The position numbers and the translations under genes are program-made. Positions 1 to 64,000 of a stretch of 64,000 bases of DNA are shown here, piece after piece. Position 1 is the stretch's first letter, and each line of letters begins with the position of its first letter. This DNA comes from Rhodosorus marinus CCMP1338 (taxonomy: Eukaryota > Plantae > Rhodophyta): the NCBI GenBank assembly GCA_029953675.1, contig JAMWBK010000001.1, positions 1,860,001 through 1,924,000 of the forward strand, given 5' to 3'. The notes under the pieces were generated by a model. That model worked only from the letters and a program-made list of their open reading frames with translations, made no database searches and was not told the origin of the DNA.

Positions 1-1
1 A

Positions 2-462
2 GAGGAAACTCCAGAGAATCGGTTCGCTACGCCTGCTGCTTTGTCCCGCCCGGTAGAACATGGCCGTGGCGGTACCCAGGCACAAGTAGACGATGCGAGC
101 AAGTTTTTGGACAAGAACGTGAAGCTCGGATTGGGTGACTTTGTGTTCTACAGTGTCCTGGTTTCAGTGTCTGCGCGCTTTGGATTCATGGAAGTGGCGA
201 CGAGTTTCAGTGGAGTAGTGGCGGGGCTTTGTCTCACGTTTGTAATCCTTATCACACACCAGCGACCACTTCCGGCTCTGCCCATCTCGCTGACGTTTGG
301 ACTAATCGCCTTTTTCGTTACGCGGTAAGTGCTTGAGACAGATCAGATTTTCAAAGCGGACCGTTTCTGAAGAATTGATTACGTCTTTTCCTCATGCGCA
401 CTACCAGATACTCGCTGAACCCTTTTGTGGGGAATCTTCTCGAGAACATGTTATTCAACTGA
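2..462 (+). CDS. PSEN: Presenilin (gamma-secretase catalytic subunit), 3' end; gene starts upstream of window
   Basis: LGLGDF catalytic GxGD motif and PALP motif in frame 2. Intron 325-407 (gtaagt...ctaccag) joins to the last exon 408-462, giving R-YSLNPFVGNLLENMLFN*. Confidence 0.9.
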
Positions 463-1403
463 GGTTTTTCCCGAATCTTACGGAACAAAATGTTGAGTTG
501 GACAACCAATACCTGTTTCGTATGCTTGCGTGGAGCTGCTTGGGTTCCACAGAAGAAGGATGCCGTTGCCCGCATGTTGGAGGCTGCTTATTCGTCAGAT
601 CATGCGGCTCGGAGGAAGGATTATACTGTGCGCAATCAGCCTCCGAGGCTCTCGGACTAGGGGAGCGCAGAGGCGAAGGCCCAGTTACAGACATGGTTCA
701 ATATTGTTCAAATTTATTAAGATGTGTGCGGAATGCTGAGCTCTGGATCAGGAAAATAGGTGTAACATTGCAAGGGAAATTTTTTTCACACGAATACAGT
801 CCGTATTTGCAGACTCGCACCCAACCTGTTCCAAGTTCCGGGGAGGGGGGGGGGGTGGGGACAGTTCAAACCCACAATCAGCGATTATGATGGTATTGTC
901 GTCTCCGAGCTTCGCATTAGAAATTGCCCCGTCTTTGTCCAGTGGACCTGTCCGCTATGATGTCAGACAGGTGGTCGATAACGCTACAGATGCACCCATC
1001 CCTTCAATGCGTGCCGAGATGTATGTTTCGACAATCCAAGCCTCAAGCGTTAAAGCTTGGGTCTATCAAAGCCGCGCAAGCCCGTGCTGTAATGAAGGTA
1101 CTTTTAGTGGATTACAAACACCTGCCTGAGAAGCCTGCTACTATTTTTCCCAAGCTGAGGTGACTAGCATGTACACAAACGCTCTCAAACACCCCATCAT
1201 GAAGGGTAAGAAAAGCACCTTCTGATTCGTTTCGACGTCTTTTAGCAAATGGAGAGGGGAGAAGGGGGAATAGAATTTTTCGATGTATGTGCGGAGAAAG
1301 TGCCTGTTCAATTCCCAAGAGCCCGTGTCGGGTGTTGATGTTCTTGAAACGACGCCGCTTCCAAAACGTCAGACAGGTCAGAAGCAGCCAACGTGCGACA
1401 GAT

Positions 1404-1414
1404 TGATTGGCTAT
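1404..1414. promoter_or_regulatory. Extended CCAAT box TGATTGGCTAT (reverse ATAGCCAATCA)
   Basis: Identical 11-mer also at 9151-9161 and 20379-20389, each in an AT-rich intergenic tract. Matches the NF-Y consensus RRCCAATCA. Confidence 0.45.
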
Positions 1415-3395
1415 CTTACATGGTCGTTTTTTATTGGTTATATCTCAACAACCAATCAATTTTGTAACCCACTCATTTCTACGTATTTGTTGTCCAGGAA
1501 TTTTTTTATTTTTTTGGAGGCCCGTGAGCCTTGCATTATCGTCAATTTTTATTCGAAGCTTTTTTTTTTACCGCTGAGGGGCATTGCGAGACCCATATAT
1601 CGTATTTACTAGATGAATGCTTGTTTTCACGATACGGGATACACTGATTTCAACGGAAAAAAGGGAAGAGAACTAATCACAGTATAAAGGCACATCGAAT
1701 ATATAGGCCAGGATCACATTAGACGAAAGATTTTCCAAGATCGTTCTGTAGCCCCTGGTGGCTAGACTTCGTCCCAATTCCTTGAAATATGTTTTGAAAT
1801 AATAGTACTTATGGCTTTTATGACGAAACGCATAGCCCCCTTAAGAAATCGACATACTTATTTATATGCAATTTCATTCGAAAAAAATGTAATTTCTACG
1901 AGTCGGCTGTTGCTAATCTAAGAGTCAGACAACTGAGGGTTTGGGGCTGAGAAGGCGCCGTTTCGTAAAATCGATTTTGAAAGGCGGATTTCCTGAAACT
2001 GATTTGCCAATGAAATAACTCAAACGCAACTTGTCTCGAATTTAATTCTTTTTCAATTGGTCTGTCCCTTAGAAGAATTGAATTAATGTAATTATTTACG
2101 TTTTGGCCTCATTTTTGGAAAATGCCTACAAGAGACTTGATGAATATTTTTGGTGCTGCGGTAAACGCCAACCACTCACTGACTTCCATCTAGAATACAT
2201 GGGATTTTACTAGGAACAGACAAATATGGCAGCCTCAGAAAAACAATCAGAATACAATATACTTGCTGGGATCTGGTAGAATAGTCATATATTCTTTTCA
2301 AAACAAAATCACATTTCAGTCAAACGACGACCTTTCGAAGGGGTCAGAGGTTTTTGGAAAACAAATCTTATCTCGTAGTATCACAGCAACAAACGCAACT
2401 GGGCCCGGAAACCTAGAAATGACGGTTCGTGTATACCAGAGGAACTAACCCCTAAATTATTCTTGTATCTTTTCATATATACCTCTTGCATATATATTTT
2501 AACATATGTGCTCTTAGTCAGCGAGGGAAGATATCGAGGGGTTAAAAGTGTCCAAGATAATTTCGGATCAGGGAAAATTCCTACAGTCGTTTCTCCCCTA
2601 CCCCTCCCTCCCTCAACTACTACCCCAGCAGTTGTTTTCCCTAGTCCGATGCCCTCCCTAGCTTGTAAACTGTAAAATTGAACTCTCGCCCTTTGCTTCT
2701 TCTGAATACCCCTGTTCATTGTAGACATATTAAGTGGACGTGATTGCTCGGAATATACGGCCTAGGGAATCGAGTAAAATATTTCGAAATCAGGCATCAT
2801 CAAAGGGCTGGATTGTTGTCCTAAATTGCACATGGGCAGAAATGGATGCGAGGAATAATTATAGGGATATAATTAATTGTTTAAATATACAAATTTACTT
2901 AATACAATCATTATATATAGTATTTCAATCATATATTTATCGCTATGTCGAACAATTTTGTTGTTCTTTGTAGGGGGTATTTTTCTAAATAACTTTGCTT
3001 GAAGGGGAAGGAAAAAGGGTGGAATTCTATTTCAATCGCATACTATGAGACCGAGCAGAAGGGGAGGGGGGCATCAATGTCTCATCTACACCGTAAAGTT
3101 TACCCAGGGGTATATTGGTTTGGGATAGATTGCGTTTGTATTGCATCACCGGTGGGGAAAGGGAGGGGGTGGTTGGGGGGTAAGAATGATTTAGTAGGTT
3201 TTCCTGGTTTTGCGAAGGCTTCTATAAGACATGAGGACTGTTCTTCTTGATTCGTGCAGTTGATGGGTGTGAGTCGAGACTGTTGATGGGTTAAAGAGTT
3301 ACAAGGAGAAGCTTTTCGTTGGAATGCAGTAGAAGGTGTTTCGCTTCGATCTACGAGAGGAGTGAAGGGTTTTTTAATTCGGTGGATCGGGAGAG

Positions 3396-4047
3396 ATGGT
3401 GTCGGGTGCGCTTGGGGATTTAGACTTGGAGGAACTTAGTGATGATGTTCTTCGGACGAATCAGGGGACCTTGGCCCTCGATCAGGGCGGTATAGACTAT
3501 TGGAATGTGATCGACAAGAAGGAGGAGAATTTGGCGAGCCTTTTCCAGGCAGATATTTCTGCTACTACTGAGCTCTTCTCGCCTTCTAGTGAGTTCTCAG
3601 ACTCGAAGAATGAGACGCAGTATGGGGATATGATCCTGGAAGAAATAGAGGAGAGTAAACCAAGCTTGGCTTCGCTTGCCGTTGAGTCCCCCCCGAGCAC
3701 CAGGAACAAGTCAATTCCCCCACAAAAGGTGAGTGCTCCTACACGCCGTTTCCCCGGCAGAACATTCAACAATCTCCAGGCGCACTTTTTGCAACGAGAT
3801 GGATCGGTCCTTTTACAAAAACTCATGCGAACACACTACTTCTTGGCTATGCTTTTAGAATCAGCATCATATGCCCGGCAGAACAGCTGATGAATCCCGA
3901 AGCGCTAGATGGCATGCTCGGCTTCGGTTCCGAGAGAAGAAGAAGAGAAGGACATTTGGCAAGAAGATTCTGTACCAGAAGAGAAAGGTTGTTGCCGATG
4001 CTAGACCGAGAGTCATGGGCCGATTTGTGAAGAAGCAAACGACCTAA
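3396..4047 (+). CDS. CCT-domain protein (CONSTANS/TOC1-type C-terminal motif, no B-box or receiver domain seen)
   Basis: Model join(3396..3728,3859..4047), phase-0 intron gtgagt...ttttag. The last exon encodes RFREKKKRRTFGKKILYQKRKVVADARPRVMGRFVKK, a canonical CCT motif. A small middle exon cannot be excluded. Confidence 0.8.
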
Positions 4048-4465
4048 CCTGCACGCACGCACGTCTGACTCGTGCGTTTCAGATGAGTTTACACAGTTAG
4101 TCGAAGTCCTGCTGGGTCTTTGTGTATGTAGCGGAGAGTCGAGGTTGTTTAGTCCCACACCATCGCCCCCACTCAAGACTTTTGTCACGTTGTTTTTGGA
4201 GCGTGGAACGGTCCCCAAGTTTTATTATTAATCGATCGAAAGTAGTTAGTAGCGCTCACGCTCTATTGTAAAATAGCGGACGGGGTGTTGAATGACATTA
4301 TGAAGATAGTTAACAATGTCATCAAACCTCAGCTTGCCAGAGTAGTGTTTTATAAAGAAAGCAATCCCCGAATAACCCCAGAGGGCTCGGAGACGCGTCT
4401 TAAAATGCAGCGCTGCTCTCAGCGTGTAGGCGGTGGGCGACCCTGGCAGGCCAACTAGCCCTCGA

Positions 4466-6493
4466 TCAGTCAATGCTTTCAAGCAATCTCCTTTTAACCA
4501 GCTCTAGCTGCTTCGGAGAGTGTGCTTCCAATGCGGGCTTCCAAATGCTTTCCTTAAGAACGGAAACCAATCCGGGCACGAGCGAATCTGCTAGGAAAGC
4601 CCGATCCATCAAGAACCGCTCTTTCTGTAGTGCAGGTTCCGCGGCTTTCCCATCTGCTACGTACGCCTTCAAGCAAAAGACAACGCAATCGACTCCATCT
4701 GCGAGGACGTCATCCCTCCCCACTCTGGCGACGCCCCCAAGCAGCTCCAGCAATTCGCGACTAAGCTCGGCACATGTGCGAGTCACTATCGAGGATTCAC
4801 TCTTTCTGCCTTCAACAGCCGAAGTCATATCCGCCAGGGAAATGTTTGCTAAACTCCAATCCCGTTCAACCAGCTCGGATACAATCCTCGCCCGTTCAAG
4901 TGCAAAGCAGCGACGCAGGTCTTCACACAGCAGTTCAGAAAGTTTCACCACGAAAATCTCTCGCACGGAGCTGTCCACACTAGAGTCTTCCTCAATCTCT
5001 GACCCATCAATCGCTGCAGAGAATCCAACGCATACGTCATGAACCGACTCGTTCCCTGAACCACAAACCTGAAACCGAGAAAGCAAGAATACAAACACAT
5101 TGGAAGAGTGAAGACTCTTAGCTATCGACATAGGCAGTAGAGGATGATCATGAAGATGGACAGCAGCCGCTCCAATCCTTTCTTCTCAAGCAAACACGAG
5201 CTATAATCGAGATGCCGAGAAGAGGGAACGTTGAAGAAAAGCATCAGCTGTGTTTCTCAAACCGGGTACAGTTCTTCCAGCTGCTCGGATCCTAGTTCAA
5301 CCAACTCACCAGCTTGTGGAAGAACTTGTCGTAAAATATTTCAACCTCGTGCACGAACCACACCAAAAACCTTGATGCGATGCTCTCGTCTTCGGCGTGG
5401 AGCTTCTGGTAGTTCCGATGGACTTTGCTTGTGAGACGAATGAATCGGAGGCTCAAGGTCGCCCAGTATTGTGACAGTGGATCCATTCGTGGGTTGATAG
5501 CTAGCTCATCTGATACTCGCCCGGAAGAGGAGTCGAAGAAGACGTCACAGGCTGTTGAGGATCGGTCAAGCTCGATCAACCGGAGGCAGTACGGTGTCGG
5601 GTCTGCGCAGTCCGAACCACGTGCGACTAGCTCTTTCAGGAGGACCTCTCTCGCGATCGCCAGGCGGTTGCTGACAGATTCTTCCAGTCTAGTAAAATTG
5701 CTGGTTCCAGGCAAGAGCTTCGAAATACAACGAGAGAAAAAGGTGGTACTTGTTTTAGCTGTTTTAGGCGGTATGTCGGGCGTTACCCATGTCCCAACCT
5801 GAGGCTGTTCTTCGAACCTTGACAGCTCGAACGGCCTCCTCGAAAGACTGTTCGAAGATTGCTCGCTCGAGTTCTCTGATCTGAATCTCGAAATCAAGCT
5901 GGCTAAGGACGATTTGTTCTTCTTCCGCAACAGTTTGAGCTACACGTGCTTGCTTGGCTTGGACGAAGGACTCTGCTGGGTGATCGTCGAGGCTTGAGGT
6001 CTGGGACGCTTTCCTGATGCTTTTGGAGGTTGAGAGATGGAGAGCTTTTACCTCGCCGAGTCTCTTCTCAGTTTCCTTCAGCTGGTTCTCGAGCTTCTCA
6101 TCGAGCAAGTCAACGTCGTGAACGCTGCCGGCCTTTCCCGCGTCCAGAATCTCCAACATCTGTACCTGGTCGTCATCAAGCACGAACGCTCCGCTCTTAT
6201 CAACAAGCGCGCTTTTTGGATACGTTCTGCAGCTCCTCTCTGAAAACCATTCCGAGCTTTTCTTGTTGTCCAGAAGAAAGCTCTCCACACCAGAGGTCAA
6301 AATGTCGATTGCGTCCTCCTCAATATCATCCTGGAGTTCAGTTGTCTGTGCTCTTAGCTCTCCAGCGTCCGTTTCACGATCGATTTCCTTCGAAGAAACC
6401 CTGCGTTCGCTCGTCGGCCTTTGAAACGGTCTCCAGCTCCTCCTCTTCCTGCTGTCTGCTTTCGACATTCCTGCAAACACTGCTTCATCCCTT
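4466..6493 (-). CDS. EXO84: Exocyst component Exo84-like (multi-exon; 5' end unresolved, may extend to about 7300)
   Basis: Spliced ORFs 5764-6480, 5292-5930 and 4466-5131 give a long helical protein with LSLRF...SRFLVWFVHEVEIF, SCLLEKKGL and FLADSLVP segments, matching Exo84 C-terminal motifs as I recall them (plant CSLLEARGL, LLADELLP). Donor gtgagt at 5309. Confidence 0.65.
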
Positions 6494-7387
6494 CTAAATC
6501 ACCAGGCGTATCTCCTCTACACGAAGTATATCACAAGCTGAGAACAGGTTTCTGTACAAAATAGTGCTTCTCCAGTCTTCAGAACCATCCATTGACTTTG
6601 TTCTCGAAGACCAGCTGCTCGTGCCAACCCTTGTCCACCTGACCTACCAGACCATCATCATCTTACTACTCAACCTGATCGTGGGGGATGATGAGGAACC
6701 AGCGCAGCGGCTTCCAGCTCCATGTACCTTCGGGATAGGGTAGCTCAGAAAGACTAAATGCTCTGTTAACAGTCATCTTCATCAACCAATTTAGAGCTTA
6801 TCAACGCTTTGCTCTCAATGATTGGATCCGAACTGCCGTGAAAGTAAGGGGTTTGGAGTTGAGAGTTGAACAGAACCACCAAGACACGTATGAGCAGACC
6901 GGAAACTGAGTCCTAGCATCTTAGAGCTGCACTGAGCAACTGTGTGGTAACAAAAATTCCAAAATTCAAAGCAAAATCGTTTACAAACTGACAACTCATA
7001 CGGATGGGAACGGTGATGATGACCTTGCAAGGATGTCACTAGGTCTCACGCCGTTTTGCCCCAGGACAGACTCATACAGCTAATGGAAGGCGTTTTCAAA
7101 CCAGAACCGCAACAGGTTGGAGGATAAGGAGACGTCCCGCTTCAACGGAAAGAGCCTCGATCGGTGAAGTTCCAACTCGGTTGATAACAACTCCGCCCCC
7201 TCGCCAACTTTCTGTTGAATGCTTCACATTGTATCCAACTAGTCTAACCACGAGCTGCTTGGGCCACGACTGCAAAACTAGAACTGAACCAGGTTTGGAT
7301 GCAGGTTTTCGGTCTCGATGATCTCATCTGAGTTGGCAGCGTCTCAGCTCGGTCACATGTGCTTCCGGAGGGTGGGCTACTTTATTC

Positions 7388-8794
7388 TCATAGCAAGACA
7401 TCGAGAATCTTCGCCTTTCTCTCAGTCACAGGTGGATAAACAATATCGAGGTCGAAAACTTTTCTGGCGGATTTGTGAAGGAACGCTTTTCCGTTGGAGA
7501 AGGTCTCAAACCCACTCTTACCATGGTACCTTCCGATTCCACTGCTTCCTACTCCGCCGAACGGTAGCGTCTCTATAGAGAAGTGAAGGATGACGTGGTT
7601 GACGACTACTGCTCCAGTTGACACCGCAAACGAAAAACTGTCTATAGCGCTTCGATTGGTGCTGAAAATGTACGCGGCAAGCGGATGGGGCCGATCGCTG
7701 ATAAACTGCAGGGCCTCATCCAAGTCTTCAACGGGAAGGACTGGAAGAAGAGGTCCAAAGATCTCCTCCTGCATGATCTTCGCCTCGGGTTTGGTATTAT
7801 AGAACACTGTTGGTGCAATCCAGTTGCTCTCCCGATCGTACTGACCGCCGATGACCAACTCACCCCTCACTTTCTCATCCTCGTTTAACATCGCAAGAAG
7901 GCGATCAGTATGCCGCTGGTGGACGAGATGCGTCGTTTCATCCTTGGCGGCCTCGCCTTTCGGATAGAACTGGTGGTAGGCGTCCAATAGCGCTGCACGA
8001 AGAGGTTCCATGGCTTCTTTGGTCACGAGAGCATAGTCTGCAGCAATGCAAATTTGGCCAGAATTAATGTGCTTGCCGAAGAGAAGCCGACGTGCTGTCG
8101 TTTCAAAGTTGGCAGACTCGTCAATAAATGCTGGTGATTTTCCTCCCAGCTCCAACGTGACTGGGGTCAATTGCTTCGCCGCTGCTTCGTATATAATTCG
8201 ACCCACTCGCTCACTCCCGGTATAAAAAATGTGATCAAACTTTCGTTTCAGCAACTCCTCCGCTACGTCGGCTCCTCCTTCGATCACCGCAAACGCTTCG
8301 GGGTCCAAATACATGTCTAAGAGCTTTTTAACCGTTGCAGAGGCTTTTGGAGCGAGCTCCGATGGCTTTACAACTACGCAATTGCCTGCGGCAAGAGCGT
8401 CCACCAGCGGTACGAGGCAGAGATTGAGGGGAAAATTCCACGCCCCAAAGACCAACACGACTCCGAGGGGTTCATTGATAATCTTTGCAGTCGAGGGAAA
8501 ATGTGTAATTTCGGTGCTCACGGGAACGGGTTTCATCCAAGACTTGAGGTTTTTCAGGGCGCACTTTATGGACTTCTCTATAGTCGAGATCTCAGTCATC
8601 TTAACCTCCAACTTTGGTTTCCACAATTCAGTTGCAACACTCTCCTTAAACTCATCCTCATTTTCCTGCATCATCCGAAGCATAGCCTGCAACTGTGCCT
8701 TCCTCCATTCGTACCGCTTCGTTTTCTGGGACTTGAAAGTCCCACGTAGCTTGTTCACCGTCTCATCGATCGACAACGTACCATTGTCCACCAT
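7388..8794 (-). CDS. ALDH3: Aldehyde dehydrogenase, class 3 (fatty aldehyde dehydrogenase type), intronless, 468 aa
   Basis: ATG at 8794 (MVDNG). Motifs GAWNFP, KPSE, FYTGS, LELGGKSP (catalytic Glu), GQICIA (catalytic Cys), EEIFGP and PFGGVGSSGIGRYHG. Confidence 0.95.
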   Translation of the reverse strand: MVDNGTLSIDETVNKLRGTFKSQKTKRYEWRKAQLQAMLRMMQENEDEFKESVATELWKPKLEVKMTEISTIEKSIKCALKNLKSWMKPVPVSTEITHFPSTAKIINEPLGVVLVFGAWNFPLNLCLVPLVDALAAGNCVVVKPSELAPKASATVKKLLDMYLDPEAFAVIEGGADVAEELLKRKFDHIFYTGSERVGRIIYEAAAKQLTPVTLELGGKSPAFIDESANFETTARRLLFGKHINSGQICIAADYALVTKEAMEPLRAALLDAYHQFYPKGEAAKDETTHLVHQRHTDRLLAMLNEDEKVRGELVIGGQYDRESNWIAPTVFYNTKPEAKIMQEEIFGPLLPVLPVEDLDEALQFISDRPHPLAAYIFSTNRSAIDSFSFAVSTGAVVVNHVILHFSIETLPFGGVGSSGIGRYHGKSGFETFSNGKAFLHKSARKVFDLDIVYPPVTERKAKILDVLL

Positions 8795-9150
8795 TCTGAC
8801 TCCCCTACATCCTCTACCTACCGAAACTCCAAATACAACAAATCCGCACGTCGCAACCCACGAAAGCAACCAGACGACTGACTGATCCCCACCCCCTTTC
8901 AACTCCGACTATAAACCTTTACTAAACCCCCACAACATACTCTTTTCTTAGATTCCGTACGCGCATCGACCCACCCATCTATTCGCCCCAAATTTCTTAT
9001 CAAATCACCAAATATTAGAAAATCCATTTAATATAGAAAGCAATCCTAAACTAAGAAATATCTGTTCTCGGGCGTGGTCATATATCTATATTTTTTTAAA
9101 TAAAATAGAGACTTTACGAGATTTTTTTCTCCCACTAACAAATCGCTTGA

Positions 9151-9161
9151 TGATTGGCTAT
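9151..9161. promoter_or_regulatory. Extended CCAAT box TGATTGGCTAT upstream of ALDH
   Basis: Same 11-mer as 1404-1414 and 20379-20389, in the AT-rich tract at about 8.95-9.3 kb. Confidence 0.45.
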
Positions 9162-10393
9162 CTGATGTTGTCTACAGTTCTTAATTGGTTACGTTAGGAG
9201 AGAAACATATATATATTTAGATAGCAGTGGAAACAACGCAATTTGTACACGCCTTAATATGCATTTCGAAATTGATATCCGTGGTGATATTAGTTGAATT
9301 AGGATGTTTTGTCAAGTGTTTTGCTCACCGTACGGGATATGGAAGAGCTGGGACGGGGTGCGAAAGATTCGTCTTGGGGAGTCGATTTGGGTCGAGAGTC
9401 GAGAGCTTGGCCGTTGCGGTGATCGACATAGTCCTGTTCGATGGTCAAGTACAGAGGATTATGCACATCGTTATCGCAAAGAGGATGCGAGGGCGAGGAT
9501 CTGGAAGCGCTTCAATGGAACAGCTCTGAATGGTGCTGCTAGACTGTTGTGGCGGGCCTGTCCCCATCCGTGCGTCCTTCCCGCAACGCGAATCCAGCTA
9601 TTCGACGTCTGAGTTTTGGATGAGTGCCCCTGAAGTGCTGGACGATAAGAATATTCTTAATGGGCTTGCCAGGTAAGGAACTGCCAAACTTTTGGTTAGA
9701 GAGGGCCCCGTTTCTTGCTTCGGAAACTGAGGAGTCACAAATTCGCTCCCGCTCTGAAGCTTTTCCAAGGACACGTCCAGTAGGGAAGCCGGCCAGTGGA
9801 AATCTGCGGAATCCACAAGAGGATACAAAGTAGCAGTAGCAGAAACGCTGAAGGGAGAACGAACCTTTACATCGCAAACCGCATGAAAACAGGCTACTTT
9901 CGCGTACCCCGAATTTTGATCAGCTTCAAACTCCCAAACTTTTGTAATGTTAAAATTAATAATTTTTATGTTTGCCATCTTGCTGATAACCGAGATTCGG
10001 ATATTTCATATTTTTGAAAATATTCTGTTGATCAGGTAAATGGACCGGAGCTGCTGAATAAGCACATAGTTGTTTTTTTGGAAATATTTATTAAGGTTTT
10101 GCTGGATTTAATAAGCAATGCCTTTTTTCACAAAAGGCATTGCGAATTCCGTTGGATCGGAATTCGCTTGCGTGGAAGAGAGAGCATAGAAGCGCGGTTA
10201 GATCGATGTGGATGTGAGAGTATATAAGGGATGTAAGGTTGGAGTATAGAAAAGAAGATTGAATTGAACGAAGCTACAGAGTTTCTTGGTGACTTGACTA
10301 GAAATACACGCAGTGTACTTGATTGCGGGAGGACGCGCTTTCGAGTTTTCTGCTTGTTACTTTTCCTGGAGTTGGGCGACGGCATAGGGAGAG

Positions 10394-11851
10394 ATGGCCT
10401 GCACGGCGAACGGTGCTCCTACTCTGGTCACATCTGGTAATGCCAATGTGAACTTGTTCTATATGACAAAAAGGAAGGTGGAGGAGAAGTTGTTGTTGTC
10501 GTGTGCGCAAGAGTCCTGGGTGGAGGACGAGCTGATTACTTTGAAGCTTGCTGCATACGCGAGAGATATTCGTGGGGGGAAAGGGGAGAGAGAGGTGGGG
10601 AGATTGCTGATGAAGTGGTTAGCAGAAGAGCATCCAGAATGCATGGAAGTGAATTTGCAGCTTTTCGTGGAGAAGTATGGACGGTTCGACGACTTGTTCG
10701 TTCTAATGAATACTCCTCTTGAGGATGCCGCCATAAATCTGGCTTGCGAGCAAATCGAGAAGGATTTGAAGGCGCTGGAACAGGATGGGCGAGTTTCTTT
10801 GATGGCAAAATGGATTCCGTCTGAAGGTAAATCATTGGACAAGAAAAACGGCGTGACTCGAAAGATAGCGGAGAGGCTTGCTAACGGATCCAAGGGGAAG
10901 CTGCGCAAGAAGTATATCTCCCCCCTCAGGGAGCATTTGAAGATCGTGGAAAGGCTAATGTGCGCCGGTCAGTGGTCCGAATTAAACTATAACGTAGTTC
11001 CTAGCGTTGCTATGGCGAACTACTCCAACGCGTTCAAGAGGCACAGCGAGGAAAAATTCGGAGAATGGAAAGCAGGTCTTGCCACCGGGAAATCCAAAGT
11101 GAACGCGTCAGTGCTGTTCCCTCACGAAGTTGCTAATAAGTACAATATCCGTGCTTTTAATGTCGTCCCCATGGGAGGTCGAGAGCCTGATGAGCTTATT
11201 GAAGCCCAGTGGCTGGAGATTGTTAAAGGGGCTCGGGAAGCGGGGACGCTTGGTAACACCTTGGCACTATGCGATGTGAGTGACTCGATGACTGGATTGC
11301 CTATGCAACTGTCGCTTAGTCTGGGTTGCCTCATATCGGACCTGGCTGACGACAACTTCAAGGATCTAGTGATAACTTTCGAAAAAGAGCCCCGTCTTAT
11401 GAACATTGCTGGGCCAACTCTACTTCACAAATTGGCGAAGTTACATGACCTACCTTGGGGAATGTCAACAAATTTCATTGCAGCCTTGGAGCTTGTGCTC
11501 TCCATGGGCTTAGAGGCAAATCTCCCACCAGAGAGCATGCCCACGCGCCTGATTGTGATTTCCGACATGCAGTTCGACATCGCGGACGATGGAGCCTTTG
11601 AGACGAACTACGAGGCCCTCAAAAAGATGTATCAGCAGAGCCACTACGAGCCACCGCATATTGTGTTCTGGAATGTTAGCGGAGACGCTCAAGACTACCA
11701 AGTCATGGCGGACGAATTGAACGTATCTCTAGTTTCTGGCTTTTCTACGGCAATCCTCAAGTGCATATTGTCCGACTCTACACCCACGCCTGTCAGATCG
11801 ATGATGGCTGCTATCAGCCATGAAAGGTATGATGCTCTTCGCCTCCCTTGA
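10394..11851 (+). CDS. DUF2828-family protein with C-terminal vWA-like domain, intronless, 485 aa
   Basis: TANGA...LFY, RDIRGGKGERE, YGRFDDL, SLMAKWIPSE, MIDAS-like DVSDS, and VISDMQFD...VFWNV motifs typical of DUF2828 (from memory). Confidence 0.85.
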   Translation: MACTANGAPTLVTSGNANVNLFYMTKRKVEEKLLLSCAQESWVEDELITLKLAAYARDIRGGKGEREVGRLLMKWLAEEHPECMEVNLQLFVEKYGRFDDLFVLMNTPLEDAAINLACEQIEKDLKALEQDGRVSLMAKWIPSEGKSLDKKNGVTRKIAERLANGSKGKLRKKYISPLREHLKIVERLMCAGQWSELNYNVVPSVAMANYSNAFKRHSEEKFGEWKAGLATGKSKVNASVLFPHEVANKYNIRAFNVVPMGGREPDELIEAQWLEIVKGAREAGTLGNTLALCDVSDSMTGLPMQLSLSLGCLISDLADDNFKDLVITFEKEPRLMNIAGPTLLHKLAKLHDLPWGMSTNFIAALELVLSMGLEANLPPESMPTRLIVISDMQFDIADDGAFETNYEALKKMYQQSHYEPPHIVFWNVSGDAQDYQVMADELNVSLVSGFSTAILKCILSDSTPTPVRSMMAAISHERYDALRLP

Positions 11852-12180
11852 CTATCCCGTGACGATGGTGCCCTTGCTTTGACGTCGACTTTGGTCGACG
11901 TAGTTGTTTTGTGCCCGGCTTGAAGAGGTTGGCACTGAGCAAGGGGTGTTCCAGGACTGTGAAGCCTCTGGGCTTTGTAGTCTTTGCGTGTATAGATATT
12001 CTCCCCTTACCCAAATGTGAAAATACAAGTGACTAATCTTAATATTGACTTCTTGACTAATGCAACTTCATTTAAATAAAAAGCAGACTATTGGAGACAA
12101 GAGCAGGGCGCCGTATGGACACTCGCCCCCTTGCATCCTTCTCGCACATCAGGATATGAGTTCAGGTGGTAAGGCATGCG

Positions 12181-12450
12181 CTAGATCCCTTGCCCAACGT
12201 ATAAGTCTATCCCTACCAGCAGCCACGTCCTCCACCAGCTTGACCTTGGGTTGCCCATTTTTTGAATTCCACCAAAGACGTTTCGGTACTTGCACTGAAT
12301 CGGCCATCCACTGACAAACCTTTTCGAAAAGCTGTCAAAGACTATCAAGCTAACATAGGGTATGTCGTCCTCCACACAAATGTCTAAACTGCCAATGGGC
12401 GATATGACTCTATGCCTTTCTCCCAGCTCGAATGAAAATTCTCCTCTCAC
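12181..12450 (-). mobile_element. Possible degenerate DDE integrase/transposase core fragment
   Basis: SLDICVEDDIPYVSLIVFDSFSKRFVSGWPI...GNP resembles the rve core start (D...Y-hydrophobic-D-x-FS[KR]...P). It lies in a non-genic tract. No LTR or TIR was found. Confidence 0.3.
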
Positions 12451-14208
12451 ATCCAGGCCTCGAGGTATCCTCTCAGAAAATCACAGCACACCGAAAACCT
12501 GTTTTCATCAGATCAAAATGGCTCAAAATTTCGAGCATTTAAACAAAACAAATCCATTTGATCCTAAGCATTCTTTTTCTTGGACGGGTCATATGGCGGG
12601 AATCATGGCGGGAGTCACAACCGGCTACGACTTTCATGGCGACATCGCGGTTTTCACCCCCCCCCCCCCCAACCCCCTTCTTCCCTCCCCTTCTCCGGCT
12701 CCGTTCCCACCCACCATTCCAGGAAATTCGCACTTGGAGCTGTCTCAATCCCTGATTTCTATAACTCCATCATTGGCTCGAGCAAAAAAACACCAAAAAA
12801 CCCGACATTTAATGATCCCCGTTCCCTTATAAAACTAACCACCGATGAGATTTTTTTCTTCGTTCACCCAACCCCCAAACCACATCGCAATCGCGCACTT
12901 CAAAATCTCAAAATTTCAAACGTTTTGTAAGAGAAACGTTTCACAAAAATCCGAGCTCCCCCCCCCAAGAACAAACCGTCCATTTTGACCACGACCCTTC
13001 ATTTTTTGAATTTTTATTTGTTTCCTTCTTTTTTTTGAAAGGCAATCTAGAGGAGCAATTCAATTCGAAATACATCTGGATCTGATTGGAGGAAATCTAG
13101 CTCCTTGGGATCTGACGGTATCCTTTCGAATGGTTTTGATCTATTATCGTATATACATTATTATATCACATAAATTATGATTATTGAAATATACATCATG
13201 TATATACTATATTTGTATTGTTTCGTTCACTACGCTCCATAAATATCTACCGCTGACTCAATCTTATTGGACAACAGTTTCAGTATGTCCAATCAACTAT
13301 CAGCTATTAGGTCCACGCTGAGGGGGGACCGTTGCAGTTATTTATCACCCCCCCTTTCCCAACTGCACTTTTCAAATTTCTTTGACTAGAATCCGTTCGA
13401 AAAACTTCCGTATTGAATAACTATCTCGTTTCAGCATTCCGGCACAGCTACATGGGAACAAAAAAGGGAGAGGGGTTACATACTGAGTACAATTCAATGA
13501 CGAGGTGAGTTTTCAGCCCCTGAGAGTTACAAGTAGAATAAAAGAAGAAAAAAGGGAATTCACCACATCCGAAACGCCCCATGGCTTTTAGGGATGAGTT
13601 GGGACGACACTTTTACCAAACTTTTTGGACAATGTTACAACAAACTCACAACCCCTCGATCGATTTGTATCTAAACGCCGGAATATTAATTTCATCTATT
13701 TATCAAAGATTAGGGTAATACTTTTCTCACCTCTCAACCCTCCTCAAGCTCCAACGAATTTGCTCAGATAATTTTCCATAAGCCGGAAAATGAGAAGGCA
13801 GTTTTTGATTAAATCGTGATTTTTGGGTGATTGAAAAGGGCCGATACAGTTGAAGAAACGAGATTTCAATCAATTTGATATATGTTGTGAGAATGCCGAA
13901 TCTATTTTTATTTTTTATTTTGGGGTCGCGTTCCTTGGAGGAGGATTTCAAAGGAGGATGGAAAACGTCGTTTTCATGTATTTTGATGTGATGAGTGTGG
14001 ATTTTTTATATCGTGGGAGAAATGCAGACCAAGCATATATAGTTTTTGATCGCTGAGGACAGTCGAGTGGTAGGGTTTTGGGCGAGGCGTTTGGTTGGGA
14101 GAAAGTCAGCTACCATTACTGCGTTGGTAAATCTCGCCTTGCCAGGGTTCTTCTTGACTTTCCGAAGGTTTTCGAGGAATAGGAAACGAACTTGTGTTGG
14201 GGTTCAGA

Positions 14209-15233
14209 ATGGATGGTTTAGGATTTGTTCAGGGTCTCGCCGTGGGTGGGAAGACGGGCACCCGGTCGGCCTGTTCTCGGCCGATTTTGAGAAGCACCGA
14301 CGATGATTCATGGGCTTCATATATGGACGAAATGAGAAACACCATGAGTGCCACACGCGGAGTGACTTTTGACGAGCCCCGAGTTCAGCCGCAGGAGGTC
14401 AAGCCTGAACGGAAGAAGGCATCAGAAGAAGGAAACTTTTGGACTTACACGTTCCACAAGCCAACGGAGGAAACGAGCCCGCTCAGTAAGTGTCATCAAT
14501 TCACAATCGCTTCGCCTTAGCGGGTTGAGAGGCCTGGTGCTTTTGATATTGCTCTCCCGTCGGAACTAAGAGAATCTCTTTACTTCCCTCAGACTCAGAT
14601 ATTAAGCTCGACAACTGCCAGGTCAACGTCACAGATAATTCGCACAATGGATCCGGAATCAAGTTTGACTTTGATGATGTTGACGATGGATCGAACGTAG
14701 ACTGGTTTGCCGACAGCAGACAGGCATACAACGACTGGGAGAGCAATGGTGGATACTTTAAAAGGACCCGCTATACCTTCCGTAACGAGGAGATCTACGA
14801 GGAGGTTGAGGAAGAGGAGATGCCGGAATGGTCAACTCGCATTGATTATGGAAAGATCGGTGGGTTTGCTCAACAGCAGTCGTCGTGGGGAAAGACGAAG
14901 AAGAAGAAGAGGAGGATCACGAAGAAGAAGATCGACCTTGACTTGTTCCAAGTCTTGGGACTCCGCGCTGGAGCCCAGAATACCGATGTAAAGAAAGCTT
15001 ACCGGTGAGTGTTACAAGAGCTGGGAGGAGACCACTTGCAAACGTTTGTAGTATCGGGACTGAACACTTCTGTATGTTTGTGTTCTGACCACAGGAATCT
15101 GGCCAAGCAATACCACCCGGATCTGAATCAGAACAATGAGAAAGCTGCGGAGAAGATGACCCTCATCACTTTCGCATACAATGTGTTGAAAGATCCCGCG
15201 ACCCGGAAGAATTATGAACGGGGACAGATGTAG
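14209..15233 (+). CDS. Plastid-targeted J-domain (DnaJ type C) protein
   Basis: join(14209..14485,14593..15004,15095..15233) with consistent phases. N-terminal MDGLGFVQG transit-like peptide. C-terminal J domain LFQVLGL...KKAYRNLAKQYHPD...AYNVLKDPATRKNYE. Confidence 0.85.
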
Positions 15234-16014
15234 ACTTTGGGCCTCGTAACGCCCCTCCTCGTGGATCTACCCTATTTTGAACAGCTGTGTCCCAGGAACC
15301 ACTAGTCCTCCAAAGCGTTCGCGCCGTCCCCTAAGGGGAAGAAAGATCCCCGTTGAAACATTTATTCCCCATACGAAGGTGTCGCAACCTTGTGTAGTTG
15401 AGATGAGATATATAGAAAAGTTTAAAGAAGCACGTTCTATGGCAAAAACGAGATCCTTCCGCGCTCTGTTTGACATGATGGACGTCCCAAAGGGCGTACC
15501 TCGTTCCTTCCTGCCTCAAGGGGCTTCTTCTCGGCGCCGCTGGTTAGGGCCCCTTCTCCGACCGAGCGAAGATTGGACTTCGAAATAAGGTCTCTTGTTT
15601 AAATGGCAAACTATTTATTCACGCGGATGACCACCGCGGAAACGGCATTCCGGAAGTACAAAGGAGATTGTTGTTGTTGGCATATGGCAAGAGCCGACAA
15701 CAACACTTCTACGGAGATTCTCTACGCCCGCATGGATCGGCGAAAGTTTTCTTTTCGTTCATAATGGCGTGGATTTGTTGGCTGTGCATGTCGACATCTT
15801 CGTGAAAAGAGGACCTGCCGTACCGCGTTTTAGCCAGACTTTAGCCGCCTCCAAGGAGCGAGAAATCTCCCCGAAACAGGTGGATGGGAGAGCAGGAATA
15901 CAACGCTTGAATGCGTGTTTTCGATGGCTAACTTTATTTTGAGCTCGGCGCATCAAGAAACTCGTTGACGAAGTTAAATAGATATTGTGGTTAGTAAGGG
16001 AACCCGTGGCAACG

Positions 16015-17228
16015 CTACTGAAATGACCCCTGGCGGTGAAAATAGTTTGCAGAGCTCAATCCACGACGACGCAACAAGTCTTCGACCAGCTCAAGCTTGA
16101 GATCGTGAACTACTCCGGAGTCCCGGCATCTTGAGATGAGCTCGTCCTCTCTCTTCACGTATTCGGACGTCGCTAGTTGAGCCTTGAGCGGAAACAGGGG
16201 CACTTGCTTGGACATTGGAAGCAGTCTCTCCGCGAGGAATCGTACACGTACTACACCATCCTTCGTTTTTGATTTCTTACCGTGTTGCAAGAAAACGCTT
16301 GCAAGCTCCTCGTCAGAAATATTTAATAGTTTCTTTACCTGCGCAGGATTTCCCGCAAGCGCGAGTTTGACAGGGGAAGGCATTTAGAAACAAAGGTGCA
16401 AACCACTAGAGCATATGGCAAAGGACACTCCTCACCTCTTTTAGCTCTATGATGGTGGTTATGTCTATCGGTCTCTCCGAGATGAACATGCCAGTAAAGG
16501 TCTCAAAGAGCTCTGATATTGGTGTCATAAATGGTTCTCGTCTCCTGAAATCCTCAACAATCTCGTGCAAGTGGGCAGGCGAATCGGCGAAGGCCATTTG
16601 TTCTCCGAAAAGCGCAACCTGTTCAAACGAAAAAAAGAAAAAATCAGAAATGCCCGTCTTCTGACTGGAAAGGATCGCGACAAAAACATGCAAGCAGCTG
16701 TCGTGCAATCAACCATACCAACTGTTTTCTACGCTCGGATATCAGCTTCTTAGCAAACCACGAAACAGCCATAGAGCTCGCTACTGCAGCGAGCTGCATG
16801 AGTGGAAACGCAGGGAAGGGGCCCTTCGAATCGTCCTCTCCAGCTTTCTCTCCACTATCCACAACTTCTCCATCCTCAATCAACTCAAGCGCAACCTCCA
16901 CCTCAGATTCCGACTTCTGCACCAACTCCTTCGCATTGCAAGAATCTTCTTCGACAATCACATCCTTGCTCTCCGACAAGTCTTCATTTCCATCATCCCC
17001 ACCGGTTACTCCCAAATCAACACTCCCCGATTCTCCTACATCCACATTTTCTGGCTCTGCCACATCCGCCTCTTCGCTATCCTCCAAAAGCTCGTTTCCT
17101 CCATCCTCCCCTTCTTCATCCCCAGACTCCCATCCGGAGCCATCCACACCACCTCCCTCCAGCATACAATCCAATTCCACCCCATGCTCCTCACGTTCAT
17201 CACCACTTACATACCCGTCCTCCTCCAT
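16015..17228 (-). CDS. Membrane-anchored helical (armadillo-like) protein with long acidic N-terminus
   Basis: complement join(16015..16338,16436..16618,16719..17228), all phase 0. One hydrophobic segment (LMQLAAVASSMAVSWF), then SELFETFTGMFISERPIDITTIIELKEVKKLLNISDEEL, which resembles a plant chloroplast helical-repeat family from memory. An upstream exon is possible. Confidence 0.6.
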
Positions 17229-19296
17229 CTTTCTTCTTAACAAATAAGGTCCGACTCAACTTGTCCTCACAAGTCTTAATTCCCTCCCAAATTCATCCCA
17301 AGCAGTCCCAAAACCCCTCCAAAACTCACGGCCCAAGACTCGTTCACACACTGACTAGTTCCCTTCAAAACTTCATTCCGCACAAGAGTCCTTCACAACA
17401 GACCAATTCCACAGCACGGACTACTCAGAAACAAACTTAAACTTATCCCCATAAAGTTCTTCCTCACACTAACAGACTCGTTCCTTCCAACGCGGTCTCC
17501 CTCACCAGACCAACCGAAAAAAAAAAAAACCAAAAAAGACACCGGTCGTCTCACAGCAACCTCCTTCCACAACAGACCATAGTCCTTCCCATACAGTAGT
17601 CCTTTACCACAGCAGTACACACAAAGTCCTTCACAACAATTTCATACTCCTCAGTTCCAAACACCTCGCCACCATCAACAACACGAGCTGAATGTGATCG
17701 CTACCCCACTACACAAATGTACTCTTCCACACCATCTTCGACTGTCCCAATACAAATGCACATCTCCCGACCTCCATAGCGAAGGAAAAAAATACGTCAA
17801 CGGATCCTTGAAAAACTAAAAACATCTTAAGTGTCATATGTAATAATCAATCTACTTATTTAATTGACTACTTTAATACTTAAATAAATACGAAAATATA
17901 TACTCAATCTATTAAATAGATTGATTATTGATGACGCTTGAGCATTGTTTGTGCGAGCACGTGGTGGGCTGATGTTGACTGAATGTATGCCTGCCTATGT
18001 GCACGAGATCTGGAAGTGGGTTGAAGTATAGGCACATCATGTCGGAATTTCCCGAGATGAATGCAGGTTTGTCGTGGACAGGTTGCCTTCAATTGGCTGG
18101 GGTACTTCCCTCTGGAGGATCGCAATGACATGGTCTTCGAGGCAAACCCATGCCCTGTGGGAGACAATTTTAGGTGGTCGTCGACCGTCTGTGACTGTAT
18201 TTCGTCCGCCATCTGACAGCATCTGCTCCGGTACCCAGTAAGTTGGCACTACATTCTCATACGTGTAGCATGCCGCTGACTCCTTGGCAACTCCCTTAGG
18301 TCTATTCTCGAGGGTGTTCAATAGCTATACTCGGTCGAGGATGCCCCTCGGCGGGTGGGAAGCTCTCGAATGACCCACCACCACGTCAGGCTCTAGAAGT
18401 CCACGAGGATCCACTTGGTTGCCTTGTCGTCGTTGAACCCGGCCTCTGCCTGCAGTGCTGCATCTGCCTCAGTCCTTGTTACACGTTGAAGTTATGGAGT
18501 TTGCGAAGACGTTGAACTTACTCAAAACACTTCCTATGATTCTCTAGGAATCCTGCGAGCTCCCGCGTCCCCGAAAGCGCGTTGCAAGGTCAAAAGTTCG
18601 CTGTGAGTGAACATGCTTAGTCACTCGAGATGTAAAATGCTTGGCCGTATTTATTTCTTTCAACATTCCGGTTGTCGATTGCGGCTTTCCCTAAGTGAAC
18701 CTCTGCGCTTTACACGGTTACCGTAGCTTCGCGCTGCCTTGCATAGCGCGCGTCAAAGAGTTGAATTCCTCAACTACGAGAGTGGTCCGGGGAGCGAAGG
18801 ACCTGTGAGCGACTCCGCTGCCTTGGCTTTATAGATTATTGCGTAGGCTTTCTGAAGCTTTTGCTGAGGCAAGTTCATGGTGCTGCCTAGTACTAGCTAG
18901 GCTTTTGAATGCGGACAACATTTTCCACGAGGAAGCGTCATGTTTGTCAAGTACCGCTTGAGCCCAATGAGGTAAAGCACCAATTTTTTGTTTTTTTTTG
19001 GCGAAAAGTTCAGACATGTAGATATTCTTCCGCAGGTACAAAGGGTTCTTGCACACCTGATCACCCTCAGCCACCACTCTTGATCTCAGATATTATTGTA
19101 TTTCTCATTCGGGTGCTTGCGTGACCGAAAGCTCGAAAACATCATAAGACTTCATTTACTTAGCTAGGAACAGGTATCAAATTAGCGGTAGAGGGACGAC
19201 CATGTCCTGTTCAGAAAACGCGGGCTGTTTGTCCCACATTATCGTCCCAGAGAGCTCTGAACACCAGGATCGACCGCGCAAGTTCAACATTACTTG

Positions 19297-19644
19297 TTAC
19301 TCGGATTCCGCGGGACGACTAGCCATCTCTTCCTGCATCTTCCTGGCATAGTCTGCTTCGTATTGTTTGTAAAACTCTGAGACTCCCAACTTCCAATCAC
19401 TGACGTACCGGTGCCAAAAATAGACGCCCTACACACAGCGAAGAAACCAACAGATTCAGTTCCTAACGAAAAGACTGGTCACTTCGCCCCCCGGACCAAA
19501 GAAGCGGGTCACCACCATCTTTGCACGAAGTAATCAACTTACAATACCTCCGATCAAGCCGGCAATGGCGAGCTCTCTATAAATATTGAGAGTCCTATTT
19601 TGCCGAAAATACTTAGCCGGAGCCTTAAAGTTGCTGTGACCCAT
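19297..19644 (-). CDS. Cytochrome c oxidase subunit 6C/5c-like, 77 aa (absent from the ORF track)
   Basis: complement join(19297..19428,19543..19644), gtaagt...tgtag intron. MGHSNFKAPAKYFRQNRTLNIYRELAIAGLIGGI-GVYFWHRYVSDWKLGVSEFYKQYE...: basic N-terminus, one TM helix, then EFY, as in COX6C/COX5c. Confidence 0.6.
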
Positions 19645-20378
19645 TCCGGAAAAAAAAAACAAAACACTTCACACCCAAACTCCCCACCCACCCCGGCCGC
19701 ACCCACACCCAAAAGCAATTCACCAAAACAAAAGCAACCAAACGCTATAGTTTCAATGCTAGTCGACTCAACATAAAATATAAAAGATAAGCCTTCTTCA
19801 ACTCCTTTCCCAAACCTTCCACAGAAGACAGGACATTAGATCATCCGCAACGACCTCTTGACCCGCACTGCTGCAATGAAAAGACGAAGCCCTCCATCTT
19901 CATCAGCACGGATACACCTCCGAAATCCAACTTGAAAACGATCAATAAAAAAATAAAACTTTATCAACTGATCATTCTTATTAACCAATAGAATTCTATT
20001 AAATACCAAATTCAATCTAAAACACAACCACAAGATCGTAATTAACCACTTATAGTTCTTAAAACCATATATATAATTTAATTGGTTATTAATGTCCAAT
20101 TAAAGAGATAGATTCGTTTTAGTTCTCATTCTGTTTATCGGCGTTGGGCTGGGGGGGGCATGTTCCATAAAAGTATGTTGATTTCCTATTCCTATTGCTT
20201 TGTTTTCAAATATTTTATTGATTTCGTGAAGTTCGAAGGGGGTTATCGGTTATCTCACCACGTAGTAGAAAATGGATTATTAATTTGCTTTTGAATATTG
20301 CTGTTCGCTGTCCTTAAACGGAGAGTGGCTTCGCTTTTGTTGAATTATGGTATAAATTAGATATGAGATCATCAGGTG

Positions 20379-20389
20379 TGATTGGCTAT
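20379..20389. promoter_or_regulatory. Extended CCAAT box TGATTGGCTAT
   Basis: Third identical copy of the 11-mer, beside the AT-rich tract at 19.95-20.4 kb. Confidence 0.4.
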
Positions 20390-20599
20390 AGGGATTAACG
20401 TACCCCCACTAAGGTACAAACGGAAATGATGAGATTGATTGATGCGGACTCTGCTTGTTCTATTACTGCTCATAGTCTAAGGAACGGTTAACCATCTTCT
20501 CGATTGTTCCAAGGCTTTAGGCTGCGGAACATTGTACTAAAGTTCCGATGGGAGGATATGTTGTACGATCATAATCTAGATCTTAGCAGCAAGGGTAAA

Positions 20600-22560
20600 G
20601 AGGTTACCACATTCTCACAACTACGTACTAGTACCGTGCCCATACAAACTGCGCGGGAGTGGTCACCGTCAACACCGGCATGATTCCTAGGCAAGGGTCA
20701 GTCCTTGCAATTACAGGTCATTTCAAGATCTTTTTTCATCAAACAGCCCGGAAGGAAACGGAAACCACGTCACAATGCACATACTAGATGCTTTATCGAG
20801 AAGTCTCTGTTTCACCAGTGGTGGTACGCCTTCTGAGGGACAACAGACCCTGGGGCGTAGCAACACATGGACTCGTCCTGCAGGCCCGCCTGTCATGGGT
20901 TCGTCTTCACCACTGCCGACTGGAGCAAAATCCTAAGATCATCATCCGATCCTACGCTCTTTTAAGCAAACCAATCTGTCTCTCTGTCATTCAGTCTGTC
21001 TTCAAACAGCTAAAACAGTATACTCTATATATGAATCCCATTCTGCCATCCTCACCCTTCCAGAACGCGCGACGAAGAAGAATTCTTCGTTTCCACGGCA
21101 AATTCGATCCCTCTTTTCTTGCATTTTTAAGCATGGGAACACTTTTTCACCTCCAATTGTTCGCTGACAAGATATTCCTCCGGGAAATCCTGCCATAAAA
21201 AAATTGATGAAAAACTGGTTTATCAGTCAATATGAACACGAAATTGATTTAACTTATTGAATGTTGAGCGAGCATTGACAAAAGCAGCTCCGAAGAGTGT
21301 TTCGAAGACCGCGGGAGCTTTTGTACTTAAGCGGTTGCTAGGACACTGAGCATCTGGGATGGTTGAAGACCAATATGGGAGCAAGTAAAAAGTATAGGAG
21401 GTGCTGTTAAGGTAGGTAGGAGAGTATTTTCTTTTTGTGAAGTGGAGAGGTTGGTTCGGGTCTGGAGTTGGCGTTGGGGTATTGGAAAGCACTATGGCAT
21501 TCACGTTCTCTGTACCCTCTGAGAGGTCAGGTTCGGGTTTGTACTTCAGGAATTCTACAAGCGCCAAATGGGGGAAGAGTCATATGATGACGTTCAATGT
21601 ACGAATCCGGGTATCTCCAATCCGGGTATCGGAGTTGGACGTCCACAAAGGTGCTCAGGAATTGAAACCGGGCAATGGCTCTCCTTCGGAAGAAAGATCC
21701 GAAGAAAAAGACTCGAAGAACAATTGAATGTTCATGGAGAGTATTGCCGAGGCAAATGGTTGAAAATGACAATCTCTAACCTGAATCATTCTCCAACGTC
21801 CGTAGATATTAGTACTTGCCTATTCTGTTAATAAAAACATTGAACATTCTTACTGAAACAGTAGTATCCATACAAAATCCACTATCTACGGCGGATAAGC
21901 TCATATCAAAACCTCTTGCACTTGCTCGAGACCTGTAACGTCTGTCCGCTAGGGCTGCCTGCTTCCAGGGCTCGATACGTATAACTGCAGCTTCTGGTAG
22001 GCTATTCAAGTTCTTGAGGTTCCTGACGCGATTACGTGCTGATACGTACACCGAGACCTGCGATGTGATCAATAAAGTGAGCTAAGGTCTATAGCATAAG
22101 GTTTGAGGTTCGTTAACGGGTAGACTTCGGATCGATACTTCGTCCTCCTGAACAGTACTGCGACACCGTCTGCTCTGACTACAGAGTTCCCATGGTCAGT
22201 ATCATCTGAAAGGAGGAATGCAGGTTGTATGAACTACGTTATGCCCTCAAAGAAGCTAAGTCGAGCACGGGAAATATCAGCCAAGCCTCCACGAGCTGGA
22301 TCAAAATCAAGTTGACAACCCTGCCATGTCCTTCACGAACAGTTTCCCTCACGAAGTTTTATAAGCACAGCTTCTTTTTCCTTTTTCCCCGGTACGAACT
22401 CCCAGATTCTTCCATTTTCAGATCCGTGAACTAACCTTAAACGGGAAGGAACCCTGTCAACCTCCCGCAAAAAGTCTTGCAACACAGTCCATTCTTTCCA
22501 CTTTCCTCAAACCCCACACCGCTCTTCAGATAAAAAAAAAAAACCTTTCGAGAATCTATG
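20600..22560 (-). CDS. Probable multi-exon gene of unknown product (structure unresolved)
   Basis: Several open segments bounded by AG/GT sites, e.g. DFAPVGSGEDEPMTGGPAGRVHVLLRPRV (about 20930-20790) and DGVAVLFRRTKY (about 22200-22090). No complete model could be assembled. Confidence 0.2.
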
Positions 22561-22686
22561 GTTACCCATACTTCTGTTTCATTTAACTTGGGAAACAAAA
22601 AACACAAAACAGTTCCTGTCTCTCAGAGCTTGGCTCCATCTTCCAGCCGCTTGAAGCATCGCTGGCCTTCGAGATAGCATTGCTTC

Positions 22687-22736
22687 TTGCGCCTGCATTT
22701 ATTCACACCATATAGTGTGAATAAATGCAGGCGCAA
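22687..22736. repeat. Perfect 22-bp inverted repeat with 6-nt loop
   Basis: TTGCGCCTGCATTTATTCACAC-catata-GTGTGAATAAATGCAGGCGCAA, 22/22 complementary. Confidence 0.95.
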
Positions 22737-23011
22737 CTTACAAAAGTTGTACTATATATCAATATAATGAATTTAGGTATAAAAATATTGGTACAACGTT
22801 AAAGCATGTGTTTACTATTTGTACTAACTAGATTTTTCGCCGTTGAGCTGAAGGGGATGAAAGCGAGGAGATCAAATTTTCGAGCTATCTCGTGGAGAAG
22901 AGTGAGAGATCCATTTTCATCTTTAGAGCATTCGATGACGCTCAGAAGTCGCTCGTGATAGTACTTGAGGCGTTTTGGTATTGTTTTGGTTTAAAGAGGA
23001 GAGCAGTCCTG

Positions 23012-24915
23012 ATGGGGTCGACATCGATGTGGGGGATGCCGGACTTACCGGATGTCGAGCAGATCGAAGCCGGCGATCTATCAAAGCTAGCGCCGGAGTT
23101 GATCGTTGTTGGCGCGTACGGGAAAGAAACGTCTGATTTGGATCTTCCTGATGATATTAAGGAATCTTTGTTGGAGATTATCGACGGCGTGGATCTTGAG
23201 AAGAAGCCCGGGTCTTCGAATCAGGTTACGGTGAAGTCGGCAAATCACAGCAAGAACGTGACATTCGCCGTGTTCATACTCGGACCAGAAAAGTCTTGCG
23301 ACAGTTCATCGTTTCTAAAACTAGGAACCTTCGCTGCCAAGACAGCGAGCTCGAAGAAGTCGGTTGATGAGGTAACGCAAGCTGGCCAACCCTCGCTTGA
23401 ATGACGCCTACCTGACCTTGTAAATTACCCTCTTTGGTCCGTTCTATTAGATGTGCTTGATACTGCCTCCAACGACGTCGAGTCTCCACGCCACAGCCGC
23501 ACTTGAGGGTATTTACTTGGGTGCCTATAAAGACGATCGGTGGAAAACGGAGAAGAAGACAAAAAGTCGATGCGCTGAATTGGCTTATATCTCAAGCCAA
23601 GTGAAGTTGGACATCGCCGCTGTTCGATGTGTTTGTGAAGGAATCATTTTCACACGCCAACTCGTCAACGCTCCGCCAAATGCCCTCAAACCAGCAGTAC
23701 TGGCGCAGTGTATGATCGAGTGCGCAGATTGTTACGGGATGGACATAAAAATCCTTGAGCGAGAAGACTGTGAGGAGCGAGGCATGGGACTGTACTTGGG
23801 AGTTGCCCAGGTACCTTTCTTTCATGTCTACCCGTTCCGCTGTCGTATAACTGAACGACAGTGCAATTTCACGACATCTCCATCCCGTGCTTTAGGGAGC
23901 CAGCAGCGATCCGAAGTTCATCCACGTGACGTACAAACCGCCCAACAAGCCTGTCAAGAAGGTAGCGCTAGTGGGCAAGGGTATATGTTTCGACAGCGGG
24001 GGTTACAATCTCAAGACCGGGGCCGATTCTATGATCAATCTGATGAAGTTTGACATGGGAGGAGCAGCAACGATCTTTGGCGCCGCGCGTGCTATCGCAC
24101 ACCTCAAGATCCCCGATGTTGAAGTGCATTTCATATCAGCATCGTGCGAGAACATGGTCAGTGGCCACGCTTACCGACCTGGCGATGTGCTGACTGCCTC
24201 GAATGGGAAGACAGTAGAAGTTGTAAACACGGACGGTATGTAGCTTGAGGCCCCCCAGGTCTGGGGTTAGCTGTTCTTGCTTCCGTGAGCGGCTTGCGCA
24301 TGGTCCTTGACCCCTGACATGCCTTCAATTTCAAACGTTTATCCATCTGCAGCCGAAGGCAGAATGACGCTTGGAGATGCTCTCGTCTACGCGGATCAGC
24401 TTGGTGTAGATTATATTGTGGACGTCGCGACATTAACAGGGTCTGTAATCGTCGGCTTGGGCAATGAATACGCTGGATTGTTTACTCCGCATGACGAAAT
24501 CGCTGGGCTGCTCACCAAGGCTGCTTCGGACACTGGCGAAAGCATCTGGAGAATGCCTTTCGTACGTGCGTACCGAAAACTACTCGACAGCAGCATTGCC
24601 GATGTCAAGTGAGATCTGCCACTCCACAAAGGAATCTTTCGAAAATCTTCCTTTCACATCTGCTGAGCACATTCGCTTTTGTAAACTTCCCTACTTTTTT
24701 CCTTCCGTGTCTGGGTTAGGCAATGCCACACACGCCCCGGTGACTGCATCAATGCTGCGGTGATGTTGAACGAATTCGTGAGCGAGGAAACCCAATGGGC
24801 CCATTGCGACATCGCGGGGACAAGCTGGAACTTTGCAGAAAGTTGCGCGACTGGCTATGGCGTTCGTACGTTGGTCTCATTCATCAAAGGGCTCGACCTC
24901 AGCCAAGAGCCGTGA
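23012..24915 (+). CDS. LAP: Leucine aminopeptidase, peptidase M17
   Basis: join(23012..23371,23451..23810,23896..24235,24353..24608,24720..24915). Metal ligands [16 protein letters not shown] and NTDAEGR (across an intron), plus WAHCDIAG and ATGYGVRTL. Confidence 0.95.
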
Positions 24916-25009
24916 TCTGGATACTCGTTCACCTACCCTCGAGCGCACTGCTCTCAGTAAACTAGGGGCTCAACACGGCGAAATCGCGAGAACATCACCG
25001 GCTTGCTGA

Positions 25010-25795
25010 CTATAAAGCGAACCCGGCAGATTGCGGGTCTGACAGTAATCGTTGATCGTGCGGAAGAGAGGGCCATCTAATCGTCAATATCACTGCGTCA
25101 GAAACTGCTGACCATGCATGAGCAACCTCTGGTATCCAAAAGACGTAGTCACCACGACGCTCTAGGAGAACCTTTTGAGTTTTGCGCACTTTGGTTAGGT
25201 GTGAAGTAACAGGAGAGATACAGATAGAGCGCTCCACCTCTAGATTTAAGGCGGTGCCTTGCGCCGATAAAATAGATAGAAAAACTTTGGTTGTACAGTT
25301 TGGGATGATCCCGGAAAGCTCACCTTCTGCTTCCCAAAGTCAACAAGGAACGTTCCTGAAATGAGAATGCACAAAGTATCGGACTTGATGTTGAGAGTTG
25401 CATGCTTGTCGTTTGTTCCAATGGTTAGTTCCGCCCATTTAACTTCTACTCGATCAGTCTTTAGGAGGTTTTCCGCGTTCACAAAGTGCCCAGCAAACCA
25501 GCCACCCCTCTCCTTACCTGCAGTTTCCACGTTGTGAGGCGATAGATCTGGTAAGCAAGGAGCTGACAGGGGTGATATCCTGCGATTTGTTTGCTCCTGG
25601 TTCTATTTTACCTTCCAAGGCAGCGTTCCCGTACTGTAATCCATTGACTTTGCTCCTTGCTGCGCTTAGAATTTGTTCCTTTTCAGCACGAGGCTTTGTT
25701 CTATCGCGTTCGCAAGACGCTCCATAGGCTCTAAGCGACAGCACGGTTAGCAAGGAAGAACAAACTGCAGAAACTATAGCGGTCACCCATGCCAT
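25010..25795 (-). CDS. Bacterial-type small cupin-fold protein with N-terminal hydrophobic leader
   Basis: complement join(25010..25171,25324..25517,25612..25795), phases consistent. GWFAGHF...VEVKW...TLCILISGTF...GDYVFWIPEVAHAW...VILTIRWPS. Confidence 0.8.
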
Positions 25796-28264
25796 TCTGA
25801 ACTTGATGCTGTCTGTTGCAGGGTGGAGAGAAGCTTTCCTTCCTGTCCGCTGCCTTTCGAGTCCGGGACCTCGGACGTGGAGTAATCTCGGCAAATCTAA
25901 CAAGCTCTCAACAAGGGGAGATAGGACAGCCAGAGGTCCGGACACAGCGGTTCGTCGAGCGCAGCGAGGTGTGAGCATGCAGATGCAGGGTTGAAAACGT
26001 AAAAAGCGAGGAAAAAAGCTCAAGAAGTGGACAATTTGAACTTGAGAACGTCCATTTCCTAAGTCAGAGTGGATGGCCAAGGGTTACGGATGCAAGGTGT
26101 GAGAAGGGCGCATGCAAAAGCCACCACCTATGGTTGAGGAATGCCTGGTGTTCACAATGAACGTCAAGATAGAAAAAAATTCTTGTGCATGAAGCACTCC
26201 ACCGCAGTTGGCCGACTAACTCCGCCCCGCTAGCAGGACGACATGAATGCTTTTTGAGCCACGGAGCAAAAGGGACTCAGGCGCGGTCCGGTGGGCTGAC
26301 GCGGCTGGGCGCGGGAGAGGGGGGCGGGAGTTCCGCGTAGCACCATCGGTGTTCTGCATAGTCATCAACTGGGTCGACTTGTGGAGTGAATCGTGACACA
26401 GCTTCTATAAAAAGCCACTTCCAGCTCGAGGAGGCTCCGGCTGAGCAAGATCTGGAAGACAGGGTTGTGAGATACCATGTTCGTTGCGTCCTGACAAAAT
26501 TGAAATGGTTAGGTTAGGGACTTGACAAAGGTTTTGAAGGCGAATCGGTTGTCGTGGTGGGTCGTTAAATCCTATATATGCAGTGAGTTGGACTGCACGA
26601 GGTTCCCAGTGAATGAGATTAGCTATCCAACTTGTGCCAGAAAATCGCCAACTCAGGGCAAGAAGACCATGTCTATCATAGTCGCGCGACTCTTGAAAGA
26701 TACTATTCGCAGACTGGAACATCGAAAGTGTATCCCTCCTCGGGTGAAATTTGTTTGTGAAGACCTTTTCGTCGCTACCGACGACAACCCAGCTCGTGGA
26801 TATGAAATTCAACAGTTGACTCGTAGAATCTATATAAAATTTCCAGTGGACTCGGGTACGTATGTATCGGAGCCGGACGAACTCTGGTTGTATCGGCAGG
26901 GGAGAGGAATCCACGCTCCTAATTGGCACTGAAGAGAGAGAGAGAGAGCGAGATAGAGATGTACAGGTGAGTTCAAAGATGTCACAGAAGACAAAATATC
27001 TATGGATCTGAGGTCAGAGAGGCGCGGTTTGCTCAATCTACGTGTTTTCCTCGGACGAGTATAAAGATGCTGGGGAGATGATCACCACCAGTTCATCGAA
27101 CAAATTCGTGGAGGAGAAGAAACACAAATTAGCTGTAATGCCTTTTCCCAATGCATGAATGCTTCACAACTCAGGTGGAGGGCGACTCTACATTCAAGGC
27201 TCATCCTCCAATGGCTCTGAATCCAAGTTCCGATGCGCATGGATTTCGTATCGGTAGTAGCAATTCTCTTGGTGTTTGACCCTTAACAGACACGAGAGTC
27301 TCCTCTGAATTCCCATGCTGCATGATTTTGCCTAAGCACCCGTCGCTATCTCTGTGTAGTGGATACCGTTGTTACACCCAAAACGGGTATCAAGAAGCCA
27401 AAATCTCGCCATCCTCCAACACCACCGCATTCATGCTGGGACAAGCCCCACTAAATGCAGATCCTTATTCCAATTTAATTTACATACCAACAGCGCTCCA
27501 ATTTCATTTAATTTTTTCATCGACGAAATCCTGTCCCGGGCAAATCAATATCCGAATGAGAACATTCACAAATACAATTTTTTAAATAGTATTTAGATAA
27601 GTTCGCATGATTGATATTCAATTAGAAGAAGAAAAAACTGAGCATCCACGAGTTCAGCGACCAAATGCGCTCAAGCCGGAAAAAATAAAATACAAAAAGA
27701 TAGAAAATGATTACAAAGTATATCATTATGTAGCAAAACTTAGATGATTTCGTAGGGATGGTTAATTTTATTCTAAATTTCGGGTCTTTCGTGACCGAAC
27801 GGAAAGCGGAGATGCCGTCTGAATACGAAAAAATCAAAGATGTTCAATGAAATCAAGGAGAAATAACCAATTTATGGTTCTACCGAATGGGGGTTTCGGG
27901 TTTTCGTGTACATGAGTTTCTTACGGCGTGGTGGGTGGGGGTGGGCGAGTCGGTTGGGACTCGCATGTGTTGACAGCTAGTAGATTTGTGGAGAGGATAG
28001 ATTCATTTTACAGGATAGATTCATTTTACCCATATCCGATTGCATGGTAGGAAAGAGGCGATTAATTCCTTTTGTTTTTATTTGGGATGCCACCTCCCGG
28101 CACACACCCGAAGATGCCTAAAAACTGACTGATGCTGGTACGCATTTGAAGATCGAGCGTGTTAACGGGCAACAAGATTTTGCCTTCCGTCTTCCGCATG
28201 GCAAAGTCAGCACAGACAAAAAATATTAAAATCTAGCCGGGTATTGCTTGGAGCCCTAGACCAC

Positions 28265-28550
28265 AATTCCCGAACTCTGACTTGCTGGACAGAGCCTGCC
28301 CCGTGGATCTGAATGGACAAGGAAGTGCTTGTCCTCTCAACGGACCTTTTTTGTTTTGGCAAGGTACCGACAACAAGTTCACACCAACAGAACTGTTTCG
28401 TAAACCTGGCGTATCCCGTGGAACTCTGGATTAACGGACAGCGCCTGCGCCTTGGATCTGAATGGACAGGGAAAGCTCGTCCTCCTAACGGCCATCTCTT
28501 GTGGCAAAGGTACCCACAACAAGTCCACATCAGGAGAACTGTTTCTAAGC
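28265..28550. repeat. Old tandem duplication, period about 149 bp
   Basis: GGATCTGAATGGACA at 28305 and 28454, with further colinear matches (GGTACC.ACAACAAGT, AGAACTGTTTC). Confidence 0.6.
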
Positions 28551-30545
28551 CGCGTGTCCTGGGCGTGTTTCCAGACGTGGCTGTTTTGATGGTGTTGTTG
28601 TCAAATGGAAATAACCATCAGGGGGAACACAATACTTTTTTTGTTTGCTTGTGTCTAGGCGACAGCGTCTGTCTATAGCGGTTGAGTTTCCTTGGAAAGT
28701 AATAAAAAAAGAGTAAAAGTTAGAAGGCGTCATCTGAAAAAACCAAGTGTGCCCATGTCCCCTGTTCACTGCTGTTTCGGATGTCAAGGAACGCCGTTTG
28801 GATGTGTTGGCGAAAGAAGATATCTCTATCCAGGAAGCGTCGCAAAAAAGATATTTCCCGTTAACGGAAATTTAACGAACAAAAACGATGAAAAAGTATC
28901 TAAATACCTGCAATTCTAAAATTTGGTATTTCCTCGCTCGAATCGTTTTCCTTCCAACCTACTTGTTATTGGCTACTCTCTTTACCAATCAATGACGCCG
29001 AAATCAAATTCCCAAAAAATATTGAAATTCGAGACACGCTCTTGGCGCGATACTCCTCCGCGATCTTGTTTTCATGAAAAAGTATTTCCAAAATTTCTTG
29101 CTCCACGGTCGCCCTGATAGCCCAACTGGGAATATAGATAACCAAAATCACGTATTCCAGCTTTTCCGTAATAGAAAAGGGATTGTCCGCAACCAAAACA
29201 GTGTACAAAGAAACTTTTCTCAACCCCTGTTAAAATAGATAATTGAACATCCGCCCCTAAAAAGATTGTGATCCCCCCTATTCAGAACACGGAGGGACAA
29301 TATTTATTCTATTATGTTAGAAATATCGAAGATCGGATTTGGAAATATCATTTTCCTATCTAGTGTCGGGTAAACCAATATTAGAAAATCGGGAGAACTA
29401 CCCCTACCCCTTAGTGCTCCAACTTCTTTAAAACTGAGTCATCTTACCCCCTGAGCAAACCGACCAAAAACAACTCATCAAGAAATCCGGGAAATCGAAA
29501 TCTAATCAAGCCGCGCTGGGTTGGTAAGGGGGAGAGTACAGGTGACGCGGAGGGGTCTGCCTCTATCGTTTTTCTAGACGTGACAAAATTTTCACGAAAT
29601 ATGACCTTTCTCCCTATCTCATCTAAAACCCCCAAAAGACTCGATCACTTCCAGTAATATACAATTTTGTTGCGTTTCCTCCCGTCGAGGTTCCAGAGTG
29701 ACCCACCCCCCCCTGATGAGCATGCACTCTTCCATGCAACAATTTATTTCCAAAATACACATAAAATCATCCAATCAAGTTCATTATGTTTCAAGATCTG
29801 AATAAAATCTACCAAAATTGCTCAGATTCGTGTGAAAACCCCAACCCTAATCCCCTTCGAGCAAAACCCCCCCCAACACCCACAGTTTTCGGCCCTCACT
29901 CTACAAAAAAATAGCGAGGGGGGTATCACCGGGTCCGTGCTCTGTTTAAATCATACGATACTAATAATATCTCAAGTGTTAGTTTTGTATCTACTGAACA
30001 AGGGGCAAGGAAAATCCATATCTTACTTTAGAGGCATATGCTTAAGATGGGTTGAATTAATTGGAAATGTTTACAATGAGATGTGAAGAAGAAAGGGGGT
30101 AGAAGGGGGAAGGGGTTGAAGGAGTACTTGTTTCTCCCCCTAAATAACCCCCAAAATGGGAAAACACGAAAAGAGAAGGAGACGGGTTGGGGTGTGGGAG
30201 GAGGGGTAGGTTGAAAGACGTAAAATAGCTCATTTTTAGCTGGAAAGACTATGGGGAGCTTCGGCCGAGGTAATGGTGCATTTATAAAAGAGCATTTTTT
30301 GAGGGGTTTGAGGACGGTAAGAGTTTGGTGTATAGTGATGGGGGAGGTTGTATGTCTGATGCAAGATGGGGAGGAAGGAGAAGGAAGAGAGCTAGAAAAG
30401 GAGATGTGGTATAAATCTGTGAGTCTGTTGTTTTGAAGTTTTGTCGTAGGTTGGGTCAGTTTTTGTTTTTGGTTTGTCAGTGGTTTTTGAGCGTTTTGGG
30501 GGAATCTTCTTTTTTTTGTTTTGGTGGCGAGCCGGTTGTGTAGAG

Positions 30546-31603
30546 ATGAGGACGTTCGTGGAGACGATCGCGGAGGAGTATGGCAATCGCAGCGAGCCGC
30601 CGGAGATTTTTTGCTCGTTGAGAACCAAGCCGAGCGTTGATGAGCTGCTGGGTTCTGTATCCTCGAATGTTTCGTTGAATGGGGGCTCTGTTACCCCTTC
30701 CCACAGAGGGCTGCAAGGTGAGTAGCGAGGGCCTGTGCGCGTAGCAGTTGCTGTGCGTTTGGAAGGTTAGTATATTGAGTTTCGATGGTTTCGTCTGCTC
30801 AGGGACGGATGACCATGATTACCCTGACACACCCGGGAAGGGAAGTGGAAGTGGCTCAACCACTCCAAACGTTTATTCGTACGCGGTCGAGGGTGGCAGG
30901 GACAGCGAAGAGTTCGTTCTTTCGCCAGTATCTGATGAGGGTGCGGAGTATTCGGAGAGCAATAGGGAGGACAGGATCTTGCCAAAGAAGGAGAAACGTG
31001 TGAAGGCTCAGAAATCTGAGTCGACGGTGGAGGTGAGATTTGTTTGGAGTGGTCCGGTGAAGGAGGCTGTATATTTAGTAGGAGATTTCGCTGGTTGGGT
31101 TGAGCGTGTACCACTAGAGCCGCAAGGGAACGTATTTCTGGCCACGCTTGATCTCGAACCCGGACTGTACAGATTTAAATATATTGTAGACGGTGAATGG
31201 AAACATGATGAGTACGTCCGCGCGCTAATTGTAACCGCCTTAATGTCCGCTCGGGCAGCCTAGCTGATTGGATCACTCGTTTCCTGTTTCTTGCAACAGA
31301 CGCCGAAGGACTCATGTCGACGAACATGGAAATGTGAATAATGAAGTCAGGGTTGGTCTGAAGCCGGTCAGGTTTGTGTGGAGAACGGGAGCGAGAGAGG
31401 TCGGAGTAACAGGTAGTTTCTGTGGGTGGAAGCATGTTATCAACCTTGTGCCTGGCAGTGGGGAGGAGAGGAAAGTGTCGATAATGGTCCCGCCTGGAGT
31501 GTACGAGTACAAGTTCATCGTAGATGGGCAGTGGCACCTCGATTCCAATGCACCTAGTCGGAAGAATGCCACTGGGCATTGGAATAGTGTCCTGAGGGTA
31601 TAG
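30546..31603 (+). CDS. Protein with two tandem CBM48 (AMPK-beta type) glucan-binding modules
   Basis: join(30546..30717,30803..31211,31300..31603). Module 1: VRFVW...VYLVGDFAGW...LEPGLYRFKYIVDGEWKHD...GNVNN. Module 2: VRFVW...VTGSFCGW...PPGVYEYKFIVDGQWHLD...GHWNSVL. Confidence 0.85.
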
Positions 31604-31810
31604 GCTTACCTGGACGTTGGCTAACGATTTGCACAAACCCCCGTTGCTGCTGAACTTTACCCGCAGCTTTTTAACTAATGTATTATGCAATACGATCTCA
31701 CTGTATCTATAGAATACCGTAGCTTTGTGAATCCAGAGTTGAGCTGTTCGCCGCCGAAGTAGCGAGACAGTTCTTCTCCATTTCTCAGCTAACATATTGC
31801 TGAAACGTAT

Positions 31811-32389
31811 TCAAATAAAGTATTTCGCAAGAGCTTGGAATTCACGTGCTGAACCTTTCCAACCAGGAGCGGGCAAGAGCTTGTTCTTCTCCATAACGAA
31901 GTTTTTCGACTCCACCGGGTCGCCCTCTCCATCCTTCACATGTGCATTGATCACCTCAGAGACATCTGCAGTACCCACCGCTACTTCGTAAGAGTTGAAC
32001 AACAAATAAGTTTCCTGGTCCCCAGCACGATAGATTGTGCACTCGATCTCCTGAGTTTCAGGGTTGGCAGAAATTTTGCCAAACCACGACTAGACAAATC
32101 ACGAAACGGAATAAGGCATGTCAGTTCTCCTGATCCGCTTCTACGCTTCCGAACCTCTTCCAGGATCAGCATGCGGATAATCAAACGGCGCACATACCTC
32201 GGTCGTCGCACCATAAACGTCAAACTTAAAAACGCAAGTAGAATCTGGGATCGGCGGGGTGTCCAACGGAATAATCGCTTCCCCTCCCTCACCTCCAGGA
32301 ACAATCACGAATCTAACCGTGTTCGTCTTCCCGAACGTTGATCTCAACAAGGAGATCAAACATATCACAAACACCACGCGACTGATCAT
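31811..32389 (-). CDS. MYDGF/UPF0556-like secreted protein, 156 aa
   Basis: complement join(31811..32089,32198..32389), phase 0. Signal peptide, then VRFVIVPGG, TCVFKFDVYGATTE-SW, IECTIYR and TYLLF, colinear with human MYDGF VAFDVRPGG, TCMFTY..GGTNEQW, FTCTIWR and SYLYF (recalled). Confidence 0.8.
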
Positions 32390-32964
32390 CGCCACTTCAA
32401 ACGAATACACAAAACAAAACAAAAAGGTGATACAGTGGTAATGAAAAAAATACGACGACGTAGGTGTTCACCCTTCTCACGCGACACTGAACTCCCCAAA
32501 ACGACACAACAACCCCCCGTTCCCAACCACCTCGAACTCGTTCTCCCAAGTGAAGAGAGCCTCACGCCAGTACGTCACCACACTAAGCAACACACCTGAT
32601 GACCACGCAAGGACAGAGGTAAACCTTTCTAATGCCTTCCCGATCGGATTGTTACCGGTCACATCTGGTATAGAAGGGGCACCGGTCGACGTTTCGAAAC
32701 CCGAGAGTAACCTGAACACTTTTGGATTCATAGAGAGCTGGAGTGGTGAGGACGCTGCAGCCCCTTCTGAATATCTGTGCTCACACAAAGCCAACTTCAC
32801 ACAGGAATCGAATCCAAGTGGAGAGTAGCACGGTCATGGACGAGAGAGATCGGGCGAAAGGGGCCTGAAGACGAGTCTAACGATTACAAAGTTTTGTTTG
32901 ATATGGCGGTGGTGGGGATGTTCGCGGAGTATAACTGGACAGCTGTGCAATAGATTCGACAGCT

Positions 32965-34447
<1,483 letters not shown>

Positions 34448-34626
34448 GCCGCCGGTGCGGATTGTTTCATGAAGGAGAGTGACCTCATGTAGACGGAGTT
34501 TGTGACTCAAAGGACCTGTACATAGAGTTTGCTTGCTTCCTCCTGTGAACGGCAGGGTTATAATCCTTGAGAACTTTTATGGTGTTCTCGTTCCTCCCAG
34601 TAGTTTGCTGACAGAATCTTGTCGGG

Positions 34627-35259
34627 ATGGCCAGGACAAGATTCTCTGGTCCTGCTCTCCTCACACTACTGCTCTGCTGTGAGCAGAGCAGTGAGCAGAG
34701 CAGTGAGCAGTTCGTTGTTGGCGAAGAGAGCTGTGAATCGTTAGCGTCTTGTATACTTTTTCGGTGGCCTTTAGTAGGTGCGGGATCTTCTAGAAAGGAC
34801 TTGCGACTGTGGATTATAGTGCTGTACATGATTAAATGTTGTTCATACTGAGTAAGAGCCAGTCCTTGTCAAAGGCGTTTCATTCCTGCAGATGTCGACG
34901 AAGGTCATTGGTGTGTTGGATTTCCTAACCCTCCATCCGAATCACCAGAGCAGTGTAGCTTTCAGATTGAGGTCTGCGATCCACTTTCAGGCTTTTTCCC
35001 CACTGCAAAGTTACACGTGTGCTTTTCCGGACCTTCTCCAGTCAACGCCCAAACTCTCCGTTTCAGGTCGTATGGTTCTAATCTGGATGGACTTGTCCAG
35101 GCAACATTCCTCAGCGCAAACCTGCGCACTACTTCAAACGCTGTGATCGAACCATTGAACAACACTTCGGAATGGATGAGAACGACTTTCGATTCCGTCC
35201 CTGTCCCCTTCACACTCGAAGGATGTGTAGCTTGCGTCGTCGGGTACTTCTACTATTAG
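34627..35259 (+). CDS. Putative secreted cysteine-rich protein of unknown function (about 157 aa)
   Basis: Signal-like ALLTLLLCC. Tentative join(34627..34732,34892..35259); the second exon is stop-free for 121 codons, has 6 Cys and ends GCVACVVGYFYY*. The donor choice is uncertain. Confidence 0.45.
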
Positions 35260-35553
35260 TCGGCTTTGGAATTCGATGGGGTTTCGTGTTCGTTCCAGTC
35301 AACGCCCAAACTCTCCGTTTCAGGTCGTATGGTTCTAATCTGGATGGACTTGTCCAGACAACATTCCTCAGCGCAAACCTGCGCACTACTTCAAACGCTG
35401 TGATCGAACCATTGAACAACACTTCGGAATGGATGAGAACGACTTTCGATTCCGTCCCTTTCCACTTCACACTCGAAGGATATGTAGCTTGCGTCGTCGG
35501 GTACTTCTACCATTAGTCGGCTTTGGAATTCGATGGGGTTTCGTGTTCGTTCC
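35037..35553. repeat. Near-perfect tandem direct repeat, 257-bp unit x2
   Basis: Units 35037-35293 and 35294-35550. I count 5 substitutions between the copies. Confidence 0.95.
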
Positions 35554-35691
35554 GATCTTGTCGATAGGTTGATTGCTCTGGCGACGTCGTTGTCGAGTTT
35601 ATGAGCCAATGTTGAAATGGACGAGGTGGGTTGATGGTTGCAGTGCGTCCTAGAGACGCGTGTGTTGATGCTTTTGGCTGCGTGAGGAAAG

Positions 35692-36957
35692 ATGGATGAA
35701 CAGGGTGACGCTGATCAGGACGAATTGAGGAAAGAGTTTGAAGCATGGAAAGAGCAGATTGGAAGGGAAGATGAGATGTTAATGAAAGCTGAGGCTGAAG
35801 ATGAAGACAGGAAGTCGAAGGAGAAGAGCGTGAACAAGAGTAATCCTGCCGTTTTGATTGAAGATGTACAGAGTGCCGAGGCAAGGGAGCGTGGAAATGG
35901 TCTCTTTGGGGAAGGAAAGTTTGAGGTGGCAGTTCAGTGGTACGATGCGGCTGTTCAAGGAGCGGGATCGGAAACGGACAGAGCGATCGCGATGAACAAC
36001 CGGAGTTTGGCAAAGCTGAAGCTGGGCGACGCACATGGTGCAGCCGCGGATGCAAAGGAGGTTCTTTCGTACGGAACGCTCGATCCACAACTGCAGCAAA
36101 AGGCGTCTTTCAGGTTGAAGGCAGCTCAAGAGCTCCTCGAGATGGGAGAGGATGCACTGCGGGAGAAGGGAAACGCGGCCTTCAAGCAGGGGAATATGGT
36201 AGCCGCGAGGAATCTTCTCACATCGTCCATAGAGAAATTGGGGGATAGTCTTGCGCTCGGTCTTAGCAATCGCTCGTTAGTAAACCTGAAGCTTAAGGAC
36301 TATGCTGCAGCAGAGAAGGATGCCTTAGACGCGCTGCGCCTGGAACTGCCGGACCAAGTCCGAAAGAAGGTACTCTATAGACAGGCGACTGCCGTAGCCA
36401 ACCAGGGAAGATTTCAAGAGGCCGTCGGTCTACTCGAGCATATGATTTCCGAGTATCCGGACTCGACAGAAGCTCAATCGGACCTGAAAACCGTCAAATC
36501 CAAGCTAGGGTCCGGCCGAAAGGAACCGCAAGCTGAGGGGTTCCCTGCGACAGGCCTACAGTTTCCCACAGAGGTTCCTAGCGAGGCTCCTTCAAGCTTT
36601 TACCAGTTTGAGTTGCTTTGGAGAAACTTCGCACGGAAGGGCGCCGAAGGCCACAAGCTCAGCCTATTGAAGCAAATAAGCCCGGAAAAACTCCCGCAGT
36701 TGTTTGGTGAGAGCCTCAGCCCCGAGTTCGTAGAGGACATGGCCAGAGTTCTGACACGAACGGAAGAAGAAGATCACGAATGGCTTATGGATGCCCTGGA
36801 ACAGCTCGCCAAAACTCGACGGTTTGACCTGGTGCTTCTGAGCTCGCCCGGAGCAAAAGCATCTTTCAGCAAGCTGTTTGACCGCCTCTCAAGCGAGGTG
36901 AAGGACCAGCCCTCAGATTGGGAAAGAACCAGCTCCCTTAGGAGAATCTATTTGTAA
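35692..36957 (+). CDS. TPR co-chaperone, RPAP3/Spaghetti-like, intronless
   Basis: Two TPR clamp blocks (RERGNGLF...NNRSLAKLKLG; REKGNAAFKQG...SNRSLVNLKLKDY), followed by an RPAP3_C-like PSSFYQFELLWR...LPQLFGESL...RRFDLVL domain. Confidence 0.8.
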   Translation: MDEQGDADQDELRKEFEAWKEQIGREDEMLMKAEAEDEDRKSKEKSVNKSNPAVLIEDVQSAEARERGNGLFGEGKFEVAVQWYDAAVQGAGSETDRAIAMNNRSLAKLKLGDAHGAAADAKEVLSYGTLDPQLQQKASFRLKAAQELLEMGEDALREKGNAAFKQGNMVAARNLLTSSIEKLGDSLALGLSNRSLVNLKLKDYAAAEKDALDALRLELPDQVRKKVLYRQATAVANQGRFQEAVGLLEHMISEYPDSTEAQSDLKTVKSKLGSGRKEPQAEGFPATGLQFPTEVPSEAPSSFYQFELLWRNFARKGAEGHKLSLLKQISPEKLPQLFGESLSPEFVEDMARVLTRTEEEDHEWLMDALEQLAKTRRFDLVLLSSPGAKASFSKLFDRLSSEVKDQPSDWERTSSLRRIYL

Positions 36958-37993
36958 AACGTCGCGGGCGTACAATTTCGGCACGACCGACCTTCAAGAA
37001 CAGAGGCCAGAAGGACCTGGTAGGACTTGCACAAAAAAGGAAGAGGCGAACGCCCAAACCTGTATCGTAGGATTCTATGAACACCTATTTTCAAGCACGC
37101 GACGGCTTCAACGGTATCCAAAGTTGGTCTTCGCACACCATCGGTTACCAAGCTGTCCACTTTTCGTTCCGACTGGGAAACTAGAATGGGCGTGAACGAG
37201 ATACTCTGTATGCGGCAAGACAGAGGAGTGCGAGACTGACATCGAAGTGTTGGCCTCCTCAACGGAACGAGGAAGGCTTCACAGAGCGAAAAACGCCACC
37301 CACAGAATCAGAAAGGACTGAGTCCTTGAATTCGTTCTACAAGCACGTCTTGCCCATGCTTGCGCCATGAACTCAGCCCAACGACCACCGAAGGAGACGC
37401 AATGCTTAGCTTTTCTTCGAATATCAGAATCTCTGGAATTTTAACCGTTCGATCGGAATACACTAAAAACAGTAACAAAACTAAAAATCCTGATTCGACT
37501 TGATGCTGTGATCTGTCCCAACGCTGGTAACTGCAATTTACGCATCCACAGGCTCTCTTTCCTAGGACACCCAGCCTGGATCATTATCATTTCAAGGAGA
37601 CCACACGCTACAGTGGTTTACTACCAGTCATCCAACGAGACCATCATCAACCTACGTGCTGTCCAAATGACATTACAAACCAAACCATTTTTCGAGTTCG
37701 ATTGCGACACCAACAAGAACCCCATCAAATTTCAACGCATTTTAACATCTACAGTTCTTATTTAAAAATGAAGTTTTTTCAAGAAAGTCATCAATGCTTT
37801 TGCACATCCAGGATTGATTAGTTTCAAAGGAAATAGATATGAAACAAAATACCATGGAAAATATTGAGAATATTATTCCACATTTTGCCGGTGTCAAATT
37901 TTATATGATAAATATTATCTAAAACGAGCTTGTTTCATGTTCATGATAAAATTTATGAAAAAGCTATTGCGTGCTGATTTTCATTTTTTTTCT

Positions 37994-38007
37994 CAACTGT
38001 CAGCCGG
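37994..38007 (+). promoter_or_regulatory. Family-associated upstream element CAACTGTCAGCCGG (copy 1)
   Basis: About 370 nt upstream of the ATG at 38373; identical 14-mer at 43953-43966. Confidence 0.5.
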
Positions 38008-38372
38008 AAATATTGTTTCTGTTGATGTACCCCTTGCTTACACCTATATCAAAAACAATAATTCATATATTATTGTTATTATTTAAAGTATATGGTATTC
38101 GTTGGAGTGGTTGAGGGGGTGCACGAAGGTGCTGTTCTTGATCTGTTGCTGTCGCGCGAGTAAGGGCTCGCGCGAGCTCTTTGGTAGTGGGCAACGACAG
38201 GGACGAGAAGCCGCTGGGCAGGATCTTCGCTACAAGAGCCAATTCCCGTCGTCTAGTTTTTGGTATAAACAGGATCGAGTTACCCCCTTGATCACTGCCT
38301 CGCACGTGCGATTAAGTCATCCGAGGTAAGGACTATCTGCTCTTTTTGCTGATCTGGTAGTGGTTTTGGAGA

Positions 38373-38660
38373 ATGTTCAACAGATATGATCCAGAGAACA
38401 ACGAGTGGGTTGAGAGTGAGAGGAGGTACCAGGAGGAATTGAGGCGGGCGTACAGGGAGGACAGCTGGGCTGAGAGCGACGGCTATAGGAGGTCGAGCTA
38501 CAATTCTCGACGTCACGGGGCACCGGGGTTCTGGAGACGGAACCGAAACGCCTTGTTTCTTGGAGTGGGAGGAGCACTCGTGTTTGGAGTCCCGGGAGCA
38601 GTGGTAGGCACGTTTTATGGTGTCTACAGCGACAAGAAGAGGAACTACAATTCCTACTGA
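38373..38660 (+). CDS. Small glycine-zipper membrane protein, paralogue 1 (95 aa)
   Basis: Charged N-terminus, then FWRRNRNALFLGVGGALVFGVPGAVVGTFYGVYSDKK. GxxxGxxxG in a hydrophobic stretch; three paralogues nearby. Confidence 0.75.
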   Translation: MFNRYDPENNEWVESERRYQEELRRAYREDSWAESDGYRRSSYNSRRHGAPGFWRRNRNALFLGVGGALVFGVPGAVVGTFYGVYSDKKRNYNSY

Positions 38661-39138
38661 CGCGGAAGATCGAGCTCGAATGAACACGATGCTACGAGTA
38701 TTCCGATAGTGTTTGCAAAATTAGTATTTTCAGATTTTTCTTCAACAGTAAACCGCATTACACGTCATTCGTGAACTGTAGCGGGGTAGGATGTTCTGTC
38801 TGTGTCTTCCCACACACTCCAGTGCTTTAAAATAGCAGTGGCGCACTCTAGCACTGAGAAAGCCAATCTCAAGAAGAGCCATATTCACGCTTTTTGTTAG
38901 TACCTACGAAGGACAGGGAGGTGGACGGGAAGATGGATAGCGCTGTGTTTGGTTGTTATCAAGCAAATCTGGAAGAGCTCGTGCGAGCTCTTGGGTAGTG
39001 GGGAATGAGAGGGATGAGCACCAGATCTCTTCGATTTTCTGCACTAGAACGATTCCCTGATCGAATCTAACATCTAAAGGCACGCAAGTTAGTGATCGTA
39101 CTCACGTCGTATCTTTCGAGATCCGTACCATCTGCCTT

Positions 39139-39435
39139 GTTCTGGTACCAGATTTCTACGATCAATCACATTCCGTCCCATTGCTAAGTTGCTGCTGGCA
39201 GTGGTCCTTACAGACTGTTTAACAGAAACCGTCCAAAGGACAACCAGTGATCTGTTACCAAATTTCTACTATCGATCACAGTTGATTTACCAAGCTACTG
39301 CTGGCAGCAGGGTTCCTTTGGACAATCTTTCACAGATACCATCCAAAGAGCAACACAACCTCCACCCGTTCTGCTCGCAGAATTATACGATCGATCACGT
39401 TTGATCCCATTTCTAAGCTTGCTGCTTTCAGTGCT
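39139..39435. repeat. Three degenerate tandem copies of a 110-119 bp unit
   Basis: Units start at about 39139, 39249 and 39368. They share TCTG..ACCA.ATTTCTAC.ATC.ATCAC and CT.CTG.CAG-like motifs; units 1 and 2 also share CC.TCCAAAG. Confidence 0.55.
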
Positions 39436-39816
39436 CCGTCCATAGAGAAAACAAAGATCACATCCAAACGGACAGCCAGCGGGCGTGAAACCAACTAGTT
39501 CTTCGTGAGTATCAAACCACCCCCGGTCTTCAATTCCGTAGGTAACCATAGAAGAAGATGTTTATAAAAACGTACGTCACTTAGCGTTCCCAAGTTGTCC
39601 CTGACCTCAGTACTCGCCAGGCCCGTTAGAGCTTAACTTTCAAACTTGAGATAGGAGCCGAGTCCACGTTCGAGAGGTAGTGAACGGAACTCAAAAGGAG
39701 TACTGGAAAAGAGAGAGTGACCGTTCAAATCATGGCTGCTATTGGTCAAACCTAAATATAATTTTAAAGAATAATTTACAAGGATAAGTAATGTGAAACG
39801 TTGTCATCTATCATGA

Positions 39817-39827
39817 CGGCTGACAGT
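39817..39827 (-). promoter_or_regulatory. Family-associated upstream element CGGCTGACAGT (copy 2, inverted)
   Basis: Reverse complement ACTGTCAGCCG, about 400 nt upstream of the pseudogene start at 40224. Confidence 0.45.
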
Positions 39828-40223
39828 AGAATCTGAACGGGATGATTTGTATCGGATGAATTGAAAGGGAATGGCTATGGGATTCTTATATAATCCTGTG
39901 TAGGTGAGAAGTTGTAGGTCGCTCGGCATAGAAGAATAGAGAGAGAGAGATAGAGAGGCGCAAAGGGAAGGCAAATAGGAAAAGGCAAAGCCACTGTAAG
40001 GGCCGTAGACCCGCTGGGTTAGTGGGGCACGGAGCTGGTCGGTCTGATCTTCCGTACCAGAAACGAGGATAGGAGATCATCGGGTTTTAGGTATAATAGG
40101 ATTGAGGGTAGATAAAACTCACTGGGAGTCTCTCTAGGTGAGCATCTGCTTTCCTTTTTGCCGGATTTCTATGGTCGCTTACTTTTCATCCTTTTGTCTC
40201 AGCTGGTGTTGATATTTTGGAGA

Positions 40224-40562
40224 AGGCTCAACAATTATGATCCAGAGGACAAGAAGTGAGGTGAGGGTGGTAGTATACAGGTCAAGTGATGAATATATGG
40301 CGACAAAGCGGGTTGAGAGTGAGAAAATACCCCAGCTCAAAATTTTACCGGAGAACAGAGGGGGAGGGTCCCTCAGAGGGAGGGCGTTAGGAGGCAGATC
40401 CCCAATTCTCAACGTCGTAGGGCACGGAGGTTCTTAGGACAGAACCAGAACGCCTTGTTGTTCGGAGTGGGGACATCACTCATCCTTGGAGCCCCAGGAG
40501 CAGTGGTAGGTACATTGCTTGGTGTGCATATGGACAAGAGGCGCTACAAAGATGTGCGATAG
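40224..40562 (+). pseudogene. Glycine-zipper family paralogue 2, pseudogene
   Basis: Aligned to paralogue 1: ATG>AGG (40224), TGG>TGA (40257), an insertion of about 50 nt and a frameshift. The C-terminal block FLGQNQNALLFGVGTSLILGAPGAVVGTLLGVHMDKRR is intact in another frame. Confidence 0.75.
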
Positions 40563-40994
40563 TGCGGAGGTTCAATAAACACAATGGTCCGCAGAGTTTC
40601 TGGTCATATGAAAACGAGATACAACAATTGGCGGTAGTATAATTTGTTTTCGAACTATATCTAGGCAGGGTGTTCTGTCTGTGTCTTCTCGCCCACCTTC
40701 ATGCACTCAAGTAGTACCGAAGATCCTCCAGAGCTGAACCACAGTTTCTCAACGCGCTGAAAAACCTCCACCTGGATTCGCTGTCCAAAGCTTGCGGGTG
40801 TACATAAACACATAGAGAACTGAGCGTCAACTTGAAAACGGTTCAGTACGGAACAGAGAGTTTTGACTATCAAAGACCACAGCGTGGACTGGTCTTCTTT
40901 ACTGTACCTATAACGCGACATGAGAAAACTAGTGTTCTACTTTGCTTCAACTAGCTATCGCGGGGTTTTATGGACGTAGACGCTCACTCGCATT

Positions 40995-41300
40995 TCATGA
41001 GGCGTACGTTGCGTCGAACTTCTTCCTATCCATATGCAGACCCCACAAGGTGCCAACTACCGCTCCCGGAGCTCCGAATACCAGGGCACCACCAGTACCT
41101 AAGATCAACGCGTTTCTGTTCCGACCCCAGAATGAGGGATTCTTCCCGTGCTCAGAACAACACGACCTCCGAAAGCCGTCCTTCTCAGCCTTGACGTCTT
41201 CCTCAACTCCAGCTTTCAGATTTTCCTCCTCCCATTCACCTTCATTTATCTGAGGGTACTGAATGTGGTGATTGTCCTCACTATCAATTTTGCTAAGCAT
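40995..41300 (-). CDS. Small glycine-zipper membrane protein, paralogue 3 (101 aa)
   Basis: Acidic N-terminus, then FWGRNRNALILGTGGALVFGAPGAVVGTLWGLHMDRKK. Confidence 0.75.
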   Translation of the reverse strand: MLSKIDSEDNHHIQYPQINEGEWEEENLKAGVEEDVKAEKDGFRRSCCSEHGKNPSFWGRNRNALILGTGGALVFGAPGAVVGTLWGLHMDRKKFDATYAS

Positions 41301-41673
41301 CGTCTCTTAAACTGGCCCCCTTAACCCGCAACTCAAAAAAAAATCCAACTCGCAAGCCTATTCAAACGATTCGCTATCCTTCTACAACTTCTCTTCCGAT
41401 TAGTTACTCCTTACCAACACGAACAGTACCAACTCTACTTACTGCAACTCTCAGCCTCTTATACCATTCACAGCAGCATCGAGACCTTGCCCACCGAGCT
41501 CCAGCAGTCCTCCCGTTGCATCAATTAATCCATTGCCATGCACCGACTAAGTCGAATTTGTACCCCCCGTAAAAAACTCAAAAAGCCTTCGTTTCTTCCT
41601 AATTATAACAAGTTATGATTAGTAGCTCAATGAGAAAATGCAAAGTAAGGGGGAAGATCTCTAGTACATCTTT

Positions 41674-41682
41674 GCTGACAGT
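41674..41682 (-). promoter_or_regulatory. Family-associated upstream element (copy 3; ACTGTCAGC on minus strand)
   Basis: GCTGACAGT on the + strand, about 375 nt upstream of the minus-strand ATG at 41300, in the same gene-relative orientation as copies 1 and 4. Confidence 0.45.
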
Positions 41683-41718
41683 CATCGCAAGCAAAATGGA
41701 TTCGACCCTTCATGGTGA

Positions 41719-41807
41719 GCAATGAATTGAGTAAAATTTATACAGCACACTACCGGACCGCGGGTTGTGCAATGAATTCAGTAAAATTTATAGAGCACAC
41801 TACCGGA
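41719..41807. repeat. 39-bp direct repeat x2, period 50
   Basis: GCAATGAATT[G/C]AGTAAAATTTATA[C/G]AGCACACTACCGGA at 41719 and 41769. Confidence 0.9.
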
Positions 41808-43581
41808 TGGCTTCGAACCGTTTTTTCTACTCGCACTGTGCAGCGCAGTCGTTCCGCATGTAAAACTGTTATTTTTGTTAGTTTTTACTGAACGGATTTC
41901 TGCTTCCACCGATCTGTTTCGTACGATGAAGCCAGCGAGGACTTATCGTCTGACTATCGTCTCGAGATGGACGGTTGAACTGGATATATTGTGAAGATTT
42001 GGACTTTGTTATGCCCTGGCGTTTTCGGATGACAGCGTTAGGCAGTCCATGCGTGTGAGGAGTGGGCGGCTCTAGTGAAGTGGTAACGGGGATGAACGCT
42101 GATGGTTGTGGCTTTCTCCGTCTGCGCTGAGGCCTGAGAGTCTAGGGCTGTTCTCTGATGCGGTTTGGACTGCTCTAGGGACCATAGTCAAATATTGGGA
42201 AGGTAAGCTGCTTGCAATCTTCTCAGTGAATTTGCTTGTGCGACCGGAAACCCGGACGGGAAGAGCTTCATAGTACTCGATAGTACGTGGCGCTATTGGA
42301 TAAAACAAACCCCTTCTCTCGATAATCATCGCAAGAGAATACCATCAACCGGGGAAGACTGACATGCATGTGCTTCTCCAAACAGGGCAGGTTTCCAGAG
42401 CTCCCCCCAAATGTCCAGACTTGTGGACGCAAAAACTCAACTAGTGCTTCGGAGGAGGGGACCTCGAGAGCGCTTAAATCCCGTTTCGTCGCGAAGTCCT
42501 ACGAAGCTAAAATCCCGACGAACACTCCACATAGTCAACGCACGCTAAAAATTAGTTCCCGATTCGCCAAAAAATGCGAAAAGGACACCCCCAAAAAACC
42601 AGGAAAATATATATCGTATATATAGGATATCACGATCCAAAAAAATTCCAAAAGGTAGTCAGTCGTTTTAATATTGATTGATTCTTGGCCAAAAGAGTAG
42701 AAACCCCAAGAATCCAGGCTGAATTCCTGGTCCATGCGGGTCGATTCTCTCCACTCACGTAAGGCTCGAGTCCCAAAACTAGGCTGGCTCTCTATTGGTG
42801 AAGCCCCCGCAAGGATTGTAGTATTTCATTATTTTTTGGTACTAATTGAATTGTTCGTTGATTCATTTGATTGATATATATATAAACGAATTCGATCGAG
42901 GAGAACGGCTTGGAAGTAGAAAATGATACCCAGTGGCGGAAAGCAGTAGTAGAAGTAGACGTGGTGGGTGGGGAAGGAGACGATATGAAATGCATGGATA
43001 TCTGTTGGACAAAATTTAATTCCTAGTCTTCGGAAGAACCAACAACTGGCTGACGAGGTACTTGTCCGGCACCACCAGACATCAGTGCGCGGCGTTTTGT
43101 TCGTGGGTTCGAATACTTCAGCTAGGGCAGTTCCTCATTAGGAGCCGAAGCTGTTTGGGTTGTTATTGTTCACCCAGTAGGGATCTGTGCAAGACAAGGG
43201 ATCGAAGGCAAACTTACTTACAGTCCTACAAGCTAAGGTGGTGGTTAAGAAAGTCTTGGAATTCGACTTCCTTCGTACGCTCCTCTGTGGATGTTAACTG
43301 AACTCGTGCGCGTTTTGAGAGTTTTCCAATAGAACCTCGGCAATACTACATGTCCCAGTTGAACCCTCTATTCAATTACGGAATCGAGATATTCATTGTA
43401 CGAATAAGTACTGATGAACTGAAAATACCGATCTTTTGTTTATTTCGGTCTGCTGGACGACCATTCCAATCAACGTCTCCTTCCGAATTCATCTTCCACC
43501 CGTTGTCATCTTAAAAATATATTTCTGCCTATCCACGCCAACAATGCTCGAGGGATTGATCGGACGTGAGAGGATGTTTTC

Positions 43582-43927
43582 GATCGCGTCTTTTTCCCTC
43601 ATCAAGCTCCAACTAATCAAGAGATTCTATACTTCATCGAAAAATTGTTTCACTCTCTACAGCTTTCCTCCCAAGGCCCACTCTGAGGAACCGTCAAGAT
43701 ACACACAGGACCGCAAGCTCGTCTTGCACGTCCAGTACGATTTGATCATCCAGATCGTGTCTTTTTCCCTCATCAAGCTCCAACTAATCAAGAGATTCTA
43801 TCCTTCATCGAAAAATTGTTTCACTCTCTACACCTCCCCCCCCCAAGGCCCACTCTGAGGAACCGTCAAGATACACACAGGACCGCAAGCTCGTCTTGCA
43901 CATCCAGTACGATTTGATCATCCAGAT
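43582..43927. repeat. Tandem direct repeat, 171/172-bp unit x2
   Basis: Units start at 43582 and 43753. They are nearly identical except for a few substitutions and a 1-bp gain in a C-run. Confidence 0.95.
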
Positions 43928-43952
43928 TATGCATGATTTGTTCTAATAAACG

Positions 43953-43966
43953 CAACTGTCAGCCGG
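43953..43966 (+). promoter_or_regulatory. Family-associated upstream element CAACTGTCAGCCGG (copy 4)
   Basis: About 325 nt upstream of the ATG at 44289; identical to 37994-38007. Confidence 0.5.
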
Positions 43967-44288
43967 CTTTGATCATAAAAGAAAGCAACCCCTCTGGATA
44001 TTGGGACCTGAAGAGAAATTGATGATTTTCAATTATTTACTTATTGAAGGTTTTGATACATGACAGGGCCGGGCGGGGGGTACGAAAATCCAAATTCAAG
44101 TGGTTGGGTGGATCGGCATTGATGGGGTTTAGAGATGAACAGTGGTGCGGGGATCTGAGAAGATAAGTAGGAACTGGACTAAGGAAGAAGAGATGGCATA
44201 TGTATACATATTTTCAAACTAGACAGACGTCTGAGAAGCACGTTGTCATCTCTATTCTTCTTGTTGTGTTGGTTTGCAGCAGCAGAAA

Positions 44289-44711
44289 ATGTATTGGAGC
44301 GACGATAGTGATTATTTCTCACGTATTGATAGCGACAATGGGTCGTTCGTAGATTCAGAGGAGGAACAGTATCTTGAGACTGAGAAGAAGCTGCAGGAGG
44401 AACTATGGCTATGGAATGCGTACGAGCAGGACGAGCAATTCGAACTGTGGGAGCCGATGGAGCCTTTGGCGTGGCATGAGCTGCGGGAAGCGTCCGAGGA
44501 TGATGTAGTGGAGAACTGCGGACAAGGTGAAACGATACGGAAATCCGGTTCCGTACCTACGAAAAGGCCATGCTTTTGGCGTCTTAACAAGAACGCACTA
44601 CTGTTCGGTACTAGCGGAGCTATTTTCCTCGGCCCCCCAGGCGCAGTGGTTGGGACGATGTACGGTATGCACAGAGACAAGAAGAAGAAGTACGTAAACG
44701 TGTACCAGTGA
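44289..44711 (+). CDS. Small glycine-zipper membrane protein, paralogue 4 (140 aa)
   Basis: Very acidic, Trp-rich N-terminus, then FWRLNKNALLFGTSGAIFLGPPGAVVGTMYGMHRDKKK. Confidence 0.75.
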   Translation: MYWSDDSDYFSRIDSDNGSFVDSEEEQYLETEKKLQEELWLWNAYEQDEQFELWEPMEPLAWHELREASEDDVVENCGQGETIRKSGSVPTKRPCFWRLNKNALLFGTSGAIFLGPPGAVVGTMYGMHRDKKKKYVNVYQ

Positions 44712-44864
44712 TTATCTTATAGCCCGTCCAGACAGTTTCAGAGTGGAAATGCAGTAGAAGAATCCGTTCTAAGCTACATAATTTTGATGTGCGTAAGTCT
44801 AGTTTTTCTATTAGGACGTATCATGTCCTGGAGCAAAATAAAGAACTTGCAGAGTCTAATCAAG

Positions 44865-44958
44865 ATGCGGAACCTCGACAGTCCGTACCGGTTTTAAACG
44901 GCCATCACACCTTCATGCAAAATTAGGGAAGCTCCAATGCGGAACCTCGACAGTCCGT
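44865..44958. repeat. 22-bp direct repeat x2, period 72
   Basis: ATGCGGAACCTCGACAGTCCGT at 44865 and 44937. Confidence 0.85.
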
Positions 44959-45209
44959 TAATGAAAATTTTCTGTCTATTTTATACCAAAATTGGAATCC
45001 ATGTTCTGCTTGGATTGGTTTAACTGCGAGCTGATTGTATTTAGGAATCAATGATTTGACGATGGGAATATTGAAATCATGAATATTTGTAATCAATTTG
45101 TTTGAAGGTTTTGGGTTTTTGTAGCGATTGAAAGCCGAAATTCATTGGGTTGCCTTGACGAAGCTGAAGGGACCGCGATGGAGAAGAGTGGTTGAATAGG
45201 AAGCTAAAA

Positions 45210-46586
45210 ATGAGTCTGTCAGAGTTCGAAGTAGAGTCCTGGATTGAAAAATTCAGATTGCATAGTCCCAAGACTAGGTTAATCCGGTTGTCGAGGGAGG
45301 TCTGTGAGTATCTGCTCGAAGACAACCTGATAGTCCGGTCTGGTGAAGCAGTTGAGTTGCCGTCCTGAAAAGGCTCTTTCAAGGAAAGGTTCTCCTTCGC
45401 TTAATAAGGATATTTTCTTGCGCTATTTTGACGCTTCTTCGAAGGATAATGACGTCTCCAGTGACTCCGACACCGACGGAAGTGAGGATGAATCAGCCGG
45501 AGCGTTGTCGGCAAAGACTATCGATTCGTTTCCTGAGCTGAAGACGGAGGTAGAGGAGGCAATTCAAGCTCTGGGGGGGGAAGTGGCGCCTAAAGTCGGG
45601 TCCAAGTCACCTGTTGATGCCTCGTGGTAGGAGCGAATATGCGGAGCTCTTGTTCACGGTCCGGGGACTGAAAACTTGCTTCGAAATCACAAAACAGGGC
45701 AAATTTCACTGGGCAGACGAAATGCAAGGACTTTTCCGAAGTTCTATTGCTTATGAAAGCCTCCGATAGAGTTGCAGACGACGTTTCCACAAGGTTATTG
45801 CTTGGACAGCCCACTTTTTTGATCCTCAGAAAGTAAGGAACAGAGATCATCGAGAAAGAACCAGACGTTGCCAACGGTTTAATCTCACGACGCTGTCACT
45901 CTTTATCTTGCGCTCTAGATGGTCCTCCTTGCATCCCAGTATGGAATTTAGAACTTTCATCAAGCAAAGAAGAGTACAAGCGATCTGTCAACGGGATGAT
46001 GAACAGCACTATCAACATTTAGAGGACGACGCTCCGAAGATTGAGCATGCAATAGAAGGTTTCTTTAACGATACTATGAAAGGTCAGTGATCTACTCAAC
46101 CCAAGCGCATCAGACCAGAGGGAAACAATCCTGACGCCAACGCATGTGAATTGCTTCTTTCTTCTTCCAACAGAGAAGATGAGTGGAACAGAATATGTGA
46201 TGGACGTCTACGTGGACAATGCCAGTCGAGTCTGGCTGATTGATTTGGCTCCCGCTAGAGATACTACTGATGCGCTTCTCTTTACTTGGGCAGAGCTCGA
46301 TGCATTAGCTGCTAACAGCCGACCAGAGTTTAGGTGCGTTCCGATCTATCTCCTTCCACGGAAGCTTCCGGCCGCGATTCGAGGACGAGATTTTCTACAA
46401 GCTCAGGCTTTAGCTGAGGAGTTGCTGAACGTTGTTTCGCCTTGACGATTTAGGGTATTGGCACGTCATAAACGAGCACCAGCGAAGAGTTTGTACTATG
46501 GAATTCCCTATGAGTTGCGAGGGGAACGTGGATCAGAGGCACTTGCAGAGGCTTCTAAGCGGCTAGCCGAACGACGACTAGGCTGA
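45210..46586 (+). CDS. CDC123: CDC123 (D123) ATP-grasp eIF2 assembly factor, multi-exon
   Basis: Exon segments SWIEKF...YLLED, FPELKTEVEEAIQALGGEVAPK..SPVDASW, LLMKASD, MEFRTF..ICQRD and YVMDVYV..VWLIDL..TDALLFTWAEL. Stop at 46586; exact start uncertain. Confidence 0.85.
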
Positions 46587-46705
46587 ATCTGAACAGGAAC
46601 CGGGACCAGCAGCATGCAACACCAACAGCTTTTTTGTTTACCTGTTCAGACCCCTTTTCAGAGCCTTGCGACGTTTAACTATCTTGCATGCTCCAATGCT
46701 AATAC

Positions 46706-48630
46706 CTACCATTCCAGCGAAGCCAACGTGGCTTCTCCTCTGCTCTCAAACGTTGTATGGAAGAGCTTGCGGGCCTTATCTGAACCAGGCTCAGCTCCTA
46801 TTAAATCGTAAACAATTTGTACACCTTTACAGTCTTTCAGATCGTCGATCACTGACCCTTGTTTATAAACAGCTTCCACGTTCTCTAGCAAATTTCTATC
46901 ACGAACGTCACCTCCAATCTATTGTTCCCACATCGCAAGAAACAAGCGTGGGACAAGGGAAAAGACCAGTAAATCAGTTGCACGAACTCAGAGAAACGGA
47001 GGTTCGAAGGCTTGCAGTGTCGACGCTCTCTACTGCCCCTGCACTACATCCAGAACCAAGCTAGGAGAAAACAGAGTGACTGAAAATGTGTACCTGACCA
47101 CCTCCATTGTTACAACCACCAGGACAAGACATCATCTCCACATACTGGTACTGACATCTTCCAGCAGCAATGCTTCGCATGATCTTCTGTACATTCTTAA
47201 AACCATACGCTGCTGCAAATTTTATCATGTTCTCTTCTTTGGCAGGGTCTTGCAGAACATACTCCTACACATCGACAACCAACAAGTCAGGTGGCAAGTA
47301 GAGCAGTTACAAAAGACGTTCGATGGAATCACAATGATCGTTTAAAACCGCAATTCTGTTCGCATACCTTGAAATCAGATCCTCTCCCAATCGTTTTGAA
47401 CTGTAAAGACTCAGGAAGTTTGTATCCAAAGTACTTCTCTGCAACAGCCCTAACGGTGAACTCCAGGTAACCGCCAGAACCTACTAGCTCACCAAGGTAA
47501 ACGCTGCCAAGGGCGCCGTGATCACCTCCGAAATCGTCGTCCAAGCTGGTTCTTCTTACCGTGCTTAGGGGACTTTAGGAAGACACGAAACAAAAGGTTA
47601 CGATTCAACATCTTCCCTCCAGAAGGGGCGATCCGAATGCTCCGACTCCCTCATCGAGCCTCATCTGAAGACGAGAAGGAGTAACATACCTGAACGACTT
47701 GATGATGATGGAATCAAGTTCATCCGAAGTTATGACAGAATCCACTTCAGGTGTCTCGTGGTATTCCAGCTCTGGCCTTGCTGCTTCTAGTTTCTTATCG
47801 TGACAAGGCATGACCGTGGCGACCCATACCTTCCTTCCCTGTGCGACCTCAGTTGCGCTCGGGAGTAGACGCTTTGCCAAGGTCGCCAGGATAGCTTGGG
47901 GTGATTTGACCTACCGAAGAAGAAATCACCGACGAACTATAAGCAGCAATAGCTGCTTAGACCGTTCGACTGTGAAAACCTTACCTTGGAGAGTTTGCTT
48001 ATCACTTCTGGTCCTTGTTTCTTCTCGACGTATGAGACGAACCCTGGACAGGCAGATGTGATGATTGACTGCTGCTTTTCAATCTCTGTGAAAACTTCAG
48101 CTAAATGCTCCAACAAGCAAATTCTCCTTGCTAGAGACACGTCGTAGACCTGTGAAAGAAAGCCGTTGAGCTTTTGCCCGTCCTCCCGGCTCTGTGAGCT
48201 CGGAGTTGTGCTGGATTTTTACCCTTGACGCTCCAAGTTCCTTCAGGATGGTGCACAGTTTTTCGTACGTTTCGACCAGGCCAAGCCCATATTTTTCAGC
48301 CACAGAAGCAACCGCCTGCTGAGACAAACCCACGACCGCAAACCGGGACTCGTCCGAACATCCGCTCTCAAAAGCGCGGAGGGCCTCAGCGCTGTCCAAC
48401 AAAATCGTCTCCGCGGAGGTCACACATCCACTACATGTAATACAATCAGACAGAGTCACCCTAGCAATTTTGGCTTGTTCTTCAGACTGCTTTCCATACA
48501 TTGGAGAAGCGAATGACCCGGGCTTGGGCTTCGATGCCGCCTGCATCCCACCCCCGACAGGCAGGATGCAAGCATCGGAGGGTCGAAGAAAATCATTCAA
48601 ATCAGTTAACTTCACAGTTCCCTGACCCAT
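46706..48630 (-). CDS. NAR1: NAR1/CIAO3 (IOP1) FeFe-hydrogenase-like cytosolic Fe-S assembly protein
   Basis: LTDLNDFLRPSDACI, LSDCITCSGCVTSAE, ITSACPGF, VMPCHDKKLEA, EMMSCPGGCNNGG and LFHTTF...W* distributed over several exons. Confidence 0.92.
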
Positions 48631-49196
48631 AATACTATCCTTCTTCTCATTCCTATCCACAAAGACTCCTCATCTTTCTGTCAAACCCTCCACAAACGCA
48701 ATAACCATCTCCAACCCCTCCCGTCCCCCCACCCCCGAGGTCCCTCCTTCCGTTGCCCCGCCACGCTGCTAGCATTTTCCGTCAACACAAATCCGTTGAA
48801 AAATTCCATCAGCCAACCAAATCCTTTAAACAAAGTTAATCCAATGAAACAATCTAAACAATTACTTACAAAAATACGTGGCTTTTAATTGGATGTTATG
48901 TACTATTAAAGCCAATTAAAAACGGATATCATGAATTAGTCGTGAAGTACCGTAATTATTTTTATAATATGTATGATTTGAAATTGAATTCTAGGGTTCT
49001 TTAAATTATGGGTGAATGAGAGTTGAGAAATGGGAAATGGATTACTTAGCTGGTTTGGTGAGGGGTTTGGGGCTTGGGAGGGGTCTGTGGGGGATGGAGG
49101 AGGGTGACAGAAGAGAAGGTTGATGTTGTAGAGGTACTATTGATGTGAAGGATAAGGATCTGGTAGGAGAACAGTGAAATTTTGTCTGGAAAGGGT

Positions 49197-52143
49197 ATGG
49201 GTGAAGCTGATAGGAAAGATGGTGGGGAGGGGGGTGAGGTTGCATTTCAGCAGTTCCATTTGGTTCCTGACGGGAAAGCTCAGATCCGAGTTGATAAATC
49301 TGATGTGCTTGGTATAGGCGTGGTCGTCGATGTGAGGATTGACGGAGGCTCGTTTTCGGACAAGTGTAGATTGCACTGGGGTCTTGTCGGTGGCAAGGGC
49401 TCTCACTGGGAGCCGCCACCGAATGGATGGGTTACGAAACCAGATGTGTCCTACGATGCTGGGGACAACGCCTGGCAAACACCATTCGAAAATGGACTTG
49501 TTCGTGTGCACTTTGGAGACAATGTAAAGCCATTCAAAGCGTTCTCTTGCGTTGTTTGGGATACTGCTCATGACAAATGGTATAAGAGCGATAATTATGG
49601 GAACATGAAGGTGGAGCTGGAAGGATTACAAGTACTTTGGGACACTCCAAACGTTGAGAATGGAGCAGTGGCCAAGAAAATCGAAGAAAACGGTTCTGTA
49701 CCTGTGCCGAATGAGAACAATAAGTTGAAAGCCAACGGTTCACATAAGACTCCTCAAGAGAAACGGGCCTTGGACGCCGAGCGCATATGGACTAGTTTGG
49801 CGGTAGATGCAGGGTCAACCGAGCCGATAATTAGAGAGGGCGAGCAGAAAGTTGTTGCAGACCAAAACGCGATTTCGTGGATTGCAAACTGCGAGCACAA
49901 AGCCGAGAGGTCGCTCATGCATCGCTACGATCTCGTCCGGGAATTTGTCCAACATTTTGGCGCAAGCACATCCGCGCTGACTACCCTGGCAGTTTGGATG
50001 CAGCTCAGCACGATGAGGTTCCTTGTTTGGAACCGCAACTACAACGTCAAACCCCGAGAAATCTCGCGATCTCACGACAAGGCTTCTTCGGCCCTCGCCG
50101 AGCTGCTGGGCCCGGATGAAGCCAGTAGTTCATGGGAGCCCCTGCGCATGGCTCTTTCCAAAGTCGGTCGAGGAGGATCGTCTGATATGGGACAGAGCAT
50201 ACGTGAGGAGATTTTAATCATCCAGCGAAATAATCACTGTAAGGTAAGTGATCTCCGCCTTCCTTCCCTTGAACGAAGCAGCCCATTGCGACAGACTCAT
50301 GACGAGGACGCGCTACCATATCTTTGGTAGGGAGGATTGATGGAAGAATGGCATCAGAAACTACACAACAATACATCCCCTGACGACGTGGTCATATGTG
50401 AAGCACTAATTGCATTCATTGAAGCTAAGGATGACAAGCTGCAGGTCTACTGGAAGCACCTCAACGACAATGGTATCGACCGTGATAGACTCAAGTCGTT
50501 CGATAGAGCGATATGGTCCGAGCCAGATCCCGACCTATCCAAACAGCCAAACCTCAAGGGGGATCTGCAGAAGTTTCTTGTGATATTGAGAGCGGTTCAT
50601 GATGGCCTCGACCTTAAAACGGCTTCTGAAAAGGTATGCAGCAGAAGCGATCCTCTTTGGTTGATCTATAACCACAATGTCTAACCTCAGAGACGCCGCG
50701 GTTGCACAATGGGACTACATAGGTCGTTGGATACCGTCAAGATAGTAGAAAATCACATGTAACATACGCTGCGGTGCCTGGTATCGACATAGGGTTGTTC
50801 AACAACTTGCTGAAGGTTTTCTGGTACCATCCGGATGTTCTCGTGAAGTTGGAGGCGATTCTGGAGCTACGAAGAATCGTCTCTGTTGCTATTAAGGGTG
50901 TTCCGTCGGAGAGACGATTGGATCTTATCTTCTTAGACTTTGCGCTTGAGCAGGTGAGCTTGCTTGGTTTTTCATTGTTGACGACAGCATACAGAGCACT
51001 AACGAAAAACAAAACGCCTGTGGCATTCGGTTTTCTGTGGCACAGACTTTGAAGACGCAGGTTGAAGGTCAACTGAAGTCCCTTAGGGATGCTGAGATGC
51101 ACGACAAGGCGATGTGCGTTCTAGCAAAGACCCTGGAGAATGCTGCACGCTCGTCAGGTCATAATCGCGACCTCCTGTACGCTTTATCGATGTTAAAGTC
51201 CTGCCTCACAGCTGAGTCCAAGGAAAAATCGGAGTACAATCTGAAGACTCTTGCTGCCGCGGACCGAATCAAGGTCTCGCTCCTTGACCATACTCAAAGG
51301 TATCGGACTGCATCACCTAAGCTGGTTGCCAACTTCTGGCATCATCGAGGAAGAGGAGTGGGCCACCTTCTTGCATTGGAGGCAAACGCACCTCGAGCAA
51401 CAGGGCATTCTCTAGAGACGCATTGCTCATGAGACCGAACCCTCGTTTGAGACTGGTTTCAGGAAATGAATGCGTGTGACGGTTCTAACCGGGCACGATT
51501 AGGTCTTGGACTCACACCTTGTCCCTTTCATATGATCCCCGTTTTAGGATCGTTGACCGATTCCAGGATACTGCCGTGAAACTATGCGACAGGATGGGAA
51601 TGAAGAAGAATGTAGCTGAGCAGGTGACTGAAGAGATTACCAGGAGCTCATGCCTGGCAAGCGTGTCACTTGTACTGGGCTGTGTGATGCCAGTCCTTCG
51701 ACAAGCTGCGGGACGTGGTTGCTGGGAAATCCTCTCATCGTTTGGCGCAGAGGTAGCTACATTCGCGATTCGTTTTTGCGCTGATAGAGAGCTTCTATTG
51801 AATTTAACTACTTTTCTTTGCGCGCTTCCAACAGGGCAAAATCCAGTTGGAGGAAAGCCTGGTTCCTCTTCAAGGTCACGTCTTTGCAGAGCCGGTTGTC
51901 ATAGTTGTGGACAAGCTTTCGGGTTTCGAAGACATACCTCAAGGATGTGCTGGAGTAGTCATAAGAGCAGGGGGCGATCAACCGGATTTGCTCTCTCACA
52001 TTGCCGTTCGAGCCCGAAACGAGCATGTGCTGCTTGCTGCTTGTCATGATGAAAAGGTCTCGAACGAGCTCCGGGACAGCAAGTATGCCAACTTGAGTCC
52101 GCATGCGGGCTCGGAGGACGTTAAGGTGAAGCTCAGCGGCTAA
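49197..52143 (+). CDS. GWD: Alpha-glucan, water dikinase-like protein lacking the C-terminal nucleotide-binding domain (about 782 aa)
   Basis: join(49197..50243,50331..50633,50723..50953,51046..51299,51548..51752,51835..52143). CBM45-like LHWG/WEPP/WQTPF region, AERSLMHR, NYNVKPREIS, WHQKLHNNTSPDDVVICEAL, and phospho-His motif PDLLSHIAVRARN. TAA at 52141-52143. Confidence 0.88.
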
Positions 52144-52659
52144 GAATGAGTTAGCAAAGCCGCGCCCTCGACCCTGTTATCATTTTATTTGTAAGTGTAG
52201 GATTAGCGTGGGGTATATCAGGACACTCAAAGCAAACGGGAGTCCAGTGCTAGTTTGTCGGTTTCATTCGTAAAGCCATGCCGCTTTTTTTTGGGAAAAG
52301 GTCCCTGGTCCTCCTCTTCATTTGGTTTATTTTCTCGTTTTTAGCAGTACAAGCACTTTAACCACGCTATACCCTTTGACTGGGCTGCCAACGCGAGGTT
52401 CTCCTTTCTTGGGCGAGCTGGCAAAAGTCCAATGGCCTGCAGAGCCACGTGCTTGGATATTACTTGGGGCGCATGAAAGGGCTCTTGTTCACCAGGTGAG
52501 CTATGATCCAGGCATGTCTATGAACAACGAATAGCCCAAGTTGAGCCATTCCAAGATGCCTACCAAATCAACACGAGATGTTAGACTTGAACAAGAAGGC
52601 AAATTTAAAAGCTGGATGAGTCAATCCAGGTGTGGTTTGCGAGCCGCGAGCCGTGCTTT

Positions 52660-55407
52660 CTAATTTTTTTTCAACAAGAGGCTCCTGAAGTCGTCCTGAG
52701 TCATGTTCGCCTTCCCTGGCCCCTCCATAGAAGCTTCCCCGCCATCCTGTTCTCCCTTCTTCTGCTCTGTTGACTTGCGTTCCACGGCTGCTGGAACCAA
52801 GCCCCTTCCAGAAATCTACGAGTTTATCGAACACATATGGAAGATAAGCGGTCTGTGAGTATTGAGTATTCCTACAACCAGTTCACACCCCTCTGACTTT
52901 TTATGCACGGGCCCAAGGGAGTAGAGCCCTTGACAGGTCCCAGCAGCTTTGCGTGGACAACTTCTGTGCCTCGCACGTACCTCTATGGATCTGCGGGGCC
53001 GGTCTAAGCGTTTAGTTAAATGCCTCTGAGCGGCCTCACCCTTTGGAGGTTGATGCTGAGATTGATCTGATCGTCCCGAACCACTCTCCTTACGGCCCTT
53101 CAGCCCAGACCCTCTACCGCGCCGGCCACTCGCAGCTGCTGCCGCTGGGTTGGACCTCTTAACTATTATTGGCCTTCCCTCTACTATTTTTCTGTTCAAC
53201 TTGAGCGCCTCAACGACTCCTTCATCAGATAAGAATTCTACGTAGCCATACCCTCGTGAAGCATGGTCCGACTGCCTTGTGATAACCCTGCATGAACGCA
53301 AGGAACAAAAGGTCAGGTCAACCCGTACACGAAGAAGACCTGGTTCCATTGCATGGGTTTCTTCGATTTTGTTACTAACCTCGCTTCTTTGAGACCCACG
53401 ATCTGTGCAAACGCCTCGGCGAGTCCATCTTTCGTCAGATTGAAGGATAGGTTGCTGACGAACACTGTGTTCTCCTCTGGACCATTGTCTTCCATGTCGT
53501 CATCCTTTTCAGAAGTCTTTGCCTTCGTTTTCCCCTTCGATTCCCCTTTCGCTCCCTTCGGTTGTCCTTCAGGAGCTTTTCCTTGTATGTCCATGCTAAT
53601 TTCATGTCTCGATCCACTCTGTGTCTCCTCGCGAAACGCTATATTCGGTTCGCGCCTGGGCGCAGCATCGTTATGCCTCATTCGCTTCGTCTTCCGCTGT
53701 TCCTTTTCCTCCCGCGCCCTCTTCCTTTCCTCCAAAGTCTGAGTCTGCTTGGAGATGATGGACCTCGCATACTCATAGCTTTCGAGTGACCCGGATAAGC
53801 TTTCAATTTCAAGCCATGCAGATCCTAGGACGCTAATCTCGGCTGTGCTCTGAACGACGTACGAACCACGCTTGAGAGCCGTTGTTGCTGCCTTATAATC
53901 TCCGATTTTGTGCAAAGTTTGAGCGTACTCCACCCACCAGTACGCTTCCTTTCCACGCTTTTGCAAGAGCTTTTCAAAGATCGCTTTACATTGCTCTTCC
54001 AGCTTCAGTTCTGCACCAATCTTGCCGGTGAAGAGGCTGACTGTGCACCATCCAGGAGACCCATCCTCCTCAGATTCCAGTGCTATCTTCTGTGCATCTA
54101 GAATCGCCTCCGCGCGGACTTCAGAACTTGCCTCGGATTCCGTCCGGTCAATGTACCTCTTTGCGAACTGGAGGTAGCACAAGCTCAGCTCCGTAGTTGA
54201 GAGTCTATGAAGCTGACAATGCAGAAGTGCTTCTCGAAAGGCGTTGATCATTTCATCCTTGTCAGCAGATAATGCCTCCAGAGCGCGAAGATACTGACAC
54301 CAGAGTTCCTCGCTCCAAGGGCAGTTGCGAACAGCACGTCGCAGAGTCGTCACGCGAAGCTTCTTATCGTGAAGACGTTCAAATACGAACTGTGCGTATT
54401 CAATCCAACATTCAGCAAGAAGAAAGCAACAGCTTATCGATCTCTCGTAGGCTAGTCGAACCCTCGAGAGGCCTTGAATCTCGTGCTTCTTCTCATATTC
54501 GATGAGCGTCTTCCAAGCACTCCAAAGTTCAGGGGTCGAAACGCCGGACCCACCAGCAGCAAGTTTCTCGTTTTCAATTATTCTATTCTCAATATTGAGC
54601 AGCTTAGTGTTGTGATACTTTACATTCTTGTTCCAGTTTTCAGCAGCGGTCTTCAGTTCATCGCCTCCGTCTTTCGCCTTCGATGCTTCTTCTTCTACTC
54701 CTGAGGCATGGTAAACCCATCCATAAGAAGCGATTCGATTAGGTAAACCCACAATCAGAGTACAAAGGAAAAACAAGGAAACATGGTGCTTGCTTGTTCT
54801 TGTTCCTACCCTGCAGCGGTACAGAAAGCAGCCTCTTGAGAAGCGCACTTGTACGATCGTTTGTTGTCGTTCCACTTTCTTTCAATTCAGCCTCGAAGGT
54901 TATAAATGCTTGCCAGATCCTAATTCCGTTTCTGAAAACTGACCCACACTCTCCTAAAGCGTCCTCATACATCTGCCTCAATGTCTGCTCTGGTAGTGAG
55001 CCCTCCAAGAAAGCCTCATGAGCGATGTTCAAGCTCTTCAACGCCAGATCAACTGACAGATAATCAGACTTGCCGCGATCTAGTACTTGTAAAGATGCTT
55101 TCCAATCACCAATCTTGAGAAGATCGTCTGCCCATTCCATCCAAAGCTCGGGCGGGATAGGGAACTTTCTGGCCATGTTCTCCCTCGCTTCATTCAGCTT
55201 ATCAAACTCTCCAGACTTGCGAAGAACTCTCAAGAGTTCTAGATGAGTCTCGTAGTTCCATTCTCCCTCTGGACTTGCTAGCAATCCACTGAGGCGCTTA
55301 ATGTTCTCCTGAACCAGCTCCTCGTCGTCAGAAGAATCTCCATCGTCATCGCCAGAGCTGTTCATTTCCTTGTCCTCTGATTCCATTGGATCTTCTGTAA
55401 TAGTCAT
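52660..55407 (-). CDS. SART3: SART3/Prp24-like U4/U6 recycling factor (HAT repeats, RRMs, Lsm-interaction motif)
   Basis: HAT repeats (AVRNCPWSEELW). RRM RNP2 NTVFVSNL and RNP1 RGYGYVEF. The last exon ends in the Lsm-binding MTQDDFRSLLLKKN* at 52660. Confidence 0.85.
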
Positions 55408-56633
55408 GTTCCTGTTATTCTCTCCTGTATCTCAAAACGCCTTACCAATTTCATGTCCCCTTCGTTCTTGTCCGTTTACCCAACACAGATATGCAGTTTT
55501 AAAGCATCAAACAGATCGCAGAGATTTCAGAAAAGCACATAACTGTCACTGTAGCCAACACCAGCATGTACCAAATTATATAATTTTAAAATAAATAGAT
55601 TTAAAATTAGCTCGGGCATCTCAGACCAACATATTGATCTGTTCTATTTAAATAGCTTTGATTAGATTGTACCTGATTAAAACTAGGTTATTCGTCACTA
55701 AGAACTGGTGGGGGATAGGCGGCGTTGCTCTTAGGGAGAGAATGTATCCTCCTTTCTTATGCCTTGGGATAAAATTTGGAAGATGTTCTCGCTCTGTTTC
55801 TTCGAGGCGAGCAGTTCCTGTCTGTAAGAATCACGTGCACTTCACCTCCCTTGGTCAGCACTGATGTGGCGGAGTGTTTCGTAGAGGAAAAGCCTTACAG
55901 GGCGTAGCGGATATCGACTAAGCCGCAGTTGCAATCTACGACCTGAATTGTTACGGGGGGATGTTCCCTGATTCACCGAACGTAAGTACCCCGAGATGAT
56001 ACATCGTCAGTTGTCAAGTCCGTCTTATGCCATCAACCTGTTCTCCACAACGAACCCTCTTCTTTGTCAGGATCCAAGGTGGGAATGACGGCCCGCTGAC
56101 CAGGTCTTGGAGCCTACATTCCACTCTTGTGTACAGTTCGCTAAGAATCCCCCCATTCGAAGTCCACGAGCCTGACCTGATTAGCTATTCTTCAGCTCTA
56201 AGAGGTAGTGAGCCTGTGAACGATGAGGTTCTTGAGACCGCCGAAGGTGGTTCCTAATGTACAGAGTTCTCGGGACGATTTCTTCTGTTCAGGAAAAGCT
56301 TATTATGAATGTGTCTATCGTATAGCATTCTAGATTCTCCGTATTGTGGGAGTGTTTTGGTCACCTTGCCCATTGGCTGCCGGGTGCTCTGGAGAGCGCA
56401 AACGGCGCTCGGGATGATGCCGAGAATGTGCGAAGACGGGTGGCCTTCGCATTCCAGTCGATCCCAGTTGCTGCCTGTGCGCGAGTAACAATTATTGAAA
56501 TTATTACAATACCTCCCGCAATCTATGTGTCCAGTTCCATTTCCCAAGGCAGATGTCTCTCAGACAATAGCGTACATGCTCACGCTTCCAACATAAAAAT
56601 TGACAATTTATCTAGGCTGCGAATCAAAGGAAC

Positions 56634-57109
56634 CTACAATTCACTAACTTCTCGAAGCCGACGAATTGTACTTCTCACTGTGTAGGCAGCTTGAGTATTG
56701 ACAGACCAGGCCCCACCGGCAACAATCTTTCCGCAGTTCTTTGCACTGCAATCCCAGATCCCAACGGCCTAGGCGAATAAAAAATGGAAACCAACGAAGG
56801 GTAAGCAATCCGCTAAGCAATCCGCACACATATACAAACAAGAGGTCTCTCCTGAAGGCGAGCTGAAAGCCCTGAACAATGACCAACAAAACTCGAAAAC
56901 AGAAGAAGTCCAAGTCCGAGAGGACAAACGGATTCCGACAACGGTGTACAAAACCTCACCTTTCTCTTCACGCTGTCCTTCCCGCAGAACCCGCAAGTGT
57001 ACTTGGCGTGCTGAGTAACTTCCATCTTCTTAATCTGTTTCCTCAGCGAAGCACCAAACCTGGTCCCGTACTTTCCAACAACTCCAACCTTCTTCGTTCT
57101 CTTTCCCAT
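56634..57109 (-). CDS. RPL37A: 60S ribosomal protein L37a (eL43), 94 aa
   Basis: complement join(56634..56768,56960..57109). [24 protein letters not shown]...YTCGFCGK...AVGIWDC...GGAW. Confidence 0.97.
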
Positions 57110-58123
57110 TTTTAAGAACAAATACAATCAAAGCAACCTAAACGAATACTTCCCGTTCTCAAATAATTTCACCGCTCTTCGCACCTACGCAACTTCTCCT
57201 CCCTCCCCTCCCCAGCTGCTCTCACCCCCAAACCCCTTCCACATCAATGCGTGCCCCGGAACAAGCAAAATGCCTCCTTCGTTAACCATTTCACAGCCTT
57301 TTCCCCGTCCCCGTCTTCATCAATAAAATTTCAACCCTTCTCTCTCCACGTAGTTTGCTGCGTAACAATGGCCTCCAATTTCCTAAAAATTCCCCCGAGT
57401 GGCCCTATGAAAACATCCAGAAAACAAAACACACCCTCGATCAAGTTTTCGACCATTTTCGCCGCGCGACGGCGACTTAAGACGAATAATATTTATACAC
57501 GTGTCTATTGGATATCAATCGTTTTTGTTTTATTTGATTGCTTTATTGATTGATGTATGGATTGCTTTGGCTTCGGCTGGATTACGGTTACGATAGGTTT
57601 GAGAAGACGTCGAGTGCTTTCCGGTGCCGATGATCTTATTCCTCTTACTCTGCCTGCATGTGTGTAATTTCCCCGTGGTCCTTTGTTGAATCTTTAGTTC
57701 TCTCAGCACGCACAACTAGGTAAAGACGAGCTTGACTGGGGATATTTTCTTATGCTCGGGTCGATGCATATCGGTGATATCATCACCTTGATGAAGCGGG
57801 ATCAGATTGATTTCGTGTGAGGTTGCTGTGCCTGATGAACACAGCTGTTTGCTATGTGGCGCGTTGAAAACGCAAAGCGGGTTCCTAGTCTTACGCAGTC
57901 GATCAATAGCAAGACTTCGAAAAGTTCTTACAAGAATGGAAATTTATTCAGTAGTCAAGGGGATAGAAGCTAGCGGTGGCGCAGAACGCGCCTCGGTCAT
58001 ACATACGAGAGCCGGCCTCCATACAAGGCCGCCAAAGAAGCAACATTGGGATCCAACTAAGAGCTCGCAAAAGAGAGGGGCACTCGCATAGGTGATCGTG
58101 AAAACACCTGTGATATAGAAAAT

Positions 58124-59482
58124 CTACTTCTTTGCGGCCTTCTGGGCCGACTTGGTTGCCTTGCCCTCGGTCTCTTTCTTCTCGACAGACTTGATGACAC
58201 CGACGGCCACCGTTTGCCGCATGTCACGGACCGCAAATCGTCCCAACGGCGGGTAGGCCGTAAAGCTCTCAACGCACATAGGCTTGGACGGAATCATGTT
58301 CACCAAGGCGGCGTCTCCGGACTTGATCATCTTCGGGGCCTCTTCAACAGTCTTTCCAGTTCGCCTATCGATCTTGACAAGGAGCTCCTTGAACTTGCAC
58401 GCAATATGCGCGGTGTGGCAGTCAAGAACCGGTGCGTATCCCGCGTGGATTTCTCCGGGGTGGTTCAGGATGATAACCTGGGCCTTGAAGCTAGCGCATC
58501 CCGACGCGGGATCGCTCTTGCTGTCCGAGCACACGTAACCACGCTTCAGATCCTTAACAGCAACATTCTTAACGTTGAACCCGACGTTGTCCCCGGGCAC
58601 GGCCTGAGGAAGGGATTCGTGATGCATTTCTACGGACTTGACTTCAGTGGACAGGCCAGTAGGCGCAAAAGTCACCACCATACCGGGCTTGATAACTCCA
58701 GTTTCCACACGTCCCACAGGCACGGTTCCGATACCTCCGATCTTGTACACGTCTTGAAGCGGAAGCCTCAGAGGCTTGTCCGACGGTCTCTTCGGGGGCT
58801 GGATCGCGTCCAGAGCCTCCAACAGGCACATGCCCTTGTACCAGGCTCCAAGCGGATGGTCGCCCTTCACCTTCTCGAAGAGGTTGTCACCTGTCCATCC
58901 AGAGGTAGGGATCTTGGGTACTTTGGCGGGGTTGTACCCGACCTTCTTAAGGTAAAGATCCATCTCCTTCGAGATTTCGTCGTACCTATCCTTAGACCAG
59001 TTCACAGATTTGTCGTCCATCTTGTTGCACGCAACAATCATCTGCTTCACACCAAGGGTGAAGGCAAGCAGGGCGTGCTCACGGGTCTGTCCGTTCTGGG
59101 AGATTCCAGCTTCGAACTCACCAGGTGGAGATGCAACCACGAGAATGGCAAGATCGGCCTGCGAGGTACCGGTAATCATGTTCTTGATGAAATCACGATG
59201 TCCAGGGGCATCGATGATGGTGAAGAAGTACTTGTCGGTCTCGAACTTCCACAACGCAATATCGATGGTGATACCACGCTCACGCTCGGCCTTCAATTTG
59301 TCAAGCACCCAGGCGTACTTGAAGGATCCCTTGCCCATTTCGGCGGCCTCCTTCTCGAACTTCTCGATGGCTCGCTTATCGATACCACCGCATTTGTAGA
59401 TCAAATGTCCAGTCGTCGTCGACTTCCCGGCGTCGACATGTCCAATGACGACAATAGAAACGTGCTGCTTTTCCTTGCCCAT
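58124..59482 (-). CDS. EF1A: Translation elongation factor 1-alpha, intronless
   Basis: [26 protein letters not shown] and [21 protein letters not shown]; full length, 452 aa. Confidence 0.99.
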
Positions 59483-60988
59483 CTTATCAAAATTTTCTTC
59501 TCACACCCTTCCCAAAGAAGAACTACTACCCAAAAACCCCTCCTCGCGCAACAACTCCAACTCCCCCACCGCTTCACCCAGAAGCCTCCCCAATCGGCTC
59601 CAATGACTTTATAACCCCACCCAGCTTTTCGGGCCGGCGTTTAACATCCGACAGCAAACTCTTCTTCTGAAATCCCTATCTATCATTATTCCTCCACTAG
59701 AAAAAAACCTGACTTGGCCCGTGCGCCCTAAAACACAGAAGAAAAAACAAGCTGTTCTGAAGCTCCAGCCATAAGATTGGCCATGGGAAAGTGGCCGTCG
59801 AAGGACGGGCACAAATTCCACTTAAAAAAATTCGAAAACAAAAGCCTGTATATTATGAATACGAATAATTTATCGTACCTGGAGAATTTTTCATTCAAAG
59901 ATTTCGGAAAAAAAAAGAAGAGTTATCGGCTCCTTTTTTAAGCGATTCTGGTGAATTGGCGATGAGGAGTATTAGTACAATTTCATTGTATTCTGTTCAC
60001 TCTCATGTTTATTATTTCCACCCTTGGATATGTGATAGTACATTGAGTACGAAGACTGCGCACTCACTAAGAATCGAAACTTTCCACAAATCTATTAGTA
60101 CGAGCCGAGGAAAAGAACCGTTCTACAAAAAATAGAAGACTCTGGATCTGGAAAGGAAGTATTCTATTCCCTCACTGGATTTTTATTATATGAAATATTT
60201 AGTTTGGGGAAATAGTTCTAAATATTGCGTAGTTTTGTCTTTGCTAGTTTCAGCAAGAACAGTACAAATACCTGGAAGTCATTTGGTCAGGTAGAGCACC
60301 TTGGGATTGCGCGTGGGGCGTTCTGCTGCGGGTTGCAGGTTGCGGAGGTACGTTTGCAGTACGCGCTTCCGTGTTTTGTTTAACGTTTTACTGTGACACA
60401 GACACATAGATATCTAGTTGAGAGCAGCTGAGCCTGCAAGGTTTCTCGACTGCAGAAGGCAGCGGTTCCCTCGATATGAGATAGAGAGCTGTGCCTATCG
60501 ACTATAGGATACTACTTTCCATCGAAGAATTGATCTAGGCTGCCAGAAGGGGGCGGAAGGCTAGTTATTGTCGAGCGCGACTGGCGACACCTCCGCAAAC
60601 AATATGAGGTTTCCGATGTGGCGCACAGGCGTCCAAAGCATCGTCATCGTGATCGAACACTCTTTCTACAAAACAATTCTCAACAAGAGGGAGCGTCGGA
60701 CATCGATAACCGCCTCCGATGAGGGTGTTCGGAGCAGCAGATCTGAATCCGAAGGTACCCAATTCTGGTCCGGCTAGTAGTTGCAAAAGCAGGGATGCTA
60801 GATAGTAGAAGCAATCCAATCCCGGTGTCCGACAGGGAATTCCTCGGGCCATAGAACGTAGTCTGCTGGCCTGTACCGGAACCACTATTGCCCATTGTGA
60901 ACTCCAAACAGACCCAAAAAAGTTCACATGCCAGTGGAAAAATATCAATAAGAGCCGTTCTCCATGGGCAGGGTCCGCTCCAAATCGA

Positions 60989-62250
60989 TCAGGCGGCTTT
61001 AGGTTGAGACCTGATCATATTTCCAGCGCGGACGTTCTCGTTCAGGAGCTTTGAGAGAGCGTATATTGTCTCCACATGGGGAATGTCAACCCCGGCGATC
61101 TTCGCTAGTTCAACTACGGCACCTCCTATTGCATCGATCTCCATCTCCCTGCCATTCTCAACATCCTGGAGCGTTGATGTCTTGTGCTGACCTACTGCTT
61201 TAGCCCCATCGAGGCGACGTTGCAGTGGGACCCTGAAGGTTGCTCCAAGCTTCTCACCCACGGCCTGTATCGGCGGAGTTCAAAATAGAGCTCCTCGGTG
61301 AGTCTGAAATGGACGAGGCGGAAATCTCTCTCGACTTGAGGTTTCTCTAACCCACCTGTATTTCCCTAAGTGCGTTGATTGAAAGCTCCCTCGTCAGAGG
61401 GTAAGTGCACAAGTCCTCCAGCGTCGCGTGCGTAAGCGCGGAAACAGGATTGAAACAGGCAGAACCCCAAACCTTCAGGAACAGTTCACTCCTAATATCT
61501 GGAAGGATTGGGCTCTTAAAACCCGCTTCCACTAGCATATTGGAGATTGCTTGAACTCTTTCAGAAGAAGAGCCATCCAATTCTCCGATGGGAAACCTGG
61601 AAGTTCAAGAGGTGGTCAACATAGTAAATCCAAGTTGAACGCTCGTCTCAGGTGTTGCTTTCAACTTCTCATTACCTGATCCCTTCGTCGTGCCGGATTA
61701 CGCCCGGTGCTTCGATATTTGCTGCTGGGTACACCACGCATCCGATGATGCGCTTGGGATCAATCTTCTTGGATAGAGTCCCGTCCGGATCAACAGAACG
61801 TACAACCGTCCCTGAGAACGGCCCATTAAATTCTTGAAAAAACCACCACGGGATGCCATTCTGTAAGGTTACTATGCAGCTTTTCGGTCCAAGAACTGCT
61901 GATATGTCATCGACAATCGGTTCAACTTGGTGTGCTTTCACTGCGAGGAAGAAGACATCTTGCTCTCCAACGTCCTATACCAGAGAATCGTAGGCCATTG
62001 TTCTAAGCATATATGGGCTGAACACGATAGAGGTCGAGAATTAGTGGCAACCGCTTACTCGCAGCTTGTCCGTGGCCTTCAAATTTGACGCTAGCAATTC
62101 TTCGCCTCCAATTTTGAGCAATAGACCATGCTTCTTGATCGCCTCAAGGTGCTTCCCCCTCGCGGTCACAGTGACGTCATTTCCAGACTGCGCAAGCTTT
62201 ACTGCAAGGAAGCCTCCAATCGATCCTGCGCCAACAACACACACCCGCAT
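60989..62250 (-). CDS. panE: 2-dehydropantoate 2-reductase (PanE/ApbA family), bacterial type
   Basis: complement join(60989..61264,61357..61596,61676..61974,62059..62250). GAGSIGG Rossmann motif, AVKAHQ, LQNGIPWW, GCVVYPA, catalytic Lys in LKVWG, and HKTSTLQD..GREMEID. Confidence 0.9.
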
Positions 62251-63021
62251 CTTCGCTCCTCGTACTTTGGGACAACTCCAACACTCAAAACCGAGGGTTT
62301 CACCTAACCGAGCTTACACAAAACAAGAAAATCCAACGCCCCGACGTCCGCCCTTACATCAAAGGCAACGCATTCCTCCCACTGCCCTCACATAAATAGC
62401 TGTTCCGTGCCCTGCCTCCATGACCAAGCGAAGTCGTAATCACAGCTCGAGCGCCTTACGATCTACCGGAATCATCACCAGTCCCAAACATCCGGAAGAA
62501 AAAAAGTCAACGAGCTCGAATGGCGAGTAGTGTCTGACTAAGCCGAGTACGTCAAATGCGTCTATCTTGTGAGGTTTCATCGACGGTTTCAACAGTTTTG
62601 ATTTTATGTTTGATTTTTTCGATTATTGGGACCACGCGGATAAGAGTCCCCTGCTCTCATTTGTCTTCACAGACAGTTCACTACGAATGTACAATAATAC
62701 CAGACACCATCCTTATACTTAAAAACCAGTTAGTAGGAGCCTATGAACCGGCGGAGAGAGGGTTCGGCTTCATAAAGCTGCGCGGTCTCTACTCCTTGTT
62801 TCTAGCTTTTCCATAGTAAGCACAGCAGACCCCGAGACGTCCCAACGTCGAGACGTATCAAGAAGGCTCGTCGATGTAGTTAGTTTCCGGAATTCGATGA
62901 TAGGCTTCAGATAATAGCAACGCGGAGCTTCCAAGAGTTCGATTTGTTACAATAATAAACTATGCTCATCCAAGCTTCGCCCCTTGTCACAACTGTTGTA
63001 CAAAATATGAACAAGCGTCTG

Positions 63022-63800
63022 CTACAAGGCCTGTTTCATCCTCCCGTACTTCTCGATACACCTCTGCTCAAATGCCTGAACCATCTTGCTTGCGACCTAG
63101 GGAGAGATACAAACCAACACTTGACCTAAGATTCCTGTAGTGGAACGGATTCTAAACACTGGCCGGAGAGATGAGGAAGACGGGTGGCAAAAGGTATTAC
63201 CTGGTCGAAGAAAATTGACGACAGACCTTGATACATTTGATTCTTAAACTGGAAGGCGATTAAGAATTCCAGCCACGTTGTACTTTCGCGAGGTCCTTGC
63301 TTGAACAACCACTCATTTACCAGGAACTGGAAAAGCGGATTGTTCTGCACTTCTGCTCTCACAGACTTTTGGGGTTCCACTGTGACAAGGCTCGTATACT
63401 GCTCTGAAAGCAAATTGAAACCAACTCCAAGTTTTGCTTGAAAGCAGCTGCCGTTGGAGCTAATTATCCGGCTATCTGTACACCAGGGCACAAATTCCTT
63501 GTATTCGTCGACATTCTTCACCACCTCGTAAACCTGTTCAGGGGAAAAGTTTACTAGTCTCCGCTCCAAATGCTTTTTCGGCACCATTTCCTCCACCTCC
63601 TCACTCGCAAAAGGATTCAGAGACGTAAACAGAGCTCGCTTCGGAGGCGAAACGAACCCCCTACGATCAAAACTATCCCCAGATGCAAACCGCGCAAAGA
63701 TCCTCTTCGACCCCATCGCACCGGCACCCATCCCCATCCTCAACATCCCCACATCTGACCGCATCGCCCTCATCCCAGCCATCAACGACACACTCCCCAT
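63022..63800 (-). CDS. COQ10: COQ10 coenzyme Q-binding START-domain protein, mitochondrial
   Basis: complement join(63022..63096,63201..63800). Arg/Met-rich presequence, FSPEQVYEVVKNVDEYKEFVPWC, LGVGF...EQYTSLV and VQAFEQRC. Confidence 0.88.
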
Positions 63801-64000
63801 CCTTCACGCTCCCAAACCAACCAGAACCTCTACCTACCGCAACCCAAACACCCCAAGCTCAAGACAAACAAGAACCAACTAAACGCCACCCACGAACACC
63901 CGTTCCATCAAAACTATACCCATCCTATACCACTCATCCGCCTTGATTTCTTAAATCTTGCAATTCCAATATTCATACTCCATCTCCACTTCACCCCGCA

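Follow-up and report, generated by a model that had tools for sequence, protein, structure and literature searches.

A Rhodosorus-restricted family of small, putatively tail-anchored proteins sharing a conserved glycine-rich C-terminal block

Introduction

Known glycine-zipper domains are usually two-helix or ~40-aa units, often placed after a lipoprotein signal. Proteins of the BNIP3/NIX and phospholamban types combine a disordered cytosolic head with a self-associating C-terminal TMD, which in BNIP3 contains a glycine zipper, and phospholamban has a basophilic R-R-x-S-like site upstream of its TMD. Red algae have small gene inventories and, to our knowledge, the rules by which they sort tail-anchored (TA) proteins are essentially unstudied.

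The glycine-zipper motif of Kim et al., as quoted in PMC8287954, reads (G,A,S)xxxGxxx(G,S,T), and the YG box of SMN, located at the C-terminus, shows that GxxxGxxxG works in a soluble protein as well (PMC8287954). CYSTM proteins are small and consist of a variable, non-globular head and a 35-40-aa C-terminal module with a single TM segment, followed by an acidic residue (PMC2804304). For plant OMM TA proteins, a dibasic rule has been described, comprising a tail of 3-8 aa, a basic pair at most four residues from the C-terminus and no Glu after it (PMC4154396).

Here, we analyse a window of 64 kb of nuclear DNA from Rhodosorus marinus CCMP1338, which contains an island of short paralogous genes. 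These belong to a real family, restricted to Rhodosorus in current databases, whose C-terminal block is under selection, whose intact members have transcript-derived orthologues and whose copies share a cis element. We propose, with a probability of roughly 0.55, that these genes encode small tail-anchored membrane proteins of a family confined to one genus, with a conserved 38-residue C-terminal block; their membrane insertion, topology, oligomerisation and target organelle are features that we infer.

Results

Four loci in a bounded island share a C-terminal block

A six-frame motif scan found exactly four occurrences of the 38-residue block across the 64 kb. Comparing copy with copy by tblastn gave E-values of 1e-10 to 1e-24, the rest of the window never scoring better than E 0.25, and no fifth coding copy was found in the window at a tblastn threshold of E 50. 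Three of the loci are intact ORFs and called genes in GCA_029953675.1, namely c1 (38373-38660, plus strand, 95 aa, block at 38529-38642), c3 (40995-41300, minus strand, 101 aa, block at 41019-41132) and c4 (44289-44711, plus strand, 140 aa, block at 44574-44687). The fourth, c2 (40224-40562, plus strand), is shown by DNA alignment to c1 to be a pseudogene, whose block relic (40431-40544) is still open. Motif scan, tblastn and alignment thereby bear out the first-pass annotation of this DNA, which had described four loci sharing a C-terminal block, c2 being a pseudogene; its placement of the island between RPAP3 and CDC123 is likewise correct, as one flanking gene contains RPAP3_C (RPAP3-like) and the other is CDC123/D123.

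The pseudogene is a dead tandem duplicate of c1. A duplicated segment of ~0.5 kb at 40191-40714 matches 38342-38835 in the c1 region, with the copies 1.9 kb apart, and relative to c1 the start ATG has become AGG, a TGG has become TGA, several stops are present, and there is a 52-bp insertion as well as a 1-bp deletion. Two stretches on the plus strand (39206-39260 and 39317-39354) resemble the c1 start region, the first with 62% identity over 55 nt and the second with 79% over 38 nt, which is weak evidence for relics of gene 5' ends. The region upstream of c4 contains a tandem duplication of two 172-bp units with 95% identity (43582-43927), adjoining the upstream element of c4 described below, and another strain has a single copy. 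Rfam and tRNA scans of the island and window returned no matches. The island had been called repeat-rich, which overstates a content of one 172-bp tandem, the c1/c2 duplicated segment and two tiny relics. A birth-and-death mode of evolution, also proposed at first pass, agrees well with a tandem duplicate that died, the 5'-end relics and saturated dS between paralogues; the family would have grown via local duplication, with one copy now dead.

The block is found in Rhodosorus, also on an unrelated head

A profile search of 1.84 billion protein representatives returned the family, a further R. marinus protein (P0008) and one phage tape-measure-like protein (P0009); only Rhodosorus sequences match convincingly among these representatives. 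In Pfam, c1, c3 and c4 remained without a match at E <= 10, as did P0008, P0010 and P0012 at E <= 1; NCBIfam yielded noise only and no credible match, and PHROGs yielded no credible match, the best being phrog_17658 (E 7e-5 for P0008, 0.002 for c4). Nothing below E 0.6 was found in a profile search of PDB sequences, and nothing below E 3.7 when the low-confidence c4 model was compared with the PDB using Foldseek; a scan of JGI metagenomes found the pattern at 144 places, with 0 confirmed. These searches agree with the earlier statements that the proteins belong to no named family and are lineage-specific, and a match of the block to a known housekeeping family, which would have spoken against the earlier view, was sought and none was found.

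P0009, which carries SLT-domain traces, and phrog_17658, whose match covers the glycine-rich segment alone, were rejected as relatives; both matches involve only that segment and look compositional.

P0008 is a 299-aa protein in which the same block follows an unrelated Pro/Tyr/Gln-rich head, a combination shared with P0010 and P0013. This distant family member, with an Asp inside the segment, was matched by the block profile at E 2.4e-5 against the 1.84 billion proteins and, in tblastn, its C-terminus hits all four window loci with E-values of 4e-5 to 8e-9; a search for contigs encoding it yielded none. Since the block is found on this unrelated head, it behaves as a portable C-terminal module, in a manner comparable to CYSTM in other eukaryotes.

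The block contains a conserved small-xxx-small ladder

Three parts can be distinguished in the block. A basic collar, FW-R-x-N-[KR]-N, would be juxtamembrane if the proteins are tail-anchored. It is followed by a 27-residue Gly/Ala-rich segment with a central Pro and without acidic residues or Lys, which in c4 ends in one Arg, and then by an invariant Asp and a Lys/Arg cluster. The segment contains no Cys in any member, and the distal part of the block repeatedly shows aromatic-Gly pairs ([YWL]G). The sequence PGAVVGT, reported as invariant, is so among the four window copies and varies in their relatives (TGAVVGT in P0002, PGAVAGT in P0004, VGGVAGA in P0008).

The GxxxGxxxG zipper noted at first pass is present literally, with G-x3-G-x3-G at block positions 17/21/25. 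In addition, every member, P0008 included (all five branches), retains an A/G/S-x3 ladder at positions 2-6-10-14-18, so that the small residues comprise A2-G6-[AS]10-G14-A18 plus G17-G21-G25. All members contain the motif (G,A,S)xxxGxxx(G,S,T), in a helix for which the confidence of the AlphaFold2 prediction is low to moderate. Gly residues cluster on one face of the helix only marginally more than in shuffled sequences (p 0.05-0.26).

Intact copies have transcript-derived orthologues and a selected block

For each of c1, c3 and c4, the proteins predicted from MMETSP transcriptomes of R. marinus include an orthologue: P0004 (MMETSP) is 85% identical to c1, P0002 (A0A7S3E5A8; MMETSP/UniProt) is 81% identical to c3, and c4 has P0006/P0011 (MMETSP) and P0007/P0012 (Logan SRR32518360 and MMETSP). 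The c1 and c3 orthologues were compared as protein sequences, and omega for an orthologue pair refers to c4 and its genomic orthologue, L002. In this pair, the block shows dN 0.035, dS 0.371 and omega 0.096, against an omega of 0.77 for the head (Fisher p = 0.0025). Between paralogues, the block has dN 0.21-0.30 and saturated dS. The block is under purifying selection, and that of the pseudogene c2 shows relaxation, with an omega of 0.58 against c1 compared to ~0.1 or less for intact pairs with estimable dS. Missing transcription of the three intact ORFs, or missing purifying selection on the zipper, had been named beforehand as findings that would count against the earlier view; all three ORFs have transcript-derived orthologues and omega is ~0.1, so neither objection applies.

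That the ORFs are non-functional, arising by chance or as decaying relics of one old gene, might be suspected from the copy that is already a pseudogene and from short proteins confined to one genus. This reading is scarcely tenable, being already contradicted by three orthologue sets from independent strains, which include transcriptome-derived proteins, by the block omega of ~0.1 and by the conservation of the upstream element.

That element, ACTGTCAGC, occurs four times in the 64 kb versus 0.54 expected, each occurrence lying 334-405 bp upstream of one copy. It is located 377 bp upstream of the ATG at c1 (37996-38004, plus strand), 382 bp upstream of the ATG and in the same orientation as the gene at c3 (41674-41682, minus strand), 334 bp upstream of the ATG at c4 (43955-43963, plus strand), and, inverted, 397-405 bp upstream at the c2 relic (39819-39827, minus strand). 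Triples of random 700-bp segments shared a 9-mer within 50 bp of register in 4 of 20,000 cases, and the orthologous locus L002 retains the c4 element at -353. An upstream element common to the copies, whose extended form is CAACTGTCAGCCGG, suggests that they are co-regulated.

Heads differ between paralogues

The N-terminal heads had been described as mostly acidic, which is true of c3 (net charge -5) and c4 (-16) and not of c1 (+2), whose head is of mixed charge. Along their whole length, the c1 and c3 heads are homologous (49% identity), and the c4 head is longer because of insertions. Rapid divergence of the heads, another earlier claim, applies between paralogues and in the c4 lineage, with its omega of 0.77, and does not extend to the orthologues of c1 and c3, whose heads are 88% and 82% identical and conserved as much as their blocks. 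AlphaFold2 predicts the heads to be mostly disordered. Candidate ATG8-interaction or FFAT-like motifs in the c4 head were dropped, as they are not kept in c1, c3 and the orthologues, and no conserved ATG8-interaction motif was found in the family alignment.

Hydropathy and flanking charges suggest a probable C-terminal membrane anchor

In all members checked, 19-residue Kyte-Doolittle windows above 1.0 are found in the C-terminal block alone, at residues 58-69+ in c1, 63-73+ in c3, 102-106+ in c4 and 257-263+ in P0008. The best windows reach 2.09 in c1 and 1.80 in c3, above the usual threshold, and a borderline 1.53 in c4 and 1.47 in P0008; on the Hessa scale, the unweighted sum is positive for all, at +2.4 to +6.3 kcal/mol. 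Such marginal hydrophobicity, like the Asp within the P0008 segment, weighs against a membrane anchor. The basic flanks reported earlier for the zipper segment are evident, with a net charge of +3 to +4 in the 12 preceding residues and of +1 to +3 in the 9-11-aa tails (DKKRNYNSY in c1, DRKKFDATYAS in c3, DKKKKYVNVYQ in c4).

The marginal hydrophobicity, together with the Asp in the P0008 segment, the distal [YWL]G pairs and the mainly disordered heads, would also suit a soluble motif for oligomerisation or condensation, in which a YG-zipper-like helical dimer or oligomer ends a disordered protein, with the SMN YG box as precedent (PMC8287954). We consider this rather improbable, because an uncharged stretch of 27 residues with basic residues on either side is typical of a TM segment, the Kyte-Doolittle values of c1 and c3 lie above the cut-off in common use, and the Y-x3-Y-x3-Y register of SMN is absent. 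Most likely, the conserved glycine-rich segment at the C-terminus anchors the proteins in a membrane.

As in tail-anchored proteins, this single hydrophobic segment lies near the C-terminus, with a tail below ~30 aa in c1, c3 and c4, and, judged by hydropathy only, the charged heads contain no N-terminal signal and there is no second hydrophobic or TM segment. With no signal, no second segment and 9-11 residues after the segment, the head would stay cytosolic. A role in surface recognition, raised in the first-pass annotation, conflicts with this predicted topology, as a variable head in the cytosol argues against it.

AlphaFold2 models, built from shallow alignments and of low confidence (mean pLDDT 53-57), show a helix at the N-terminus, then a disordered linker and then a long, broken C-terminal helix, with a tail-helix pLDDT of up to ~74 in c4 and a weaker 50-54 in c1. 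In c4, the helix is interrupted one residue ahead of the conserved Pro, and in c1 at the Val that immediately precedes this Pro. A hairpin would also agree with an interruption near the Pro.

In such a monotopic arrangement, half-helices of ~13 residues around a G-x-P-G turn would be embedded in a single leaflet, or in the monolayer of a lipid droplet, and both ends would be cytosolic. Breaks near the Pro in both models, turn-prone G-x-P-G and G-D-V-G-G sequences and basic residues at both ends are consistent with it; however, the half-helices would be short, and the small-xxx-small ladder spans the whole segment as if it were one continuous helix. We consider a hairpin highly improbable.

The same ladder could serve a pore or channel former, with glycine-zipper helices bundling front-to-back into an oligomeric pore that permeabilises the membrane; models for this are glycine-zipper channels and those T7SS effectors of bacteria that have a glycine zipper at the C-terminus. 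The motif (G,A,S)xxxGxxx(G,S,T) is present literally and runs across the whole segment, two reports document membrane damage that needs C-terminal glycine zippers (PMC10434224, PMC12955049), and the conservation of the block, with an omega of ~0.1 and invariant G, A, V and T positions, exceeds what a plain anchor needs. Yet constitutively expressed intracellular pore formers would require regulation, and the island shows neither a partner gene nor an immunity-like one; at the sequence level, a pore and simple helix packing are indistinguishable. We regard pore formation as quite improbable, and favour a membrane anchor in which the conserved small-xxx-small ladder probably drives helix packing.

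Two further candidate relationships were discarded. Kinship with one-helix LHC/HLIP proteins, prompted by a resemblance in N-x-x-A-[LM]-x-x-G, finds no conserved Glu, transit peptide or Pfam hit, and a divergent Tom22 or Mic10 has no Pfam hit either, the family being multi-copy and genus-restricted.

Discussion

Our analysis suggests a model in which the block would both anchor the protein in a membrane post-translationally and serve as its targeting signal. The head would be cytosolic, with a short motif at its N-terminus, a helix predicted to be acidic and amphipathic, and a linker, disordered and basic, that bears R-[RK]-[SP]...S. Within the 27-residue segment, the central Pro may introduce a kink, and the ladder (A2-G6-[AS]10-G14-A18, G17-G21-G25) may allow tight helix-helix packing, giving homo-oligomers, hetero-oligomers or complexes with a partner membrane protein. 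The destination may be the outer membrane of an organelle (mitochondrion, plastid or peroxisome) rather than the ER, since a weakly hydrophobic segment flanked on either side by basic residues suits the former better.

A bolder version, unlikely as a whole, would see in the block a new portable glycine-zipper tail-anchor module, born in Rhodosorus, that directs proteins to the outer membrane of an organelle and builds hetero-oligomers or channels from them. In this view, the island would be a young nursery of co-regulated genes, marked by its own CAACTGTCAGCCGG element, by duplication on the spot, by a dead gene copy and by relics of 5' ends, and the module would already have been recruited onto the P0008 head.

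Lineage-restricted microprotein families that are transcribed and selected are candidates for how red algal lineages acquire new functions, and the island offers a compact, bounded case between two housekeeping genes, in which a gene has been duplicated and has died, heads have diverged, the module reappears on a further protein and a cis element has been retained. If the block is an autonomous targeting and oligomerisation signal, the family would also provide a handle on the rules of tail-anchor sorting in red algae; otherwise, its general interest, as an orphan family yet to be characterised, is modest.

How does the family compare with known systems? It resembles the BNIP3/NIX and phospholamban types in the predicted layout of head and TMD and in the R-R-x-S-like site, and is not known to be similar to them in sequence. 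With glycine-zipper families (Gly-zipper_Omp, Gly-zipper_YMGG, Rick_17kDa_Anti 2TM, Transgly_assoc and human C19orf12), it shares the hydrophobic small-xxx-small/GxxxG pattern; unlike them, it has a single 27-residue C-terminal segment and no signal peptide, and the Pfam glycine-zipper models PF13488, PF13441, PF05433, PF04226 and relatives gave no match at E <= 10.

Plant OMM TA proteins (Cb5-6, TraB, PMD, FIS1) have a moderately hydrophobic C-terminal TMD, no presequence and a Lys/Arg pair just after the TMD with no Glu following (PMC4154396), points in which the family, with its putative TMD, resembles them. Its tail of 9-11 rather than 3-8 aa and a pair located 5-7 rather than at most four residues from the C-terminus mean that c1, c3 and c4 do not strictly obey the dibasic rule, which was defined in angiosperm cells, not in red algae. 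A further difference is an uncharged segment of 27 rather than fewer than 21 residues.

CYSTM proteins (PF12734) have the same architecture, and the likeness concerns architecture only: fewer than 150 aa, a variable head, a module with one predicted helix at the extreme C-terminus and an invariant Asp after it, and several paralogues, the P0008 head being Pro/Gln/Tyr-rich. In contrast to the CYSTM patch of 5-6 Cys, the segment here is Cys-free, with Gly/Ala in its place, and none of the proteins matched the CYSTM profile in Pfam (E <= 10 for c1, c3 and c4; E <= 1 for P0008, P0010 and P0012), so the resemblance is best described as an architectural analogy without detectable homology. CYSTM is pan-eukaryotic, whereas the R. 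marinus family is confined to Rhodosorus; if its block is an autonomous signal for both targeting and oligomerisation, it would represent a second class of CYSTM-like module.

A small-protein family with a conserved C-terminal block

A six-frame motif scan found the C-terminal block at four places in the 64 kb and no other. Three lie in intact genes encoding proteins of 95 aa (c1, 38373–38660, +), 101 aa (c3, 40995–41300, −) and 140 aa (c4, 44289–44711, +), and the fourth in a broken copy, the pseudogene c2 (40224–40562, +). Copy-versus-copy tblastn gave E values of 1e-10 to 1e-24, with the next best window match at 0.25, confirming together with the scan the four related loci described in the first-pass annotation. 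The c1 protein has a single matching record, contig JAMWBK010000001.1 (3.8 Mb) of GCA_029953675.1, on which the window covers bases 1,860,001–1,924,000. This accession is the pseudo-chromosomal nuclear assembly (31 Mb, 8392 genes) of Rhodosorus marinus CCMP1338, a red alga of the Stylonematophyceae (PMC10250338). The proposed position between RPAP3 and CDC123 agrees with the record's gene calls, which place a TPR/RPAP3_C protein gene (35692–36957, +) and a D123/CDC123 protein gene (45210–46586, +) on either flank. Genes called further out, at 30546–34447 and 46706–48630, are of ordinary housekeeping types (AMPK beta CBM protein, UPF0556, DEAD-box helicase, Nar1/NARF-type Fe-hydrogenase-like). 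The island is not notably repeat-rich, as the whole window has only two tandem repeats, one of them inside it; a 257-bp unit is repeated twice (98% identity) at 35037–35553, directly upstream of the RPAP3-like gene.

Across the eight full-length sequences compared, three from the window and five orthologous, the block keeps F, W, N, L, five G, two A, V, T and D without exception; the c2 relic block, aligned separately, has L in place of W. A PGAVVGT motif reported as invariant is so within the window, but orthologues read TGAVVGT and PGAVAGT. Likewise, the N-terminal heads are acidic in c3 (net −5) and c4 (net −16), but not in c1 (net +2). The c1 and c3 heads align end to end at 49% identity, and the greater length of the c4 head comes from insertions. 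Three short head features recur in all paralogues. Near the N-terminus lies hydrophobic-[SN]-[RK]-hydrophobic-D-[SP]-E, and an acidic helix is also kept; ahead of the predicted anchor comes R-[RK]-[SP]-x(2,3)-S, which resembles, and may be, a basophilic kinase site.

The block is under purifying selection

Every intact copy has a transcriptome-derived R. marinus MMETSP orthologue, P0004 for c1 (85%), P0002 for c3 (81%) and P0006/P0011 for c4 (76–77%), contradicting the possibility that these ORFs are untranscribed. A third lineage is represented by P0007/P0012, which come from MMETSP and from Logan (SRR32518360 assembly). Since the Logan contig L002, from another strain, is genomic and aligns with the c4 locus (window 42951–44939, ~73% identity), codon analysis was possible. 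Nei-Gojobori estimates for c4 versus L002 gave an omega of 0.096 in the block (38 codons; dN 0.035, dS 0.371), contradicting an absence of purifying selection on the zipper, and 0.77 in the head (90 codons; dN 0.249, dS 0.324); nonsynonymous-to-synonymous counts differ significantly between block and head (Fisher p = 0.0025). Between paralogues dS is saturated, yet block dN is only 0.21–0.30. The c2 block has an omega of 0.58 against its parent c1, as would be expected were one of the two lineages unconstrained. Between strains, heads are conserved like blocks in c1 (88% versus 82% protein identity) and c3 (82% for both), so the fast head divergence noted earlier holds only between paralogues and in c4.

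A long antisense ORF overlies each intact gene (38292–38687, −, 131 aa; 40942–41253, +, 103 aa; 44312–44680, −, 122 aa). Codon composition probably explains these ORFs, since low omega and transcript-derived orthologues belong to the sense frame. The c4 leader contains an upstream ATG (uORF 44200–44352, +; about 1200–1293 in L002), which shares the c4 reading frame in the other strain, giving the 164-aa call P0012, but not in CCMP1338. It is more probably a 5'-leader uORF than the start of a genuine N-terminal extension.

Duplication, decay and a common upstream element

The proposed birth-and-death turnover is supported by a dead c1 duplicate, a tandem duplication and putative 5'-end relics. 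The segment 38342–38835 containing c1 matches 40191–40714 in a DNA alignment, the copies lying about 1.9 kb apart. Relative to c1, c2 has ATG changed to AGG and TGG to TGA, and its head is disrupted by a 52-bp insertion and a 1-bp deletion, followed by several stops; the reading frame of its block is still open. For c2 (40237–40562, +) a rescue by splicing is conceivable in principle: an ATG at 40237, a consensus-like donor (GAG/GTGAGG) at 40261 and, at 40376, an acceptor (CCCTCAG/) would bring the start into frame with the intact block and encode 68 aa. Neither transcripts nor proteins supporting this product were found. Block dS between c1 and c2 (0.50) exceeds that between orthologues (0.37; 38 codons), loosely suggesting that the duplication predates the strain split. 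Two stretches resembling the first 40–55 nt of the c1 gene (39206–39260, 62%; 39317–39354, 79%; both +), ~110 bp apart within a small local repeat, may have been left by other, partial duplications.

In the 700 bp upstream of each intact gene, the sole 9-mer common to all three is ACTGTCAGC. It lies in the orientation of the gene at −377 in c1 (37996–38004, +), −382 in c3 (41674–41682, −) and −334 in c4 (43955–43963, +), and it is also found at −353 in L002 (941–949). It also occurs inverted 397–405 bp upstream of c2 (39819–39827, −), so that its four occurrences in the 64-kb window, against 0.54 expected from shuffling, each lie 334–405 bp upstream of one copy. When 20,000 triples of 700-bp segments were drawn at random from the window, only 4 had any 9-mer in common within 50 bp of register. 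Its retention despite saturated paralogue dS points to a candidate common cis-regulatory site, a promoter or enhancer; c1 and c4 have a longer match, CAACTGTCAGCCGG. Just upstream of the c4 element, a 172-bp unit is tandemly duplicated (43582–43927, 95% identity). This unit is recognisable as a single copy in L002 (about 711–880), suggesting a conserved non-coding stretch recently duplicated in CCMP1338.

Known relatives are confined to Rhodosorus

No named family had been recognised, and our searches agree: Pfam gave no relevant match at E ≤ 10, NCBIfam and PHROGs gave only weak matches to the glycine-rich stretch, and a profile search of PDB sequences gave none below E 0.6. A block profile run without a word index against 1.84 billion representative proteins returned five at E ≤ 0.001, three of them from this family; nor did any of these searches place the block in a known housekeeping family. 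One of the five, P0009 (1398 aa, weak SLT-domain traces), is phage tape-measure-like with repeated glycine zippers, and we treated it as compositional. The fifth, P0008 (299 aa, R. marinus), ends in F-S-S-N-K-R-A-I-G-Y-G-V-A-G-A-V-L-F-G-D-V-G-G-V-A-G-A-W-Y-G-H-H-K-D-K-K-K after a long Pro/Tyr/Gln-rich head; by tblastn, this C-terminus matches all four window loci (E 4e-5 to 8e-9). The block thus forms a module carried on at least two unrelated heads. P0008 and P0010, isoforms of 299 and 309 aa (R. marinus MMETSP; L003 478–765) that differ by one additional 'YPPTQ' repeat, represent a fifth family member encoded outside the window, with many PY-like repeats in the head; P0013 is the P0008 orthologue from another sample. 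JGI metagenome contigs, scanned with a back-translated pattern, gave zero confirmed matches. These results uphold the lineage specificity proposed earlier, the family being confined to Rhodosorus as far as current databases go.

A predicted tail-anchored architecture

By hydropathy, each protein has a single hydrophobic stretch, which is C-terminal, 27 residues long and free of acidic residues and Lys (in c4 the last is one Arg). It is preceded by 12 residues of net charge +3 to +4 and followed by a tail of 9–11 residues that includes an invariant Asp and a Lys/Arg cluster. This stretch with its basic flanks makes these probably membrane proteins, as had been proposed. Hydropathy detects no N-terminal hydrophobic segment and hence, by this criterion, no signal peptide. 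The layout of c1, c3 and c4 is therefore, on prediction, that of tail-anchored proteins, which are inserted post-translationally with the head in the cytosol.

A small-residue ladder at block positions 2-6-10-14-18 and 17-21-25 is present in every branch, including P0008, and conforms to the definition of a glycine zipper given in PMC8287954. Some glycine zippers are soluble, the SMN YG box being an example (PMC8287954), and this, together with the marginal hydrophobicity of c4 and P0008 and an Asp inside the P0008 segment, is a caveat to the membrane reading. AlphaFold2 models from shallow alignments of eight sequences (mean pLDDT 53–57; about 74 for the c4 tail helix) show an N-terminal helix (c4 23–52; c1 12–30) joined by a disordered linker to a long C-terminal helix. 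The latter breaks near the conserved Pro, in c4 one residue ahead of it and in c1 at the Val that directly precedes it; this break could instead reflect a monotopic hairpin. In a tail-anchored protein, the block would combine anchor, targeting signal and helix-packing surface, which would account for constraint above that of a plain anchor. The evidence speaks neither for nor against the proposed pore. A role in surface recognition is unlikely, because the predicted topology would expose at most 9–11 residues away from the cytosol, and not the variable part.

Overall, the first-pass observation is confirmed with four details corrected (PGAVVGT, c1 charge, head lengths, repeats). Its interpretation stands as to a lineage-specific, birth-and-death, probably membrane-bound family, but not as to surface exposure, since the heads are predicted to be cytosolic. 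Judged from sequence, the family is new and uncharacterised, is restricted to one genus as far as current databases go, and probably exemplifies a known architecture, that of small tail-anchored proteins. Its weakly hydrophobic segment with basic residues on both sides resembles the tail anchors of organelle outer membranes, although it does not strictly follow the dibasic rule of plants, which calls for shorter tails and a basic pair closer to the C-terminus (PMC4154396). In its predicted small tail-anchored form with a conserved C-terminal TM module, the family is similar to CYSTM.

Follow-up and report, generated by a model that had tools for sequence, protein, structure and literature searches.

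Reversible glucan phosphorylation controls starch breakdown, and glucan water dikinase (GWD) and PWD are treated in the field as self-contained five-domain enzymes. Canonical GWDs (GWD1/SEX1, EC 2.7.9.4), among them potato StGWD1 and red-algal enzymes such as that of Cyanidioschyzon merolae, possess a C-terminal ATP-binding domain (PF01326) of ~320 amino acids, which is absent from the GWD-like protein of Rhodosorus marinus that is the subject of this study. A search of the literature for a GWD without an ATP-binding domain found no paper describing one.

Gene model, expression, and selection

The GWD-like gene occupies positions 49197-52143 (+ strand) of a 64-kb stretch of R. marinus DNA, which was analyzed at its full length and is referred to here as the window. 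The gene has six exons and five introns, all GT-AG (Table 1), and its 2349-nt coding sequence specifies a protein of 782 amino acids. From end to end, this protein matches with 100% identity GenBank KAJ8908747.1 (NDN08_005452, Rhodosorus marinus), which is placed in the genome at GCA_029953675.1, JAMWBK010000001.1:1909197-1912143. The splice model agrees with an earlier note on this DNA, made from the sequence alone, in which six exons had been joined into ~782 aa. Some transcripts keep intron 4 (51300-51547), among them that of P0002 (668 aa), which reads into it.

A transcript contig from a second Rhodosorus strain (L001) shares the splice sites, the 782 codons, and the stop of this model, and it is colinear and unspliced across the stop and the entire intergenic region into the convergent SART3-like gene. 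The two strains differ by a dS of 0.26, yet the length of the protein and the position of the stop are identical. The dN/dS between strains was 0.19 for the whole GWD-like gene and 0.195 for the SART3-like neighbor; by domain, the values were 0.06 for the CBM45-like domain, 0.135 for the central domain, and 0.22 for the phosphohistidine (His) domain. The intergenic region was near neutral, with 79.6% identity and 39 gap columns between the strains. None of the marks of a pseudogene (frame disruption, no expression, or a dN/dS near 1) was found. The GWD-like gene is real, expressed, and kept by purifying selection, and it is a paralogue of alpha-glucan water dikinase.

The earlier note had argued against simple decay, with which the dN/dS and the intact open reading frame (ORF) in two strains agree. 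It had also named findings that would overturn its reading, none of which was borne out. Splicing to a downstream ATP-binding exon is contradicted by the colinear transcript contig, misassembly by the independent transcriptome of another strain with the same structure, and neutral evolution of an unexpressed copy by the presence of transcripts and a dN/dS equal to that of the neighbor, a housekeeping gene.

Table 1. Features of the GWD-like locus of R. marinus, in window coordinates
Feature	Position	Strand	Description and evidence
Exon 1	49197..50243	+	aa 1-349: start codon, CBM45-like domain, low-constraint linker, start of central domain; splice model; same splice site in L001
Exon 2	50331..50633	+	aa 350-450; splice model and transcript contig L001
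Exon 3	50723..50953	+	aa 451-527; splice model and transcript contig L001
Exon 4	51046..51299	+	aa 528-612, last codon split; splice model and transcript contig L001
Exon 5	51548..51752	+	to aa 680; splice model and transcript contig L001
Exon 6 and stop	51835..52143	+	aa 681-782, TAA at 52141-52143; same stop in second strain
CBM45-type Ig-like starch-binding domain	49251..49616	+	aa 19-140; PF23166, E 1.7e-9 (Pfam)
GWD central (glucan phosphotransfer) domain	49869..51710	+	aa 225-666, exons 1-5
Codon 638 (Val)	51624..51626	+	equivalent to about F898 of StGWD1; Phe in 291/300 (97%) homologues with an ATP-binding domain
Codons 640-644 (E-E-I-T-R)	51630..51644	+	equivalent to StGWD1 E900, E901, and R904; conserved
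Phosphohistidine domain, complete	51720..52140	+	aa 670-782, crosses intron 5
Catalytic His735 codon (CAC)	51997..51999	+	within PDLLSHIAVRARN; LSHxxVRARN motif
Intergenic region between two convergent stops	52144..52659	.	516 nt; 3' UTRs; nothing that could code for an ATP-binding domain; TGTAA at 52190
SART3/Prp24-like gene (HAT repeats and RRM)	52660..55444	-	convergent neighbor bounding the GWD-like gene, not part of the feature; 5' coordinate approximate

Domain organization

The CBM45-like module, the conserved central region, and the intact catalytic-His motif seen in the earlier note were all recovered, the first by the match to PF23166, the second by the match to the PDB entry 9HA9_A, and the third by the match to PF22973 together with His735. 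In the CBM45-like domain, which is all-beta in the AF2 model, Trp61, Trp71, and Trp78 were invariant in 5/5 aligned red-algal sequences. The central domain matched the crystallized central domain of StGWD1 (PDB 9HA9_A, E 8.8e-88; phmmer against PDB) and, over the same residues, a second entry (9QVI_A, E about 1e-87). It corresponds to the all-helical central domain of StGWD1 (aa 483-926), and the AF2 pLDDT over this domain was mostly 85-95. A Foldseek search of the AF2 model against PDB returned no significant match, which is uninformative because the PDB entries of the GWD central domain were found only by sequence.

PF22973 (GWD phosphohistidine domain) matched aa 670-779 (Pfam, E 6.8e-26) over profile positions 1-107 of 115, and the AF2 model of the domain has seven strands and three helices, the final strand comprising residues 776-781. 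The His domain of StGWD1 has also been described with seven strands and three helices (PMC13553574). The Rhodosorus His domain is complete, and the ORF stops right after its last strand. The catalytic-His motif PDLLSHIAVRARN spans aa 729-741, and His735 is followed by 47 residues and then the stop, the distance of ~47 codons given earlier.

Neither a CBM20 family nor PF01326 was found in the 782-aa protein by Pfam at E ≤ 1, and the protein does not have the features of PWD/GWD3 (EC 2.7.9.5), namely a CBM20 at the N terminus and an ATP-binding domain at the C terminus. In UniRef the protein is named 'CBM20 domain-containing'.

Absence of the ATP-binding domain

The CBM45, central, and phosphohistidine domains expected of an autonomous GWD (EC 2.7.9.4) are present in the Rhodosorus protein, and the ATP-binding domain is not. 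Neither PF01326 (PPDK_N, the C-terminal ATP-binding domain) in Pfam nor a custom HMM of the domain matched the 782-aa protein. In a tblastn search of the window, covering 49 kb upstream and 12 kb downstream of the gene, with the ATP-binding domain taken from each of three full-length GWDs, the best match had an E value of only 0.67. The earlier note had likewise found no such domain downstream, in a gap to the convergent SART3 stop (52660) that it put at ~515 nt and that measures 516 nt. A hidden or downstream ATP-binding exon was rejected on the tblastn search of the whole window and on the transcript contig, which is unspliced past the stop. Because it lacks an ATP-binding domain, the Rhodosorus protein would be unable to charge its own His from ATP.

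Broader searches for a canonical Rhodosorus GWD or a stand-alone ATP-binding protein yielded neither among the matches listed, and none of them is evidence of absence. The Pyropia ATP-binding domain retrieved 75 mostly fragmentary matches, none labeled Rhodosorus; a degenerate motif scan of metagenome and transcriptome contigs gave at least 120 loci, with none from a Rhodosorus sample among the matches listed; and a profile built from five red-algal sequences ending after the His domain, including one from Pyropia (P0237) later shown to be a split annotation, gave matches dominated by land-plant GWDs. A candidate Rhodosorus paralogue (P0128/P0295) was rejected because it comes from another sample.

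Recurrence in other algae

The earlier note had proposed looking for the same truncation in related red algae, and it was found in Porphyridium aerugineum and Timspurckia. ORFs ending 44-65 residues after the His were detected in these two red algae, in six species of Chlamydomonadales, and in one further transcript. The Chlamydomonadales members include C. reinhardtii CHLRE_08g363874v5, Gonium KXZ47751.1, Volvox, and C. eustigma. No ATP-binding domain was found within 10 kb of the domain-less gene in C. eustigma or C. incerta. In databases, the algal domain-less proteins are labeled only hypothetical or 'phosphohistidine-like domain-containing'. That the architecture recurs beyond this locus had been missed by the earlier note.

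In a neighbor-joining (NJ) tree with 200 bootstraps, the three domain-less groups each had a different full-length protein as sister, at 89-96% support. The tree suggests at least three independent losses of the ATP-binding domain, a provisional result that comes from this distance method only. The tree did not support descent of all these proteins from one ancient domain-less family. Recurrence across red algae and Chlamydomonadales speaks for a genuine function that can be reused, not for an isolated curiosity.

Several other apparent truncations were rejected. The annotation of Pyropia vietnamensis P0237 is split: 200 nt downstream, on the same strand and in an overlapping open frame, lies a complete ATP-binding ORF; behind the bacterial sequence P0139 there is an ATP-binding domain in frameshifted pieces; P0137 is a partial bacterial ORF from a cluster with 1170-aa members; and P0130 and P0242 are fragments that retain the diagnostic Phe described below.

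Conserved active-site residues and a replaced phenylalanine

Roles for residues of the E/E/R helix that faces the catalytic His have been taken from work on StGWD1 (PMC13553574). The equivalents of StGWD1 E900, R904, W931, S991, H992, R996, R998, and N999 were present in 13/13 truncated-looking sequences, the equivalent of R923 in 12/13, and that of E901 in 10/13. Among 65 columns conserved in ≥88% of 76 full-length homologues, 55 were kept in all three domain-less lineages.

Beside the E/E/R helix, a Phe that is near-invariant in canonical GWDs is a Val in the Rhodosorus protein. This Phe (about F898 of StGWD1) was replaced in every genuine domain-less lineage, and the codon differs even between the Rhodosorus strains, with Val in the strain of the window and Leu in the second strain. 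The loss of Phe in all domain-less lineages and the Val/Leu difference between strains suggest that no ATP-binding domain docks canonically on the domain-less central domain, which disfavors a stand-alone partner that would merely rebuild the canonical enzyme. The Phe goes together with the ATP-binding domain, which points to it as a residue coupling the two halves of the enzyme. StGWD1 E971 was also considered as a marker of the loss of autophosphorylation and was rejected, since this position is too variable among full-length proteins.

Proposed function and alternatives

The Rhodosorus protein probably serves starch phosphate metabolism in a way not yet described. The two readings offered by the earlier note, a two-component dikinase completed in trans and a non-catalytic starch-binding regulator, are among those weighed here. 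The phosphohistidine-to-glucan half-reaction may still be in use, because three apparently independent domain-less lineages all keep the catalytic His, the Ser, Arg, Arg, and Asn of the His helix, and the Glu and Arg that face it from the central domain. The best explanation, which we hold tentatively and rate somewhat below an even chance, is that the protein is a phosphohistidine "half-enzyme" that is charged in trans. In this mechanism, the protein would sit on starch, and His735 would take a phosphate from outside and then hand it to the glucan. The phosphate would most likely come from a canonical GWD or PWD paralogue, whose ATP-binding domain would act as donor within a hetero-oligomer; a nucleotide-binding protein that stands alone would be a less likely source. 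No phosphoryl donor or partner for such charging was found within the window, and the conserved active-site residues could equally bind phosphate esters without catalysis, which counts against a half-enzyme. To our knowledge, there is no demonstrated case of trans-phosphorylation for GWD. The report that StGWD1 is monomeric, with a His domain that pivots within one polypeptide (PMC13553574), also counts against charging in trans.

It is nearly as likely that the protein is a non-catalytic regulator (a pseudo-dikinase) whose CBM45 domain binds starch and whose preserved site only recognizes glucan or phosphoglucan. Such a protein would modulate how canonical dikinases, phosphatases, or amylases gain access, or it would serve as a scaffold. 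Autophosphorylation would be impossible without the ATP-binding domain, the loss of Phe in all lineages fits the vanishing of constraints linked to that domain, and independent losses are easily explained if no new partner must evolve. Several paralogues in starch metabolism that have lost domains or are inactive act as regulators (LSF1, BAM4, BAM9, and SS5), which favors this possibility. However, the nucleophilic His, the whole motif, and the facing Glu and Arg are invariant in all of the domain-less sequences of three lineages, and the His domain is itself constrained (dN/dS 0.22), whereas a pseudoenzyme will usually have shed its catalytic residue in one lineage or another.

An ATP-independent phosphotransferase or phosphatase seems unlikely. 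Here, the central and His domains would run the second half-reaction in reverse, His735 taking phosphate from a glucan ester and delivering it either to water or to a different position on glucan; starch phosphate would thereby be removed or relocated. The site for transfer between phosphohistidine and glucan has been kept in full and the ATP site is missing, and the lack of any required partner is consistent with repeated independent origin. The formation of phosphohistidine from a phosphate ester is, however, energetically uphill. Glucan phosphatases of the laforin/SEX4 type are already present in red algae (PMC2064834, PMC8703398), which also counts against this activity.

An artefact or decay (an unannotated ATP-binding exon, one lost by misassembly, or a pseudogene) is very improbable: some apparent truncations elsewhere are indeed artefacts (P0237 and P0139), but those false truncations keep the diagnostic Phe that the Rhodosorus protein has lost, and the tblastn search of both flanks, the convergent gene 516 nt downstream, the unspliced transcript contig, and the shared length and stop at a dS of 0.26 and a dN/dS of 0.19 all stand against it.

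For the domain-less GWDs as a whole, there is close to an even chance that they form a recurrent, convergent class of starch-bound phosphohistidine proteins that work without an ATP site of their own and are either obligate partners trans-charged by canonical dikinases or relocate or remove glucan phosphate independently of ATP. A selected, repeatedly evolved form that has no ATP-binding domain and an intact His would mean that the half-reactions are separable between proteins or that the glucan/phosphohistidine half performs some function independently. If so, this class would add an unrecognized component to the starch phosphorylation cycle of red and green algae.

Comparison with known systems

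The Rhodosorus protein and canonical GWDs have in common a CBM45-type N-terminal domain, a phosphohistidine domain carrying the LSHxxVRARN motif, and the E/E/R helix that faces the catalytic His, and the central domain is 38-40% identical to that of plant GWD1. Canonical GWDs have two CBM45 domains, whereas the Rhodosorus protein has one, and their CxxxC redox pair is absent in Rhodosorus, in which there is a Leu at the C1003 position and only C1007 is kept.

The domain-less proteins of Chlamydomonadales and Porphyridiophyceae end at the homologous last strand, keep the catalytic residues, and have the Phe replaced, as in Rhodosorus, but the NJ tree does not place them nearest to the Rhodosorus protein. 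Unlike the Rhodosorus protein, those of green algae have long N-terminal extensions, for a total of 1030-1340 aa.

In PPDK, PEP synthase, and rifampin phosphotransferase, a mobile phosphohistidine domain moves between two sites with the same catalytic logic (PMC13553574). Both sites are in one polypeptide in those enzymes, whereas the Rhodosorus protein lacks one of them. The engineered StGWD1 deltaCBM45_2-deltaATP has the same composition of central and His domains as the Rhodosorus protein, and its AlphaFold2 model places the His domain against the central domain in a "transfer" conformation (PMC13553574). That protein is a laboratory construct for SAXS, whereas the Rhodosorus protein is natural, is under selection, and has kept its CBM45 domain; it may be regarded as a natural "transfer-state" construct, possibly useful for structural work.

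Gene model and domain content

Splicing of the window sequence reproduced the six-exon model of about 782 aa proposed in the earlier note, giving a 2349-nt CDS (782 aa) with five GT..AG introns and TAA at 52141-52143. GenBank lists the same protein for the red alga Rhodosorus marinus as KAJ8908747.1, "hypothetical protein NDN08_005452", with 100% identity from end to end. The gene is flanked by a Nar1/Fe-hydrogenase-like gene on one side and a convergent SART3/Prp24-like gene on the other. Because the Nar1/NARF-like and D123-family neighbors are unrelated to starch metabolism, the locus is not a starch-metabolism gene cluster.

A Pfam search of the 782-aa protein yielded no match to the ATP-binding domain, PF01326. 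The stop expected about 47 codons past the catalytic His was found there, with 47 residues following His735. The AlphaFold2 model had a mean pLDDT of 75, rising to 84-95 in the central and His domains. In the model, the His domain is built of seven strands and three helices, as reported for that of potato GWD1 (StGWD1) (PMC13553574), and the chain stops directly past the last strand; the truncation is thus a clean cut at the domain boundary.

Features of the GWD-like gene, its neighbors, and related loci (window positions unless stated; dN/dS and dS are Nei-Gojobori estimates between two Rhodosorus strains)
Feature	Location	Strand	Evidence or detail	dN/dS	dS
GWD-like gene	JAMWBK010000001.1:1909197-1912143	+	genome coordinates	0.19	0.26
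Exons	49197-50243, 50331-50633, 50723-50953, 51046-51299, 51548-51752, 51835-52143	+	splice assembly		
Intron 4	51300-51547	+	entered by isoform P0002		
CBM45-type Ig-like N-terminal domain of GWD	aa 19-140		PF23166, E 1.7e-9 (Pfam)	0.06	
Central domain	aa 225-666		matches crystallized potato GWD1 central domain (9HA9, 9QVI), E about 1e-87	0.135	
Phosphohistidine domain	aa 670-779		PF22973, E 6.8e-26, profile positions 1-107 of 115 (Pfam)	0.22	
Linker				0.64	
Codon 638 (Phe position)	51624-51626	+	alignments		
Catalytic His735	in PDLLSHIAVRARN				
TGTAA motif	52190		47 nt past stop		
L001 segment uniting the convergent genes	52144-52817 (L001:2439-3103)		single 5.4-kb contig		
SART3-like gene	stop at 52660		convergent	0.195	0.32
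Nar1/NARF-like Fe-hydrogenase-family gene (PF02906) and D123-family gene	47000-48660 and upstream	-			
Pyropia vietnamensis GWD (BAAFKR010000002.1)	L127:10001-14609		two annotated genes, 200 nt apart		
1073-aa ORF, bacterial ENA contig ctg95884l	L128:13873-17094				

Absence of the ATP-binding domain from the locus

When the ATP-binding domains from three full-length GWDs were used as tblastn queries, the 64-kb window gave no match (best E, 0.67), and the space before the SART3-like stop, put at about 515 nt in the earlier note and said to hold no such domain, measured 516 nt from stop to stop. A second, rather divergent strain of Rhodosorus provided a 5374-nt MMETSP transcript contig (L001) that was colinear with the window, had the same five splice junctions, and was unspliced from exon 6 across the stop and the entire intergenic region into the SART3-like gene. 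The intergenic regions of the two strains were 79.6% identical with 39 gap columns, about neutral given the dS of 0.26, and comparison between the strains found no conserved ORF there. Together, these results establish that no downstream ATP-binding exon or misassembly is present: splicing to such an exon is ruled out by the unspliced transcript, and misassembly by its colinearity and shared junctions. Since L001 spans both convergent genes, either their 3' UTRs overlap or transcription reads through.

Expression and selection

The ORF in the second strain also has 782 codons and an identical stop position. The gene is expressed, with several intron-retaining isoforms in MMETSP assemblies (P0002, P0121, and P0123-P0125); P0002 (668 aa) stops within intron 4. 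It is under ordinary purifying selection, with a dN/dS close to that of its neighbor, and the earlier argument against simple decay thus holds. With a colinear transcript, no downstream exon, and an intact second-strain ORF, artefact or decay is highly improbable.

The same architecture in other algae

When 1.84 billion cluster representatives were searched exhaustively with HMMER and the hits looked up by name, other GWD homologues without the ATP-binding domain emerged, terminating 44-65 residues past the catalytic His. The truncation, which the earlier note had proposed checking in related red algae, was seen in Porphyridium aerugineum (842 aa) and Timspurckia (802 aa). Others were from Chlamydomonas reinhardtii, C. 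incerta, C. schloesseri, C. eustigma, Volvox africanus, and Gonium pectorale (1140-1340 aa) and from an MMETSP transcript (1032 aa) with a 720-nt 3' UTR past the stop. All of these proteins end at the homologous strand, and in C. eustigma and C. incerta the sequence up to 10 kb from the gene encodes no ATP-binding domain.

Some short hits were rejected. In Pyropia vietnamensis, P0237 is followed on its own strand, after 200 nt, by a complete ATP-binding ORF in an overlapping open frame, and the two are almost certainly one gene split by annotation (MMPV_001133, 1033 aa, ending past the His domain; MMPV_001132, 360 aa, PF01326 only). The frame of MMPV_001132 already runs open through the MMPV_001133 stop, which suggests that a short intron was left unannotated or that the assembly has a frameshift in a GC-rich stretch, and speaks against a true split. 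P0139 is bacterial, with pieces of the ATP-binding domain after it in shifted frames, and P0137 is a partial ORF.

The bacterial 1073-aa ORF, which adjoins a GWD-like gene with a frameshifted ATP-binding domain, combines a xylose-isomerase-like TIM barrel (PF01261, AP_endonuc_2), a GWD-type phosphohistidine domain, and PPDK_N; as such, it would be a dikinase carrying a substrate domain of another type. The closest relative of the Rhodosorus N-terminal half was P0219, a 386-aa fragment (37% identity over aa 14-349, visibly greater over the CBM45 stretch). Its homology ends exactly at the exon 1/intron 1 boundary. The fragment probably represents the orthologue of a related red alga in which this intron position is conserved.

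In a neighbor-joining tree (485 well-aligned columns, 200 bootstraps), the domain-less Chlamydomonadales (91%) were sister to full-length Monoraphidium (91%), Porphyridium plus Timspurckia (100%) were sister to full-length Vitrella (96%), and the Rhodosorus protein adjoined a full-length protein encoded on a eukaryotic metagenome contig that is compact and poor in introns (89%). This placement implies at least three apparently independent losses at the same boundary, on a distance tree whose deeper nodes are weak (33-58%). Long-branch attraction would tend to unite the truncated proteins rather than separate them.

Residues kept and lost

Residues highlighted in StGWD1 (PMC13553574) served as the reference set. 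Equivalents of E900, R904, W931, S991, H992, R996, R998, and N999 were kept in 13/13 truncated-looking sequences; R923 was replaced in Porphyridium and E901 in 3 of the 13. All three domain-less lineages kept 55 of 65 columns conserved in ≥88% of 76 full-length homologues. The sole column altered in all three was a Phe located two positions ahead of the central-domain E-E-x-x-R helix that faces the catalytic His. This Phe occurs in 291/300 homologues with the ATP-binding domain and in all false truncations, and is replaced in every genuine domain-less lineage (Val/Leu in Rhodosorus, Ile in Porphyridiophyceae, and Ile/Val/Leu/Tyr in green algae). It therefore co-varies with the presence of the ATP-binding domain; it may either contact that domain or tune His-domain docking.

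Possible function and comparison with canonical GWDs

The protein cannot charge itself from ATP, and its histidine/glucan half is preserved under selection. We tentatively favor a phosphohistidine half-enzyme that would need an outside phosphoryl donor, most plausibly a canonical dikinase paralogue acting through its ATP-binding domain. A stand-alone domain restoring canonical geometry would be a less likely donor because of the lost Phe. Nearly as likely is a noncatalytic starch- or phosphoglucan-binding regulator. An ATP-independent phosphatase or phosphotransferase acting on phosphoglucan seems unlikely.

We found no paper describing natural GWDs without the ATP-binding domain, and database entries for such proteins are "hypothetical" or named by domain only. 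An architecture of five domains is considered standard for GWDs (PMC13553574), and the ATP-binding domain is present in canonical red-algal GWDs (PMC8703398), whereas the Rhodosorus protein lacks it. With this one defining feature missing, it is best described as a variant of the GWD kind rather than an autonomous GWD.
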